DNA from: a virus | Reading direction: 5' to 3' (one strand) | Virus genome (UHGV): UHGV-0071294 | Length of the DNA: 37,551 nucleotides | Shown here: piece by piece, positions 1 through 37,551 of the stretch | How positions within the stretch are numbered: position 1 is the stretch's first letter | Layout: each line of letters begins with the position of its first letter | Notes under the pieces: generated by a model | Told to the model about the DNA's origin: nothing | Seen by the model: the letters and a program-made list of their open reading frames with translations, nothing else | The model's database searches: none | Made by a program: the position numbers and the translations under genes

Positions 1-179
1 TTTAACGACAGGCTATCTATGAACCAGCTACCTCGCCGTGCGCTTTCGCGTTATGCCCTGACTTTTCAGGGATATATCCTTTCAGTAAACTGTCAGTGCC
101 GGATGTTCACCCGTGTCCGGCGCACGCACTCCACTTCACCCGTGGAGAACTCCTTAATTACCAACCCTCAGGAGGGTGA

Positions 180-413
180 ATGTTAAAATCAACTCTTATT
201 GCTAAATGCCTTTATCAAAATCGCATGGTAAGCAGCATTTCAATAGGCGAGTCTGCAGTTAAAAGTATTTTCGAAGAGTACTTTCCCGGGCATGATTTTA
301 ATAAATGGAATACCAAATTACCGCCAGCAGTTTCAACGCGTATTCTGAAAGCAACTGAAAGAGCAAGTACAATTCGCGTTAACTATTTCATTAAAGATTT
401 GTGGGATCTTTGA
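180..413 (+). CDS. hypothetical protein (77 aa)
   Basis: ORF preceded by a strong RBS (GGAGGG about 6 nt upstream); AT-rich relative to the structural genes; no recognisable motif. Confidence 0.4.
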   Translation: MLKSTLIAKCLYQNRMVSSISIGESAVKSIFEEYFPGHDFNKWNTKLPPAVSTRILKATERASTIRVNYFIKDLWDL

Positions 414-798
414 TATCCACAGAGCCTAAAGTATGTGCATATGGATGTGCTATTGTGCGCCCTCGCAGATTTGCATCATTTTCTAAATTCACTGAACGAA
501 ACAGGGCATCAACAAGGCTCTGTACAATGCAAAGGCAATCGAAGACTGTCGCCGTTTCTGTTTTGATTGATGAAAGAACATGGCCATTCACGCAAACAGA
601 AATTACCCGTTTATTAACATCGCTTTCCTGCTTTTGATTATCAGAACCATATAGCCCAGAAAAAGCATTGCGCACATTACAAACCATATTATCGATGGTT
701 TCTTTTTTGGTGTATGCCGGGTCAATTTTCACCAGACTATCACCGAGAGTCGTTGCAGCAATTGTCTGGATTTCTTTTGGTAAATCTTTAAATTCCAT
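391..798 (-). CDS. hypothetical protein (135 aa), distal gene of the leftward operon from the repressor
   Basis: ORF with a GAGG RBS about 8 nt upstream of the ATG; AT-rich; 3' end overlaps the convergent ORF 180..413 by 23 bp. Confidence 0.45.
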   Translation of the reverse strand: MEFKDLPKEIQTIAATTLGDSLVKIDPAYTKKETIDNMVCNVRNAFSGLYGSDNQKQESDVNKRVISVCVNGHVLSSIKTETATVFDCLCIVQSLVDALFRSVNLENDANLRGRTIAHPYAHTLGSVDIKDPTNL

Positions 799-820
799 TA
801 TTAGCCTCGTTGGTTAGCTA

Positions 821-1039
821 TTAACGTGGGTATGTAATCATTCTTGCAATGCTTAATGCCGCTGCTTTTTCCAGCCTGGTGATATCCTGCTCCAGAGCGG
901 ACAGATTTTCAGCCTGCTTAGCCCTGGCTTCATTGGCCCATTTCAGATCCTGCGCTGCATTAATTTTCTGGCGCATCCACTCATAAAGTTCATCATCGGT
1001 ATAGTCTGGCGCGATGATGACGGGTTCTCGTTTCTGCAT
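821..1039 (-). CDS. small hypothetical protein (72 aa), in the position of ydfC in Qin-type prophages
   Basis: ORF co-directional with the repressor; the size and order (51, 42, 72 aa downstream of a DicA-like repressor) mirror ydfA-ydfB-ydfC. Assigned by synteny only. Confidence 0.45.
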   Translation of the reverse strand: MQKREPVIIAPDYTDDELYEWMRQKINAAQDLKWANEARAKQAENLSALEQDITRLEKAAALSIARMITYPR

Positions 1040-1068
1040 ACTGATTCCTCGCGGTGCTGTTTCGCTTA

Positions 1069-1197
1069 TCAGCCGTTAGATTTTGCCGAACTGGAAAGCG
1101 CCTGTTTAAATTCGTTGAAGCTGAGAGCTTCTTCGCCGTCGGCAAGACCTTCGAAGTATTCTTCGTAAGCCTTTTCCATGATTGTGTCGAAATCCAT
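1069..1197 (-). CDS. small acidic protein (42 aa, MDFDTIMEKAYEEYFEGLADGEEALSFNEFKQALSSSAKSNG), ydfB-like by position
   Basis: Translated by hand from the reverse strand; AGGTGA RBS 5 nt upstream of the ATG; too short to appear in the ORF track; the start is coupled to the stop of the upstream gene. Confidence 0.35.
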   Translation of the reverse strand: MDFDTIMEKAYEEYFEGLADGEEALSFNEFKQALSSSAKSNG

Positions 1198-1198
1198 A

Positions 1199-1354
1199 TC
1201 ACTCACCTGAGTTTCTTTCCAGCCAGCGACGGGCACCATTTTCGGTTTTAAACGTTTTGCTTTTGGTATACGTCATCGCGGTGAATGTGCCGTCCTGGTT
1301 GGGAAACACGCCGTACACCAGAGATTCGTTGTTGCCAAGATCGATAGTATCCAT
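1199..1354 (-). CDS. small protein (51 aa, MDTIDLGNNESLVYGVFPNQDGTF...), ydfA-like by position
   Basis: Part of ORF 1199..1408; the internal ATG at 1352-1354 has a GAGG RBS; first gene of the leftward operon. Confidence 0.4.
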   Translation of the reverse strand: MDTIDLGNNESLVYGVFPNQDGTFTAMTYTKSKTFKTENGARRWLERNSGE

Positions 1355-1408
1355 GTTGACCTCATTTCCCCTTAACGCCGGGGTAGCGGAACTGTTTGCT
1401 GAGAACAC

Positions 1409-1557
1409 CGTGCGGTGTCTTGATGAATAAAATTTAGAATAACCTAAGGTGGATGGTCAAGGTTTTTGTGTAGAAAAACCTAAGTTTTTTTGATGTAAAA
1501 AACACAAGTGTTTGAAAGTTTGTGCTTTTTATTACAGGGTGTGGAGAAAAAAGGGGG
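1409..1557. promoter_or_regulatory. Putative promoter/operator region of the leftward small-gene operon
   Basis: Intergenic region between the repressor 3' end and the first small gene; contains CCTAAGG at 1443-1449 and CCTAAG at 1479-1484, the same motif that recurs in the divergent repressor/cro intergenic region. Confidence 0.3.
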
Positions 1558-1965
1558 TTATTTGTTTGCGCTTCTTTTGCGAGCTTTGAGTAGTTCTTCA
1601 AAAAGTTTGTTGAAATTTTCAACTCGAGCACGCATCTCTGACAACAGGGCCTTTTGCTCTGACTCAGGCAGTGCGTCGAACAGTTGAAGTAACTCTTTTT
1701 GATCTTCTGTCAGAATGGCTGGTTGATTATCCGGGAGCGGTTCGCCTGGTTGTTTATCTTCATCCCCAAAAAGAAGCCAAGTCGGTGAGCACTGAAGCGC
1801 TTGGCTCAGTGCGAATAATCTTTTCCCCGCCGGCTGTGTTTCATCTCTTTCCCATTGAGAAATTGTTACGTGAGCCACTTTGACCAGCTTACCTAATGCG
1901 GCCTGAGACAGTTTTAATTTTTTACGCCTATGTAAGAGGCGAGCACCGAAGGTTTCGTTTTTCAT
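1558..1965 (-). CDS. XRE-family HTH repressor, DicA/cI-like (135 aa), with no LexA-type S24 peptidase domain
   Basis: N-terminal HTH (LSQAALGKLVKVAHVTISQWERDETQP); C-terminus recalled as DicA-like (NFNKLFEELLKA); divergent from a Cro-like gene; too short to carry an autocleavage domain. Confidence 0.75.
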   Translation of the reverse strand: MKNETFGARLLHRRKKLKLSQAALGKLVKVAHVTISQWERDETQPAGKRLFALSQALQCSPTWLLFGDEDKQPGEPLPDNQPAILTEDQKELLQLFDALPESEQKALLSEMRARVENFNKLFEELLKARKRSANK

Positions 1966-1986
1966 ATTAGGGAATTCTAATTTTTC

Positions 1987-2034
1987 TTGACTTAGGTTTC
2001 TCTACGATCTAGTTTCCTTAGGAAAATCTAAGGA
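1987..2034 (+). promoter_or_regulatory. Putative rightward promoter (-35 TTGACT, -10 TAGTTT) with an overlapping operator-like inverted repeat CCTTAGG-N5-CTAAGG
   Basis: TTGACT at 1987-1992, a 17-bp spacer and TAGTTT at 2010-2015; the inverted repeat at 2016-2034 lies between the -10 and the RBS of the cro-like gene. Confidence 0.35.
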
Positions 2035-2041
2035 GTTCGAT

Positions 2042-2269
2042 ATGTTGAAAATTGATGCTATAGCGTTTTTTGGCAGCAAAACAAAGCTTGCCAATGCCGC
2101 AGGAGTTAGGCTGGCAAGCATTGCTGCATGGGGGGAACTGGTTCCTGAAGGTCGCGCGATGCGCCTGCAAGAGGCATCCGGCGGGGAACTTCAGTACGAC
2201 CCTAAAGTTTATGACGAATATCGTAAGGCAAAGCGGGCGGGGCGGTTGAACAATGAAAATCACCCCTGA
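2042..2269 (+). CDS. Cro/DicC-like small DNA-binding protein (75 aa)
   Basis: Divergent from the repressor; strong RBS AAGGAG; small basic protein with an HTH-like segment (KLANAAGVRLASIAAW). Confidence 0.6.
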   Translation: MLKIDAIAFFGSKTKLANAAGVRLASIAAWGELVPEGRAMRLQEASGGELQYDPKVYDEYRKAKRAGRLNNENHP

Positions 2270-2804
2270 ACAGGTTTGTGAGGCTCTGGATGCCTGGGTA
2301 TGCCGACCAGGAATGACACAGGAGCAGGCGACGATATTAATCACGGAAGCATTCTGGGCTCTGAAAGAACGCCCGAACATTGATGTTCAACGCGTCACGT
2401 TTGATGATGGCGCGGTTGATCAACGGGCACTGGGCGTTAACCGGGTGAAGATATTCGAACGCTGGAAAGCTATCGACACCAGGGATAAGCGTGAAAAATT
2501 CACGGCGCTGATTCCGGCAATTATGGAGGCTATCCGGATCAGCGATTTCAGGTTGTATTGTGAAATTACTGACGGAAAAAGCATTACGTACATGATCGCC
2601 GGGTTAAACAAAGAATATGGCGATGTGGTGGAGTCCGGGCTGCTTTTTGCGGATCCAGCTGTTGTGGAGCGTGAGACTGACGAGCTTATAGAAAAAGCTA
2701 TTGCTTTCAAGCATGCGTATCGTCAGCAATACCAACATTACTTTGCAGATAAACAAATATCTGTCTGGGGTTCGTATGAGTATCGATGCACTACGATGGG
2801 CTAA
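2253..2804 (+). CDS. CII/YdaT-like phage regulatory protein (183 aa)
   Basis: Position immediately after the cro-like gene with an overlapping start; the family assignment is from memory of YdaT/CII-like proteins and is uncertain. Confidence 0.45.
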   Translation: MKITPEQVCEALDAWVCRPGMTQEQATILITEAFWALKERPNIDVQRVTFDDGAVDQRALGVNRVKIFERWKAIDTRDKREKFTALIPAIMEAIRISDFRLYCEITDGKSITYMIAGLNKEYGDVVESGLLFADPAVVERETDELIEKAIAFKHAYRQQYQHYFADKQISVWGSYEYRCTTMG

Positions 2805-3816
2805 AAAGGTGAAAACCGGCAGTTCATCCAGCAAGTCAGTATTGACCTGGCTTGCTGATATGTGCGGTGCCGATTTGTGTGCATACCCGTCTGTATCTGC
2901 ACTGGCAGAAGTAACGGAACTGAACAAAAAGACTGTGCAGGACAGCTTACGACACCTGATGGAGATTGGGTTAATTGTTGATACCGGTGAGAGAAAAGGC
3001 AGAACAAAGCAAATTGTGGTGTACCGACTTATCGGTGTAGAAGAAAGTGTTGCCGAGCCTGAATACACCCAAAAACGGGAGTCTTTAAAGGTGGGTAAAA
3101 TTGGTGCTGTTAATAAAAACAGTACCGAAAATGGTTATGTTTCAGCACAAAACAGCCCCAAAAACGGAACTCTTAGCTGCATGGAAAATAACCAAAGACA
3201 CCCAAATTTTCCATCAAAGACACCCAAAAACGGATCACGGAACCCAAAGGAACCCAAAGATCTAACCCCCACACATAACGCACGCGAGAGTGCTCCGACC
3301 AGTGAGCAGGAAGTTTTGTCGTTACAGGCAGCACCCCCTGTATTCCTGGGTGGCCTGAGCGAACCCATCGGAAAATTTCCGATGACCGATAGCTGGTATC
3401 CGTCACGGGATTTTCGACGACGGGCTGCGTTGTGGGGGATGGCTTTGCCGGAGACAGAATTTACACCTGCTGAACTTGCCGCCTTCCGGGACTACTGGGC
3501 AGCGGAGGGGAAAGTATTTACGCAGATTCAGTGGGAGCAGAAATTCGCCCGTCACGTAAATCACGTCAGGGCGCAGGTTAAACCAGTCAGCAAGGGGGTG
3601 AACCATGCAGCAGCACCAGGTGGCACCGCATCACGGGCAGTTCAGGAAATTCGGGCAGCACGTGAGCAGTGGGAACGTGAAAACGGATTTATCAGCGACG
3701 GAAACGGCCTGGAAGCTGTGGGAACTCATGGGGGAGGTTTATTCGAACCGCTGGACTCAGAAGAACGGGGCCGCACCTTCGAAGCTCTGGATTGCACAGA
3801 TTGGCGCGATGACTGA
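2776..3816 (+). CDS. Replication initiation protein (O-like N-terminal HTH, DnaT-like C-terminal domain)
   Basis: N-terminus MSIDALRWAKK...LTWLADMCGA; C-terminal region DSWYPSRDFRRRAALWGM...FTQIQWEQKFARHVNHV resembles the DnaT-like domain of phage replication proteins. The start at 2776 is chosen within ORF 2701..3816. The last ~70 codons are low-complexity and overlap the next gene. Confidence 0.65.
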   Translation: MSIDALRWAKKVKTGSSSSKSVLTWLADMCGADLCAYPSVSALAEVTELNKKTVQDSLRHLMEIGLIVDTGERKGRTKQIVVYRLIGVEESVAEPEYTQKRESLKVGKIGAVNKNSTENGYVSAQNSPKNGTLSCMENNQRHPNFPSKTPKNGSRNPKEPKDLTPTHNARESAPTSEQEVLSLQAAPPVFLGGLSEPIGKFPMTDSWYPSRDFRRRAALWGMALPETEFTPAELAAFRDYWAAEGKVFTQIQWEQKFARHVNHVRAQVKPVSKGVNHAAAPGGTASRAVQEIRAAREQWERENGFISDGNGLEAVGTHGGGLFEPLDSEERGRTFEALDCTDWRDD

Positions 3817-4270
3817 GCAGCAAATCCGGCAGGTCTGCCGCCAGTGCATGGACCGTTGCAGGGCAGGTGAAACATGGCCTCCGGACCTGGCTGAGTTTGT
3901 GGCGCTGATTTCGGAGAGCGGGGCAAATCCATTTGGTCTGACGGTGGATAACGTGATGGAGGAGTACCGACGCTGGCGCAACGAGTCCTGGCGATACGAC
4001 GGAAGCGATAAATACCCGTGGTCTCAGCCTGTGCTGTATCACATTTGTCTCGAGATGCGTTCAAAGGGGATTGAGCGCCAGATGACCGAAGGGGAATTAA
4101 AACGGCTTGCAGAACGGCAACTGACGAAATGGGCAAAGCATGTTGGTAACGGACTGAGTGTTCCACCCGTCCGTAGGCAACTGGCAGCACCCATACGTCC
4201 TGCGGGACCAACGCCAATTGAGTTGCTGAAACAGGAATATGAACGCAGGAAAGCGGCAGGTTTTGTTTGA
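3605..4270 (+). CDS. Replication protein P-like (helicase loader)
   Basis: Segments TWPPDLAEFVAL, YPWSQPVLYHI and TEGELKRLAERQL parallel lambda P (PGQFVAWC, YPWKSNAHYWLV, TDAELRRKAADEL); good RBS (GGGGGTG) before the ATG at 3605. Overlaps the preceding gene by 212 bp. Confidence 0.65.
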   Translation: MQQHQVAPHHGQFRKFGQHVSSGNVKTDLSATETAWKLWELMGEVYSNRWTQKNGAAPSKLWIAQIGAMTEQQIRQVCRQCMDRCRAGETWPPDLAEFVALISESGANPFGLTVDNVMEEYRRWRNESWRYDGSDKYPWSQPVLYHICLEMRSKGIERQMTEGELKRLAERQLTKWAKHVGNGLSVPPVRRQLAAPIRPAGPTPIELLKQEYERRKAAGFV

Positions 4271-4299
4271 GTTGATAAGTAATTTTACCGGGAGGGTTT

Positions 4300-4695
4300 A
4301 TGGCGAAACCTTTTACACCCGAACAGCGGGAAGAGCTGAAGGCACGAATTATCGGATTGGTACGCAAAAATGGACGCATGACGATGTCGCAACTGGAGAG
4401 AGCGACGGGAGCTGGCTGGCATTCGGTCCGACGCTGCCTTGTGGATGTACTGGCTTGTGGTGATTTATACATGTCCGGGGAATACGGTGTTTTTGCATCA
4501 GAGCAGGCGTATCGTGAATGGCGTAAGACACCGGAGAAAACAACTGACCAGACACTGATTCGAAAGTTACCAGACGGAGAAATACGCCGCTACGACAGAC
4601 ACCTGAACATAATCTGTCGCGAGTGCCGGAAGAGTGAGGTTATGCAGCGAGTGCTGGCGTTTTATCAGGGGAAATTTCAGGAGGTGATGCTGTGA
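4300..4695 (+). CDS. hypothetical protein with a winged-helix-like N-terminus and a CxxC motif (131 aa)
   Basis: Strong RBS GGGAGGG; N-terminal segment IIGLVRKNGRMTMSQLERATG; C-terminal ICRECRKSE. Confidence 0.5.
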   Translation: MAKPFTPEQREELKARIIGLVRKNGRMTMSQLERATGAGWHSVRRCLVDVLACGDLYMSGEYGVFASEQAYREWRKTPEKTTDQTLIRKLPDGEIRRYDRHLNIICRECRKSEVMQRVLAFYQGKFQEVML

Positions 4696-4934
4696 GCGAA
4701 TCAAAATGTCAGGTTAATGGCAATCAGTTAGAACTATGTGCGGCACTGGCAAAAGCCCTTGAGCATGATGCTGAATACACGATGCGAAAAGGTCTGCTGA
4801 TATACAAAATCTGGAATGAGAATTTAACTCGCGCCCCTGATTTGGTGATGTTGCGTTCCGGTGAATTTTCTAAATCACCTATTCGAGTCTCATTTTGCCC
4901 GTTCTGTGGTGAAAGTCTGAAAACATGGAAATAA
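4692..4934 (+). CDS. small zinc-ribbon-like protein (80 aa)
   Basis: GTG start coupled to the upstream stop, with RBS AGGAGGTG; cysteine pairs CQVNGNQLELC and CPFCG. Confidence 0.4.
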   Translation: MSESKCQVNGNQLELCAALAKALEHDAEYTMRKGLLIYKIWNENLTRAPDLVMLRSGEFSKSPIRVSFCPFCGESLKTWK

Positions 4935-4945
4935 GGAGACAACCA

Positions 4946-5470
4946 GTGAGCAAGATTGACTATCAGGCACTGCGTGGGGCGGCAGAAGCAATAAAAATAG
5001 CAGCCACACCACAAAAATTGCTGGCATTTCGTATGAAAGCCACACCTCAGGTTGTGTTGGAACTGCTGGATGAACTGGAAATTAAAAGCAAACGAATTAA
5101 CGAGTTAATCAAGGGTGGTGAAAACGCCAAATACGTGACTGAAATTTTCCGACTTGAGAAAGAACGCATGGCGCTGGCGGCGGAGAATGCGGGGCTGAAT
5201 AAATTTATCGTACAGAGTTGCTACGTGTTTGATGGCGAGCAGGATGAACTATCTGATGCGTATATCTGCGCAACAGACGGAGGTATGCCGCAAACCCCGG
5301 CTACAGATGCTTTCCTGGCTGATGTACGGGCGGTGGCGTTTGACGAACTTCGCGCGGCGTTTGTCAGGCACGTAAAAGTTGCAGGACTGGATGAGGCCGA
5401 TACCGTAACGCTTAAGGAAGTGACAGAAGCATTGTTGCATTGTGCGGAACAGATTCGCGCGCCTGAATAA
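4946..5470 (+). CDS. hypothetical protein, possibly Ead/Ea22-like
   Basis: Part of ORF 4925..5470; GTG at 4946 has an AAGGAGA RBS 7 nt upstream; the family guess is from memory only. Confidence 0.4.
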   Translation: MSKIDYQALRGAAEAIKIAATPQKLLAFRMKATPQVVLELLDELEIKSKRINELIKGGENAKYVTEIFRLEKERMALAAENAGLNKFIVQSCYVFDGEQDELSDAYICATDGGMPQTPATDAFLADVRAVAFDELRAAFVRHVKVAGLDEADTVTLKEVTEALLHCAEQIRAPE

Positions 5471-5564
5471 TTAAATTTAGTGTTGTAAATAAAATTTAAT
5501 CCTTAACCGGAGGGATTTCTGCACCCTCAGAACATCAGGAGGCCGCCCGAAAGGGCGGTAATGA

Positions 5565-5783
5565 ATGGTCACATTATTCAGAAAAAAATATCCACGAAAG
5601 AGTAGAACAACAGAATTTCTGTTTCTCATTCTGTTTATCGTGTTGATGATACCGATATCCCCGCTAATTTTTGTCTGGGCAATCGGGAAAATAATTGAGC
5701 CAGTTATTGAATTGTATAACGACGTGGTGTGGGCGTCGTTCAACACACTGCACAATAAAATTAACCCGTATAAGGAAAGCTGA
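5565..5783 (+). CDS. small putative membrane protein (72 aa)
   Basis: Hydrophobic stretch FLFLILFIVLMIPISPLIFVWAIG; weak translation signals. Confidence 0.3.
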   Translation: MVTLFRKKYPRKSRTTEFLFLILFIVLMIPISPLIFVWAIGKIIEPVIELYNDVVWASFNTLHNKINPYKES

Positions 5784-5784
5784 T

Positions 5785-6150
5785 ATGGCACTGACGAAAA
5801 AGCAACGTGCAGAACTGCGCATGAAGTTCGGTGGTCGCTGTGCTTATTGCGGCTGCGAACTTGGCGAAAAGTGGCATGCAGACCATGTAAAACCGGTCAT
5901 TCGTTTTGATGGAAATATGCTTCACCAGGAACGTGACGGTATATCCAACATGGTTCCGGCATGCCACCCATGCAATCTGCACAAGCATTGCAGTAGCCTG
6001 GAAGATTATCGGCGAATTATCAGTGATGGTCGTCGTGAATTCCTTGCGTCCGGGAAAGGCAAAGCGCTGGTTCGTATGGGATTGGTTGAAATGAAACCTG
6101 ACCCGGTTGTGTTCTGGTTTGAAAAATATCAAGAAGGGGCTACAGCATGA
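5785..6150 (+). CDS. HNH endonuclease (121 aa)
   Basis: Motifs CAYCGCEL...HADHVKP...ACHPCNLHKH fit the HNH Cys/His pattern; ATG at 5785 with RBS AAGGAAAG. Confidence 0.7.
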   Translation: MALTKKQRAELRMKFGGRCAYCGCELGEKWHADHVKPVIRFDGNMLHQERDGISNMVPACHPCNLHKHCSSLEDYRRIISDGRREFLASGKGKALVRMGLVEMKPDPVVFWFEKYQEGATA

Positions 6151-6710
6151 CCACTTTTACCAATAGCAAACTAACAGACGAATACGTTTCAAATGCAACG
6201 TTGATTCGGCTCATTCTGTGGGCTGACCAGCACAATAGTCATTATGTTGCAGCGGCTCTGCGCGAGCTACAGGAGCGCCGCAAGGCTGATAGTGTGCCTG
6301 TAGAAATCAACGACGACATGGCTTACGCATTCCATCGCGCACTGTCAGATTCATCGCCAGGCGCTGATGAGGTAGAGGAAATTAAGACAGGGTTGCGTGC
6401 AGCCTTTGCCAATGTCACCACCCAACCAGCACCAGTAGTGCCGGAATTTGAAACATGGTTTAACAGCCAGGAGTCAGGGAGGAGTATATGCAGCACACAG
6501 ATTCGTCGTTCCCTTCAGGAAATTTCATGGAACGCCTGCCGCGCCGCCATGCTTAAGGGAGATAAATCACGATTAATCGAACCAAACTGGAGCACATTCT
6601 CGAATATGCCAGGCAGCAGAAATGTATTGGGCAACTTTGTAAAATTCCACCAGGAGATATGGTTGAAATCGTGGAAATTGCCATGCGCAAGGCTGGCAAC
6701 TCTCCGGTAA
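6147..6710 (+). CDS. hypothetical protein (187 aa); the 3' part may be frameshifted into the next ORF
   Basis: The N-terminal ~110 aa look protein-like; after about 6550 the frame becomes W-rich and odd, while the +2 frame is open from 6566 and continues into the DUF551-like ORF. Confidence 0.45.
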   Translation: MTTFTNSKLTDEYVSNATLIRLILWADQHNSHYVAAALRELQERRKADSVPVEINDDMAYAFHRALSDSSPGADEVEEIKTGLRAAFANVTTQPAPVVPEFETWFNSQESGRSICSTQIRRSLQEISWNACRAAMLKGDKSRLIEPNWSTFSNMPGSRNVLGNFVKFHQEIWLKSWKLPCARLATLR

Positions 6711-6928
6711 CTCCGGATGGTTGGATAAGCTGTAGTGAGCGAATGCCGGATACCAAAACAGCCGTTCTTGTTGCCGTGGAGTTTGACAGGAAAGGTGACT
6801 GGCGAATGAAATGGGCGACTTACATCCCGGGGCATCCTGACGCTAATGATGGGTGGATAATTCCTGGTGCGTCGTGGAAACCGTCACACTGGATGCCGCT
6901 ACCGGAACCGCCACAGGAGGTGAGTTAA
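6659..6928 (+). CDS. DUF551-like protein (89 aa from the first ATG; its frame is open from 6566)
   Basis: Sequence MVEIVEIAMRKAGNSPVTPDGWISCSERMPD...WMPLPEPP recalled as the DUF551 type found in enterobacterial prophages; upstream start uncertain. Confidence 0.45.
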   Translation: MVEIVEIAMRKAGNSPVTPDGWISCSERMPDTKTAVLVAVEFDRKGDWRMKWATYIPGHPDANDGWIIPGASWKPSHWMPLPEPPQEVS

Positions 6929-7011
6929 TGACCTGGCCTGAAGCATTCACAACGGTAGGAATTGCGATGGCGGTGGCGCTGGTGGTGTATTCGATTTGCC
7001 GTTGGGGATAA
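6928..7011 (+). CDS. small membrane peptide (27 aa, MTWPEAFTTVGIAMAVALVVYSICRWG)
   Basis: Strong RBS CAGGAGG 7 nt upstream; TAATG overlap with the preceding stop; single hydrophobic helix. Translated by hand, too short for the ORF track. Confidence 0.35.
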   Translation: MTWPEAFTTVGIAMAVALVVYSICRWG

Positions 7012-7150
7012 ATCACCGTAAAAAAAGACCCCGACACAAACATGAGCCGGGATCTTTGATTTATATAGCTTACGAATCCGCCAGTAAGAGAGCGGGGCGG
7101 ATGGCTTATTTTAACATTGGGGTGGAGGAACCAAAAGTGTTGTTTTGGCT

Positions 7151-7172
7151 TACCAAAACGATCGTTTTGGTA
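7151..7172. promoter_or_regulatory. Perfect 22-bp palindrome TACCAAAACGATCGTTTTGGTA, a candidate operator
   Basis: Read directly from the sequence; lies about 110 bp upstream of the putative antitoxin gene in an otherwise non-coding stretch. Confidence 0.4.
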
Positions 7173-7283
7173 GCTAAAAATTTTTATCCGCATTAGACTA
7201 ATCTAACCTTAGTACTACACTATTAATTACGCGCCAGGTTGGTGCGTTGGCCTTGCCAAAAGAACTTCAAGGGAAACGACAAG

Positions 7284-7463
7284 ATGAGCTACGCACTCAA
7301 GAAACACACACGGCTAAATATTCCGCCTCGCGACAAACGGGTTGTGGCAGCCCCTCGCCCGGCGATTGATGAAAACTGCACTCATCGTGAGCAGGTGAAA
7401 AATGCTTTCGATTTCGGTTTTTCTCGTTACGAGAAGGCAATGGAAGAACTTTCAAAAGTGTAA
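7284..7463 (+). CDS. putative antitoxin partner of the Doc/Fic toxin (59 aa)
   Basis: Small ORF ending 18 bp upstream of the toxin gene, the typical TA arrangement; no recognised antitoxin motif. Confidence 0.4.
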   Translation: MSYALKKHTRLNIPPRDKRVVAAPRPAIDENCTHREQVKNAFDFGFSRYEKAMEELSKV

Positions 7464-7481
7464 TGATGGGTATTGTGCTCT

Positions 7482-7961
7482 ATGGCTGAGATTGTTGAAG
7501 GAGTGCATTACCTTACGGTTGATGATCTTGTTGAAATCAATCGTTCCCTAATTGAATTACAGACGCCAGATGAGCCCGTTGGTGTTCTGAGTCCAGATAG
7601 CTTAAGTTCTTCTCAGGCCCGTCCCAGCATGGTTCGATGGTATGAACAGACTAATGACATGTTTGTACTGGTATCGGTATTGATTGAAAGTCTGATTCAG
7701 AATCATCCGTTTGCTAATGCGAACAAACGAACAGCTATGATGGCTGGTTACGTCTTCTTGTTGTTGAATGGCTATGAGTTAACAGCACCAGGCGATGAAA
7801 TCGTGGAAATGGCAGAGGGACTGGCCTGCAAAACCTATACTCGAGAAGATCTCGAGAACTGGTTGTGTTATTGGTCTCGTGCGTATGACAGCCGGGAATT
7901 ATGTAAAACAGGCGCAACTATTGTTTTGTATGAAACTATCAAGCTTAAAATAGAACAGTAA
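7482..7961 (+). CDS. Fic/Doc-family toxin (death-on-curing-like)
   Basis: Motif HPFANANKRTAMMAGYVFLLLNGY matches the Doc/Fic core HxFx(D/N)(A/G)NKR (P1 Doc HIFNDANKRTA); followed by an intrinsic terminator. Confidence 0.75.
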   Translation: MAEIVEGVHYLTVDDLVEINRSLIELQTPDEPVGVLSPDSLSSSQARPSMVRWYEQTNDMFVLVSVLIESLIQNHPFANANKRTAMMAGYVFLLLNGYELTAPGDEIVEMAEGLACKTYTREDLENWLCYWSRAYDSRELCKTGATIVLYETIKLKIEQ

Positions 7962-7981
7962 AACTAAAGGTGCTTCTAATG

Positions 7982-8006
7982 AAAACCCGCTTCGGCGGGT
8001 TTTTTG
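7982..8006 (+). terminator. Rho-independent terminator
   Basis: Hairpin ACCCGC-TTCG-GCGGGT followed by TTTTTT. Confidence 0.7.
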
Positions 8007-8087
8007 TTGTTTATCTTCGGTGAGCTTGATGCATCTGGTTGTACTGATGTGGCTGTCTGATTTTGTTATTCAGGTGGCTTATTGCTG

Positions 8088-8115
8088 TTGATTGGTATGT
8101 CTTCACGGCTAGAAT
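8088..8115 (+). promoter_or_regulatory. Putative sigma70 promoter (-35 TTGATT, 16-bp spacer, -10 TAGAAT)
   Basis: Close match to consensus, located downstream of the terminator and upstream of the 8197 ORF. Confidence 0.4.
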
Positions 8116-8196
8116 CGAGGCTCTTAAGTAGCGCGCAGGGAGAAGAGGGATGGACCCCGAACAGGGGAGTGCTATTTATCTGGAAGGATTCTGTTG

Positions 8197-8457
8197 ATGA
8201 AAATCGAAGAATTGCGTGAAATTTTTAGTGAAGATGGCCTCTATACTGTGCGCGTTGAGAATGGCGCTATTGTCAGCCACTGCCGTATTAAATGTTTACA
8301 GTCTCAACAAAGGAAGAGTGGGGCTGCGTTAATTTACTTTGTGGATGGACTTGTGACGGATGGTTTTATTTTGCGTGAAAATGAATTTGTCACATCATTG
8401 CAGTCTCTGAAAGAAGCTGAGCTTAAGGCTGGTTTTTCTGCTTTTGAAGATGTGTGA
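8197..8457 (+). CDS. hypothetical protein (86 aa)
   Basis: ATG at 8197 with a GGAAGG RBS; no recognisable motif. Confidence 0.4.
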   Translation: MKIEELREIFSEDGLYTVRVENGAIVSHCRIKCLQSQQRKSGAALIYFVDGLVTDGFILRENEFVTSLQSLKEAELKAGFSAFEDV

Positions 8458-8524
8458 ATTCAACTACAATTTAGCGCAGGGCTGAACCCCCTGTTGAGTA
8501 ACACTGTGCCACCGGAGAAAACCG

Positions 8525-8803
8525 ATGGCGCAAAATTCCAGACTACACAATTCTGATAATTCAGCCGTCTTTGCCAGCAGGCACGGGCGGCGTTCTCATG
8601 CATTCAAATATGACTGGTACCAGCATGACCCATGCACTGAAGAACAGGCCGAATGGCTGATTCAGAACTACCGCAGACGTGGGTATGAGTTTAGGAAAGC
8701 CCTCAGCCTCGATTATCGTCACTGGATAATCTACGTCAGGCTCCCTTACTCCGAACGCCCACCGCGTCCGTCCCGCACATTCCAGCAACGCATCTGGAGG
8801 TAA
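8525..8803 (+). CDS. hypothetical protein (92 aa)
   Basis: RBS GGAGAAAACC before the ATG; no recognisable motif. Confidence 0.4.
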   Translation: MAQNSRLHNSDNSAVFASRHGRRSHAFKYDWYQHDPCTEEQAEWLIQNYRRRGYEFRKALSLDYRHWIIYVRLPYSERPPRPSRTFQQRIWR

Positions 8804-8804
8804 C

Positions 8805-9854
8805 GTGCGGGTATTGCTTCGACCTGTTCCGGTACCGGAACTCGGGCTGGTGGTCTTTAAGCCTGGTCGTGAATCCATGCAGGTATTTCATAACCCTCGA
8901 GTGCTGGTGGAGCCGGAACCGAAAAGCATGCGCGGTCTGCCGTCCGGAGTTGTTCCTGCCGTTCGCCAGCCGCTGGCAGAAGATAAATCATTGCTGCCAT
9001 TTTTCAGCGACGAACGGGTGATTCGTGCTGCCGGCGGCGCTGGTGCACTGTCTGACTGGCTCCTGCGTCATGTTAAATCCTGCCAGTGGTCTCATGGTGA
9101 CTACCATCACAGTGAAACCGTCATACATCGTTACGGTACCGGCGCGATGGTGTTGTGCTGGCACTGCGACAACCAGCTGCGTGACCAGACCTCAGAATCA
9201 CTTGAGCAACTTGCTCAACAAAACCTGACAGCATGGATGATTGACGTCATCCGTCACGCAATAAGCGGTGCGCAGGAGCGTGAATTATCGCTGGCTGAAT
9301 TATCCTGGTGGGCTGTCTGCAATCAGGTGGTGGACGCACTACCGGAGGTAGTATTACGTCGTTCTCTGGGGTTACGTGCGGAAAAAATTCGCTCGGTGTA
9401 CCGCGAAAGCGACATCATACCGGGAGAGCAGACCGCCACCAGCATACTGAAGCAGCGCACAAAAAATCTTGCGCCGTTGCCTCACGCCCACCAGCAACCG
9501 AACCCACCACAGGAAAAGACGGTGGTCAGTATCGCCGTTGATCCGGAGTCTCCTGAATCTTTCATGAAGCGACCTAAACGTCGCCGTTGGGTGAATGAGA
9601 AATACACGCGTTGGGTAAAGACACAGCCGTGTGCGTGTTGTGGTAAGCCAGCAGACGATCCCCATCACCTGATTGGTCATGGTCAGGGCGGGATGGGAAC
9701 AAAATCCCACGATATTTTCACGCTACCGTTGTGTCGGGAGCATCACAACGAGCTTCATGCGGATCCGCTGGCGTTCGAAGAAAAGCATGGTTCCCAGATT
9801 GATTTAATTTTTCGTTTTCTTGATCACGCCTTTGCAACCGGCGTGCTCGGGTAA
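8805..9854 (+). CDS. DUF968/YdfU-like protein with a C-terminal Cys/His cluster (349 aa)
   Basis: C-terminal CACCGKPADDPHHLIGHG...LPLCREHHNELH; size and position (before rusA and Q) recall Qin ydfU; GTG start with a GGAGG RBS. Confidence 0.55.
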   Translation: MRVLLRPVPVPELGLVVFKPGRESMQVFHNPRVLVEPEPKSMRGLPSGVVPAVRQPLAEDKSLLPFFSDERVIRAAGGAGALSDWLLRHVKSCQWSHGDYHHSETVIHRYGTGAMVLCWHCDNQLRDQTSESLEQLAQQNLTAWMIDVIRHAISGAQERELSLAELSWWAVCNQVVDALPEVVLRRSLGLRAEKIRSVYRESDIIPGEQTATSILKQRTKNLAPLPHAHQQPNPPQEKTVVSIAVDPESPESFMKRPKRRRWVNEKYTRWVKTQPCACCGKPADDPHHLIGHGQGGMGTKSHDIFTLPLCREHHNELHADPLAFEEKHGSQIDLIFRFLDHAFATGVLG

Positions 9855-9866
9855 AAGAGGTTACTG

Positions 9867-10241
9867 ATGCGTATAGAGTTTGTTTTGCCTTACCCGCCAA
9901 CGGTGAACACCTACTGGCGACGTCGTGGCAGCACATATTTTGTATCAAAAACCGGTGAGCGTTATCGCCGGGATGTGGCACTTATTGTTCGCCAGCAGCA
10001 ACTGAAATTAAACCTGTCCGGAAGGCTGGCGATAAAGATTATTGCAGAGCCACCGGATAAGCGCCGTCGTGACCTGGACAATATTCTGAAAGCACCACTG
10101 GATGCGCTGACGCATGCGGGACTGCTTATCGACGACGAGCAGTTTGATGAAATCAATATTGTGCGCGGTCAGGTCGTTCCCGGTGGGCGGTTGGGCGTGA
10201 AAATTTACGAAATAATGCATGACGGGCAGGTCAAAAAATGA
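9867..10241 (+). CDS. rusA: Crossover junction endodeoxyribonuclease RusA (Holliday junction resolvase)
   Basis: Segment IKIIAEPPDKRRRDLDNILKAPLDALTHAGLLIDDEQ matches E. coli RusA ([32 protein letters not shown]); lies immediately upstream of Q. Confidence 0.85.
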   Translation: MRIEFVLPYPPTVNTYWRRRGSTYFVSKTGERYRRDVALIVRQQQLKLNLSGRLAIKIIAEPPDKRRRDLDNILKAPLDALTHAGLLIDDEQFDEINIVRGQVVPGGRLGVKIYEIMHDGQVKK

Positions 10242-11059
10242 AGCTGGAAGATTTACCGAAATACTATTCCCCGAAATCGCCTGGCCTGACCGATGCGTCC
10301 GCCTCGACATCAAAAGATGCGCTGAGCATCACTGATGTGATGGCTGCGCAGGGTATGACACAAAACCGGGCTGAGATGGGGTTTTCTGCGTTCCTGGGGA
10401 AAATGGGCATTAGTATGAATGACAGGGCGCGGGCAACAGAATTACTGGCAGATTATGCATTAAGTCAGTGCGATCGCGTGGCGGCGTTAAGAAAGCTTCC
10501 GGCAGAAATAAAACCGGCAGTGATGCACATTATGGCCTCGTATGCCTTTGAGGATTATGCCCGCAGCGCAGCGAGTAAAAAGCGATGCCCTTGTTGCCGA
10601 GGGGAAAAATTTATTGAAAGCGAGGTTTTTACAAACAAGGTCCAGTATCCGGATGGTAAGCCGCCAGTATGGGCAAAGTGTACAAAAGGCGTGTATCCGT
10701 CTTACTGGGAAGAATGGAAAAAAATCCGGGAGGTGGTGAAAGTTTCCTGTCCTGAATGTAAAGGGAAGGGGGAGATTTCGACTGCCTGTAAAGATTGCCG
10801 TGGGCGTGGTGTTGCCATTCATCGTGAAGAATCAGAAAAACGGGGTATGCCTGTTATCAGGGACTGCCGGCGTTGTGGCGGTCGTGGCTATGAAAGATTA
10901 CCGTCAACGGAGGCATTTAATGCCATATGTGGGGTGACAAATCAGATAACACGCGCGTCATGGGAAAAAACGGTTAAGCAATTCTATGACACGCTGGTGG
11001 TTCGGTTTGACATTGAAGAGGCATGGGCGGAGCGACAGTTAAAAAAGGTAACCAGATAA
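10238..11059 (+). CDS. Late-gene antiterminator Q-like protein (zinc-finger-rich)
   Basis: Multiple CxxC pairs (CPCCRG, CPECKGKG, CKDCRGRG, CRRCGGRG); position between rusA and a PR'-like promoter plus terminator. Confidence 0.65.
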   Translation: MKLEDLPKYYSPKSPGLTDASASTSKDALSITDVMAAQGMTQNRAEMGFSAFLGKMGISMNDRARATELLADYALSQCDRVAALRKLPAEIKPAVMHIMASYAFEDYARSAASKKRCPCCRGEKFIESEVFTNKVQYPDGKPPVWAKCTKGVYPSYWEEWKKIREVVKVSCPECKGKGEISTACKDCRGRGVAIHREESEKRGMPVIRDCRRCGGRGYERLPSTEAFNAICGVTNQITRASWEKTVKQFYDTLVVRFDIEEAWAERQLKKVTR

Positions 11060-11064
11060 CAAGG

Positions 11065-11092
11065 TTGATTTTTCCGGAATCTGTGGTAAATT
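11065..11092 (+). promoter_or_regulatory. Putative late promoter PR' (-35 TTGATT, -10 TAAATT)
   Basis: 16-bp spacer; -10 as recalled for lambda pR'; immediately downstream of the Q gene. Confidence 0.4.
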
Positions 11093-11140
11093 CGCCCTAA
11101 CGATGGGCGTTTTGTGCCTGGCGTTAGAAGAATCTTTACA

Positions 11141-11164
11141 GCCCGCCATCGAGCGGGTTTTTTA
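11141..11164 (+). terminator. tR'-like intrinsic terminator
   Basis: Hairpin CCCGC-CATCGA-GCGGG followed by TTTTTT, about 60 nt downstream of the putative PR'. Confidence 0.5.
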
Positions 11165-11285
11165 TGCCTGGAAAATGGTGCAGAACATCAAACGCTCTGG
11201 TGGTTGCAAATACTGGTCTTTCGGCTTGCATTTTTGTAAAGCGATATATACTTATCTTACAATCAGTAATGTCAGGTAAGTTGAT

Positions 11286-12026
11286 ATGAATGAAGCCTGT
11301 TCTGTTGTTTTTGTTCATTCCCCGTTTGTTGTGCTCTTTGAAGGAAAAGAGCTCTCTCTGGAAAGTGGTAGTGCACTTCTTGTCAGGGGGGGAGCTGGAT
11401 CGTTATTGCCCTTTTCGGAATGTTTTCGGCGAATAAGTCTCAGTGAATCAACAATTATCCGTTACCTGTTGTGTGGAGACGAAAAACAGGATGTAGTTTT
11501 AGTCCGGCAAATACCACGATATCTTTGCGTGAGTTTTCCCAAGGCAGAATTGATGGGCATCCTGATTGATTATCTCTGTGAGGAAAAGATTCATACGGAC
11601 AATTTAGCGGAAATGCTTTCCTTTTCGTGTCTGGCGTTTTTCTCATCAGAGAAAATGTTTTCGTCGTTTCTGACCGCGTGTATTGGCAATATTAGTGACA
11701 GGCTTAGTGCATTGTTTCGTACGGACATTGCAGCAAACTGGACTCTGAGAGATGTGTCTTCGCGGTTATGTATCAGTGAAAGTTTGTTAAAAAAAAGACT
11801 GAAAGAAGAAGGCACCTGTTTCAGTGAGTTGTTGCTTACAGAGAGAATGAGAATGGCAGCAATGCTGTTGAATCAATCTCGTTGCGCCATCAACAGAATC
11901 GCTGCTCAGTGCGGCTATAATTTTACATCTTATTTTATCAGCGTATTCAGGAGTTATTTTGGTGTTACACCGGCAGGTTACAGGATGGCTGCATTCAATG
12001 AGATGAGTTCTGGCTCCGCGCAATAA
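11286..12026 (+). CDS. AraC-family transcriptional regulator (cargo gene)
   Basis: C-terminal AraC-type HTH pattern (WTLRDVSSRLCISESLLKKRLK...INRIAAQCGYNFTSYFISVFRSYFGVTPAGYR); AT-rich; sits between Q/tR' and the lysis genes; possible own promoter at 11226-11252. Confidence 0.8.
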   Translation: MNEACSVVFVHSPFVVLFEGKELSLESGSALLVRGGAGSLLPFSECFRRISLSESTIIRYLLCGDEKQDVVLVRQIPRYLCVSFPKAELMGILIDYLCEEKIHTDNLAEMLSFSCLAFFSSEKMFSSFLTACIGNISDRLSALFRTDIAANWTLRDVSSRLCISESLLKKRLKEEGTCFSELLLTERMRMAAMLLNQSRCAINRIAAQCGYNFTSYFISVFRSYFGVTPAGYRMAAFNEMSSGSAQ

Positions 12027-12406
12027 TAACTGAATTTTGCAGTCATTGTATGCAGGCACGTTTTGGGGGCATTATTCTTTGTGTGCCAGGCATCCCTGGC
12101 AGCTCTGGAGAGAGGGTTCCCTGTTCAGTCTGATGGTGGCGAAGGACTGGTGAAGCGCAAGAGCGTAATGTGATTGGTGTGGAACTGGAAGAATAGAGAT
12201 TTAATCAGACTGTAACTGAAATAAAAAATAATCGTTAAATATGCATGTTGTTTTTTATAAAATTCAGAAATAATAAAAATACATGCGTATATTTACGAAT
12301 ATTGACATGATTTTTATTGAAAAGCGAACTGGTATTATTAATATCAGCCTCCAGTTCCGGCGGGGATGTATAGCGTGGTCATTTTTATTTCTCTTGAGGA
12401 ACTAAT

Positions 12407-12482
<76 letters not shown>

Positions 12483-12485
12483 TAT

Positions 12486-12560
<75 letters not shown>

Positions 12561-12924
12561 GATGTAAACTGACAAGGCGAAATTTTGGTACTGTTTTTTG
12601 GCACTGACACATTATATGTGGGATGTTTTCTGACTCCTTACCGCATCCTGTTCCGTAATGAAGGTGATTTGTTATGGTTCCAGTGCTGATTTTTTTACGA
12701 TACCGGAATGGTGCATTATCGGTGGAGATTTTGTATTTCCTGGCAGGGTCGGTGATGCATCATTCCGGTGTTGTAAAATACACCGCAGGGGCGTTCCTCA
12801 GTGCGAGGGTGGTTTAAAGAGTGGGTTTAGCGGGAAACCACGGTATTCATGTAGAAGTGGATACTTCGGGAGGCACCCGACACCTCTGGATACAATCAAA
12901 ACATTGCGTTATTAATGCCATTTA

Positions 12925-12949
12925 CCGCCTCCACCAGGCGGTTTTTTTT
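12925..12949 (+). terminator. Intrinsic terminator
   Basis: Hairpin CCGCCT-CCACC-AGGCGG followed by TTTTTTTT. Confidence 0.6.
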
Positions 12950-13076
12950 ATTCTGAATTCAGTTTTTCCATGGCTCGCTACGGCGGGCTTTTTTTATTTC
13001 CGCGTCACGCCCGGGGCATATCAAATAACACCACACAAAAGATATCTGCGGGTGCCTTTGACGGGGTGTTTTTTAC

Positions 13077-13098
13077 GGGCCGCTGGTGGCCCTTTTTT
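13077..13098 (+). terminator. Intrinsic terminator or attenuator immediately upstream of the holin gene
   Basis: Hairpin GGGCC-GCTGGT-GGCCC followed by TTTTTT, ending 20 nt before the holin start. Confidence 0.55.
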
Positions 13099-13117
13099 AT
13101 TTACAGGAGAAAAACGT

Positions 13118-13510
13118 ATGTCTGAACCCTTATCCGGTTCCGGCACGGCTGCGGCGCTCGGCGGGGCGACGGTATTCGGGCTGTTTACCGGAACGGATTT
13201 CGGGATTGTGTTTGGTGCGTTCGCCGGGGCGTTATTTGTGGCAACGATGCCGCAGGCGCTTTCAGCCTGGCGCGTGGCGGCGCATTTTCTGGTGTCGTTC
13301 ATTATCGGCGTGCTGGGGGCAGAGGTTCTGGCATCCTGGCTGGTAAAGCATACAGAGTTTGACGGTGCACCTGTCGACGCATTGTGTGCAGTACTGGTGT
13401 CAGTGGTGTCGGTGAAGATTCTCTCGTTCATCCACCAGCAGGATATCGCATCGCTGGTGTCAGGACTGTTCTCCCGCCTGCGAGGCGGAGGAGGCGGTAA
13501 TGTTAAGTAA
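13118..13510 (+). CDS. putative holin (multi-pass membrane protein, 130 aa)
   Basis: ATG at 13118 with RBS AGGAGA; several hydrophobic helices; first gene of the lysis cassette upstream of the endolysin. Confidence 0.55.
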   Translation: MSEPLSGSGTAAALGGATVFGLFTGTDFGIVFGAFAGALFVATMPQALSAWRVAAHFLVSFIIGVLGAEVLASWLVKHTEFDGAPVDALCAVLVSVVSVKILSFIHQQDIASLVSGLFSRLRGGGGGNVK

Positions 13511-13775
13511 CCTTCCCGGATTGCTGAATGTGGCGTTATGCACGGTTATCGTGCTGACGCTCTTTTTTTATCGTCGCCGTGATTCCAGACATAAACCACT
13601 GGTGTCATGGCTGGCCTGGCTGCTGATGCTGCTGTATGCCTTTGCGCCCCTCAGCTATCTGTGTGGTCGCCCGTTAGCAACGGGCTGGCTGGAAGTGTTT
13701 TTTAACCTGCTGTTCTGCGTGCTGGTGATACGCGCGCGCGGGAACGTCACAAAAATCTTTCCATTGTTGAGGTGA
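13500..13775 (+). CDS. second holin-like membrane protein, possibly holin/antiholin partner (91 aa)
   Basis: Strong RBS GGAGGAGG; 2-3 hydrophobic helices; lies between the holin and the endolysin. Confidence 0.45.
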   Translation: MLSNLPGLLNVALCTVIVLTLFFYRRRDSRHKPLVSWLAWLLMLLYAFAPLSYLCGRPLATGWLEVFFNLLFCVLVIRARGNVTKIFPLLR

Positions 13776-13777
13776 AT

Positions 13778-14155
13778 ATGTCGGGTAAATTCAGATTTAG
13801 TCGTCGCAGCGAAAAGAATCTGGAGGGCGTTAAACCACAGCTGGTTGCTGTCGTTCGCCGTGCGCTGGAGCTGACGGAGGTTGATTTCGGTATTACGGAA
13901 GGGCTGCGCACGAAAGAACGCCAGAAACAGCTGGTCGCGGAAGGGAAAAGCCAGACCATGAACAGCCGCCACCTGACCGGTGATGCGGTGGATGTTGTTG
14001 CCTGGGTTGGCAGCCAGGTGTCATGGGACTGGCCTCTGTACGAGAAAATCGCACAGGCATTTAAGCAGGCTGCCGCAGAGCTGGGAACTGCCATCGAATG
14101 GGGCGGGGAGTGGAAAACACTGAAAGACGGGCCTCACTTTCAGTTGAAACGATAA
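13778..14155 (+). CDS. Endolysin, peptidase M15 family (L-alanyl-D-glutamate peptidase-like)
   Basis: Motif SRHLTGDAVDV...DGPHFQL fits the zinc-binding H..D...H pattern of M15/VanY-like endolysins; ATG 13778 is chosen over the in-frame GTG at 13772. Confidence 0.7.
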   Translation: MSGKFRFSRRSEKNLEGVKPQLVAVVRRALELTEVDFGITEGLRTKERQKQLVAEGKSQTMNSRHLTGDAVDVVAWVGSQVSWDWPLYEKIAQAFKQAAAELGTAIEWGGEWKTLKDGPHFQLKR

Positions 14156-14165
14156 GCAAAACAAA

Positions 14166-14196
14166 ACCCCGGCTGCTGGAACAGTCCGGGGTTTTT
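14166..14196 (+). terminator. Intrinsic terminator after the endolysin gene
   Basis: Hairpin CCCCGGCTG...CAGTCCGGGG followed by TTTTT. Confidence 0.6.
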
Positions 14197-14287
14197 AGTT
14201 TTCACGTCAAAGAGGAAATTGTGAGTAGTGAGTACGGAGAAAATCCTCGTGGGAAAGTATAAAAGATTCTTTTTGAGGTTGTCTATT

Positions 14288-14401
14288 ATGAAAGGTATTG
14301 AAGTGGAAACTCCCGCGAGCCTTGATTTGACAAGGGCTGCGGCCTTTGCAATTCGCCTTGTGGCGGTCGCTGTTCTGATTTGGGCTGTGCGTTGGTGGTG
14401 A
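14288..14401 (+). CDS. small membrane protein (37 aa, C-terminal hydrophobic segment)
   Basis: Hand-translated MKGIEVETPASLDLTRAAAFAIRLVAVAVLIWAVRWW; its stop lies 1 nt before the next start. Confidence 0.35.
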   Translation: MKGIEVETPASLDLTRAAAFAIRLVAVAVLIWAVRWW

Positions 14402-14402
14402 T

Positions 14403-14585
14403 ATGACGCGAAAACACTGGACACACAGAATGCCGCGAACGGCGGCGAAATGGGCACTGGTAGCGATACTGGTGCCTTTTTTATTGGTGGGATGCGTCAG
14501 CCTGGATAAAGCGCGCCAGCTTTTCGATACTGCTTCTCAGGTCTGTGAAATTGTCGACGGTGTTCGGCAGTGTCTGCAGAACTGA
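14403..14585 (+). CDS. putative lipoprotein (60 aa, lipobox LLVGC)
   Basis: Signal-like segment WALVAILVPFLLVGC followed by a short mature region containing two further cysteines. Confidence 0.45.
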   Translation: MTRKHWTHRMPRTAAKWALVAILVPFLLVGCVSLDKARQLFDTASQVCEIVDGVRQCLQN

Positions 14586-14756
14586 TCGCCTGTAAGAGCA
14601 GAATATTTTGCTGAAAAATGAAGAATGCGTCAGCGTCCGGAAAGCATGAAATTCTGTGTTTGTGGCTACTCAATAAAATAAATTCTTTCTGTCGCCGCGA
14701 ATACTCAAATGTTGATCAGTGCCCGGTGCGGCGACGGGCTTCGATATCAGGAGACG

Positions 14757-15056
14757 ATGATGGAAAAAACAGAAAACAAACCGATTGTAATTGGTGCTGA
14801 TGCTGCTCCGTTTAAGTTTGAGTTGTCTCAACTGGTGGAGATGCGCATCAGTGATGAATGGGGCGAGGTTAAAGCCCGCGCGCAGTATGCGGATGGCGAA
14901 AACCAGTACTTGATCCACTACAAAGCAGCTGATGGTCGCGCCACGACGGAGTGGTTTGGTGAGTCAATGCTGGAAGCAACAGAAGATGATCGTCATCCTG
15001 GTTGTCCGGTATTTGCTGGTATGGAATTACCGGAAGGTGCGGTAGTTACTGAGTAA
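14757..15056 (+). CDS. hypothetical acidic protein (about 99 aa)
   Basis: RBS AGGAGA before ATGATG; no recognisable motif; followed by a hairpin. Confidence 0.45.
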   Translation: MMEKTENKPIVIGADAAPFKFELSQLVEMRISDEWGEVKARAQYADGENQYLIHYKAADGRATTEWFGESMLEATEDDRHPGCPVFAGMELPEGAVVTE

Positions 15057-15500
15057 CAGGCATTACAGCAGCCCTTCAGTGTGAGGGGCTGCGATAATGT
15101 TTTTGGTTTTTGGCTTTTATACCGCCACGGAAAGCAAGAGGGGAAATGTCTGAACCGAATTATGGGGTGATTAGGCATTGCCGTTTCCTGCTGCGATATT
15201 TTTAAGTTATCGGAAGGTAGCTGTGGAGTGTTTGGTCGGAAGGCGTAACAAATTTCCGGGGAAGGGAAAGTATTAGTTTGAAAACTAATGTCCAATTAAA
15301 CTCTAACATGCGTCCCTGTAAACAATAACAAGTAAGCAATCAGAGTCTTTCTAATTTACGGGAGGATACTCCCGTACTTTTTTAAAGGCAACGTGAATTG
15401 CAACGTTTGTGATGTTTACGGGTAAACAGTAACGCTTTTGATATGAATGTTTTTATCTGGTTGCTGTTTTATTCAGTTAATGTTTATAGGGAATCTTTCA

Positions 15501-24694: not shown

Positions 24695-25397
24695 ACGAAG
24701 CAGTGCCCGGCAGCGACGGCTGGCACGAAACCTCGTCGTCGATATTGATGAAGATGAGGTGCTGAAAATTATCGCTAAACTGGGTGGGTCAAAAAGTCAG
24801 ATCCGTAAAGCCTGGGGCGTGGCGCTGAAAAGAGCCGCGTCTGCACTGCGGATGAAGGCTATGGCAGAGTTTAAAAAACAGGTTGCCCCACGCAGTCAGA
24901 AAATGATCAAAAAGCGTGTTCTGCATAATTTTATCATTCGTCGTAACGGTGATGAGTTTGATGAGGCGAAGGTATGGTTCGGTCTGAATGCCATCAAAGT
25001 ACGCGATCTGCGCGGACGCATCAGTGGGGGGCGACGCGGCGAACGCCATCAGTTGCGCGATGAGCGGGGGCGTTTTGCACCAGCTTCCCGCCGCAGGAAG
25101 GCACGGGAGATCCGTTTTAAACCTGCAGGGGAATCCCTGCCTGTCACCACTTGGTCAACGGATGATGCCTTTATCAATCAGTTCGAAGCGGAAAATCGTA
25201 ACGGACGTATATCAAAAAGGAAAACGATACTGATCCGACAGGCATCCGGACGACGGAGGGTGCGTGAAGCGGAAATTGATATTTATGAAGCCATGCTGAA
25301 CCGTATAGAGGATTTTGTTTTTCCGGATGCGGAAGCACTGATCCTGAAAAATTTTGAGCATGAACTGAAATTCCGGGTATTTAAGGGGCTGGAGTGA
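24675..25397 (+). CDS. Putative tail completion / virion morphogenesis protein (weakly Z-like)
   Basis: Basic protein between the head connector and the baseplate genes; the start overlaps the FII-like stop; family assignment uncertain. Confidence 0.4.
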   Translation: MAVREHERSSARQRRLARNLVVDIDEDEVLKIIAKLGGSKSQIRKAWGVALKRAASALRMKAMAEFKKQVAPRSQKMIKKRVLHNFIIRRNGDEFDEAKVWFGLNAIKVRDLRGRISGGRRGERHQLRDERGRFAPASRRRKAREIRFKPAGESLPVTTWSTDDAFINQFEAENRNGRISKRKTILIRQASGRRRVREAEIDIYEAMLNRIEDFVFPDAEALILKNFEHELKFRVFKGLE

Positions 25398-25960
25398 TGG
25401 AGCCATTGATGATGGGCGCCTGGCATCAGGCGGTGATTGACAGTCTGAAACAAATTCCCTGGGTGGAAGATGCCGATGAGTACCCGGAAAAAGTGACGCA
25501 ACTGGTGACGCCTGCTGTGTTTGTGGATGTACCGGGCTGGGACAAGGCTCATTTTGCTGACGGGCAAACGCGGGTCACGCTGAAATGTGATCTGTTTGTG
25601 GTGACAGACCGGGCCGGGAAGACGGAAAACGTGCCAAAACCGCAGATTTTTGCCCGTTGTCTGGCGATGGATTTATCTGACTGGATTGAGGGAGCCACGT
25701 TCGGGCTGGATAACGTTGATCCGGCGGTTTTTATCGATGCTGAGGTGGATACCTTCGACCGGCTGCTGGACGACTACATCGTTTTCCGTGTCTCTTTCGA
25801 ACAGGACATTCCGGTCGGCGAAGATCCGTTTGCGGTTCCGGCAGGTGCGCCGTTACAGGAAGTCTGGCTGGGTAAAGTACCGGAAACCGGCAAGAGACAT
25901 GAGCAGGATTATCGTCTTATCTGGAAATCGGAGGGCACCGGTGATGAGTCTGGCAGATGA
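25397..25960 (+). CDS. Putative tail completion / terminator protein
   Basis: ATGA-coupled start; position immediately before baseplate V; no firm motif. Confidence 0.4.
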   Translation: MEPLMMGAWHQAVIDSLKQIPWVEDADEYPEKVTQLVTPAVFVDVPGWDKAHFADGQTRVTLKCDLFVVTDRAGKTENVPKPQIFARCLAMDLSDWIEGATFGLDNVDPAVFIDAEVDTFDRLLDDYIVFRVSFEQDIPVGEDPFAVPAGAPLQEVWLGKVPETGKRHEQDYRLIWKSEGTGDESGR

Positions 25961-26567
25961 AGTGGCAGAGTTACGCCGCAGGGTGGCGGACATGGTCCGT
26001 CGCGGCGTGGTGGACGAGGTGATCCCGGGTAGCCCGGTTATGGTTCGGGTGGATATCGGGGATGTGCTTTCGCCTCCGTTGCCCTGGATTCAGGTACAGT
26101 CCGGGCGCTACATGCAAGTCAGTAATTACCCGGCTCCCGGAGATGCCGTTACAGTGATATCGGAGGCAGGCGATCTGCGTAACGGTCGGGTGTATCCGGG
26201 GGCTAATATTGACGCCATTCCTGTCCCTGAGGGCAGTGAATACGAACATGTTATTTTGTTTGATACCGGAACGGAAATCCGTTACGACCGTCAGGCTAAT
26301 GCCCTGTCCATCACGCTGGCTGAAGGCGGCAGCTATAAAATTACCGGCAGGGGAACCCTGGACGGTCCGGTAGAAATCACAGATACCCTGACCGTACAGG
26401 GTAAAGCAACCATGAATGCTGAGGCGGTGGTTAAGGCGGATCTGATGGTCGGTGGTGAGGTTTCTGATTATCACGGAACGATGAGTCAAATCAGAATTGT
26501 CTATAACGGTCACAATCACCGGGGCGACAGTGGTGGCAGCACCGGACAGCCTGGTCAGCAAATGTAA
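25944..26567 (+). CDS. Baseplate assembly protein V (P2 gpV-like spike)
   Basis: C-terminal NGHNHRGDSGGSTGQP matches the P2 gpV motif HTHKHPGDSGGTTGSP; start chosen within ORF 25650..26567 using the GGAGGG RBS. Confidence 0.8.
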   Translation: MSLADEVAELRRRVADMVRRGVVDEVIPGSPVMVRVDIGDVLSPPLPWIQVQSGRYMQVSNYPAPGDAVTVISEAGDLRNGRVYPGANIDAIPVPEGSEYEHVILFDTGTEIRYDRQANALSITLAEGGSYKITGRGTLDGPVEITDTLTVQGKATMNAEAVVKADLMVGGEVSDYHGTMSQIRIVYNGHNHRGDSGGSTGQPGQQM

Positions 26568-26600
26568 TCTCCTTTCAGTTCTTTTTCCGGAATAAACAAC

Positions 26601-26957
26601 ATGATTGGTATTGATTCAGCCACCGGCAGATATCTGCACGGTAACGAACATCTGCGCCAGTCCGTCACCGATATTTTGTCAACACCGGTCGGCAGCCGGG
26701 TCCTGCTCAGGGAATACGGCAGCAGACTTTTCAGTCTGCTTGATAACCCACAGGATGATTTCACGCGGGTGAGAATTGTTCGTGAAACGGTAACCGCCCT
26801 TGAACGCTGGGAACCCCGCCTGACTCTCCGGCGGGTGGAAGTGACGTGGACAGGAGAAGGAAGCGCGTGGCTGACGCTTGTCGGGGTGAATAACGAAACT
26901 CAGGATACGATTCGACTCGAGGAGATAAAAATTGGCAACGTCTCAGGCAATTATTGA
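26601..26957 (+). CDS. Baseplate assembly protein W (P2 gpW / gp25-like)
   Basis: ILSTPVGSRVLLREYGS...ERWEPRLTL matches P2 W (ILRTPVGSRVMRRDYGS...KWEPRVTL). Confidence 0.85.
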   Translation: MIGIDSATGRYLHGNEHLRQSVTDILSTPVGSRVLLREYGSRLFSLLDNPQDDFTRVRIVRETVTALERWEPRLTLRRVEVTWTGEGSAWLTLVGVNNETQDTIRLEEIKIGNVSGNY

Positions 26958-27846
26958 TCTGTCCGCGATACCAGTACCGGATGCGGTGGAGGTGCCGGAC
27001 ACCGCTGTGCTGGTCACTCAGATAGTGGCGAAGTATCAGGAGCTGGATACGTTGTTTTCGGCTCTGGTGGAATCTGATCCCGCGTATAAATGGGCAGAGG
27101 CGCTGGCTTATCGGGTGGCGCTGATGCGCCAGCAGATAAATGATGCTGTCCGTGCTGTACTGCTTGCCAGTGCCGGTGGGAACGATCTGGATCAGGTTGG
27201 CGCGAATTATCAGGTTCAGCGGCTGGTTATTACCCCGGCAGACGACAGCACCATTCCGCCCACGCCGGCGGTGTATGAAGATGATGACGCTTTTCGCGAA
27301 CGTATCCAGTTGTCATGGGCACGGCTCAGCACCGCTGGCGCGAAAAATGCGTATCACTATTTTGCACAAAGTGCTGATCCTGATGTGCTGGATGTGAAGG
27401 CTTACGGGCCGGAAACACATTCGCAGGAAGGCCGGGTTTTTCTTTATGTGTTATCCCGGTCCGGAAATGGCACTGCATCACACCCCCTGCTGGATAAGGT
27501 GGCAGCATCAGTTTGTGATGATGAAACCCGTCCCCTGACGGATTTTGTCAGTGTCCGGACGGCAGAAATTATTCCCTACGATGTGGTGGCGGATATTCAT
27601 ATTCCCTACGGACTGGATGGTGAACTGGTTATGGCAAATGCCCGCAAGGCGCTGCAGTCATACACTGACAGCGTCCACCGGATTGGCTCGGTGGCATCCC
27701 GTTCTGGTATGGATGGTGCCCTTCACCAGACCGGGGTGATTACGGTGAATCTGACCTCTCCGGGCAGTGATATCGTTCCTGCGATGGGGCAGGCACCGTG
27801 GTGTCGCTCAGTCACACTGAACAAGGTGGAGACAACCGATGAATGA
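26932..27846 (+). CDS. Baseplate assembly protein J (P2 gpJ-like)
   Basis: GGNDLDQVGANYQVQRLVITPADDSTIPPTPAV is nearly identical to P2 J (AGNDLDVIGANYNTTRLTITPADDSTIPPTPAV); apparent TTG start. Confidence 0.85.
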   Translation: MATSQAIIDLSAIPVPDAVEVPDTAVLVTQIVAKYQELDTLFSALVESDPAYKWAEALAYRVALMRQQINDAVRAVLLASAGGNDLDQVGANYQVQRLVITPADDSTIPPTPAVYEDDDAFRERIQLSWARLSTAGAKNAYHYFAQSADPDVLDVKAYGPETHSQEGRVFLYVLSRSGNGTASHPLLDKVAASVCDDETRPLTDFVSVRTAEIIPYDVVADIHIPYGLDGELVMANARKALQSYTDSVHRIGSVASRSGMDGALHQTGVITVNLTSPGSDIVPAMGQAPWCRSVTLNKVETTDE

Positions 27847-28429
27847 CAAAATCAGAAGCATACTTCCTGTCAGCGCCAGCCGGGCAGAGCGGGTGGTGGA
27901 CAGTACCGCCGGTGATATGCTGGCGGAAATCGCAGTATGTCTGATCCGCTATGTCAAAAATCCCGATTTATGTCCTGCTGAATTGCTGCCATGGCTGGCC
28001 TGGGAAATGGCGGTGGACACCTGGAATGAACACTGGACGGAGGCGGAAAAAAGGTCTGCGATAAAACGTGCTGCATACATCCACCGCCACAGAGGGACTA
28101 AAGCGGCGCTGATGGCATCGCTGGCTGACAGTCCCTTCCGGTCGCAGATTGTTGAGTGGTATGAGCAGACCCCACCCGGGGAGCCGTATACCTTCCGTCT
28201 GAACGTGGAGCAGAAAGATTTACCGGTGCTGATGAATGATCATCAGGATCTGAAGCATGCGGTGCTCCGTGCCAAAAATCTGCGCAGCTGGTTCAGTATT
28301 CACGTTTACGGGAACAGCACAGGGCGTGGATTTGGTTACGGCTATGTGATGGCGACAGAAAAAATCAGAAGTACCGGTGTGACAACAAAGACAGTGCCCA
28401 CAGGCGGGCAGAGTGAGGCAGGTGTATGA
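27839..28429 (+). CDS. Tail protein I (P2 gpI-like)
   Basis: DLCPAELLPWLAWEMAVDTWNEHW matches P2 I (DTCPANLLPWLAWAFSVDRWDEKW). Confidence 0.85.
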   Translation: MNDKIRSILPVSASRAERVVDSTAGDMLAEIAVCLIRYVKNPDLCPAELLPWLAWEMAVDTWNEHWTEAEKRSAIKRAAYIHRHRGTKAALMASLADSPFRSQIVEWYEQTPPGEPYTFRLNVEQKDLPVLMNDHQDLKHAVLRAKNLRSWFSIHVYGNSTGRGFGYGYVMATEKIRSTGVTTKTVPTGGQSEAGV

Positions 28430-29811
28430 ATGGACTGATTCTGACAACGTCCGGCGCTGCAGAAATTGAAGCAGCATATCAGAACGGGCAAACCGTGACC
28501 GTCCGGCATGTTCTGCTTGGTGACGGGGGCGGGCGGGCATTGCCATCCACGCCGGATGAAATGGCAGCAATGACATCGTTGTACGGCGAATTCGGGCAGG
28601 AACCCTTTTCCGACGGTGCGGTGGAGGAGGGCTTCATCAGCGGGGATATTGTGATTGACTGTAAATCATACCCCGGTAAAACCCTTCGTGAACTGGGGAT
28701 GATCAGCGACAGAGGTACGCTTATCGCGTACGGACGTTATCCCGACACCTTTTTACCAGACCAGACGGACTCTGTTATCAAGGAAGTTATTCTGACGCTG
28801 GTTCTTGGGCTGACGCACGCACAAAACGTGGTGCTGGAAGTTGATCCGGACAGGGCCATTATTACTCAGGAAATCGGAGACAGACGCTATCTGCAACGAA
28901 AAAAGAATCTTTCGGATGTGGAAGACAAGGATGAGGCTGTTGAAAACCTCGGATTAAAACCCACGGTGGACAAGGCAAAAAATGCCGTTCAGCGTGATGG
29001 TGACACCATGACCGGGGAACTGAAAATCCGTGGTGTTAATGCGCTGAGGATTTTCAACGAAGCCTTTGGTCTGATTTTTCGTCGTTCGGAAGAGTGCCTG
29101 CACCTTATCCCTACCAGTGAAGGTCAGGGCGAGAATGGCGATATTGGTCCACTTCGACCGTTCACTATTAATCTGCGGACGGGTGAAATATCCATGTCGC
29201 ATAAAGTGTCTGTTGGCGGCGGTTCTCAGGTCAATGGTGCGCTGGGTATCGGCGTTCAGAACGCGCTGGGCGGAAACTCAATTGCTTTCGGGGATAACGA
29301 TACAGGTATAAAACAAAACGGCGACGGCATTCTGGATGTTTATGCGAATGGACAGCATGTATTTCGTTTCCAGAATGGTGTGGCGATAGCGTTAAAAAAT
29401 ATTCAGGCCGGAAATGCTAAAAAATTCACGTTATCCAGCGCCAACAACTCCACGAAAAACGCAACGTTTAATTTATGGGGTAATTCATCCCGACCTGTAG
29501 TTGCAGAGCTTGGTGATGATTCCGGCTGGCATTTTTACAGTCAGAGGAATACGGATAACAGTATAACGTTCGCTGTAAACGGGCAGATGGTTCCATCAAA
29601 CTACGGAAACTTTGATGCCCGCTATCAGACCAAAACAGGCGGTGTACAGGATGTGCGTCTGGGCAGTGCCATTGGTATTGGGCGTGGCGGGAACGCACCA
29701 TCAGGTCACCTTATCAGCGGTCTTGATGGTGGTGAAAGTATGGACTGGGCCAATGCCCGCCCGGTGCAGGTTCTGATTAATGGCGTCTGGCGGAATGTAG
29801 CGAGTTTGTAA
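28426..29811 (+). CDS. Tail fibre protein (P2 gpH-like), 461 aa
   Basis: C-terminal 150 aa (QNGDGILDVYANGQHVFRFQNGVAIALKNIQAG...RPVVAELGDDSGWHFYSQRNTDNS) closely match the P2 H C-terminus; lacks the H middle region. Confidence 0.85.
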   Translation: MNGLILTTSGAAEIEAAYQNGQTVTVRHVLLGDGGGRALPSTPDEMAAMTSLYGEFGQEPFSDGAVEEGFISGDIVIDCKSYPGKTLRELGMISDRGTLIAYGRYPDTFLPDQTDSVIKEVILTLVLGLTHAQNVVLEVDPDRAIITQEIGDRRYLQRKKNLSDVEDKDEAVENLGLKPTVDKAKNAVQRDGDTMTGELKIRGVNALRIFNEAFGLIFRRSEECLHLIPTSEGQGENGDIGPLRPFTINLRTGEISMSHKVSVGGGSQVNGALGIGVQNALGGNSIAFGDNDTGIKQNGDGILDVYANGQHVFRFQNGVAIALKNIQAGNAKKFTLSSANNSTKNATFNLWGNSSRPVVAELGDDSGWHFYSQRNTDNSITFAVNGQMVPSNYGNFDARYQTKTGGVQDVRLGSAIGIGRGGNAPSGHLISGLDGGESMDWANARPVQVLINGVWRNVASL

Positions 29812-29813
29812 TT

Positions 29814-30359
29814 ATGATGCACTTAAAAAATCTTACGGTACAAAACCCTAAAACAATTGAGCAATACCAGCTGGCGCGACAGCATAAATTTTTATTGTGG
29901 CTGCTCTCCGATGATGGTCAGGAATGGCACGAAGCCCAGGAAAAATTTCAGCCAGACACTCTGAAAGTTATTTATGTTGAAACTGGCGAAGTGGTCTGGG
30001 TTGGAAAAGACATCACCTCAATCTGCCCGGAAAATAAAAGTGTGATTGAGTTGCCGGATATTACCGCTAATCGTCGCATTGAGGCGTCGGGATACTGGTT
30101 CTACCGCAATGATGAATTTGTTTTCGACTACAAACTTAAAGCGGAAGATGAGCGTGACGCACTGTTAAAACAGGTCAGTATCATGACCAGCGAATGGGAA
30201 AAAGACCTGCTGCTGGGTTTAATCAGCGACGAAGACAGGGAAAAGCTCAAAGCGTACCGCATTTACGCGAAATCGCTGCAGGCGATGGATTTCAGCGCTA
30301 TTACGGATAAGACCACTTACAACAATATTAGCTGGCCTGAGCAGCCACAAAATACCTGA
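29814..30359 (+). CDS. Tail fibre assembly chaperone (P2 gpG / Tfa-like)
   Basis: N-terminus HLKNLTVQNPKTIEQYQL...FQPDT matches P2 G (HLKNIKSGNPKTKEQYQL...FQPDT). Confidence 0.85.
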   Translation: MMHLKNLTVQNPKTIEQYQLARQHKFLLWLLSDDGQEWHEAQEKFQPDTLKVIYVETGEVVWVGKDITSICPENKSVIELPDITANRRIEASGYWFYRNDEFVFDYKLKAEDERDALLKQVSIMTSEWEKDLLLGLISDEDREKLKAYRIYAKSLQAMDFSAITDKTTYNNISWPEQPQNT

Positions 30360-30378
30360 AAAAGAAGTTAATCATCTG

Positions 30379-30401
30379 ACCGCCTGAGGGCGGTTTTTTT
30401 A
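30379..30401 (+). terminator. Intrinsic terminator after the tail fibre assembly gene
   Basis: Hairpin ACCGCC-TGAG-GGCGGT followed by TTTTTTT. Confidence 0.65.
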
Positions 30402-30413
30402 TGGGAGAAATGT

Positions 30414-31889
30414 ATGCCCGGATTACATGGTGTTGAAACCATTGAACTGACGACAGGCACGGTTGCCGTGCAGACCATCTCCACGGCAGTGATTGGCCTG
30501 GTGGGGACAGCGCCGGACGCCTCTGGTGGTGTGTGCGCTTCCGGCACAGCCGGCTCCTGGCTGCTGGGAACGGCGCTGGATTTCACGGCGAAACAGGAAG
30601 GTCGGGCCGGTAATAAGATTTCGGTTGTTGCTGTGGCTGCCACAGAACAAAACGCGCAGACAGTGGCCTCGCTGAAAGGTACGACCCTGACGATAACACT
30701 GGGGACGGACGAACACAGCCAGGTTAACGCCACGGCGGACCGTGTGACTGAAGTGGTGAATGCGCTGGGGGATTCGCCTGTGACGGCGGCTGTCAGCACC
30801 TTGAATGCAGGAGACGCTGAAAATAAAGTGGTGTTGCCGTTCAGCCTGACGTTATCCGGCGGAGAAGATGAGGCGTTCCCGGTCAATACACCAGTGGTGG
30901 TGGCAGGGGCCATTACTCAGGCAGGGAAACTGGGCACAGCCGGAACATTATACCCGGCCCTGCGAGATATTTTTGACCAGACTGGTGCGCTGGTGATTGT
31001 GGTGCGCGCAGAAAGTAAAACAAAGACGAAAGAGGCCGAACAGCGTGCGGCGGTGATTCAGGCCATGGAGGCGCTGACAGAAAGTAAGGGCGTGACAGGC
31101 TATCAACCGCGCGTCCTCATTGCCACGGGGTACAGTGAGGATGATGGCGTGGCAAAGGCGCTGGAAACGTATGCCGTGAAGCTGCGGGCTGTGGCCTATA
31201 TTGACTCGCCTTCAATGGCAACGCCGCAGGATGTGGTTCAGCGGCGCGCGTCATTTGGTGGGCGTGTGGAGCTGCTGCGTCCGCGCGTGTCAGTGACGGA
31301 TGACAGCGGGCAAACGATATTTCGTCCATATTCGGCTCGTGCTGCCGGGCTGCGTGCCCGTATTGATTACGAAAAAGGGTGGTGGTGGTCCAAATCAAAC
31401 CAGGACGTGATGAATATCACCGGTCTGGAGCAGGTGGATACGTTTATTCTCGGGGAGCAGAACTGCACGGCAAACCTGCTGAACATGGAAAATATCTCCA
31501 CCATTATTCGCCATGACGGTTTTAAACACTGGGGTAACCGTCTGTGCACATCCCACAGTCAGTGGCGTTTTGAGCCGGTACGCCGCACTGCAGATGTGAT
31601 TGAGGACAGCATCCAGGAGGCCATGCTGCCTTATGTCGATCGCCCGCTTGATCGGGATGTGGCAGACGACATTCTTGGCAGCATTAATGCCTATATGCGT
31701 CAGCTTAAAAATCTGGGCGCGATCCACGGTGGCAGTGCATGGCTGAACGATGAACTGAACACTGCAGAAACCCTGGCGGCAGGGCAGTTGTATATCGATT
31801 ATGACTTTGGGCCGAAGTCACCACTGGAGCGCCTGACACTGCGGGCAATGATTAACAATAAACTGGCGCTGGAGGAACTGACGGTATGA
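30414..31889 (+). CDS. Tail sheath protein (P2 gpFI-like)
   Basis: 491 aa; RDGFKHWGNRLCT and LYIDYDFGPKSPLE match P2 FI (RDGFRFWGNRTCS, LYIDYDYTPVPPLE); follows the fibre genes in P2 order. Confidence 0.9.
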   Translation: MPGLHGVETIELTTGTVAVQTISTAVIGLVGTAPDASGGVCASGTAGSWLLGTALDFTAKQEGRAGNKISVVAVAATEQNAQTVASLKGTTLTITLGTDEHSQVNATADRVTEVVNALGDSPVTAAVSTLNAGDAENKVVLPFSLTLSGGEDEAFPVNTPVVVAGAITQAGKLGTAGTLYPALRDIFDQTGALVIVVRAESKTKTKEAEQRAAVIQAMEALTESKGVTGYQPRVLIATGYSEDDGVAKALETYAVKLRAVAYIDSPSMATPQDVVQRRASFGGRVELLRPRVSVTDDSGQTIFRPYSARAAGLRARIDYEKGWWWSKSNQDVMNITGLEQVDTFILGEQNCTANLLNMENISTIIRHDGFKHWGNRLCTSHSQWRFEPVRRTADVIEDSIQEAMLPYVDRPLDRDVADDILGSINAYMRQLKNLGAIHGGSAWLNDELNTAETLAAGQLYIDYDFGPKSPLERLTLRAMINNKLALEELTV

Positions 31890-32404
31890 TGACGGGTGAA
31901 AAAAAACTGTTGCGCGCATGGGCGTTATTTCTTCCTGGCGGAATCCGCCTTCAGGGGGCACATGAATACACGCCACCTGCCATTAATATCACGACAGTGG
32001 ATATCAAAACTGGCGCAATGGATGCACCGGTGGCAGTGGATGACGGCATGGAAGCGCTGACCTGTTCGTTTAAGATTTATGGTTATGATGTTGCCATGCT
32101 TACGCTGCTGGGATTACAGGCCGGGCTTTATTCGCCGGAGATTGTTGTCCGCCAGGCTTACCAGGTGGGGAATGCGACCAGCGGGCAGGTGGAAACTCTG
32201 CAGGGGATGATCACCAGTATCACGCCGGATGCGCGTCCCGCAACGTCACAGGCAGAGGCTTCGGTGACGGTGGAAATGTCACTGAGTTATTACCGTCAGG
32301 CTGTTGACGGTGTGGAAACCATCTGCATTATTCCGGAGGAATTTGTGCGTCGTATTAACGGCGTTAATGTTCTGGCGGATCTGAAAAAAATCATCCGGGT
32401 TTAA
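31886..32404 (+). CDS. Tail tube protein (P2 gpFII-like)
   Basis: 172 aa; ATGA-coupled to the sheath gene; position between sheath and E/E'. Confidence 0.8.
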   Translation: MMTGEKKLLRAWALFLPGGIRLQGAHEYTPPAINITTVDIKTGAMDAPVAVDDGMEALTCSFKIYGYDVAMLTLLGLQAGLYSPEIVVRQAYQVGNATSGQVETLQGMITSITPDARPATSQAEASVTVEMSLSYYRQAVDGVETICIIPEEFVRRINGVNVLADLKKIIRV

Positions 32405-32424
32405 TCCGGGGATCCTGTCATTCA

Positions 32425-32450
32425 GGCAGCTCAGGCTGCCTTTTCTTTTT
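32425..32450 (+). terminator. Hairpin plus T-tract (attenuator) between the tube gene and E
   Basis: GGCAGC-TCAG-GCTGCC followed by TTTTCTTTTT. Confidence 0.5.
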
Positions 32451-32463
32451 AAAGGAGATGCTT

Positions 32464-32766
32464 ATGTCGGAAAAAAACAGTGTTCCTGCCAGCAGCGTGG
32501 AAATTGTGTTATCCGTGCCGTATGTCACCGCATCAGGACAGACGATCACGCACGTCACTATGCGTGCGCCCACTGTCCGCGATCGTCTGTTGCATCGCCG
32601 GAGTAACAAACCGGAAGCAGAGGCTGATCTGGATATGATTGCCGGTCTGTGTGGGATGGACGCGGCAGACATGATGAACATGGAAGCGTGTGATTACCTG
32701 GCCCTGGAGCGTCAGTTTAATGTTTTTTTGCTGCCGCCGGTCCGGCGGAAGAAGAAAGCATCCTGA
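32464..32766 (+). CDS. Tail assembly chaperone E (P2 gpE-like)
   Basis: Small ORF immediately upstream of the tape measure gene; contains the slippery site; start chosen at the second ATG for better RBS spacing. Confidence 0.7.
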   Translation: MSEKNSVPASSVEIVLSVPYVTASGQTITHVTMRAPTVRDRLLHRRSNKPEAEADLDMIAGLCGMDAADMMNMEACDYLALERQFNVFLLPPVRRKKKAS

Positions 32767-32903
32767 CAGCGATACGGCGTGCCGGTGCCTGGTTCGGGTG
32801 GTCTCCCGGAGATGTGATGGCGCTGCCGTATACGGATTTTGTGGCAATGATGCTGGCGGAGTCGGAAGAGAGGAAGCGATGTTATGGCAACGGTGGGCGA
32901 TAA
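32464..32903 (+). CDS. E+E' fusion product made by programmed -1 frameshift at T TTT TTG (32724-32730)
   Basis: Seven-T run at 32723-32729; the -1 frame is open from 32730 to TAA at 32901-32903 and overlaps the tape measure start at 32884, the same architecture as P2 E/E'. Confidence 0.6.
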
Positions 32904-34536
32904 CCTTAAAGCGAATATCCGGATCGGAGGCACGATAGATCCGTCGTGGAAAAAATCGGTTGATGGGTTGAAGCACGGATTATCAGGGGCAACACAGGAA
33001 GTGGCTCGTCTGACACGCCAGCAGGACGTACTGAAACGAAAAATTCAGGCTGGCGTTCTGGCTGGACAGGATATTACTGATCTGCGAAAGCAGTATGAAA
33101 AGCTGGGTAAAAAAATTCATGATGCCACCGGAGAGCAGGACAAATTTAACCGTAAGCTGGCGCGCGCGGAACGTCTGGCTCGCTGGAAAGGGTGGGCCGG
33201 GACCGTTCTTAAGACCGGGCTGGGGCTTTCGGTTGGTTCCGGGCTTACGCTGGCAGCAGGTGCAAGTGCGGTACTGAACCGGAATTCGGAAACAGCAGAG
33301 CGTGCAGGGATAGCGCGGAGCTACGGGGTGGACTATGAAACCTATGCGGCGTGGGATTCACTGGGCCGTCAGATGGGGTTAAACGGTGAAAACATCGGTG
33401 ATCTGTTTGAGGAATACCGGAACAAGGTTTTTGACGATGATAATGGTGCCACGGACAAAGGAGCCATTCAGGAGGTATTCGGTAAACTGGGGCTGAAAGC
33501 GGGCGTAATGGCCGGAAAAAGCAACCAGGAGCAGGTCGAATTTTTGTTTGATCGCTTACTGCAGGTTGAGAATGAGCAGCAGGCGGCGGGGATGGCTGAT
33601 GCGTTGTTCGGTGGTGAGGCCAATAAAATTCTGACCTGGATGCGTCTGTCAGGGAAAACTTATCGGGAGCTTATCAGTGAGCAGAAACGCTATAACCTGG
33701 TGACAAAGGCAGGGGCTGATGGCGCGGTTCAGGGACATGTGGCACTGTCAAATCTCCGTAATGTTCTGAGTTCTTCCATTGATGAAATCAGCGGACAGCT
33801 GGGTAATGAACTTGCCCCACATATTCAACAGGTGACGGATGACCTTGCGGCCTGGTTTAAGAATGGTGGGCTGGAAAAAATCCGGGCATTTATTCGTGAT
33901 GATGCCCTGCCGGCGCTGATCGACATGGCTGCCTGGATGTGGAAATTTGGAAAAGTTCTTGCCGGAATTACACAAAAAGCCATTGAGTGGGGGCTGGCGG
34001 ATGATCCGCGAGAGGACCGACGGGAAGTGCTGGAGTATCTGGCAAAAATGGGGTCGCCGGAGCTGGCGAGAGCAGTGGCGCAGAAAAACGGTCAGGGTGA
34101 ATGGTTTGATGAACTGCTCAGGCAAAATCCTGACCTGACAAAACAGGTTGTACAGGCCTATAAAGACACCCGCGGTTATCTCCCCTGGAATCATGACGAT
34201 AAAAAGTTTGATGCATTTCTCGACCCTCTGCTGGGGCCGAAAGAAGAACCTGATTTTAAGGCGATAAAAGAGAAATCCCGCACCTATATTGACGGACTAC
34301 CTGCAGCAGTTCAGGGGCAGGGTAATTCGGATCCTCTCTCGGCTCTTCAGTATACCCCCGGCAGTGTCAGCCAGGTGGAAGTAAAACCCACGTATCAGAT
34401 ACGGGCGGAATTTAACATCACTCAGAAGCCCGGCGAGGATGCCGGACAACTGGCAGACAGGGTAACGAAAAATCTGGGAGATATTAATTTTGGTCAGCGT
34501 TCCCGCATGACCGATGGTGATGCATTCTGGGGGTGA
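32884..34536 (+). CDS. Tail tape measure protein (P2 gpT-like)
   Basis: 550 aa, coiled-coil N-terminus, position after E/E'. Confidence 0.85.
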   Translation: MATVGDNLKANIRIGGTIDPSWKKSVDGLKHGLSGATQEVARLTRQQDVLKRKIQAGVLAGQDITDLRKQYEKLGKKIHDATGEQDKFNRKLARAERLARWKGWAGTVLKTGLGLSVGSGLTLAAGASAVLNRNSETAERAGIARSYGVDYETYAAWDSLGRQMGLNGENIGDLFEEYRNKVFDDDNGATDKGAIQEVFGKLGLKAGVMAGKSNQEQVEFLFDRLLQVENEQQAAGMADALFGGEANKILTWMRLSGKTYRELISEQKRYNLVTKAGADGAVQGHVALSNLRNVLSSSIDEISGQLGNELAPHIQQVTDDLAAWFKNGGLEKIRAFIRDDALPALIDMAAWMWKFGKVLAGITQKAIEWGLADDPREDRREVLEYLAKMGSPELARAVAQKNGQGEWFDELLRQNPDLTKQVVQAYKDTRGYLPWNHDDKKFDAFLDPLLGPKEEPDFKAIKEKSRTYIDGLPAAVQGQGNSDPLSALQYTPGSVSQVEVKPTYQIRAEFNITQKPGEDAGQLADRVTKNLGDINFGQRSRMTDGDAFWG

Positions 34537-34538
34537 AT

Positions 34539-37551: not shown

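What the first reader, a model, noticed from the sequence alone, without database searches (positions are those of the whole stretch)
180..798. AT-rich convergent gene pair at the distal end of the repressor-side operon, a candidate exclusion or defence locus
Two ORFs of unknown function (77 aa on +, 135 aa on -) overlap convergently by 23 bp. They lie in the position, downstream of the repressor and co-transcribed small genes, where lambdoid phages typically carry superinfection-exclusion or abortive-infection genes, and their composition is visibly more AT-rich than the phage backbone. The window edge truncates the context.
Basis: inference. Interest (0 to 1): 0.45.

Follow-up and report, generated by a model that had tools for sequence, protein, structure and literature searches.

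The report
Conserved convergent prophage gene pair
The two overlapping ORFs are real genes forming a two-gene accessory cassette that is conserved in lambda-like prophages of many enteric bacteria and sits where other phages carry the exclusion gene sieB, but no known family matches them and their function is untested.

Summary
ORF77 (180-413, +) and ORF135 (391-798, -) converge with a 23-bp overlap, in the most AT-rich 619 bp of the window.

- **Both are real genes.** ORF77 has 77-aa homologues at 55-72% identity in at least ten enterobacterial genera and evolves under purifying selection. Its model is a very confident five-helix fold with no structural relative.
- **They form a unit.** In all 90 intact phage loci examined, an ORF77 homologue converges on a roughly 77-aa partner domain with a 23- or 26-bp overlap. 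That domain is the C-terminal half of ORF135.
- **The unit is an accessory cassette.** It is absent from K-12 Qin, present in 676 of 5,426 complete E. coli genomes, and replaced by other convergent cassettes at the same site.
- **It is not at the operon's end.** DicF, dicB, an exonuclease, xis and int follow to the left of the window.
- **Position matches sieB.** ORF77 lies where lambda and Rac carry sieB, but it shows no homology to SieB or to any Pfam, NCBIfam or PADLOC model.

My best inference is a prophage-expressed effector (ORF77) paired with an early-expressed cognate neutraliser (the partner domain). That inference is untested. The defence reading is partly supported, by position only.

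The parts
180..413 (+). ORF77: 77-aa soluble protein, member of phrog_10348 (unknown function), modelled as a five-helix bundle. It runs counter to the early-left operon.
   Evidence: ORF; phrog_10348, E 1e-47; 33 homologues, 20 invariant columns; pN/pS 0.34 in frame; pLDDT 96.8, pTM 0.86; no fold relative outside its own family.
391..798 (-). ORF135: 135-aa protein of the PL-like (dicB-type) early operon, member of phrog_1363. It is a fusion of an N-terminal helical hairpin and the partner domain.
   Evidence: model pLDDT 75; helices 8-23 and 32-51, disordered 51-60, then a beta-beta-alpha-alpha domain; purifying selection between alleles.
391..612 (-). Partner domain (ORF135 residues 63-135). 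It is homologous to stand-alone 75-80-aa proteins that converge on ORF77 homologues in other genera.
   Evidence: (112 family members).
625..798 (-). N-terminal domain (residues 1-58, MEFKDLP...). It is shared with E. coli proteins that carry unrelated C-termini at the same locus.
   Evidence: phrog_9419, 2151, 6937, 33007 match residues 1-55 to 1-72.
391..413 (.). 23-bp 3'-3' overlap of the two coding sequences. The overlap and relative frame are conserved (23 or 26 bp) in every intact phage locus examined.
   Evidence: 90 loci.
169..802 (.). Accessory block (both genes plus both ribosome-binding sites) that is absent from K-12 Qin between ydfC and the dicF leader.
   Evidence: alignment A2, junctions ...CAACGAGGCT|AATAATGG and CCAACCCT|CAGGAGGG; 676 of 5,426 genomes.
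181..414 (.). Sub-cassette equal to the ORF77 coding sequence. In a rare allele it is replaced by a 73-codon extension of the minus-strand gene plus an unrelated convergent 63-aa ORF.
   Evidence: alignment A1; 8 of 5,426 genomes.
95..179 (+). Structured region upstream of ORF77. The E. coli + strand RNA folds into three hairpins, and the third pairs the ribosome-binding site (171-176). This may be the ORF77 5'UTR. The promoter has not been identified.
   Evidence: (z -3.10, 0 of 200 shuffles fold as well) against (- strand z 0.11); (mixed results in other genera).
1..168 (-). Conserved GC-rich leader of the dicF-dicB part of the operon, in the PL sense. DicF itself lies about 155 nt beyond the left edge of the window.
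   Evidence: (no Rfam match inside window 1-3000).
821..1039 (-). ydfC homologue, immediately upstream of ORF135 in the same operon.
   Evidence: (phrog_1744).
1069..1408 (-). ydfB-like (1069-1239) and ydfA/DUF1391 (1199-1408) small promoter-proximal genes.
   Evidence: PF07151, E 4e-28.
1431..1460 (-). Promoter-like site (TTGACC-18-TAAATT) in the position of the dicB-operon (PL-like) promoter.
   Evidence: That it is repressed by DicA is taken from established knowledge of the K-12 dicB operon, not tested here.
1558..1965 (-). DicA-like HTH repressor.
   Evidence: HTH_3, E 8e-14.

Best explanation
**Shown.** ORF77 and the C-terminal partner domain of ORF135 form one conserved two-gene accessory cassette of lambdoid prophages.
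- ORF135 is made from the early-left (PL or dicB-type) operon, which the DicA-like repressor is expected to keep off in a lysogen.
- ORF77 is encoded on the opposite strand and converges on ORF135 with a fixed 23-bp overlap.
- It occupies the slot that sieB occupies in lambda and Rac.

**Inferred mechanism.** ORF77 is transcribed on its own in the lysogen and acts as the effector, most likely excluding or aborting incoming lambdoid phages. The partner domain is its cognate neutraliser.

The partner is among the first products of PL, so it would appear immediately when the resident prophage is induced or a phage carrying the cassette infects. PL transcription also reads antisense through all of ORF77, which would silence it at the same moment. 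The phage would thereby escape its own weapon, giving defence with cognate self-immunity.

The variable N-terminal modules fused to the partner domain (the MEFKDLP domain in E. coli, a ClpX-type zinc finger elsewhere, or none) would be accessory.
For: **Genes are real.** The ORF77 model has pLDDT 96.8.

**Coupling.**
- In 90 of 90 intact phage loci found through ORF77, the partner domain is convergent with a 23- or 26-bp overlap (also 26-31, 90-93).
- The loci come from Escherichia, Serratia, Klebsiella or Raoultella, Dickeya, Proteus, Photorhabdus, Yersinia and uncultured phage (IMG/VR) contigs. Their flanking genes differ (RdgC, YfdP, DUF2303, dicF-dicB).
- Pairwise identities of the two proteins correlate (r 0.73 between lineages). 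ORF77 is the more conserved: 63% against 40%.

**Asymmetry.**
- The partner domain occurs without ORF77 in the 201-aa allele and in Citrobacter locus L101.
- ORF77 is frameshifted beside an intact partner in L002, L017 and L098.
- ORF77 without a partner was seen only in one distant, non-phage locus (L018).

**Early expression of the partner.** It is the first gene after a PL-like promoter (TTGACC-18-TATTAT) next to the cI-type repressor in Klebsiella. The arrangement is similar in Serratia, Dickeya and Yersinia.

**Accessory nature.** Lowest GC in the window, an indel relative to Qin, and cassette swapping at exact coding-sequence boundaries.

**sieB-equivalent topology.**

**Literature.** Genes antisense to lytic operons are described as characteristic of prophage accessory loci, and P22 sieB is modulated by an antisense RNA (PMC7067206).

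**E. coli upstream RNA.** It is strand-specifically stable, with the ribosome-binding site paired.
Against: - No phenotype, expression data or interaction data exist. A binding prediction for the two proteins could not be run.
- No convincing promoter was found upstream of ORF77 in E. coli. My best manual candidate is TTTTCA-17-TAAACT at 63-91, which matches only 8 of 12 positions.
- The TGnTAnnnT motif seen in other genera reads TGGAGAACT in E. coli.
- RNA strand evidence outside E. coli is mixed.
- There is no match to any defence model or to SieB.
- The co-occurrence asymmetry could reflect physical linkage, because the genes overlap, rather than functional dependence.
- The same architecture fits the opposite polarity equally well, with the partner as effector and ORF77 as antidote.
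Confidence: 0.33

Rival explanations
1. Reverse polarity. The partner domain is an early, host-directed effector comparable to kil or dicB. ORF77 is a prophage-expressed antidote that buffers leaky PL expression, or that protects the lysogen from the same effector brought in by related superinfecting phages.
For: The cassette logic resembles variable-effector plus cognate-immunity swapping. A constant N-terminal domain carries variable C-terminal domains, each with its own convergent small ORF: ORF77, a 63-aa ORF, or a 69/73-aa ORF. The partner lies in an operon that encodes the division inhibitors DicF and DicB.
Against: ORF77 is the more conserved member (63% against 40%), which is more typical of an effector than of an immunity protein. 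Orphan antidotes would be harmless, yet none was seen in phage contexts. Frameshifted ORF77 beside an intact partner persists, although repression of PL in lysogens could make that tolerable.
Confidence: 0.2
2. Regulatory antisense pair. The main role of the counter-transcript is RNA-level control of the early-left operon through convergent transcription or 3'-overlap duplexes, in the manner of lambda OOP on cII. It would tune expression of the partner, DicF and dicB, or the lysis-lysogeny decision. The ORF77 protein would be secondary.
For: The 3'-3' overlap has a strictly conserved register. The upstream region is conserved and structured. OOP is a precedent for an antisense RNA overlapping the 3' end of an immunity-region gene (PMC7067206).
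Against: ORF77 is clearly under protein-level purifying selection and has a very confident fold, so the protein matters. Replacing ORF77 with unrelated coding cassettes would not preserve a specific RNA duplex.
Confidence: 0.15
3. Toxin-antitoxin-like addiction module that stabilises the prophage.
For: There are two small co-occurring proteins, one more conserved than the other. Bona fide TA modules (ParE/PaaA2, HigB) are inserted nearby in related prophages, so the region tolerates such cargo.
Against: The genes are convergent, not co-transcribed. No TA family matches in Pfam. With PL repressed, the presumed antitoxin would not be made in the lysogen.
Confidence: 0.1
4. Two functionally unrelated hypothetical genes that are merely neighbours. 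The overlap would be a frozen accident kept by tight linkage.
For: There is no direct evidence of interaction. Overlapping genes are hard to separate by recombination.
Against: The pairing and overlap register survive divergence to 55-60% (ORF77) and 30-45% (partner) identity across many genera. Everything around them is reshuffled, and the minus-strand gene itself is a mosaic of recombined segments.
Confidence: 0.1

Closest known systems
SieB superinfection-exclusion gene of lambda, P22 and Rac
   Same: The genomic slot and orientation match. SieB is counter-transcribed inside the early-left operon. It converges on the promoter-proximal small gene (N in lambda, ydaF/DUF1391 in Rac). It lies upstream of the kil or division-inhibitor genes and their small RNA (kilS in Rac, DicF here). 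In P22 the system includes self-immunity modulated by an antisense RNA (PMC7067206).
   Different: There is no sequence similarity (hhalign probability 0.1-0.3%). From general knowledge, SieB is a membrane protein; the lambda and Rac copies are 184 and 162 aa. ORF77 is a 77-aa soluble helical bundle. SieB has no dedicated convergent protein partner.
Prophage defence with cognate self-immunity (for example BstA and its aba element in Salmonella phage BTP1; recalled from memory, not tested here)
   Same: It is a repressor-proximal accessory locus expressed from the prophage, and the resident phage carries its own escape determinant.
   Different: As I recall them, BstA is a large single protein and its immunity determinant is a DNA element inside the gene. 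Here the proposed immunity is a separate early protein, possibly helped by antisense transcription. No homology was detected to any Pfam, NCBIfam or PADLOC model; BstA itself was not compared directly.
dicB operon of the Qin prophage (ydfA-ydfB-ydfC-dicF-dicB-ydfD)
   Same: ORF135 lies in this operon, between ydfC and the dicF leader. The flanks are 90-99% identical to the operon in thousands of E. coli genomes.
   Different: The K-12 prototype has nothing at this position. The cassette is an optional insert found in about 12% of complete E. coli genomes.
Lambda OOP RNA and cII (3'-overlapping antisense pair)
   Same: It is a convergent transcript overlapping the 3' end of an immunity-region gene.
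   Different: OOP is a short non-coding RNA. Here the counter-transcript encodes a conserved protein.
Morons (independently transcribed accessory genes of lambdoid phages)
   Same: The composition is distinct, the block is present or absent between otherwise near-identical phages, and ORF77 is oriented against the surrounding lytic operon.
   Different: The ORF77 promoter and terminator are not established. Half of the unit (ORF135) is part of the lytic operon rather than a self-contained transcription unit.

Membership tests
SieB superinfection exclusion | Sequence homology to SieB | tested here: not met
   hhalign of the ORF77 family profile against lambda and Rac SieB gave probabilities of 0.33% and 0.14%. 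No Pfam match.
SieB superinfection exclusion | Membrane protein of roughly 160-190 aa | tested here: not met
   ORF77 is 77 aa with GRAVY -0.13. The model shows five short amphipathic helices, none long enough to span a membrane.
SieB superinfection exclusion | Counter-oriented gene converging on promoter-proximal early-left genes | tested here: met
SieB superinfection exclusion | Abortive or exclusion phenotype against superinfecting phage | not testable with these tools
   Needs plaque assays.
Known anti-phage defence systems (PADLOC-DB v2) | Match to any defence protein model | tested here: not met
   Zero families at E <= 1 for ORF77, ORF135, ydfC and ORF 19-186.
Type II toxin-antitoxin | Co-directional bicistronic operon | tested here: not met
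   The genes are convergent in all loci.
Type II toxin-antitoxin | Homology to a known toxin or antitoxin family | tested here: not met
   No Pfam or NCBIfam hits. Only zf-C4_ClpX appears, in 4 of 81 partner-family members.
Type II toxin-antitoxin | Toxicity of one product neutralised by the other | not testable with these tools
   Needs expression experiments.
Moron (accessory transcription unit) | Present or absent between closely related phages, with deviant base composition | tested here: met
Moron (accessory transcription unit) | Own promoter and terminator | tested here: inconclusive
   No site reaching the scan's threshold lies just upstream of ORF77 in E. coli. A TGnTAnnnT motif is conserved in other genera. 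No terminator was found.
dicB (PL-like) operon gene | Same strand as, and contiguous with, ydfA-ydfC and dicF-dicB | tested here: met
   This holds for ORF135 only. It starts 22 nt after ydfC, and DicF and dicB follow in relatives.

The most novel reading that the evidence does not exclude
This is a previously undescribed, widespread family of prophage exclusion or abortive-infection systems built as a 3'-overlapping convergent gene pair. A small effector with a novel fold (ORF77) is made in the lysogen. It is switched off on induction or infection in two ways: by an early PL-encoded neutraliser protein, and by the antisense transcript that encodes that protein. This would be a genetically hard-wired self-immunity design. 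The ydfC-dicF site would then be a hotspot carrying alternative effector-neutraliser cassettes.
Probability: 0.25. Interest if true: 0.7.

Novelty: new member of a known kind. Interest (0 to 1): 0.5.

Why it matters
About one in eight complete E. coli genomes carries this pair, including O157:H7, O121, O26 and O145 strains and prophages at the ompW site in Stx2a-phage-carrying strains (PPompW). So do prophages of many other enterobacterial genera. Every copy seen here is labelled only as hypothetical.

If the pair is an exclusion system with built-in self-immunity, three things would follow.
- It would add a new protein family, with a new fold, to the prophage defence repertoire.
- It would explain why a counter-oriented gene is so persistently kept in this slot of the immunity region.
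- It would mark the ydfC-dicF junction as a cassette hotspot worth mining.

If it is instead a regulator of the DicF-DicB operon, it bears on how prophage-encoded division inhibitors are kept silent. Both readings are directly testable with simple genetics.

Tried and rejected
**Family and structure searches that found nothing**
- Pfam, NCBIfam and PADLOC scans of both proteins gave nothing significant. PHROGs gave only unknown-function families.
- Profile searches against PDB sequences found nothing.
- Foldseek against BFVD returned only a member of ORF77's own family.
- AFDB50 was unavailable.

**Homology ideas rejected**
- ORF77 against SieB of lambda and Rac: rejected.
- ORF77 against the 63-aa ORF of the alternative allele: rejected.
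- The exhaustive representative search returned two long repetitive proteins (P0086, P0103) with 7-8 weak matches to the partner domain. I judged these low-complexity artefacts.

**A reading I reversed.** I first took ORF135 to be a truncated form of the 201-aa protein. I dropped that reading for two reasons:
- Stand-alone partners in other genera end at the same point as ORF135.
- The 201-aa allele is rare, in 8 genomes against 676.

**Other dead ends**
- Rfam found no RNA family in window 1-3000.
- A charge-complementarity test (acidic against basic) showed no pattern.
- The search for related loci with the partner alignment failed for lack of a conserved stretch.
- The species-representative genome scan with ORF77 gave only four loci.
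- The strand test of the upstream hairpins favours the + strand in E. coli, with G.U patterns that agree. It is inconsistent in other genera.
- Literature searches for the peptide sequences and for the ydfC-dicF interval found no description of these genes.

Full report
**1. The observation**

The ORF table shows 180..413 (+, 77 aa) and 391..798 (-, 135 aa), which share bases 391-413. This is a 23-bp convergent overlap, as reported. Both have ribosome-binding sites: GGAGGG at 171-176 for ORF77, and GAGG 6 nt before the ORF135 start.

The interval has GC 0.386, against 0.511 for the window. No 619-bp window sampled every 50 bp is as AT-rich.

**2. Setting**

The window is a Qin/DicA-type lambdoid prophage of E. 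coli. On the minus strand lie, in order:
- a DicA-like HTH repressor (1558-1965);
- a promoter-like site (1460-1431);
- ydfA/DUF1391, ydfB-like and ydfC genes;
- ORF135.

Relatives that are 97-99% identical extend leftward (phage Evi as L001, E. coli TUM1881 as L002). They show that the operon continues with the DicF sRNA (Rfam 76 bits), dicB or kil, a DUF1482 gene, an exonuclease, xis and int. The pair is therefore in the middle of the early-left operon, not at its distal end.

**3. Both ORFs are genes**

*ORF77*
- It belongs to phrog_10348.
- It has 33 homologues, nearly all exactly 77 aa, at 55-72% identity. Source names include Klebsiella, Raoultella, Dickeya, Xenorhabdus, Salmonella, Morganella, Yersinia and Serratia.
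- Between lineages pN/pS is 0.34 in its frame. Four of the five other frames give 0.98-1.58. The remaining one, an antisense frame, gives 0.43.
- Its AlphaFold model is a five-helix bundle with pLDDT 96.8 and pTM 0.86.

*ORF135*
- It belongs to phrog_1363.
- E. coli alleles differ in mosaic segments, with pN/pS 0.27-0.44.
- Its model (pLDDT 75) has an N-terminal helical hairpin, a disordered linker, and a C-terminal beta-beta-alpha-alpha domain.
- It has no meaningful structural neighbour.

**4. The pair is a conserved unit**

In Serratia, Klebsiella and Dickeya prophages, the ORF77 homologue converges on a 77-79-aa gene with the same 23-bp overlap. That gene is homologous to residues 63-135 of ORF135.

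An HMM scan of all fetched loci found the partner domain on the opposite strand in all 90 loci where both genes are intact. The stop-to-stop overlap is 23 bp, or 26 bp where ORF77 has 78 codons.

The partner family has 112 members in a dozen or more enterobacterial genera. In several phages the partner is the first gene after the PL-type promoter next to a cI/S24 repressor.

N-terminal additions to the partner domain vary:
- none;
- the MEFKDLP domain, in E. coli;
- a ClpX-type C4 zinc finger that scores above Pfam's threshold. Two of the three zinc-finger loci examined still converge on ORF77 homologues.

ORF77 is more conserved than its partner: 63% against 40% mean identity between lineages. 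Their divergences correlate, with r 0.73.

The dependence looks asymmetric.
- The partner occurs without ORF77.
- ORF77 is sometimes frameshifted beside an intact partner.
- An ORF77-like gene without a partner was seen only in a distant, non-phage locus.

**5. It is an accessory cassette at a variable site**

K-12 Qin goes directly from ydfC into the dicF leader, so window ~169-802 is an indel with sharp junctions. The block occurs in 676 of 5,426 complete E. coli genomes, whereas its flanks occur in 4,159.

Other alleles occupy the same site:
- A rare allele (8 genomes) replaces exactly the ORF77 coding sequence (181-414). In its place are a 73-codon extension of the minus-strand gene and an unrelated convergent 63-aa ORF, again with a 23-bp overlap and the same ribosome-binding site.
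- Further alleles keep the N-terminal domain but carry other C-termini, one of them with another convergent small ORF.

**6. Comparison with known systems**

In lambda, sieB (+) abuts N (-). In Rac, sieB (+) overlaps ydaF/DUF1391 (-) by 4 bp and precedes the kilS sRNA and kilR. ORF77 has the same topology relative to the ydfA-C/ORF135 genes and to DicF and dicB.

ORF77 is not homologous to SieB, is small and soluble, and matches no PADLOC model. So it may work like a sieB-slot gene, but it is not a member of that family.

The literature held here describes genes antisense to lytic operons as typical accessory loci. It also describes antisense control of P22 sieB and lambda cII (PMC7067206). 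No paper mentioning these proteins was found.

**7. Expression clues**

The roughly 85 nt upstream of ORF77 is conserved across genera and persists in K-12. In E. coli the + strand RNA is unusually stable (z -3.1, against 0.1 for the other strand) and pairs the ribosome-binding site. G.U patterns also favour the + strand.

Other genera give mixed results, and no convincing E. coli promoter was found. Independent transcription of ORF77 is therefore likely but not shown.

**8. Interpretation**

Shown: this is a real, conserved, separable two-gene cassette. Its halves are under opposite transcriptional regimes and are locked together by a fixed 3' overlap.

Inferred: the two products are cognate. 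Most likely ORF77 is a prophage-expressed exclusion effector, and the partner is an early-expressed neutraliser reinforced by antisense transcription from PL (confidence about 0.33).

The rivals are the opposite polarity, a mainly RNA-level regulatory role, an addiction module, and mere neighbourhood.

Noticed in passing
window 95-179 (also L011 4925-5000, L007 4925-5000, and K-12 Qin L006 ~2060-2140 on the other strand): A ~85-nt element just upstream of ORF77 is conserved across genera and retained in K-12 Qin, which lacks the pair. It forms hairpins, with GCCUG/CAGGC changing to GCCGGG/CCCGGC in Serratia. In E. coli the + strand fold is significant and pairs the ORF77 ribosome-binding site. 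It could be the ORF77 5'UTR or part of the DicF precursor.
   Followed up: partly
L011 4874-4922 (-), L003 5103-5154 (+): Sub-threshold DicF matches (30 and 32 bits, gathering score 48) lie directly downstream of the pair in the PL sense, including in a Klebsiella prophage. This suggests divergent DicF-like sRNAs travel with this region outside E. coli.
   Followed up: no
L104 3001-3471, L105 3001-3402, L101 3001-3420: In some phages the partner domain is fused to an N-terminal ClpX-type C4 zinc finger (PF06689, 34-39 bits against a cutoff of 27). This hints at a link to ClpXP or to zinc-finger dimerisation.
   Followed up: partly
L004 2694-3172, L100 1681-2152, L099 821-1488: In related prophages, toxin-antitoxin modules (PaaA2/ParE, HigB with an HTH partner) are inserted between the DicA-like repressor and ydfA. 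This is a second cargo hotspot in the same operon.
   Followed up: no
window 1069-1408 versus L002 5131-5331: In many E. coli relatives the ydfA/ydfB segment of the window is replaced by a + strand 'ECs_2282 family putative zinc-binding protein' gene. This explains the 84% coverage of the best genome hits.
   Followed up: partly
L018 3989-4228: A 79-aa ORF in a Psychrosphaera MAG is 43% identical to ORF77. It lies between a chemotaxis receptor gene and a glycosidase gene, with no partner and no phage context.
   Followed up: partly
window 19-186 (+): A 55-aa ORF overlaps the ORF77 start by 7 bp. It lies in the conserved GC-rich dicF leader and has no PHROG, Pfam, NCBIfam or PADLOC hit, so it is probably not a gene.
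   Followed up: partly
L105 2358-2882: A HIRAN-domain gene sits immediately downstream of the cI-type repressor, in the rexAB-like position, in one phage that carries the pair.
   Followed up: no
window 708-798 (ORF135 codons ~1-31): ORF135 is itself mosaic. O157, O121 and similar strains match the window only up to about position 707. Alleles with a different N-terminal segment (MEFKDLPTPLQEMASNIVRSQL...) or a different central segment are combined with nearly identical ORF77.
   Followed up: partly
L001 3684-3711 (+): A promoter-like site (TTAACA-16-GAGAAT) on the ORF77 strand lies just beyond the window's left edge. It points through the antisense of DicF towards ORF77, about 470 nt away. 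Phage Evi annotates a + strand ORF there (3694-3885).
   Followed up: no

Follow-up and report, generated by a model that had tools for sequence, protein, structure and literature searches.

A single T>C transition at position 6570, in the base common to the stop codon of one early accessory gene and the start codon of the DUF551 gene behind it, underlies the frame disruption in the UHGV virus genome UHGV-0071294, whose whole 37,551-nucleotide stretch is called here the window. Because one base serves both stop and start, two genes lose their signals at once; one substitution in an ATGA overlap thus disables two genes and looks by eye like a frameshift. With high confidence (about 0.9) we regard the lesion as ordinary accessory-gene decay, and not as a frameshift, a sequencing error, a new system or a programmed feature. 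It is a lineage-specific lesion in a known gene set and brings no new biology on the function of these proteins. Its relevance is mainly one of annotation: gene callers are inconsistent here and give a 187-aa hypothetical protein with a DUF551 protein of either 89 aa (from ATG 6659) or 110 aa (from ATT), and neither pair corresponds to the ancestral genes of 141 and 119 aa.

One base in the overlap of two genes

In homologues, the junction (...GATAAATCATGATTAAT...) contains the tetranucleotide ATGA, in which the upstream gene ends (TGA) and a DUF551 gene of 115-122 aa begins (ATG). The window junction is ATCACGATT: position 6570 is C where the homologues have T, which turns TGA (6570-6572) into CGA and ATG (6569-6571) into ACG, with otherwise no relevant junction difference (alignments A1 and A4). 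HSP60, O157:H7 FRIK944, GCA_974489905 and GCA_974481825 carry ATCATGATT at this place, the window being without an indel, and against the closest intact homologues the window is gap-free over 6500-6930, where the individual spans are 6528-6930 against O157 and 6500-6720 against HSP60.

The upstream N-module gene had an ancestral extent of 6147-6569 on the + strand, encoding 141 aa that end ...WNACRAAMLKGDKS (...AMLKGDKS; phrog_12449, 1e-40), and its homologues end ...AML[KQ]GDKS followed directly by the stop. In the window it reads through 46 out-of-frame codons and a TAA (6570-6710, + strand), giving the 187-aa ORF 6147-6710; the complete 187 aa, tail included, are covered by a two-member cluster only (P0121/P0241). 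The DUF551 gene extended over 6569-6928 on the same strand (119 aa plus stop, now with an ACG start; PF04448, 4.1e-22; phrog_924 and phrog_24004). Among 88 loci with the ATG allele, the upstream TGA overlaps the downstream ATG in every one, the upstream ORFs differ at their N-termini and almost all share the C-terminal motif just given, and in 67 of the 84 loci whose downstream DUF551 gene is not cut by the contig end, that gene has 115-122 aa. RefSeq annotates homologues as two genes with a 4-nt overlap (134+121 aa in HSP60, 123+120 aa in FRIK944).

The first-pass annotation had stated that the 187-aa ORF loses its protein-like character near 6550; codon usage bears out the loss, and the switch point is 6570. 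The log-odds per codon are +0.065 over 6147-6569, -0.41 in the frame-0 tail (6570-6707) and -0.47 in the unused third frame, while frame +2 scores +0.05 over the same span as the tail. After a TAA at 6563-6565, frame +2 is open over 6566-6928, and it belongs, as had been proposed, to the DUF551 gene: phrog_24004 matches residues 2-56 of its product (2e-38, PHROGs), and the product aligns end to end with proteins of 119-122 aa at 90-94% identity, with conserved DUF551 coding from 6569, 90 nt ahead of the first ATG at 6659. A run of 31 open codons ahead of this ATG is non-significant alone ((61/64)^31 ~ 0.23), and it is homology, not open-frame length, that settles frame +2 as coding.

It had also been suggested that the two ORFs form a frameshifted fusion. 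An indel or a programmed -1 frameshift that fuses the 187-aa and DUF551 ORFs into a single protein would suit the passage from frame 0 to frame +2, which equals a -1 shift, and in-frame N-module-DUF551 fusions exist elsewhere (P0139, 238 aa; P0159, 272 aa; P0147, P0149 and P0163; and a 303-aa fusion in pNJS001). However, the joint of these natural fusions is the WNAC..AML linker, ahead of 6570 and with a different linker sequence; the nearest homologues have both a stop and a start codon at the junction, with two genes annotated, and the frame switch in the window lacks the gap against intact homologues that defines a frameshift (indel) pseudogene. A scan of 6566-6710 for slippery heptamers (X XXY YYZ) gave none in register; the sole heptamer in the vicinity is AAATTTC (6520), which lies out of register and before the +2-frame stop. 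We rejected an indel or frameshift mutation on the gap-free junction alignments, and a programmed -1 site on the missing in-register heptamer and the separate stop and start signals of relatives, and hold a fusion of either kind to be very improbable.

The T>C transition leaves ACG/CGA at 6569-6572, where an intact gene of the MINRTKLEH sub-family has the ATGA overlap and a 115-122-aa product. As to whether the two ORFs are normally one gene, they are two in 88/88 ATG loci of this sub-family, and the in-frame fusions, which made the question a reasonable one, belong to other phages. Overlapping genes, a further early suggestion, describe the ancestral pair, which overlaps by 4 nt, but this overlap is trivial and not the cause that had been supposed. 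Intact, separate homologues of both ORFs do exist, and because their boundaries (stop 6570-6572, start 6569) differ from those of the window ORFs, the disruption is real.

Upstream of the lesion, the conserved linker TGGAACGCCTGCCGCGCCGCCATGCTT (6528-6554, + strand; WNACRAAML in amino acids) is a mosaic breakpoint at which unrelated modules join. Window positions 6147-6559 are 98.8% identical to 52F4-type genes and positions 6528-6922 are 94% identical to O157-type ones, the two overlapping at the linker only, and the WNACRAAML motif is kept in five different architectures. These lambdoid accessory proteins are in this sense modular, with variable N-modules, a conserved linker and swappable C-terminal modules that include DUF551.

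A rare and inherited allele

A sequencing error had been offered as another cause, in which case C at 6570 would come from sequencing or assembly and the real phage would have ATGA. In favour of an error, the window was assembled from a metagenome, its contig alone has the exact 187-aa sequence, and the exact 59-mer was absent in a megablast against 5,426 complete E. coli genomes (10 seeded, none identical), a partial census in which O157-type junctions are too diverged for the 28-nt seed. Against an error stand the ~200x coverage of the window contig and a C at the matching position of 16 other contigs, which come from 6 or more independent samples and share 99.85% identity or more with the window. 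Four data sources are represented among the carriers, one an isolate-type NCBI assembly, and an error is the least credible of all the explanations weighed here. Carriers including L007 and L010-L015 (ENA, JGI, NCBI and Logan; 99.85-99.97% identical) all have C at 6570, the window's junction sequence is carried by 8 loci of one lineage, and the version of the 187-aa protein on the 16 other contigs differs by one residue and has the same read-through. A search for the exact pattern ...ATCAYGATT... in GTDB species-representative genomes gave 0 matches for either allele and was uninformative. The carriers show that the ACG allele is genuine and inherited. It is also rare, on the copy counts given below and the lack of the exact 59-mer in complete E. 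coli genomes, and not strongly deleterious, because it persists in at least 7 samples.

The allele could also be functional, either as a selected down-tuning of DUF551 or as a new overprinted tail on the N-module protein. Its presence in several samples would fit this, as would its diversification since (on the ACG background both S/Y at 6511 and the indel at 4932 are variable), the intact DUF551 core and frame, and the swappable nature of the module that forms the N-terminal 42 residues of DUF551 proteins. However, at the near-identity of the carriers persistence may reflect recency and hitch-hiking only, codon usage in the tail is of a non-coding kind, its homologues are confined to the lineage, and other prophages have independent inactivating lesions in their DUF551 genes, which fit dispensability. 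The allele is moreover 1 of 72 copies in IMG/VR (71 ATG) and 0 of 15 in metagenome contigs (all ATG). We therefore consider function unlikely, and slightly more unlikely still a selected variant that would combine low-level or truncated DUF551 (from Met31, Met39 or ACG) with a new 46-aa overprinted tail on the N-module; if true, it would catch in the act a single base that rewires two coupled accessory genes of a phage.

What the lesion would leave of the two products

Under accessory-gene decay, the ancestral state would be an N-module gene (141 aa) coupled to a DUF551 gene (~120 aa, MINRTKLEH...) through the 4-nt ATGA overlap. After the change at 6570, ribosomes arriving from upstream would read 46 extra wrong-frame codons and stop at 6708-6710, yielding a 187-aa protein with a junk tail, and DUF551 would lose both its start codon and termination-coupled reinitiation. 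It would be left with trace initiation at ACG, a member of a codon class that initiates at ~0.01-1% of AUG in E. coli (bioRxiv 10.1101/063800), behind an intact native Shine-Dalgarno sequence (AAGGGAG, 6555-6561, + strand, 7 nt before the former start; anti-SD duplex -8.4 kcal/mol). Alternatively, an 89-aa N-truncated DUF551 may be made from Met31, or possibly a shorter one from Met39. The largest canonical-start ORF left is that from Met31 (6659-6928, + strand, 89 aa); an AGGAG lies just 2 nt ahead of its ATG, a poor spacing.

This ORF keeps the whole Pfam DUF551 core. PF04448 matches residues 51-116 of the 6569-6928 product over its full 68 positions (79.2 bits against a cutoff of 22), and this core would survive in the truncated product. 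Complete homologues of 119-122 aa begin MINR[TI]KLEHILEYARQQ, and P0016 matches the N-terminal 69 residues of the window protein exactly, but with Met1. A structure model of the 89-aa core, from a diverse alignment of 36 sequences, gave a small beta-rich domain (pLDDT 74, pTM 0.61), while that of the 119-aa protein, from a shallow alignment, was unusable (pLDDT 47); a PDB sequence search with both proteins returned no match.

DUF551 output is probably strongly reduced, although enough of the protein could still come from ACG, from internal starts at Met31 or Met39, or from reinitiation behind the new stop (6708-6710). Beyond the lesion the DUF551 frame is unbroken, as would be the case if the lesion were recent or the function retained. 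The outcome would be early accessory-gene decay in a circulating prophage lineage.

The accessory cluster and its known relatives

The region is where an E. coli lambdoid (lambda-like) phage or prophage has the accessory genes of its rightward early operon, and sits between O/P-like replication genes and a Doc toxin module. Its genes are standard lambdoid accessory genes: DUF977/Ren-like, phrog_4030, Ead/Ea22-like, DUF4014, HNH, N-module, DUF551 and a putative 27-aa membrane peptide. The short coupled ORFs lie where the first-pass annotation had put them, all on the + strand (4300-4695, 4692-4934, 4925/4946-5470, 5565-5783, 5785-6150, 6147-6710, 6659-6928 and 6928-7011), with overlapping or abutting junctions (GTGA at 4692, TGAtATG at 5781-5787, ATGA at 6147 and TAATG at 6926-6930). 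A promoter scan found no sigma-70-like promoter in 4200-7600, in keeping with a single polycistronic early transcript. The only terminator-like hairpin on the + strand (7139-7162) is outside the cluster, and Rfam on 3500-9000 gave sub-threshold matches only, also outside the region.

The first gene (4300-4695, + strand) encodes a 131-aa DUF977 protein (PF06163, 3.6e-63, 212 bits against 22.1; phrog_142, 2.5e-44), labelled 'Ren-like exclusion protein' in PHROGs and 'DUF977 family protein' in RefSeq relatives. Its stop is overlapped by the GTG start of an 80-aa protein (4692-4934, +; phrog_4030, 5.3e-38; no Pfam match), which an extra T at 4932 makes 8 aa shorter than the 88-aa form of L001, L012 and L013. 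Zinc-ribbon-like proteins had been noted in the cluster, a description that finds no support: these two have one CxxC knuckle each and match no zinc-ribbon family. The Ead/Ea22-like gene (PF13935, 9.3e-10) is open from ATG 4925, over which ORF (4925-5470) the profile scores 39.7 bits against a cutoff of 27 in a partial match to positions 57-105 of 139. We place its start at GTG 4946 (4946-5470, +, 174 aa), with the Shine-Dalgarno sequence AAGGAG 6 nt ahead and none ahead of ATG 4925, in agreement with the L006 gene call (1800-2324).

A DUF4014 small membrane protein of 72 aa follows (5565-5783, +; PF13198, 1.6e-25, 89.7 bits against 23.2; phrog_1832, 9.7e-45), with one predicted TM helix in the hydrophobic stretch FLFLILFIVLMIPISPLIFVWAIG, as read from its sequence. 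The HNH endonuclease reported earlier is supported as a prediction (5785-6150, +, 121 aa) by PF01844 above its cutoff (25.5 bits against 21.4) and phrog_2118 (8.2e-56); the motif residues CxxC...HADH...N...CHPCNLHK can be read in it, and RefSeq relatives are annotated HNH endonuclease. At the far end, a putative 27-aa single-TM peptide MTWPEAFTTVGIAMAVALVVYSICRWG (6928-7011, +), whose ATG overlaps the DUF551 stop (TAATG), has a strong Shine-Dalgarno sequence GGAGGTGA 5 nt upstream (-11.6 kcal/mol); it has no Pfam or PHROG match and is unannotated in the RefSeq relative L001. In the neighbouring toxin module, the gene at 7473-7961 belongs to the Doc toxin family (TIGR01550, 125.8 bits against 38.65; PF02661 Fic), which PHROGs places under 'moron/host takeover', and a 59-aa ORF directly upstream (7284-7463, phrog_2208) is its candidate antitoxin partner. 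On the host-takeover or anti-defence roles that had been suggested for such clusters, and which these genes may have, NCBIfam and PADLOC returned generic HNH and Doc toxin only; in PADLOC-DB the HNH matches were generic and weak (PtuB, best 7.9e-08) without partner genes, the other cluster proteins scanned gave none, and the Doc neighbour, which lies beyond the region, had only two marginal PDC-S23 matches (E ~0.005-0.008).

Several known systems resemble parts of this cluster. YfdS of the cryptic prophage CPS-53 of E. coli K-12 is a DUF551 protein (PMC4776307), likened to the window protein by this domain alone and set in a different gene context (yfdQRST); its mutant is reported to be H2O2-sensitive, and YfdS to contribute to multicopy suppression of hda-185, which are overexpression and deletion observations and not a mechanism. 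Ea22 of lambda and Stx-phage variants (Ead_Ea22, IPR025153) has variable modules joined to portable C-terminal domains, DUF551 among them, and is an early lambdoid accessory gene (PMC10834534); its V2 variant carries DUF551. The window proteins have this modular build in common with Ea22, and the window has in addition its separate Ead_Ea22 gene (4946-5470). However, ea22 of lambda belongs to the leftward operon (exo-xis region), whereas the window cluster is in the rightward operon after O/P, and the pro-lysogenic role is one shown for Ea22 itself, not for the window proteins.

Another is WP_001605314.1 (cluster P0134), a hypothetical protein of 199 aa in E. coli prophages whose first ~138 residues are 98% identical to those of the window protein and whose gene order DUF4014-HNH-N-module is also that of the window; after the WNAC..AML linker it has an unrelated in-frame C-terminal module of 60 aa, with no DUF551 gene behind. 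The nearest systems for the junction itself are the O157:H7 lambdoid prophage pair WP_000137941.1 (123 aa, hypothetical) and WP_000610379.1 (120 aa, DUF551), found in FRIK944 and many others, and the HSP60 pair WP_458926735.1 and WP_115800900.1. The window is like them in its junction (GGGAGATAAATCATGATTAATCG), in the upstream C-terminus and in the early position after the replication genes, and their DUF551 proteins have 90-94% full-length identity to that of the window. Their N-modules differ from the window's, which is of the kind that follows the HNH gene of strain 52F4, and both pairs keep ATGA where the window has ACGA.

A lambdoid accessory gene cluster in a mosaic contig

The window is an entire metagenome contig (ENA ERZ1742081 NODE_290, 37,551 bp, ~200x coverage). 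On the left it carries a lambdoid immunity and early-right region, with an HTH/CI-type repressor on the minus strand (1558-1965), a DnaT-domain replication protein (2701-3816) and a lambda-P-like protein (3848-4270), followed by the small-gene cluster. On the 3' side of the cluster lie a 59-aa ORF (7284-7463; phrog_2208), which is a presumed antitoxin, the Doc toxin (7473/7482-7961; TIGR01550, 1e-36) and then DUF968, RusA and the Q antiterminator. In related prophages the type I toxin hokD is found 3' of the DUF551 gene, where the window has the 59-aa ORF and Doc; this looks like a toxin-antitoxin cassette swap at one mosaic slot. Sub-threshold Rfam scores just 3' of the Doc gene, at 7916-8006, for rsmX (32.3 bits; gathering score 56) and istR (25.3; 45) probably reflect chance or a terminator-like structure. 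In composition the DNA is mosaic, pieced together from lambdoid and Stx prophage sequence of E. coli, Shigella and Salmonella. Parts of 4300-7011 were matched in 4,116 of 5,426 complete E. coli genomes, and at least 80% of it at one place in none of the 5,426, nor in the phage collection.

The cluster, all on the plus strand, begins with a 131-aa DUF977 protein (4300-4695; PF06163, 3.6e-63; phrog_142, labelled 'Ren-like exclusion protein' in PHROGs) and an 80-aa protein with no assigned function (4692-4934; phrog_4030, no Pfam match). In the latter, an extra T at 4932 creates a TAA that shortens the 88-aa protein of RefSeq OkiPb01676 (L001) and of loci L012 and L013; this indel is polymorphic inside one phage lineage, the T being present in L010 and L011 and absent from L012 and L013. 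The 174-aa Ead/Ea22-like gene (4946-5470; PF13935, 39.7 bits) most likely starts at GTG 4946 rather than at ATG 4925, because a good Shine-Dalgarno (SD) sequence precedes the former and none precedes the latter. A 72-aa DUF4014 protein with one TM helix (5565-5783; PF13198, 1.6e-25) was missed by the ENA gene calls (window contig, L010, L013 and L014); the gene is annotated in RefSeq relatives as well as in the JGI and NCBI copies. Next come a 121-aa HNH endonuclease (5785-6150; PF01844; phrog_2118, 8e-56), the 187-aa ORF (6147-6710), an 89-aa DUF551 ORF (6659-6928; PF04448) and a putative 27-aa TM peptide (6928-7011) with no family match. A strong SD precedes this last, hydrophobic ORF, whose ATG overlaps the DUF551 stop (TAATG); the RefSeq relative L001 leaves it unannotated, and in the NCBI copy L012 it is called as 45 aa, starting from 6874.

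At nearly every junction stop and start abut or overlap, a promoter scan found no promoter-like sites within the cluster region, and gene order and names are identical in RefSeq relatives. The cluster is a standard, previously annotated lambdoid accessory set, and the family assignments, overlapping junctions and RefSeq relatives bear out its description in the first-pass annotation, although no support was obtained for the 'zinc-ribbon-like' small proteins listed there.

One substitution at a stop/start overlap

The first-pass annotation had also placed a probable frame disruption at 6550-6710, and codon usage together with frame +2 homology confirmed it. In a log-odds score trained on the long genes of the same contig, frame 0 scored +0.065 per codon over 6147-6569, while over 6570-6707 it fell to -0.41, against -0.47 for the unused third frame and +0.05 for frame +2. 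The latter runs open to 6928 behind a TAA at 6563-6565, its earliest ATG, GTG or TTG being at 6659. From 6569 it encodes T-INRTKLEHILEYARQQKCIGQLCKIPPGD-MVEIVEIAMRKAGNSPVTPDGWISCSERMPD..., a product that matches phrog_24004 at residues 2-56 (2e-38) and is 90-94% identical over the whole length to 119-122-aa DUF551 proteins beginning MINR[TI]KLEH. This homology and the switch in codon usage indicate that genuine coding in the 187-aa ORF ends at 6570.

At the junction, the window was aligned with E. coli HSP60 and FRIK944 (O157:H7) and with two NCBI assemblies, these last two being otherwise nearly identical to it in the DUF551 5' region. All four carry GATAAATCATGATTAATCG where the window has GATAAATCACGATTAATCG. 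In the homologues these are two genes, and the ATGA serves both as the upstream TGA stop and as the DUF551 ATG start; the RefSeq pairs overlap by 4 nt (134+121 aa in HSP60, 123+120 aa in FRIK944), with upstream proteins ending ...AMLKGDKS* and ...AMLQGDKS*, respectively. The window shows no gap at the junction against any of the four, which excludes a frameshifted fusion or indel, and no in-register slippery heptamer able to fuse both frames was found. The gap-free alignment and the dual-purpose ATGA show that a single T>C at 6570 has altered stop and start together, TGA to CGA and ATG to ACG.

A sequencing error, also proposed earlier, would not explain the same C on other contigs from several sources. 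The exact 187-aa sequence occurs on the window contig only; a variant that shares the read-through tail and differs at one residue, S122Y, was found on 16 contigs, which come from ENA ERZ28569715, ERZ28634889 and ERZ24774904, JGI 3300028965 (IMG/VR UViG_3300028965_000008), Logan SRR28286138 and NCBI GCA_044968025.1 (protein HGE9242846.1). Over up to 6.5 kb these loci match the window at 99.85-99.97% identity, and each carries C at the position corresponding to 6570. The C is real. Differences from the window at 6511, 7029 and, in some, 4932 indicate that the ACG lineage has diversified since the mutation. The allele is not common: IMG/VR holds one ACG copy against 71 ATG, the metagenome collection 0 against 15, and the exact 59-mer was absent from every complete E. 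coli genome that could be seeded. A one-base substitution in the stop/start overlap accounts for the frame disruption, and a single near-clonal phage lineage has inherited it.

Predicted consequences for both proteins

The upstream protein would gain 46 out-of-frame residues, a tail for which no homologues were found outside the lineage. The native DUF551 SD, AAGGGAG, is intact 7 nt before the former start, which now reads ACG, one of the codons that initiate in E. coli at ~0.01-1% of AUG (Hecht et al., bioRxiv 10.1101/063800). Termination-coupled reinitiation would be lost too, since the upstream gene has lost its stop. Met31 (ATG 6659) is the next canonical start, with AGGAG just 2 nt upstream, and this AGGAGATATG is simply conserved P-G-D-M coding sequence. 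A 2-nt SD spacing is too short for efficient initiation. The Met31 product would retain the entire Pfam core (residues 51-116), and the first ~42 residues of DUF551 family proteins are a swappable N-module, so that the truncated product may keep residual function.

Annotations of the DUF551 gene conflict: the NCBI-sourced L012 (3450-3782, window 6596-6928) has 110 aa from ATT 6596, and Prodigal-type calls start it at ATG 6659, with 89 aa. The ancestral 119-aa gene matches neither. The value of the finding lies in annotation; its biological novelty is low.

Regarding function, a PADLOC scan of the cluster proteins returned nothing except generic HNH similarity. The reported phenotypes of the DUF551-containing YfdS of prophage CPS-53 go no further than an H2O2-sensitive mutant and a part in the multicopy suppression of hda-185 (PMC4776307). 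Independent inactivating lesions in other prophages, for example a 1-nt deletion in GCA_974489905 and GCA_974481825 and pseudogene fragments in PigCaeca_1, suggest that resident prophages can often dispense with DUF551 genes. The two GCA loci (L017 and L016) keep the ATG allele and an N-terminus identical to the window's; their separate lesion (3001-3291, window ~6832), CCCGGG to CCCGG, truncates DUF551 to 96 aa.

A conserved boundary after variable upstream modules

Exact-pattern scans with the ATG form of the 23-mer identified 71 IMG/VR contigs and 15 metagenome contigs. Across the 88 ATG-allele loci compared, the upstream ORFs carry many N-terminal modules of varied lengths and nearly all end ...C[RC]..ML[KQ]GDKS*; the downstream protein always starts MINR[TI]KLEHILEY... 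and has 115-122 aa in 67 of the 84 loci where it does not run off the contig. Constant flanks with varied upstream modules mark the ATGA junction as a conserved boundary where a variable upstream gene meets the DUF551 gene.

The N-module of the window (residues 1-138) is known in three arrangements: joined to an unrelated C-terminal module in a 199-aa protein after HNH (P0134, 52F4), fused in frame to DUF551 domains (P0139, P0147, P0149, P0159 and P0163), or, as here, as a separate gene preceding the DUF551 gene. The joins sit at a conserved WNAC[RC]AAML segment. In genome searches 6147-6559 matched at 98.8% and 6528-6922 at 94%, and the only overlap of both gene halves was the DNA of this segment, 6528-6554. 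At least five gene architectures retain the stretch, TGGAACGCCTGCCGCGCCGCCATGCTT (WNACRAAML), where otherwise unrelated N- and C-terminal modules meet, and it probably serves as a recombination linker through which modules are shuffled. Mosaicism at module boundaries is usual in lambdoid phages, and these joins can be understood as an instance of it. The Ea22 literature calls DUF551 a 'portable domain' (PMC10834534), a description that fits the module joins seen here.

What the first reader, a model, noticed from the sequence alone, without database searches (positions are those of the whole stretch)
7151..7961. Doc/Fic-family toxin with upstream small ORF and a perfect 22-bp palindrome, in the slot where Qin carries relBE
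The 159-aa protein carries the Doc/Fic core motif and is preceded by a 59-aa ORF and, about 110 bp further upstream, a perfect palindrome that is a plausible autoregulatory operator. The module sits in the nin-like region next to a DUF968/YdfU-like gene, which suggests a conserved slot where different toxin-antitoxin modules are exchanged. The small upstream protein does not resemble Phd as far as I can tell, so the antitoxin may be of a different family.
Basis: partly seen in the sequence, partly recalled or inferred. Interest (0 to 1): 0.55.

Follow-up and report, generated by a model that had tools for sequence, protein, structure and literature searches.

The report
Prophage Doc toxin with minimal antitoxin
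This is a self-contained two-gene toxin-antitoxin cassette carried by a lambda-like prophage, in which a Doc-type toxin is paired with an uncharacterised 59-residue partner that has no DNA-binding part; the eye-catching palindrome upstream is real but is not a conserved part of the cassette.

Summary

**Toxin.** It scores 125.9 bits against TIGR01550 and keeps an intact HPFANANKR motif.

**Small ORF.** It is a real gene (dN/dS 0.08). It sits 10-22 nt upstream of a Doc homologue in the window and all 95 loci fetched with it, in unrelated phage contexts. It belongs to an uncharacterised family of 44-95-aa proteins (phrog_2208). It shows no similarity to Phd. AlphaFold models one C-terminal helix and no DNA-binding domain. 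I read it as an antitoxin that only neutralises the toxin.

**Slot.** The cassette ends at the same terminator that follows relBE-hokD in Qin, and rem-ydfU homologues come next. The "slot" idea therefore holds approximately.

**Operator idea.** This is not supported. The palindrome is one of two tandem units. They occur in 5 of these 96 sequences, all one lineage. They are absent upstream of antitoxins that are 95% identical.

**Conserved upstream element.** The conserved element in E. coli is instead a TTAG-N6-CTAA dyad over the -10 region (7193-7206). It matches the DicA operator core and the operators of this prophage's own DicA-like repressor.

Verdict: a new variant of a known kind, of moderate interest.

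The parts
7130..7148 (.). Imperfect palindrome, unit 1 of a tandem pair (ACCAAAAGTGTTGTTTTGG; CCAAAA-N6-TTTTGG)
   Evidence: (family D1 and pair I1). It is specific to this lineage. It is not a conserved part of the module.
7151..7172 (.). Perfect 22-bp palindrome, unit 2 (TACCAAAACGATCGTTTTGGTA, GATC at its centre), 22 bp in register with unit 1
   Evidence: pair I3. Its closest relatives (L001, L016, L018) carry one hybrid copy made of the left half of unit 1 and the right half of unit 2. It abuts the position where other E. coli lineages have the -35 hexamer.
7193..7206 (.). TTAGACTAATCTAA dyad (TTAG-N6-CTAA) covering the -10-like hexamers TAGACT (7196-7201) and TAATCT (7200-7205). It is the conserved promoter/operator core of the E. 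coli lineages.
   Evidence: It sits at -88 to -93 in all three E. coli upstream types while its spacer and flanks differ. The window has 4 exact sites against 0.29 expected, and the other three lie in the immunity region. It equals the core of the DicA operator Oc (PMC3441716). The promoter assignment rests on consensus scoring only.
7284..7463 (+). 59-aa antitoxin candidate (phrog_2208). N-terminal extended segment with the motif L-x-I-P-x-R-D-K; C-terminal helix, residues 34-57. An AGGGA Shine-Dalgarno-like sequence lies at 7270-7274.
   Evidence: family and conservation; strict pairing with Doc; PHROG; dN/dS 0.083; AlphaFold.
7482..7961 (+). 159-aa Doc-family toxin with HPFANANKR at residues 75-83 and a conserved C-terminal extension (about residues 125-141) that the PDB chain of P1 Doc (126 residues) does not have
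7981..8004 (+). Intrinsic terminator (GAAAACCCGCTTCGGCGGGTTTTT followed by a T-rich tail). It closes the cassette and is the same element as the terminator after hokD in Qin.

Best explanation
Positions 7193-8004 are a mobile two-gene toxin-antitoxin cassette (a phage 'moron') lodged in the nin region of a Qin/Rac-like lambdoid prophage.

**Toxin.** The 159-aa protein is a Doc-family enzyme. By analogy with P1 Doc it would phosphorylate EF-Tu and stop translation.

**Antitoxin.** The 59-aa protein is most likely its antitoxin. It consists only of a toxin-neutralising segment: a nearly invariant C-terminal helix plus a short conserved IPxRDK motif on an unstructured N-terminal arm. It has no DNA-binding domain. 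I infer that it wraps around Doc and blocks it directly. I also infer that the antitoxin is made in excess, because it has a good ribosome-binding site and Doc has almost none.

**Transcription.** Because the antitoxin cannot bind DNA, transcription is not autoregulated in the classical Phd/Doc way. Transcription starts at the cassette's own promoter, whose -10 region (7196-7205) lies inside a TTAG-N6-CTAA dyad. It ends at the terminator at 7981-8004. In this prophage the dyad matches the operators of the resident DicA-like repressor, which may therefore be the external regulator.

**Palindromes.** The 22-bp palindrome and its imperfect twin (7130-7172) are not part of the conserved cassette. 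They sit at a mosaic junction that replaced the ancestral -35 region in one lineage. Whatever they bind, it is not the small protein.

**Shown:** family membership, pairing, selection, absence of a recognisable DNA-binding domain, distribution of the cis elements, and the junctions with Qin.

**Inferred:** neutralisation, toxicity, promoter use and repressor binding.
For: - **Doc membership.** TIGR01550 125.9 bits, Pfam Fic 43.7 bits, phrog_577 'Doc-like toxin'. The catalytic motif is invariant. The best solved relatives are Doc proteins (9vzc E 5e-13; P1 Doc 3k33 E 1.6e-4).
- **Pairing.** The window and all 95 loci fetched through the small ORF have a Doc gene 10-22 nt downstream. The loci come from E. 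coli and nine other species, including Kluyvera, Serratia, Citrobacter, Hafnia, Yersinia, Rosenbergiella, Xenorhabdus and an Orbaceae bacterium.
- **Pairing, reverse test.** The Doc homologues looked up from Salmonella, Morganella and Dickeya all have the 59-aa ORF just upstream.
- **Context.** Neighbouring genes differ completely between loci: nin region, after hokD, myovirus tail and baseplate genes, KilA-N, Mrr, dinI/umuDC.
- **Purifying selection.** Median dN/dS is 0.083 for the small ORF (about 0 in its C-terminal part, 0.21 in its N-terminal part) and 0.07 for Doc.
- **No DNA-binding domain.** A profile search of 1.84 billion representatives finds 38 proteins. All are 44-95 aa except one 2917-aa protein matched over 25 residues, which I take to be spurious. 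AlphaFold gives a single helix at 34-57 with block-mean pLDDT 93-95 and no other secondary structure.
- **Precedent.** Antitoxins made only of a neutralising segment are an accepted class (PMC8138530; PMC10440598).
- **Moron anatomy.** GC is 42-45% against 50-58% in the flanks. A terminator follows Doc. That terminator core is duplicated on both sides of the cassette in hokD-type prophages.
- **Palindrome not conserved.**
- **Dyad.** It is conserved in all E. coli lineages and matches DicA-type operators.
Against: - No experiment or complex model supports binding or neutralisation.
- The Doc-only model was too poor to use (pLDDT 49).
- The promoter is assigned from consensus and conservation only. 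In the window lineage there is no acceptable -35, so the cassette might depend on read-through or on an activator.
- The DicA link is weak as a general rule. Three other prophages with the same dyad have different repressors and no such sites in their immunity regions. dicA at 80% or more nucleotide identity is present in only 851 of 5426 E. coli genomes.
- A short N-terminal arm could in principle contact DNA once it is bound to Doc. That cannot be excluded by computation.
Confidence: 0.7

Rival explanations
1. The tandem palindromes at 7130-7172 are the operator at which the small protein, alone or with Doc, represses its own promoter, as the two adjacent Phd sites do in P1.
For: Two evenly spaced dyads next to a TA promoter are the classical arrangement for conditional cooperativity (PMC8138530). 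The palindrome is far beyond chance. It directly abuts the -35 position.
Against: It is present in one lineage only: 5 of 96 sequences, and 6 of the 362 module-bearing E. coli genomes, where it is one imperfect copy. Antitoxins 95% identical to this one have completely different DNA at that position. The protein has no recognisable DNA-binding domain. The same half-sites, spacer and register occur in 18 Mu-like prophage contigs with no Doc module nearby.
Confidence: 0.06
2. The tandem palindromes are a portable binding site for an unidentified host or phage factor. In this lineage that factor drives or gates a promoter that lost its -35 hexamer at a recombination junction.
For: The -35 found in the other E. 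coli lineages (TTGTAA or TTGTGA) is replaced by A/T-rich sequence directly after the palindrome. A tandem pair with the same CCAAAA/TTTTGG half-sites, 6-bp spacer and 22-bp register lies in front of an unrelated gene (phrog_7844) in Mu-like prophages. There too it sits at the point where the upstream sequence switches between three variants.
Against: Beyond the pattern I searched for, the two elements share only 7 of 20 free positions. The resemblance may therefore be convergent. Metagenomes hold further unrelated tandem elements that fit the same pattern. No shared regulator gene was found between the window and the Mu-like loci. The closest relatives make do with a single imperfect hybrid copy.
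Confidence: 0.25
3. The palindromes have no function for the cassette. They are a scar or hitch-hiker at a mosaic junction, or simply RNA hairpins in read-through transcripts.
For: They lie exactly between a segment shared with Stx2a phages and ArgO145 (7003-7116) and the start of homology with the other module lineages (about 7173). The single-copy form in relatives is a clean hybrid of the two units, as expected from slippage or unequal exchange. The terminator scan flags a weak hairpin at 7139-7162.
Against: A perfect 22-bp dyad maintained next to an imperfect copy in a two-turn register suggests protein recognition. The RNA fold of 7110-7290 is only marginally more stable than shuffled sequence (z = -1.94).
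Confidence: 0.3
4. The small ORF is not an antitoxin. The pair could instead be a Doc-type effector with a co-factor or targeting subunit, used against the host or against competing phages.
For: No binding or rescue data exist. PADLOC gives only marginal hits for Doc and none for the small protein. The Doc subfamily has a conserved C-terminal extension of unknown role.
Against: The gene order, the 10-22 nt spacing, the strong ribosome-binding site on the first gene against a weak one on the second, the strict co-occurrence and the disordered-plus-helix build all fit a type II antitoxin.
Confidence: 0.1

Closest known systems
Phd-Doc of bacteriophage P1 (type II toxin-antitoxin)
   Same: Doc-family toxin with the H-x-F-x-(D/N)-(A/G)-N-K-R motif, antitoxin gene immediately upstream, carried by a temperate phage. 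The antitoxin's C-terminal part is predicted helical, as the Doc-binding part of Phd is.
   Different: The partner shows no detectable similarity to Phd. It lacks the Phd/YefM DNA-binding domain, so classical autoregulation by conditional cooperativity is not expected. Doc here is 159 aa, with a conserved C-terminal extension. P1 Doc matches only weakly (E 1.6e-4).
Antitoxins made of a neutralising segment only: PaaA2 (paaR2-paaA2-parE2 of E. coli O157:H7 prophages), S. aureus MazE, archaeal RelB, epsilon of omega-epsilon-zeta
   Same: A small, largely disordered antitoxin without a DNA-binding domain. Regulation is absent or supplied by another protein (PMC8138530). PaaA2 is also prophage-borne in E. 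coli.
   Different: Those antitoxins partner different toxin families. No third regulator gene is conserved next to this cassette.
PanA_Phd-C : DocD6 (Ernits et al. 2023, PMC10440598)
   Same: That work shows that a short helical element alone suffices to neutralise a Doc toxin, and that Doc toxins pair with non-Phd antitoxin scaffolds.
   Different: There the element is fused to a Panacea domain. Here it stands alone, with an extra conserved IPxRDK motif. Sequence homology to Phd-C is not demonstrable.
relBE-hokD of cryptic prophage Qin (E. coli K-12)
   Same: Same place on the lambdoid map. Both are followed by the same terminator and then by rem, ydfU (DUF968) and Q.
   Different: The toxin and antitoxin families are unrelated. 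In many prophages the Doc cassette co-exists with hokD, inserted just after its terminator, so it is an addition rather than a strict replacement.
DicA operator Oc (TTGTTAGTCATAACTAACAA) of Qin
   Same: The dyad at 7193-7206 has the same TTAG-N6-CTAA core. A single change in the CTAA arm abolishes DicA binding to Oc (PMC3441716). The window's DicA homologue has five such sites in its own immunity region.
   Different: The outer bases differ (CATTAG...CTAACC against TGTTAG...CTAACA). Binding is untested. The dyad persists in prophages that have other repressors.

Membership tests
Doc (death-on-curing) branch of the Fic/Doc superfamily | Profile match above the curated cut-off | tested here: met
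   TIGR01550 125.9 bits (cut-off 38.65); PF02661 43.7 bits (cut-off 24); phrog_577 169.8 bits.
Doc (death-on-curing) branch of the Fic/Doc superfamily | Doc-type active-site motif H-x-F-x-(D/N)-(A/G)-N-K-R (the motif definition is from my own knowledge) | tested here: met
   HPFANANKR at residues 75-83. H75, F77, N79, N81, K82 and R83 are invariant in 37 homologues. It aligns with HIFNDANKR of P1 Doc.
Doc (death-on-curing) branch of the Fic/Doc superfamily | Phosphorylates EF-Tu and arrests translation and growth | not testable with these tools
   Needs toxicity and kinase assays.
Type II toxin-antitoxin module | Small antitoxin gene immediately upstream of the toxin gene in the same orientation, inherited together | tested here: met
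   The gap is 18 nt here and 10-22 nt elsewhere. The window and all 95 fetched loci are paired, as are all loci looked up from Doc homologues of three further genera, in unrelated contexts.
Type II toxin-antitoxin module | The antitoxin binds and neutralises the toxin | not testable with these tools
The only indirect support is a conserved C-terminal helix with pLDDT above 90.
Type II toxin-antitoxin module | The antitoxin carries a DNA-binding domain and autoregulates the operon (typical, not universal) | tested here: not met
   No Pfam or NCBIfam domain. All credible relatives are 44-95 aa. AlphaFold shows one helix and an extended arm. The candidate operator is not conserved.
Phd/YefM antitoxin family | Sequence or profile similarity to Phd/YefM | tested here: not met
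   No Pfam hit. BLASTP against P1 Phd finds no alignment at E up to 100. hhalign probability is 2%. No PDB antitoxin appears at E up to 10.
Phage moron (independent transcription unit inserted between conserved phage genes) | Own promoter and terminator, deviant base composition, present or absent among otherwise similar phages | tested here: met
   Terminator. GC 42-45% against 50-58%. Qin lacks the cassette at the same junction. The terminator is duplicated around the cassette. The promoter is supported only by consensus and conservation.
DicA-type operator | Inverted repeat with a TTAG-N6-CTAA core, bound by a DicA-family repressor | tested here: inconclusive
   The core is present at 7193-7206 and otherwise only in the immunity region of this window. 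A DicA homologue is encoded at 1558-1965. Binding is untested, and the dyad also occurs in prophages with other repressors.

The most novel reading that the evidence does not exclude
The cassette is a Doc toxin held by a DNA-blind mini-antitoxin. Its transcription would be wired into whatever regulator its current host phage offers. In this prophage that would be the DicA-like immunity repressor acting through the dyad over the -10 region. In addition, an unknown factor would act through a portable tandem ACCAAAAC-N4-GTTTTGGT element that also marks module boundaries in Mu-like prophages. On this reading the toxin-to-antitoxin balance reports the immunity state of the prophage (induction, loss or superinfection) rather than being self-regulated.
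Probability: 0.15. Interest if true: 0.6.

Novelty: new variant of a known kind. Interest (0 to 1): 0.4.

Why it matters
- **Prevalence.** Doc toxins are textbook examples of Phd-dependent neutralisation and conditional-cooperativity regulation. This Doc subfamily is common in Enterobacterales prophages: 362 of 5426 complete E. coli genomes carry it, and so do many other genera, including Salmonella, Morganella, Providencia and Serratia.
- **Annotation gap.** The subfamily is always paired with a 59-residue protein that databases call hypothetical and that cannot autoregulate in the classical way. Naming this family would correct the annotation of an 'orphan' Doc toxin in hundreds of genomes.
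- **Experimental use.** The pair offers a minimal natural peptide inhibitor of a Doc kinase. It is also a clean case for asking how a toxin-antitoxin pair is kept balanced without an antitoxin repressor.
- **Caution for sequence-only scans.** The most conspicuous palindrome next to a toxin-antitoxin pair need not be its operator.

Tried and rejected
- **Complex prediction.** Translating straight through both genes was rejected because of the stop codons.
- **Doc model.** The Doc-only AlphaFold model had mean pLDDT 49, because the alignment contains only close relatives. I ran no fold search on it.
- **Phd-like C-terminus.** By eye I saw a shared F-x3-F ... E-L pattern with the Phd C-terminus. 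BLASTP and hhalign gave no support, so I dropped it as evidence.
- **Palindrome as immunity operator.** The motif is absent from the immunity region.
- **Palindrome as known RNA.** Rfam finds only two tRNAs in the window. The RNA fold z-score is -1.94.
- **Defence-system libraries.** PADLOC gives nothing useful.
- **Single-palindrome scan of viral contigs.** With only 14 specified bases, almost all of its hits looked like chance matches. The 24-base tandem pattern was informative. The metagenome scan added only Mu-like copies and unrelated tandem elements.
- **Prophage repressor as a general regulator of the dyad.** Rejected as a general rule after finding other repressor types in L104, L105 and L106 and dicA in only 16% of E. 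coli genomes.
- **Literature.** Searches by topic and by RefSeq accession found no study of this pair.
Full report
**Observation**

- TACCAAAACGATCGTTTTGGTA at 7151-7172 is a perfect 22-bp palindrome.
- A 59-aa ORF runs from the ATG at 7284 to 7463, and a 159-aa ORF from the ATG at 7482 to 7961.
- An intrinsic terminator follows at 7981-8004.
It starts exactly 22 bp before the matching part of the perfect one.
- The motif ACCAAAA-N6-TTTTGGT, allowing up to 2 mismatches, occurs at only one other place in the 37.5-kb window, a 2-mismatch match at 6752 that I take for chance.

**The toxin**

- The 159-aa protein scores 125.9 bits on TIGR01550 (death-on-curing toxin, cut-off 38.65), 43.7 bits on Pfam Fic/DOC and 169.8 bits on phrog_577 'Doc-like toxin'.
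- Its best solved relatives are Doc proteins: 9vzc_A (E 5e-13) and P1 Doc 3k33 (E 1.6e-4). 9vzc_A is probably the Enterococcus faecalis Doc described in PMC13034048.
- The motif HPFANANKR (residues 75-83) aligns with HIFNDANKR of P1 Doc. Its key residues are invariant in 37 homologues.
- This Doc subfamily is widespread in Enterobacterales and is annotated as a type II toxin. It has a conserved C-terminal extension (E-x-W-L-C-x-W-S-R-x-Y-D-x-R-x-L-C) that the 126-residue PDB chain of P1 Doc does not have.

**The small ORF is a real gene and the obligate partner of this Doc subfamily**

- It has no Pfam, NCBIfam or PADLOC match. It is a full-length member of phrog_2208, a PHROG of unknown function.
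- A word-indexed search found 17 clusters, all from Enterobacterales. An exhaustive profile search of 1.84 billion representatives found 38 proteins. All are 44-95 aa, apart from one 2917-aa protein matched over 25 residues, which I take to be spurious. No relative carries an added DNA-binding domain.
- Two segments are conserved even in the distant members: (L/I)-x-I-P-x-R-D-K near the N-terminus and Q-V-x-N-A-F-x3-F-x-R-Y-x-K-A-x3-L-S-K-V at the C-terminus.
- I fetched 95 loci through the small ORF: E. coli, nine other species from the genome collection, and 80 IMG/VR contigs. In all of them, as in the window, a Doc homologue starts 10-22 nt after its stop.
- The reverse test agrees. Doc homologues looked up from Salmonella, Morganella and Dickeya all have the 59-aa ORF just upstream, even where gene callers missed it.
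- Surrounding genes are unrelated from one locus to another: lambdoid nin region, downstream of hokD, myovirus tail and baseplate genes, KilA-N, Mrr, dinI/umuDC. The unit of inheritance is therefore the two-gene cassette.
- Median pairwise dN/dS is 0.083 for the small ORF (about 0 for codons 36-59, 0.21 for codons 1-35) and 0.07 for Doc. It is translated and constrained.

**What the small protein looks like**

- AlphaFold with a 37-sequence alignment gives a single helix at residues 34-57 (block-mean pLDDT 93-95). The N-terminal arm is extended and has no secondary structure. pTM is 0.36.
- There is no similarity to Phd. BLASTP finds no alignment, hhalign gives 2% probability, and the family profile finds no antitoxin in the PDB.
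- Antitoxins made only of a neutralising segment are a recognised class: archaeal RelB, S. aureus MazE, epsilon, and PaaA2 of O157:H7 prophages (PMC8138530).
- A short helical 'Phd-C' element alone is enough to neutralise a Doc toxin (PMC10440598).
- I therefore read the 59-aa protein as a neutralisation-only antitoxin of a family not yet described.
- The first gene has a Shine-Dalgarno-like AGGGA 10 nt before its ATG. Doc has no good one in any lineage I read. This fits excess antitoxin synthesis.
The Doc-only model was unusable (pLDDT 49).

**Position in the prophage**

- The window is a Qin/Rac-like lambdoid prophage. In order it encodes a DicA-like repressor (1558-1965, minus strand), a YdaT-like protein, O/P-type replication genes, DUF977, Ead/Ea22, HNH and DUF551. 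The cassette follows. After it come a Rem homologue, a 92-aa ORF, DUF968/YdfU, RusA, Q and an AraC-family gene.
- Window 8123-9854 is 83.7% identical to Qin rem-ydfU. The terminator after Doc (7984-8018) matches the terminator after Qin hokD. The right-hand junction is therefore the one used by relBE-hokD in Qin.
- In many E. coli prophages the cassette lies after an intact hokD. There it is flanked by two copies of the terminator core AACCCGCTTCGGCGGG, while Qin has one copy.
- The cassette has lower GC (42-45%) than its flanks (50-58%).
- This is classical moron anatomy (term from my own knowledge of lambdoid phage genomics). The 'slot' idea is right in outline, but the cassette is an insertion next to hokD rather than a strict allele of relBE.

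**The palindrome**

- I compared 65 distinct upstream regions. CCAAAA-N6-TTTTGG occurs only in the window, its IMG/VR twin L017 (two units), and L001, L016 and L018 (one unit).
- Among 5426 complete E. coli genomes, 362 carry the cassette. Only 6 have this upstream segment, always as one imperfect copy.
- That single copy, ACCAAAAGTGTCGTTTTGGTA, is exactly the left half of unit 1 joined to the right half of unit 2. This is what a 22-bp deletion between the repeats would produce.
- The common O157/O121-type cassette has an antitoxin 95% identical to this one. Its homology to the window begins at the ATG (7284), and it has entirely different DNA where the palindromes would be.
- The palindromes lie between a segment shared with Stx2a phages and ArgO145 (7003-7116) and the point where homology with the other E. 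coli lineages begins (about 7173). They are at a mosaic junction.
- A scan of IMG/VR for the tandem pattern (24 specified bases) returned 19 contigs: the window's twin and 18 Mu-like prophages carrying GemA and Mor. In the Mu-like prophages the pair lies directly in front of an unrelated gene (phrog_7844), with no Doc nearby. It again sits where the upstream sequence switches between three variants.
- That resemblance is only suggestive. Outside the pattern I searched for, 7 of 20 free positions match, and metagenomes hold other unrelated tandem elements that fit the pattern.
- Taken together, the palindromes are real and non-random, but they are not a conserved component of the cassette. With a partner protein that has no DNA-binding domain, the autoregulatory-operator reading is unlikely.

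**What is conserved upstream**

- In other genera the best sigma-70-like promoter contains a shared TA(G/A/C)A(C/T)T -10 element, for example TTGACC-18-TAGACT, TTGATT-17-TACACT and TTGATA-18-TAAACT.
- In the E. coli lineages the best candidates are TTGTAA-18-TATCCT and TTGTGA-18-TATGCT.
- In the window the corresponding -10 is TAATCT (7200-7205), overlapping TAGACT (7196-7201). The -35 has been replaced by A/T-rich sequence that directly follows the palindrome.
- All three E. coli upstream types keep a TTAG-N6-CTAA dyad at -88 to -93, while its spacer and flanks differ: TTAGACTAATCTAA, TTAGACTATCCTAA, TTAGG(C/A)TATGCTAA. The dyad is nearly absent elsewhere in about 500 kb of fetched flanks.
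- The window has four exact TTAG-N6-CTAA sites, against 0.29 expected. The other three are in the immunity region, as are the only two one-mismatch sites: 1434, 1470, 1967, 1992 and 2018.
- The repressor there aligns with Qin DicA over its full length, at about 60% identity by my count of the alignment. The Qin dicA-dicC region has the same dyads.
- The experimentally defined DicA operator Oc is TTGTTAGTCATAACTAACAA, and a single CTAA-to-CTCA change abolishes binding (PMC3441716).
- In this prophage the resident repressor is therefore a plausible external regulator of the cassette. This is the 'external repressor' arrangement known for antitoxins without a DNA-binding domain.
- I rate this at about one chance in four. 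Three other prophages that carry the same dyad have LexA-type or other repressors and no such sites in their immunity regions. Close dicA homologues occur in only 851 of 5426 genomes.

**Novelty and verdict**

- The toxin is already annotated. The partner is 'hypothetical' in RefSeq and 'unknown function' in PHROGs. I found no paper on this pair by topic or by accession.
- A Doc toxin paired with a stand-alone neutralising peptide, and hence without Phd-type autoregulation, is a new variant of a known kind rather than a new kind of system.
- Interest is moderate (0.4).

Noticed in passing
window 1434-1483 and 1967-2031 (with the repressor gene at 1558-1965, minus strand): The immunity region is of the DicA type. 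The repressor aligns with Qin DicA over its full length, and five TTAG-N6-CTAA dyads fall into two clusters. They look like left and right operators flanking the repressor gene. The Qin dicA-dicC region has the same dyads.
   Followed up: partly
window 7064-7092: TATAGCTTACGAATCCGCCAGTAAGAGA resembles the 3' end of hokD and its stop region (CACAGCTTACGAACCTGAGGAGTAAGAGA) at the equivalent position in hokD-type prophages. It may be a relic of a deleted hokD. The similarity is short and BLAST did not report it.
   Followed up: partly
window 7076-7115 and about 7027-7060: Two hairpins followed by T-rich tails lie after the DUF551 gene and a 27-codon hydrophobic ORF (6929-7012, MTWPEAFTTVGIAMAVALVVYSICRWG). 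One of them is ATCCGCC...GGCGGAT followed by GGCTTATTTT. This segment (7003-7116) is shared with Stx2a phages and phage ArgO145. The hairpins were found by eye; the terminator scan did not flag them.
   Followed up: no
L105 12107 and 12954; L106 11860 and 12703; window 7986; L103 5049: The terminator core AACCCGCTTCGGCGGG is present on both sides of the Doc cassette in hokD-type prophages, and once in Qin and in the window. It may be the sequence at which the cassette was inserted or exchanged.
   Followed up: partly
L110 1740-1779 and 17 further IMG/VR contigs (L125, L155, L193, L221, L227-L239): Mu-like prophages (GemA, Mor) carry a 26-bp perfect palindrome, CAGACCAAAACATATGTTTTGGTCTG, followed by CCAAAAGTAGTGTTTTGG. 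The pair ends 5 nt before the ATG of a phrog_7844 gene. The sequence upstream of the pair comes in three unrelated variants. Its function is unknown.
   Followed up: partly
L003 about 4885-4900; L005 about 4828-4845; L013 upstream region: In other genera the module's promoter region carries different palindromes. These include TTACCTTTAAGGTAA and ACCTTTTAGGT, which resemble the MqsA box ACCT-N3-AGGT (recalled from memory), and CAAC-N5-GTTG dyads over the -35 region. The cassette seems to acquire different operator-like dyads in different hosts.
   Followed up: no
window 8197-8457 and 8525-8803: An 86-aa homologue of Qin Rem (phrog_340) and a 92-aa protein (phrog_1212) lie between the cassette and the DUF968 gene. 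Both are of unknown function.
   Followed up: no
window 11286-12026 and 12407-12557: An AraC-family regulator gene lies just downstream of the Q antiterminator gene, followed by two tRNA genes. This is typical cargo of O157-type lambdoid prophages.
   Followed up: no
window 7182-7193: TTTTTATCCGCA contains TTATCCGCA, one mismatch from the DnaA box TTATCCACA (consensus recalled from memory). It lies between the palindrome and the dyad and is probably chance.
   Followed up: no

Follow-up and report, generated by a model that had tools for sequence, protein, structure and literature searches.

Why would a temperate phage carry a transcriptional regulator of the AraC type directly behind its late-gene antiterminator, and on which genes would such a protein act? 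The question is raised by an open reading frame at positions 11286-12026 (+ strand, ATG start, 246 aa) of the virus genome UHGV-0071294, a stretch of 37,551 nucleotides that is hereafter called the window. The comparisons described below show that this gene is a real and selectively maintained AraC-type regulator, carried as prophage cargo just past the late-gene antiterminator.

The regulator gene and its product

An earlier note on this DNA had recognised a C-terminal HTH of the AraC type in the translated frame, and profile searches bear this out, with a double HTH that scores above the Pfam cut-offs for HTH_18 (51.6 bits against a cut-off of 33.6, aa 158-233) and for HTH_AraC (49.9 bits against 26.6). 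In a comparison with the sequences of the PDB, the structure of the DNA-binding domain of GadX (3mkl) matches the protein with E = 1.2e-22, and in PHROGs there is a full-length match (1.8e-55) to phrog_1450, a family whose annotated function is unknown. Together with the NCBIfam match to YdeO, the 30-39% identity to clade members and the dN/dS values given in the following sections, these matches make the gene at 11286-12026 an AraC/XylS regulator of the GadW/YdeO/PatE/Psr/AppY clade. The AT-rich composition that had been ascribed to it is also real, the G+C content of the ORF being 42.8% versus 49.4% for the Q gene and 51.1% for the window.

Two domains can be distinguished in the protein. 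The N-terminal one (aa 1-135; 11286-11690, + strand) is homologous within the clade only and is presumed to be a dimerisation or signal domain. The second (aa 136-232; 11691-11981, + strand) is the DNA-binding domain with its two HTH motifs, as delimited by HTH_18, the 3mkl match and the identity to the clade. An AF2 model built on an alignment of nine sequences has a mean pLDDT of 63 over the protein. The N-terminal domain is of low confidence in this model, with values of 55-72 for aa 1-60 and below 50 for aa 58-134. The DNA-binding domain, where the means of ten-residue blocks range from about 59 to 95 and are mostly 74-95, is the sole confidently modelled domain and is predicted to contain seven helices.

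Membership of the GadW/YdeO/AppY/PatE/Psr clade

The top NCBIfam model for the protein is YdeO, with residues 2-230 aligned to model positions 2-228 of 253 at 147.2 bits, and the runners-up are GadX and then HilD. Since this score falls far short of the 348 bits that are the cut-off of the YdeO equivalog NF007407, the protein is a relative at the level of a paralogue and not an orthologue of YdeO. For pairwise comparisons, reference proteins were taken from annotated genomes: PatE and a Psr-type protein from EDL933, and AppY, YdeO, GadW and GadX from K-12. The Psr-type reference is EDL933_RS10010 (1,905,274-1,905,987), which we take to be probably PsrB, an assignment made by position only. PsrA and PsrB are about 90% identical to one another; PsrA (Z1789) was discarded as the Psr reference and EDL933_RS10010 substituted for it, since neither annotation nor tblastn gave an AraC-like ORF for CP-933N in the interval 1,625,001-1,690,000 of the current EDL933 assembly.

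BLASTP aligns the protein from end to end (residues 1-232/245) with PatE (38-39% identity), GadW and the Psr-type protein (36% each), YdeO (35%) and AppY (30%); GadX and EnvY align from about residue 107 onward only. At 36% identity to EDL933_RS10010 and 38-39% to PatE, it is an orthologue neither of PsrA/PsrB nor of PatE. Moreover, a multiple alignment shows an MxxxCSV N-terminus that is common to the clade, where M1 and C5 are invariant and S6 and V7 nearly so, as well as a recognition helix in the first HTH, SESLLKKRLK, that is almost unchanged with respect to the clade sequence SESLLKKxL and in which S164, S166, L167 and K169 are invariant. This K169 aligns with K170 of AppY, and the change K170E gives a DNA-binding mutant of the latter protein (PMC10057817). 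Identity to clade members is 43-49% in the DNA-binding domain and 21-31% in the N-terminal domain, which is 16% identical to that of GadX.

The size of the family was searched among 1.84 billion representatives clustered at 50% identity, where only 8 clusters reached 1e-30 or better and full-length alignments numbered a few dozen; the enterobacterial GadW/YdeO/AppY/PatE/Psr clade is small. Our subfamily forms a 50%-identity cluster of its own, whose representative (P0004) is 82% identical to the window protein, and the nearest other cluster, P0012, is 42-43% identical to the window protein and 54.5% to PatE. The window protein thus represents an uncharacterised subfamily of a kind already known, the prophage-borne AraC-like regulators of this clade in the stx-type slot. 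Of the earlier reading, the assignment to the AraC family holds; what it had missed is the clade, which points to the acid-fitness island rather than to fimbriae.

A cargo cassette behind the late-gene antiterminator

The gene had been placed in a cargo slot between Q and the lysis genes, and this is what the order of elements shows: Q, a PR'-like element, a terminator, the AraC gene, tRNAs and lysis genes. The late-gene antiterminator Q (10238-11059, + strand, 273 aa) is of the phage-82/Qin type (Pfam Antiterm PF03589, E = 1.1e-53), and its region has 87.6% DNA identity to the Q region of CP-933N in EDL933. A promoter-like element downstream of it (11065-11092, + strand) was read by eye and consists of TTGATT (11065-11070), 16 nt and TGG-TAAATT (11084-11092), an extended -10; fitting 8 of 12 consensus positions, it falls below the threshold of the promoter scan, in which it is unlisted. 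The element, which is kept in the contexts of STEC308 and P0004, is a candidate for the late promoter PR'. The intrinsic terminator tR' (11140-11165, + strand), found by terminator scan and RNA folding, is made of a hairpin with a 7-bp G+C-rich stem (11140-11159) followed by T6; a hairpin with a T-run stands in this column in all six related loci, in one of them with a different stem sequence. Some 30 nt to the left of the cargo junction, the shared late-operon leader contains a Chi-like octamer, TCTGGTGG (11195-11202, + strand). At this position five of the six loci carry an exact Chi (GCTGGTGG); the window itself has TCTGGTGG.

The left junction of the cargo lies at 11229/11230, as determined by local BLASTN and alignment against CP-933N, the EDL933 locus L006 and an Stx2k phage. 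CP-933N shares Q, PR' and tR' with the window, with TerB as its cargo; the homology ends at 11229 and the two sequences then diverge, so that the AraC-specific cassette begins at about 11230. The right junction varies from prophage to prophage, falling at 12009 in H5/H6 (the 3' limit of the 1-724 matches), at 12060 in STEC308, at 12076 in L013 and at about 12210-12224 in L002, L010 and L011. These junctions delimit a mobile cargo cassette (11230-12060, + strand) in which the ORF is flanked by about 56 nt upstream and about 34 nt on its 3' side, with a G+C content of 41.6% versus 51.1% in the window. Its neighbours differ among prophages, being a DNA methyltransferase, tRNAs or TerB. The regulator cassette moves on its own.

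Downstream of the ORF, the terminator scan gave no terminator-like site between 12027 and 12406. The cassette is therefore not a textbook moron: it has the contrast in composition and the sharp left junction, but not the downstream intrinsic terminator. Two tRNA genes follow, tRNA-Thr (anticodon TGT; 12407-12482, + strand) and tRNA-Gly (anticodon TCC; 12486-12560, + strand), both found by ARAGORN and with Rfam tRNA scores of 69.8 and 65.6 bits, respectively; they are the only RNA families detected near the AraC gene with Rfam, at gathering as well as at E = 1 thresholds. Past the tRNAs come two holins, an M15 endolysin, a FaeG-like gene and the small terminase subunit.

In every examined context with upstream sequence the subfamily follows Q, and the position is the same in five other contexts (STEC308, ETEC1730, two NCBI draft genomes and a Logan contig). 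The antiterminator ahead of it is of the PF03589 type in the STEC308, ETEC1730 and P0004 contigs and of the PF06530 type in the P0003 contig. The same slot serves other subfamilies of the clade. The Psr-type gene of EDL933 sits between a DUF1133 gene, which is at the position of Q, and tRNA-Ile/Arg; phiSTEC1575-Stx2k has a Psr-like AraC gene, tRNA-Met/Arg/Arg and stx2k in this order; Lambda_ev203 carries a further clade member between Q and the holin; and P0012 is directly 3' of a PF03589 Q. PatE, AppY and the mEp332 homologue are found instead at prophage ends. A literature search on AraC genes behind antiterminators returned nothing relevant.

Distribution and selective maintenance

Five further alleles, with protein identities of 75-98%, were collected from complete genomes, draft genomes and metagenomes, which makes six with the window copy. 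The ORF is intact in all six, and the pairwise dN/dS values of 0.21-0.39, at a dS of up to 0.66, reveal purifying selection on the gene. With presence defined as at least 90% DNA identity, 65 of the 5426 complete E. coli genomes (1.2%) have the subfamily. Most of the carriers were isolated from cattle, sheep, pigs or wildlife, and STEC and porcine ETEC/O139 are among them.

Proposed transcription of the gene

A promoter of its own, TTGCAT/TATACT, had been proposed for the gene. The coordinates are right (11226-11231 and 11247-11252) and the -10 falls in a conserved block, but the pair is weak by sigma-70 rules, with a spacer of 15 nt and a -35 that fits the consensus in three of six positions. 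The block in question (11225-11258, + strand) includes both hexamers and is invariant in 33 of 34 columns among the six alleles, though the synonymous divergence of these alleles reaches 0.66, and the stretch 11160-11217 is poorly conserved across them. At the four-fold degenerate sites of the ORF 67% of the columns are invariant, from which P would be about 2e-5 for the 33 of 34 columns of the block and about 1e-4 for its 29 cassette-specific nucleotides, values that are indicative only, the block having been chosen after seeing the data. Recombination could likewise keep a short upstream tract identical.

The promoter scan offered an alternative site, TTGTAA-18-TACAAT (11234-11263, + strand), which was rejected as a conserved promoter since its -10 varies, reading TGCGAC in ETEC1730 and P0005 and TACAGT in P0004. 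In total, the scan counts four promoter-like sites in the region, no excess over the 3.2 +/- 1.7 of shuffled sequences. The comparative data favour TATACT as the -10 over that of the scan tool, and a promoter of the gene's own in the block 11225-11258 is plausible. TATACT is followed by TA, an arrangement that we take to resemble -10 elements of the sigma-S type. Such a resemblance would fit the RpoS dependence reported for patE (PMC10877973), and the candidate promoter is possibly of the sigma-S type. Read-through by Q past tR' and into the AraC gene can be soundly inferred from the lambda paradigm, because the gene is on the same strand, downstream of tR' and inside the late operon.

Likely targets and rival explanations

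What is said here about the function of relatives rests on a review (PMC10877973) and on a paper on AppY (PMC10057817). The characterised clade members are GadW, YdeO, AppY, PatE and PsrA/B, and each of them activates gadE and/or hdeA, by which the Psr proteins and PatE reduce LEE type III secretion (PMC10877973, PMC10057817). Because the recognition helices are common to the clade and all its characterised members activate gadE/hdeA, these same genes would be the likeliest targets of our protein, an analogy to which we give slightly better than even odds. The overall explanation that we prefer, with a probability of roughly 0.6, is that of an AraC/XylS activator in a self-contained prophage cargo cassette, with dual expression and targets among the acid-fitness genes.

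For such a regulator we infer the transcription pattern, the DNA targets and the phenotype as follows. In the lysogen, expression would be low and probably condition-dependent, from a promoter in the conserved upstream block whose -10 would be TATACT; sigma-S dependence and silencing by H-NS, both reported for relatives, may apply to this promoter too. Upon prophage induction, RNA polymerase modified by Q would also transcribe the gene past tR'. The two HTH motifs of the protein would contact AT-rich promoter DNA, and host genes would be activated, most likely gadE and hdeAB of the acid-fitness island, with higher acid resistance as a result and, in LEE-positive hosts, an indirect lowering of type III secretion.

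The targets could also differ from the acid-fitness island, or be wider, because identity to the characterised relatives is 30-39% and, in the N-terminal domain, 21-31%. These same values favour a clade member with another host regulon, which would activate or derepress H-NS-silenced genes outside the acid-fitness island, such as anaerobic/stationary-phase, biofilm, envelope or host-specific colonisation genes in animal-associated strains. AppY shows that members of the clade can have wide regulons (PMC10057817), and among the bovine, ovine, porcine and wildlife isolates that carry the subfamily are LEE-negative porcine ETEC. We nevertheless hold such a shift of regulon to be unlikely, as the recognition-helix residues are common to all GAD-linked members and the characterised ones, from five separate lineages, converge on gadE/hdeA (PMC10877973, PMC10057817).

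A further reading, which seems to us quite improbable, starts from the divergence of the N-terminal domain and from the strict conservation of the position behind tR': a regulator coupled to induction, made in bulk only when Q fires, or else one with a ruminant/porcine colonisation regulon distinct from the acid-fitness island. A protein coupled to induction could reprogram genes of the host or of co-resident prophages during the lytic cycle or in a spontaneously induced subpopulation, and could act on surface structures or on an orphan F4-like subunit dependent on a chaperone-usher system of the host.

The last possibility touches on the link to a FaeG-like gene that the earlier note had considered. 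The gene is real (15447-16274; Fimbrial_K88, E = 4e-48), an orphan subunit located 3.4 kb downstream of the AraC gene and beyond the lysis genes, but the link is not supported, as 63 of the 65 genomes with the regulator lack the FaeG-like gene. For a local regulator of prophage cargo, chiefly of this orphan F4 fimbrial subunit, one can point to the fact that both full-length FaeG-like copies among the 5426 genomes (52F4 and CEA224S) are in prophages with this AraC allele in the Q slot, and that Rns, CsvR and ToxT, which regulate fimbriae, rank second among the structures matched by sequence. The two co-occurrences, however, are in near-identical prophages and so represent one lineage, and in strain A36 the lysis-terminase slot likewise holds a FaeG-like allele, a diverged one, with no AraC gene in the Q slot, which is filled by a GIY-YIG nuclease, a methyltransferase and tRNAs. 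The varying neighbours of the cassette speak against such a pairing too, as does the homology to Rns, which is partial (aa 87-231, 67 bits) when the GAD clade aligns over the full length. Moreover, control of the F4 (K88) fimbriae lies with FaeA/FaeB and Lrp, and these fimbriae are not known to depend on an AraC protein. The chance that the regulator serves the FaeG-like gene is, in our judgement, slim.

A role in the life cycle of the phage itself (lysis timing, late genes or superinfection) rather than in conversion of the host could be imagined for a gene that stands just before the lysis genes within the late operon and would be induced along with them; it is scarcely credible when TerB or other cargo takes the place of the gene in many related lambdoid prophages whose Q, leader and lysis modules are the same, when low G+C and sharp junctions mark exchangeable cargo and when PatE and AppY, at the ends of defective prophages, act on host genes (PMC10057817). 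Just as poor a case can be made for a silent or decaying passenger without current function, AT-rich, likely silenced by H-NS and as rare as the 1.2% of genomes indicates, against which stand six intact ORFs under purifying selection and the conservation of the DNA-binding residues and the upstream block.

An activator of acid-fitness genes, the reading that we retain, would belong to the prophage AraC-like regulators that are one way in which temperate phages rewire core stress and virulence circuits, and which in EHEC raise acid resistance and damp type III secretion. To these our analysis adds an uncharacterised and rarer subfamily, whose E. coli carriers come mainly from cattle, sheep, pigs and wildlife and include STEC and porcine ETEC. 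If it does drive gadE/hdeA, it would be another phage-supplied route to survival of gastric acid in animal-reservoir strains. The gain is incremental, because the concept of a prophage-borne regulator of acid resistance is already established.

Comparison with known regulators

Rns, CfaD, CsvR and ToxT share the AraC double HTH with our protein and give the second-best PDB sequence matches, with 56-67 bits. The matches to Rns, CsvR and ToxT begin at aa 67-111 and run to about aa 231, leaving the N-terminal domain unmatched, and the recognition helix of Rns reads SEITIRKRLE where that of our protein reads SESLLKKRLK. A regulator of this kind would be expected next to the chaperone-usher or pilus operon under its control, and no chaperone-usher operon adjoins our gene. 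A fimbrial regulator of the Rns/CfaD/AggR/ToxT type was rejected on account of the unmatched N-terminal domain and of the fimbrial operon missing next to the gene.

YdeO and GadW resemble our protein over its whole length (35-36%) and have the same conserved DNA-binding residues, but they are chromosomal, core regulators of the acid-fitness island, while our gene is prophage cargo. AppY, from the DLP12 prophage of K-12, is also a prophage-encoded clade member, with 30% identity and a K170 that is K169 here; appY lies at the end of its prophage beside ompT, in contrast with the Q slot of our gene. AppY also controls hya, cbd-appA and biofilm genes. Direct activation of gadE, among other genes, has been described for it (PMC10057817). 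As for its 8-bp motif, ATGSCWGM, about nine matches are expected by chance in the window by our own arithmetic.

PatE (Z0321), encoded in OI-8, the CP-933H remnant of EDL933, is likewise borne by a prophage and nearly equal in length (247 versus 246 aa), and has the MxxxCSV start and an SESLLK(K/R)KLK helix in common with our protein, to which it is 38-39% identical end to end. Activation of gadE, gadBC and hdeAB and a reduction of LEE expression have been reported for PatE (PMC10877973). The two differ in site, patE being at the far end of a degraded prophage, past tail-fibre and pin genes, and our gene after Q; they also belong to different 50%-identity clusters, and PatE is about ten times commoner (658 genomes versus 65).

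The slot of the Psr-type gene EDL933_RS10010 is that of our gene, just past a Q-like gene and just before prophage tRNAs; the two proteins are of the same clade, yet their identity is just 36%. For PsrA and PsrB, binding at the promoters of hdeA and gadE has been reported, as has repression of the T3SS via GadE/YhiF (PMC10877973). Psr-type genes were counted in 726 genomes, usually in two copies and mostly in EHEC. Several subfamilies of the clade have repeatedly come to occupy the stx slot behind Q, where a sharp recombination junction is found in a shared, Chi-bearing leader.

Chi sites and possible cargo exchange at the late-operon leader

The octamer Chi (GCTGGTGG) occurs nine times in the window, compared with the 1.55 occurrences expected from shuffled sequences, at positions 6978, 8846, 8903, 9436(-), 9488(-), 10993, 13082, 13432(-) and 18793. 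Eight of these nine sites fall between 6.9 and 13.5 kb, that is, in the nin/Q/lysis region. Five related loci share an exact Chi in the late-operon leader, about 30 nt to the left of the cargo cassettes' divergence point, and the window carries at the same leader position (11195-11202) the Chi-like octamer TCTGGTGG. Both the excess of Chi in the region and its presence in the leader so close to the divergence point suggest that cargo is swapped at the leader junction through Chi-stimulated exchange.

On the other side of the cassette, alleles 99% identical to the AraC/XylS regulator gene (11286-12026, +) match it only over nt 1-724 of the 741-nt ORF, so one of the right-hand recombination junctions falls within the gene's own 3′ end, in the last 17 nt of the ORF (12009-12026). 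This junction alters the last few residues of the protein, for example ...NEMSSGSAQ versus ...NEMSLSVTQE.

Related regulators in ETEC1730 and EDL933

The regulator orthologue of E. coli ETEC1730 (NZ_CP122832.1; positions 8000-8947 of the extracted locus L002) is annotated in RefSeq with 315 aa, its protein P0002 having 308 aa, and with a start that falls within the PR'/tR' leader. The invariant M1 and C5 in the clade alignment, together with the terminator hairpin lying inside the extension, point to a start over-extended by about 60-68 codons.

In EHEC, psrA (z1789) has been assigned to OI-50/CP-933N (review PMC10877973). Neither the annotation nor tblastn revealed any AraC-like ORF in the CP-933N region of the current EDL933 assembly (NZ_CP008957.1, 1,625,001-1,690,000; loci L004 and L005), where the Q slot is filled by a TerB pseudogene and nanS-p-type cargo. 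Since the median copy number of Psr-type genes is two per genome and none occurs in this interval, the second Psr-type copy must be located elsewhere in the assembly.

An orphan fimbrial subunit gene

The lysis genes on one side and the small terminase subunit on the other flank a gene for an orphan fimbrial subunit of the F4/K88 family (15447-16274, +; Fimbrial_K88, E = 4e-48). The window contains neither a chaperone nor an usher, and no PHROG family was found for the subunit. The true start of the gene is likely an internal ATG near 15501, yielding MKKTLIALAVAASAVVSGSAMA. Among 5426 complete E. coli genomes, only 2 have it at full length; strain A36 keeps a diverged allele in the identical slot. 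Of the prophage's cargo genes, this one may be the rarer and more unusual.

The tRNA pair and a downstream hairpin

A long, nearly perfect hairpin of ~30 bp (12693-12778, +) lies between the tRNA-Gly and holin genes, with a predicted RNA fold of -52.7 kcal/mol (z = -6.9 against shuffles) and only weak miRNA-like matches in Rfam. The hairpin may terminate transcription or mark a processing site downstream of the tRNAs; alternatively, it may serve as a recombination site. The preceding tRNA-Thr(UGU) and tRNA-Gly(UCC) (12407-12560) are also paired in strain A36, and prophages of porcine ETEC carry tRNA-Gly without tRNA-Thr. In Stx phages, the position taken here by this pair is occupied by ileZ-argN-argO.

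Follow-up and report, generated by a model that had tools for sequence, protein, structure and literature searches.

Colicin lysis (bacteriocin release) lipoproteins are lipopeptides of ~28–33 residues when mature; they make the envelope permeable with no partner in the inner membrane, and their signal peptide may itself matter. These release proteins are Gly/Ser-rich, not helical and without a Cys pair, and they belong to a colicin operon context. The only alternative outer-membrane disruptor characterised so far, phiKT gp28, is not known to be a lipoprotein. It is a cationic amphipathic peptide of a phage without spanins (bioRxiv 10.1101/515445). A census of phages of Gram-negative hosts found no recognisable spanin in 91 of 677 (about 13%; Kongari et al, 2018; PMC6139136). 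The same census accepted a two-component system for phiP27 whose periplasmic 62 aa make it the shortest of all systems, and it lists the predicted o-spanin of this phage as a singleton family. Among Stx phages, Rz is present in 277 of 279, and a metallopeptidase endolysin occurs only in a two-member Stx2e cluster (PMC8136144); because this cluster is the sole group with such an endolysin, we take the two Stx phages without Rz to be its members.

Here we analyse a 37,551-nucleotide stretch of viral DNA (UHGV-0071294; hereafter the window), which is a phiP27-like E. coli prophage. We propose that its 60-aa lipoprotein is a stand-alone outer-membrane lysis lipoprotein, the conserved last gene of a distinct cassette of holin(s), endolysin and small lipoprotein, and we assign this reading a probability of about 0.5. 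The cassette itself is found in phiP27-like and other temperate phages of Enterobacteriaceae. An earlier description made from the letters alone (the sequence-only reading) had listed two holin-like genes and an M15 endolysin, a terminator after the endolysin, and then two small ORFs 1 nt apart, encoding a peptide with a C-terminal hydrophobic segment and a lipoprotein with the lipobox LLVGC. All of these elements were recovered (Table 1), the first three genes by Pfam and PHROG matches, and the membrane and lipoprotein features for which a check had been suggested are predicted in both small products. The two holin-like genes overlap by 11 nt. Only two tRNAs exceeded the threshold in an Rfam search of the region. 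Neighbouring sites carry clear morons (a K88-like fimbrial subunit and an AraC regulator; stx2e or LT-II in relatives).

Table 1. Coordinates of the lysis region and adjoining elements in the window.
Feature	Coordinates	Strand	Description
Holin-like gene 1	13118..13510	+	130 aa; PF16931 (Phage_holin_8), PHROG 198
Holin-like gene 2	13500..13775	+	91 aa, 3-TM; PF05449 (Phage_holin_3_7), PHROG 217
Endolysin, M15 metallopeptidase	13778..14155	+	125 aa; PF13539, PHROG 465
Intrinsic terminator hairpin	14167..14196		CCCCGG...CCGGGG + T5, GC-rich, 3' of endolysin
Small tail-anchored membrane protein	14249..14401	+	PHROG 4493; 37 aa from ATG 14288, 50 aa from GTG 14249 (probable start); stop TGA 14401
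Lipoprotein precursor	14403..14585	+	60 aa; PHROG 7528; ATG 14403, one spacer base after TGA 14401
Terminator-like hairpin	14452..14485	+	11 bp stem, 4-nt loop, then TTTTTTATT; z = -4.2
Conserved 23-nt box	14598..14620	+	GCAGAATATTTTGCTGAAAAATG; 13 nt 3' of lipoprotein stop

The lipoprotein signal consists of a 17-aa basic n-region, the h-region ALVAILVPFLLV and the lipobox LLVG↓C at residues 27–31, with Cys31 encoded at 14493–14495; this is the sole lipobox ORF on both strands of the 37.5-kb window. The mature part is the 30-aa peptide CVSLDKARQLFDTASQVCEIVDGVRQCLQN, which is Pro-free, amphipathic (muH about 0.5) and of net charge -1 (family range -2 to +3). It ends in the hydrophilic sequence ...DGVRQCLQN, and a second hydrophobic segment is absent. 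The mature peptide is predicted to be helical with low confidence, and AlphaFold2 on the lipoprotein alignment returned a single long helix, again with low confidence (pLDDT 65). Across the close family, the lipobox (20 homologues) and the cysteines C48 and C57 are invariant, and distant homologues repeat the Cys pattern as VC-x8-C. PGAP calls a 51-aa protein from ATG 14430. We consider the 60-aa start (ATG 14403) better supported because codons 2–17 show a dN/dS of 0.28 and distant homologues retain the long basic n-region, and because a Shine-Dalgarno sequence (AGGTG) lies upstream of that start in the endolysin-adjacent arrangement. The protein matches PHROG 7528 over its entire length (E = 1.6e-38, 1–60 of 60). 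This family and PHROG 4493 are both labelled 'unknown function', and searches of Pfam (E ≤ 0.1), NCBIfam, PADLOC and PDB sequences gave no match for either small protein. A profile search of 1.84 billion representatives with the lipoprotein yielded just 22 clusters, all of them lipoproteins of similar shortness and none longer or annotated.

Both small genes are real and under purifying selection, not chance ORFs. The lipoprotein has a dN/dS of 0.21 with internal stops in none of 69 distinct alleles from the IMG/VR loci; the small membrane protein gene has a dN/dS of 0.11 (13 distinct alleles), falling to 0.03 in the soluble N-terminal tail, and none of its 13 distinct sequences is disrupted. 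These values contradict the notion that mosaic recombination in a decaying prophage has left behind two ORFs without function, as might be read from the mosaic junctions, from a pseudogene copy in GER2 and from annotation that differs between records. Together with the presence of the lipoprotein gene in the sequenced phages phiP27 and phiSTEC1575-Stx2k, they make such decay scarcely credible.

To place the lipoprotein in its genomic context, we surveyed 119 distinct IMG/VR loci, in which it is the terminal gene after holin, holin and endolysin. The gap from the upstream gene to the lipoprotein is 1, 4 or 14 nt in 111 of the 117 measurable loci, and holin-like gene 1 accompanies the lipoprotein in most loci. 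In 31 of the 119, the endolysin is followed by the lipoprotein and the 37-aa gene is missing; 30 loci place the lipoprotein 14 nt past the M15 stop with a Shine-Dalgarno sequence alone between them, and other loci carry different small TM genes in the interval. For relatives at ~41–67% identity, the distance from the endolysin is mostly between -4 and +14 nt, and about 190 nt in L184, an LT-II prophage. Their cassettes comprise Holin_8, Holin_3_7 and M15 (L172, L187), the lambda-S-type holin PF05106 with M15 (L173, L174), PF05106 with GH108 (L176, L179, L188), or Holin_8, Holin_3_7 and GH108 in a Mu-like phage (L182). In every context checked, down to ~41% identity, the relative closes a holin–endolysin cassette, and the lipoprotein occurs with P2-like myovirus, lambda-like and Mu-like virion modules. 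Its membership in the lysis cassette is well supported, and a target in the host envelope is suggested by its tie to the slot, where holin, endolysin and virion modules vary. Only three loci were found in a scan of species-representative genomes. Rac-SA53 and SerU-LTIIb carry the same holin–holin–endolysin array followed directly by toxin genes, with neither lipoprotein nor spanin, so that the lipoprotein is dispensable at least for prophage persistence.

A member of the lysis cassette could also set the timing of lysis: the lipoprotein, alone or together with the small membrane protein, might be antiholin-like, endolysin-regulating or releasin-like, and not an effector at the outer membrane. 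Endolysin regulation has reportedly been described for Mu. The very strong conservation of the small protein's N-terminal tail fits such a role, and a small extra lysis factor has a precedent in Lcc6 of LambdaSo (bioRxiv 10.1101/2024.01.23.576932). The lipoprotein, however, accompanies two unrelated holin systems (PF16931 + PF05449; PF05106) and two unrelated endolysins (M15, GH108), which disfavours a specific protein–protein regulator, and we regard a timing function of the lipoprotein as unlikely. For the small membrane protein itself it is a reasonable guess, and we would guess that the step modulated is the one at the inner membrane. The sequence-only reading had raised both a lysis regulator and an exclusion lipoprotein; the indifference of the lipoprotein to holin, endolysin and virion type renders both less likely.

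GTG 14249 is the probable start of the small membrane protein, which would then be 50 aa long instead of the 37 aa from ATG 14288: the codon at 14249 varies only between GTG, ATG and TTG among loci, and the match of the 50-aa form to PHROG 4493 begins at profile position 1 (E = 1.1e-23, profile positions 1–54 of 56). The protein has a basic N-terminus and a TMD at AAAFAIRLVAVAVLIWAV, beyond which only the C-terminal RWW remains; this C-terminal position of the TMD leaves no periplasmic domain to reach the lipoprotein. The gene lies 1 nt 5' of a canonical Rz in 669 of 5426 E. coli genomes, and the arrangement of the window occurs in ~108 genomes. The TGAtATG junction is the same before Rz as before the lipoprotein, and in GER2 the same 37-aa gene leads through tggtgatATG into Rz/Rz1. 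With its terminator, the 37/50-aa gene is an independent mobile module between the endolysin and the next outer-membrane gene, and this next gene is more often Rz/Rz1 than the lipoprotein. The terminator hairpin, conserved in GER2, L017 and L052, is the 5' edge of the module. Because A/T runs flank it on both sides, the terminator may act bidirectionally; the minus strand folds into the same hairpin, followed by a U-run. The 23-nt box downstream of the lipoprotein gene probably marks a module boundary.

The absence of canonical Rz/Rz1 spanins, claimed by the sequence-only reading, was borne out. Searches by tblastn with lambda Rz, GER2 Rz and the mEp390 i-/o-spanins found no homologue in the window, no ORF of the window combines an N-terminal TMD with a sizeable periplasmic domain, and the PGAP annotation of a near-identical prophage (99.8% over the 661-nt query) contains no spanin. 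ORF-by-ORF inspection of L017, L018, L052, L172–L174, L176, L178, L182 and L186–L188 revealed no i-spanin beside the lipoprotein, and no ORF with a TMD lies in another frame over the endolysin 3' end or the lipoprotein gene. The downstream 99-aa ORF and 62/72-aa ORFs were rejected as partners; their products are soluble. The position of the lipoprotein is the spanin slot: in the homologous two-holin cassettes of mEp390 and HK639 it is occupied by an ordinary i-/o-spanin pair. Rz is absent from all related loci except GER2/L167, whose copy of the lipoprotein gene is broken by a frameshift and two in-frame stops; the complementarity of lipoprotein and Rz/Rz1 thus comes from this single lineage.

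Comparison with the curated spanin set, one of the checks that had been suggested, identified the lipoprotein as the predicted phiP27 o-spanin already listed there (PMC6139136). Of the earlier suggestion that the two small genes form a spanin-like pair, the spanin slot, the lack of Rz/Rz1 and the predicted o-spanin hold up and the functional pairing does not. Such a pair would be a miniature two-component complex across the periplasm, with the small membrane protein in the role of i-spanin and the lipoprotein as o-spanin. The idea has its attractions: the genes adjoin at 1 nt, which suggests translational coupling, they encode one membrane protein and one lipoprotein in the spanin slot, and with phiP27 a very short two-component system has already been accepted by Kongari et al (PMC6139136). 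Distribution and topology nevertheless largely refute it, and we consider it very unlikely. The small protein, with its basic N-terminus and its TMD followed by RWW, lacks the periplasmic domain that an i-spanin would need; the lipoprotein persists without the small gene in the 31 loci described above and in all distant homologues, phiP27 itself lacks the small gene, and the small gene is coupled to canonical Rz in the 669 genomes. The i-spanin that the census assigned to phiP27 is an ORF that starts at TTG and runs antisense to a PHROG 36812 gene, and it occurs in 2 of the 119 loci. It was rejected as the missing partner, being absent from the window and from the other 117 loci, and it looks spurious.

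The missing i-spanin partner would also agree with a function apart from lysis, namely that the lipoprotein is a moron for lysogenic conversion or superinfection exclusion in the manner of Bor, Cor or Llp, expressed from the prophage. Its place, with the lysis genes on one side and the terminase on the other, is that of bor in lambda, the terminator parts the small-gene/lipoprotein unit from the endolysin in the window, and the morons at neighbouring sites point in the same direction. We hold this to be improbable, as the lipoprotein lies on the late strand and is coupled to its upstream gene (gaps -4 to 14 nt), as in the 30 loci with a Shine-Dalgarno sequence alone behind the M15 stop, and no sigma-70-like promoter was found upstream on the + strand. 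A terminator-like hairpin at 14452–14485, within the signal-peptide codons of the lipoprotein gene, would stop expression that is not antiterminated; in the covariation test, its observed values were reached by 31–99 of 500 shuffles and are not significant. Furthermore, the three kinds of virion module argue against co-variation with a receptor-binding protein, Pfam and PADLOC searches with the lipoprotein gave no match, and the lipoprotein is decayed where Rz/Rz1 is present.

We therefore return to a lone lysis lipoprotein as the preferred reading. Its gene would be transcribed late, together with the holin and endolysin genes. After export and lipid modification at Cys31, the precursor, which has Val and not Asp at position +2, would be sorted to the outer membrane. 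The outer membrane would then display a 30-residue amphipathic helical peptide with two invariant cysteines, and upon removal of the peptidoglycan by the endolysin this peptide would destabilise the outer membrane with no dedicated inner-membrane partner. The lipoprotein would thus be o-spanin-like and act alone where related cassettes have an i-/o-spanin pair, and the 37/50-aa gene product would not be its partner. We infer both the outer-membrane localisation and the membrane-disrupting activity from gene position and protein features. Several observations speak against this reading. A periplasmic peptide of 30 residues is too short to bridge the periplasm and the net charge of -2 to +3 is unlike that of the cationic phiKT disruptin, so that no known mechanism of outer-membrane disruption transfers directly. 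In addition, the small-gene/lipoprotein unit of the window stands behind a terminator, as a moron would. One of the holins or a host protein could conceivably serve as partner of the lipoprotein. An experimentally characterised lone lysis lipoprotein was not found in the literature searched. As a tentative and rather doubtful extension, the lipoprotein family might represent a third outer-membrane breaching device besides spanins and the cationic disruptin, a 30-residue Cys-stapled amphipathic lipopeptide that is anchored in the outer membrane, needs no inner-membrane partner and whose synthesis would be gated by the intragenic terminator to antiterminated late transcripts.

The lipoprotein is a compact candidate in a clean three-gene cassette, and this cassette is carried by toxin-converting prophages (Stx2e, Stx2k, LT-II), in which toxin release depends on lysis. 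Should it act alone, it would reveal a new mechanism of outer-membrane disruption, correct the published two-component spanin annotation of phiP27 and provide an annotation rule for holin–endolysin–lipoprotein cassettes. Should it not act alone, the phages with this cassette would be naturally occurring cases of lysis that lacks an outer-membrane step. The 37/50-aa gene, in turn, is an uncharacterised gene that recurs widely in the lysis cassettes of E. coli, O157:H7 prophages among them.

Among known systems, o-spanins of the lambda Rz1 type share with the lipoprotein the small size (~60-aa precursor), the lipobox, the expected sorting to the outer membrane, periplasmic cysteines and the last place in the cassette, in the Rz/Rz1 slot of relatives. 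The lipoprotein differs from them in that no i-spanin partner accompanies it in any context examined, that its mature part of 30 aa is Pro-free and predicted helical whereas that of lambda Rz1 is Pro-rich and unstructured, that its n-region is unusually long, basic and conserved, and that it has no sequence similarity to any Rz1 or to any PHROG or Pfam spanin family. Of the hallmarks of two-component spanins, a lipobox lipoprotein is predicted at this locus. Its invariant C48 and C57 might form disulfide bonds either within one molecule or between molecules. A type II i-spanin gene that adjoins, overlaps or embeds it is lacking, the periplasm-spanning length is not attained (mature lipoprotein 30 aa, partner domain absent), and Pfam, NCBIfam, PHROG and tblastn place neither product in an Rz/Rz1 family. 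The unimolecular spanin T1 gp11 likewise occupies the spanin slot as one gene and has a lipoprotein signal at its N-terminus, but the lipoprotein of the window has no C-terminal TMD and is far too short for the periplasm. Bor, Cor and Llp are set apart by the lack of any homology match, by the lack of a promoter-like site on the + strand and by the unrelated virion modules with which the lipoprotein is found. With colicin lysis lipoproteins it has size and lipid anchor alone in common; there is no sequence similarity and no Pfam match (E ≤ 0.1), and its context is a prophage late operon. The disruptin phiKT gp28 is also a single small amphipathic helical peptide, for which a breach of the outer membrane without bridging has been proposed (bioRxiv 10.1101/515445); gp28 is cationic, whereas the lipoprotein is predicted to be lipid-anchored, is roughly neutral, carries a conserved Cys pair and shows no homology to it. 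Finally, the 37/50-aa protein of PHROG 4493 resembles Lcc6 of the Shewanella phage LambdaSo as a membrane protein of ~50–65 aa in a lysis cassette; Lcc6 is required for lysis, and the two are likened by size and cassette position.

The window holds an integrated E. coli prophage, a temperate phage of the phiP27 type: positions 13000-15100 share 95.5% identity with the Stx2e phage phiP27 across 86% of their length, and positions 14100-14760 are 99.8% identical to a prophage in E. coli CEA224S, for which PGAP annotates a lambdoid early region and a P2-like myovirus tail, and no spanin. The late-region map (table) agrees with the sequence-only reading on the two holins, the M15 endolysin, the terminator and the two small ORFs one nucleotide apart. 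The tandem terminators ahead of the holins are typical of a Q-antiterminated late leader. The K88/FaeG-type subunit gene stands alone between lysis cassette and terminase, an unusual setting for an orphan fimbrial subunit, and the AraC-type regulator and tRNA genes occupy the place where phiP27 has tRNAs and stx2e; both places are moron insertion sites.

Late-region features of the window
Feature	Position	Strand	Remark
AraC-type regulator	11286-12026	+	upstream of holin
tRNA-Thr/tRNA-Gly	12407-12560	+	upstream of holin
Three tandem intrinsic terminators	12924-13100	+	directly 5' of first holin gene
Holin, PF16931	13118-13510	+	family match
Holin, PF05449	13500-13775	+	family match
M15 endolysin	13778-14155	+	family match
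Strong terminator	14167-14196		looks bidirectional
Sigma-70-like promoter	14285-14256	-	TAGACA-18-TATACT, aimed at the strong terminator
37-aa ORF (small gene)	14288-14401	+	
60-aa lipoprotein ORF	14403-14585	+	one spacer base after the 37-aa ORF
Terminator-like hairpin	14452-14485	+	11 bp, then U6AUU (TTTTTTATT); in signal-peptide codons
23-nt box	14598-14620	+	GCAGAATRTTYTGCTGAAAAATG
99-aa ORF	14757-15056		soluble
K88/FaeG-type fimbrial subunit gene	15501-16274	+	PF02432, E = 3e-48
Terminase	from 16618		

Both small ORFs are genuine genes. Across 160 IMG/VR loci carrying either protein, none of the 69 distinct lipoprotein alleles contains an internal stop and 67 share a common stop codon, with a dN/dS (pairwise Nei-Gojobori) of 0.21 overall, 0.16 in the mature part and 0.28 in codons 2-17; the 13 distinct alleles of the small gene give 0.11, falling to 0.03 in the hydrophilic N-terminal tail, which is thus very strongly constrained. 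Whereas PGAP calls a 51-aa lipoprotein, we prefer the 60-aa start at 14403 because dN/dS is low in codons 2-17, because distant relatives retain the long basic n-region and because an AGGTG Shine-Dalgarno precedes it where the gene directly follows the endolysin. The small protein is annotated with 37 aa by PGAP and 57 aa in phiSTEC1575-Stx2k. Judged by its alleles and homologues, it probably starts 13 codons further 5', at GTG 14249, giving 50 aa (MGKYKRFFLRLSI-MKG...): this codon is GTG, ATG or TTG in all loci, a 45%-identical homologue has an ATG start one codon 3' of the equivalent position preceded by AAGGAG, and the 50-aa form aligns to PHROG 4493 from profile position 1.

The sequence-only reading had proposed, as one of three possibilities, that the two genes form a non-canonical spanin-like pair. 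When 119 distinct loci were sorted by gene order, the main arrangements were holin-holin-M15-small gene-lipoprotein (44 loci, plus 8 on truncated contigs), the same order without the small gene and usually with a 14-nt gap (30, plus 1 on a truncated contig), holin-holin-GH108 endolysin-small gene-lipoprotein (15, plus 1), GH108 followed by a 48-aa small-protein homologue (PHROG 1115), a different 44-aa TM ORF (PHROG 4906) and the lipoprotein (10, plus 2), and the order seen in phiP27, which includes an unrelated insert (2). The genes thus occur apart: phiP27 has the lipoprotein and no small gene, and in the Stx phage GER2 the small gene (89% protein identity, differences mostly synonymous) ends in an identical tggtgatATG junction whose ATG starts a canonical Rz with embedded Rz1. 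Among 5426 complete E. coli genomes, this small gene-Rz order occurs, at a query coverage of at least 80%, in 669, O157:H7 included, and the window's order in about 108. The small protein begins with a basic stretch (net charge +3 for residues 1-29 in the 50-aa version) and has its sole TMD at the C-terminus with just RWW beyond, a topology that argues against an i-spanin role. Separate distribution and topology lead us to reject the functional pair; the earlier observation stands, its interpretation in part.

The small gene belongs to a distinct, widespread module of terminator, short leader and 50-aa tail-anchored protein, which inserts between endolysin and outer-membrane gene in many E. 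coli prophages. Since small lysis factors are known elsewhere, one might guess at a role in the inner-membrane step of lysis. Within 14152-14285 (minus strand), an antisense RNA of ~90 nt, transcribed from the minus-strand promoter over the 5' region of the gene, is conceivable and would recall type I toxin-antitoxin systems in its layout; Rfam returned only a sub-threshold 'sar' match there (E = 0.9). Related loci carry other inserts in the endolysin-lipoprotein interval (L052 4662-4996, L186 3444-4004, L006 2895-3428), one with the PHROG 1115 and PHROG 4906 ORFs and another with a KilA-N-like gene, its stop overlapping the start of the lipoprotein gene. The position immediately 5' of that start is an insertion hotspot.

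The lipoprotein itself belongs to a small family, with only 22 clusters at 50% identity among 1.84 billion representatives, seen in Enterobacteriaceae only. The complete members recovered have 54-71 aa. Invariant or near-invariant in the family are the lipobox, a cysteine pair spaced VC-x8-C, a long basic n-region and a proline-free amphipathic mature peptide of ~30 residues. Its context was surveyed for eight diverged members and in three genomes representing species; in every case it is the last lysis-cassette gene, behind Holin_8 and Holin_3_7 with M15 (L172, L187) or GH108 (the Mu-like phage L182, Salmonella prophage L186, LT-II prophage L184), or behind a lambda-S-type holin with M15 (L173, L174) or GH108 (L176, L179, L188). 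In most of them it overlaps the endolysin stop or starts at most 14 nt after it; the gap is ~190 nt in L184 and L185, and a KilA-N-like gene intervenes in L186. Read ORF by ORF, L172-L174, L176, L178, L182 and L186-L188 have no TMD-bearing ORF adjoining it. That the gene is a moron or encodes an exclusion protein seems unlikely.

The window was searched for other spanins. Lambda Rz, GER2 Rz and mEp390 spanins gave no tblastn match, a six-frame scan of the whole 37.5 kb found one lipobox ORF, the 60-aa lipoprotein, and a scan for ORFs with a single N-terminal TMD yielded no credible i-spanin, in line with the reported lack of canonical Rz/Rz1 genes. Comparison with a curated spanin set identified the lipoprotein as a predicted o-spanin of phiP27: the census lists phiP27 as a 'separated' two-component system with o-spanin 20706-20861 and i-spanin 20348-20542, both singleton families, and with the shortest combined periplasmic length (Kongari et al, 2018; PMC6139136). 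The listed o-spanin is the lipoprotein ORF read from an internal ATG; phiP27 gene L32 is a wrong-frame annotation over the same gene. The listed i-spanin (5289-5483 in our phiP27 locus) is a TTG-start ORF without family match, antisense to a 90-aa ORF matching PHROG 36812 over its full length, and missing from the window and 117 of 119 loci; it is probably spurious, and we reject it as the partner. The published pair is therefore half right: the lipoprotein, which we take to stand alone, has been predicted once in the literature, with the wrong partner.

Rz/Rz1 and the lipoprotein occur together only in the GER2/L167 lineage, where the lipoprotein copy is frameshifted and has two TAG codons in frame. 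The GER2 pseudogene (L005 4476-4681) comes 3' of Rz/Rz1 and of an ais-like phosphatase gene on the reverse strand and retains the 'gtggtgatATGacgcg' junction, so that 8 nt of the small-gene 3' end are duplicated there. The 23-nt box lies 13 nt past the lipoprotein stop in 112 of 114 loci matching its pattern exactly, and in GER2 (L005 2949-2971) and L167 immediately past the R endolysin stop; it is probably the mark of a boundary between modules exchanged by mosaic recombination. An independent survey found the Rz family in 277 of 279 Stx phages (PMC8136144), and we infer that the two without it form its Stx2e cluster, which has two members and is alone in having a metallopeptidase endolysin (PMC8136144).

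The hairpin within the signal-peptide codons (dG about -18 to -20 kcal/mol; z = -4.2 against shuffles for a 71-nt segment) is kept with its U-tract in seven of nine diverged lineages, pairing being preserved through wobble changes and a few double changes; a formal covariation test did not reach significance. At Leu codons 27-28, most lineages keeping the U-tract use UUA or UUG, and phiP27-type alleles UUC/UUU CUG. The hairpin is absent from L174 and from the Mu-like phage, which is without Q antitermination. It may restrict expression to late transcripts that have been antiterminated; alternatively, it may simply follow from the coding of ALVAILVPFLL.

Taken together, we give the lipoprotein a probability of about 80% of being a lysis-cassette gene. 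Because its place at the cassette end stays constant as holins, endolysins and entire virion modules change around it, its target is most plausibly the host envelope and not a phage protein. It sits at the place of the outer-membrane step, and our preferred reading is a stand-alone outer-membrane lysis lipoprotein, o-spanin-like without an i-spanin; whether it disrupts the outer membrane is an evenly balanced proposition. The mature peptide is not cationic and is too short for bridging the periplasm, and possible routes would be oligomerisation via the cysteine pair, the amphipathic helix embedding itself in the inner leaflet, or an action like that of colicin-release proteins. The stand-alone reading is weakened by the terminator that precedes the small gene-lipoprotein unit in the window, by its complementarity with Rz resting on a single lineage and by the LT-II prophages Rac-SA53 and SerU-LTIIb, in which toxin genes directly follow the same holin-holin-endolysin genes, with neither lipoprotein nor spanin; the related LT-II prophage L184 retains the lipoprotein. 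A lysis regulator is as improbable as the moron or exclusion protein. In the homologous two-holin cassettes of mEp390 and HK639, by contrast, a normal i-/o-spanin pair takes up the slot of the lipoprotein.
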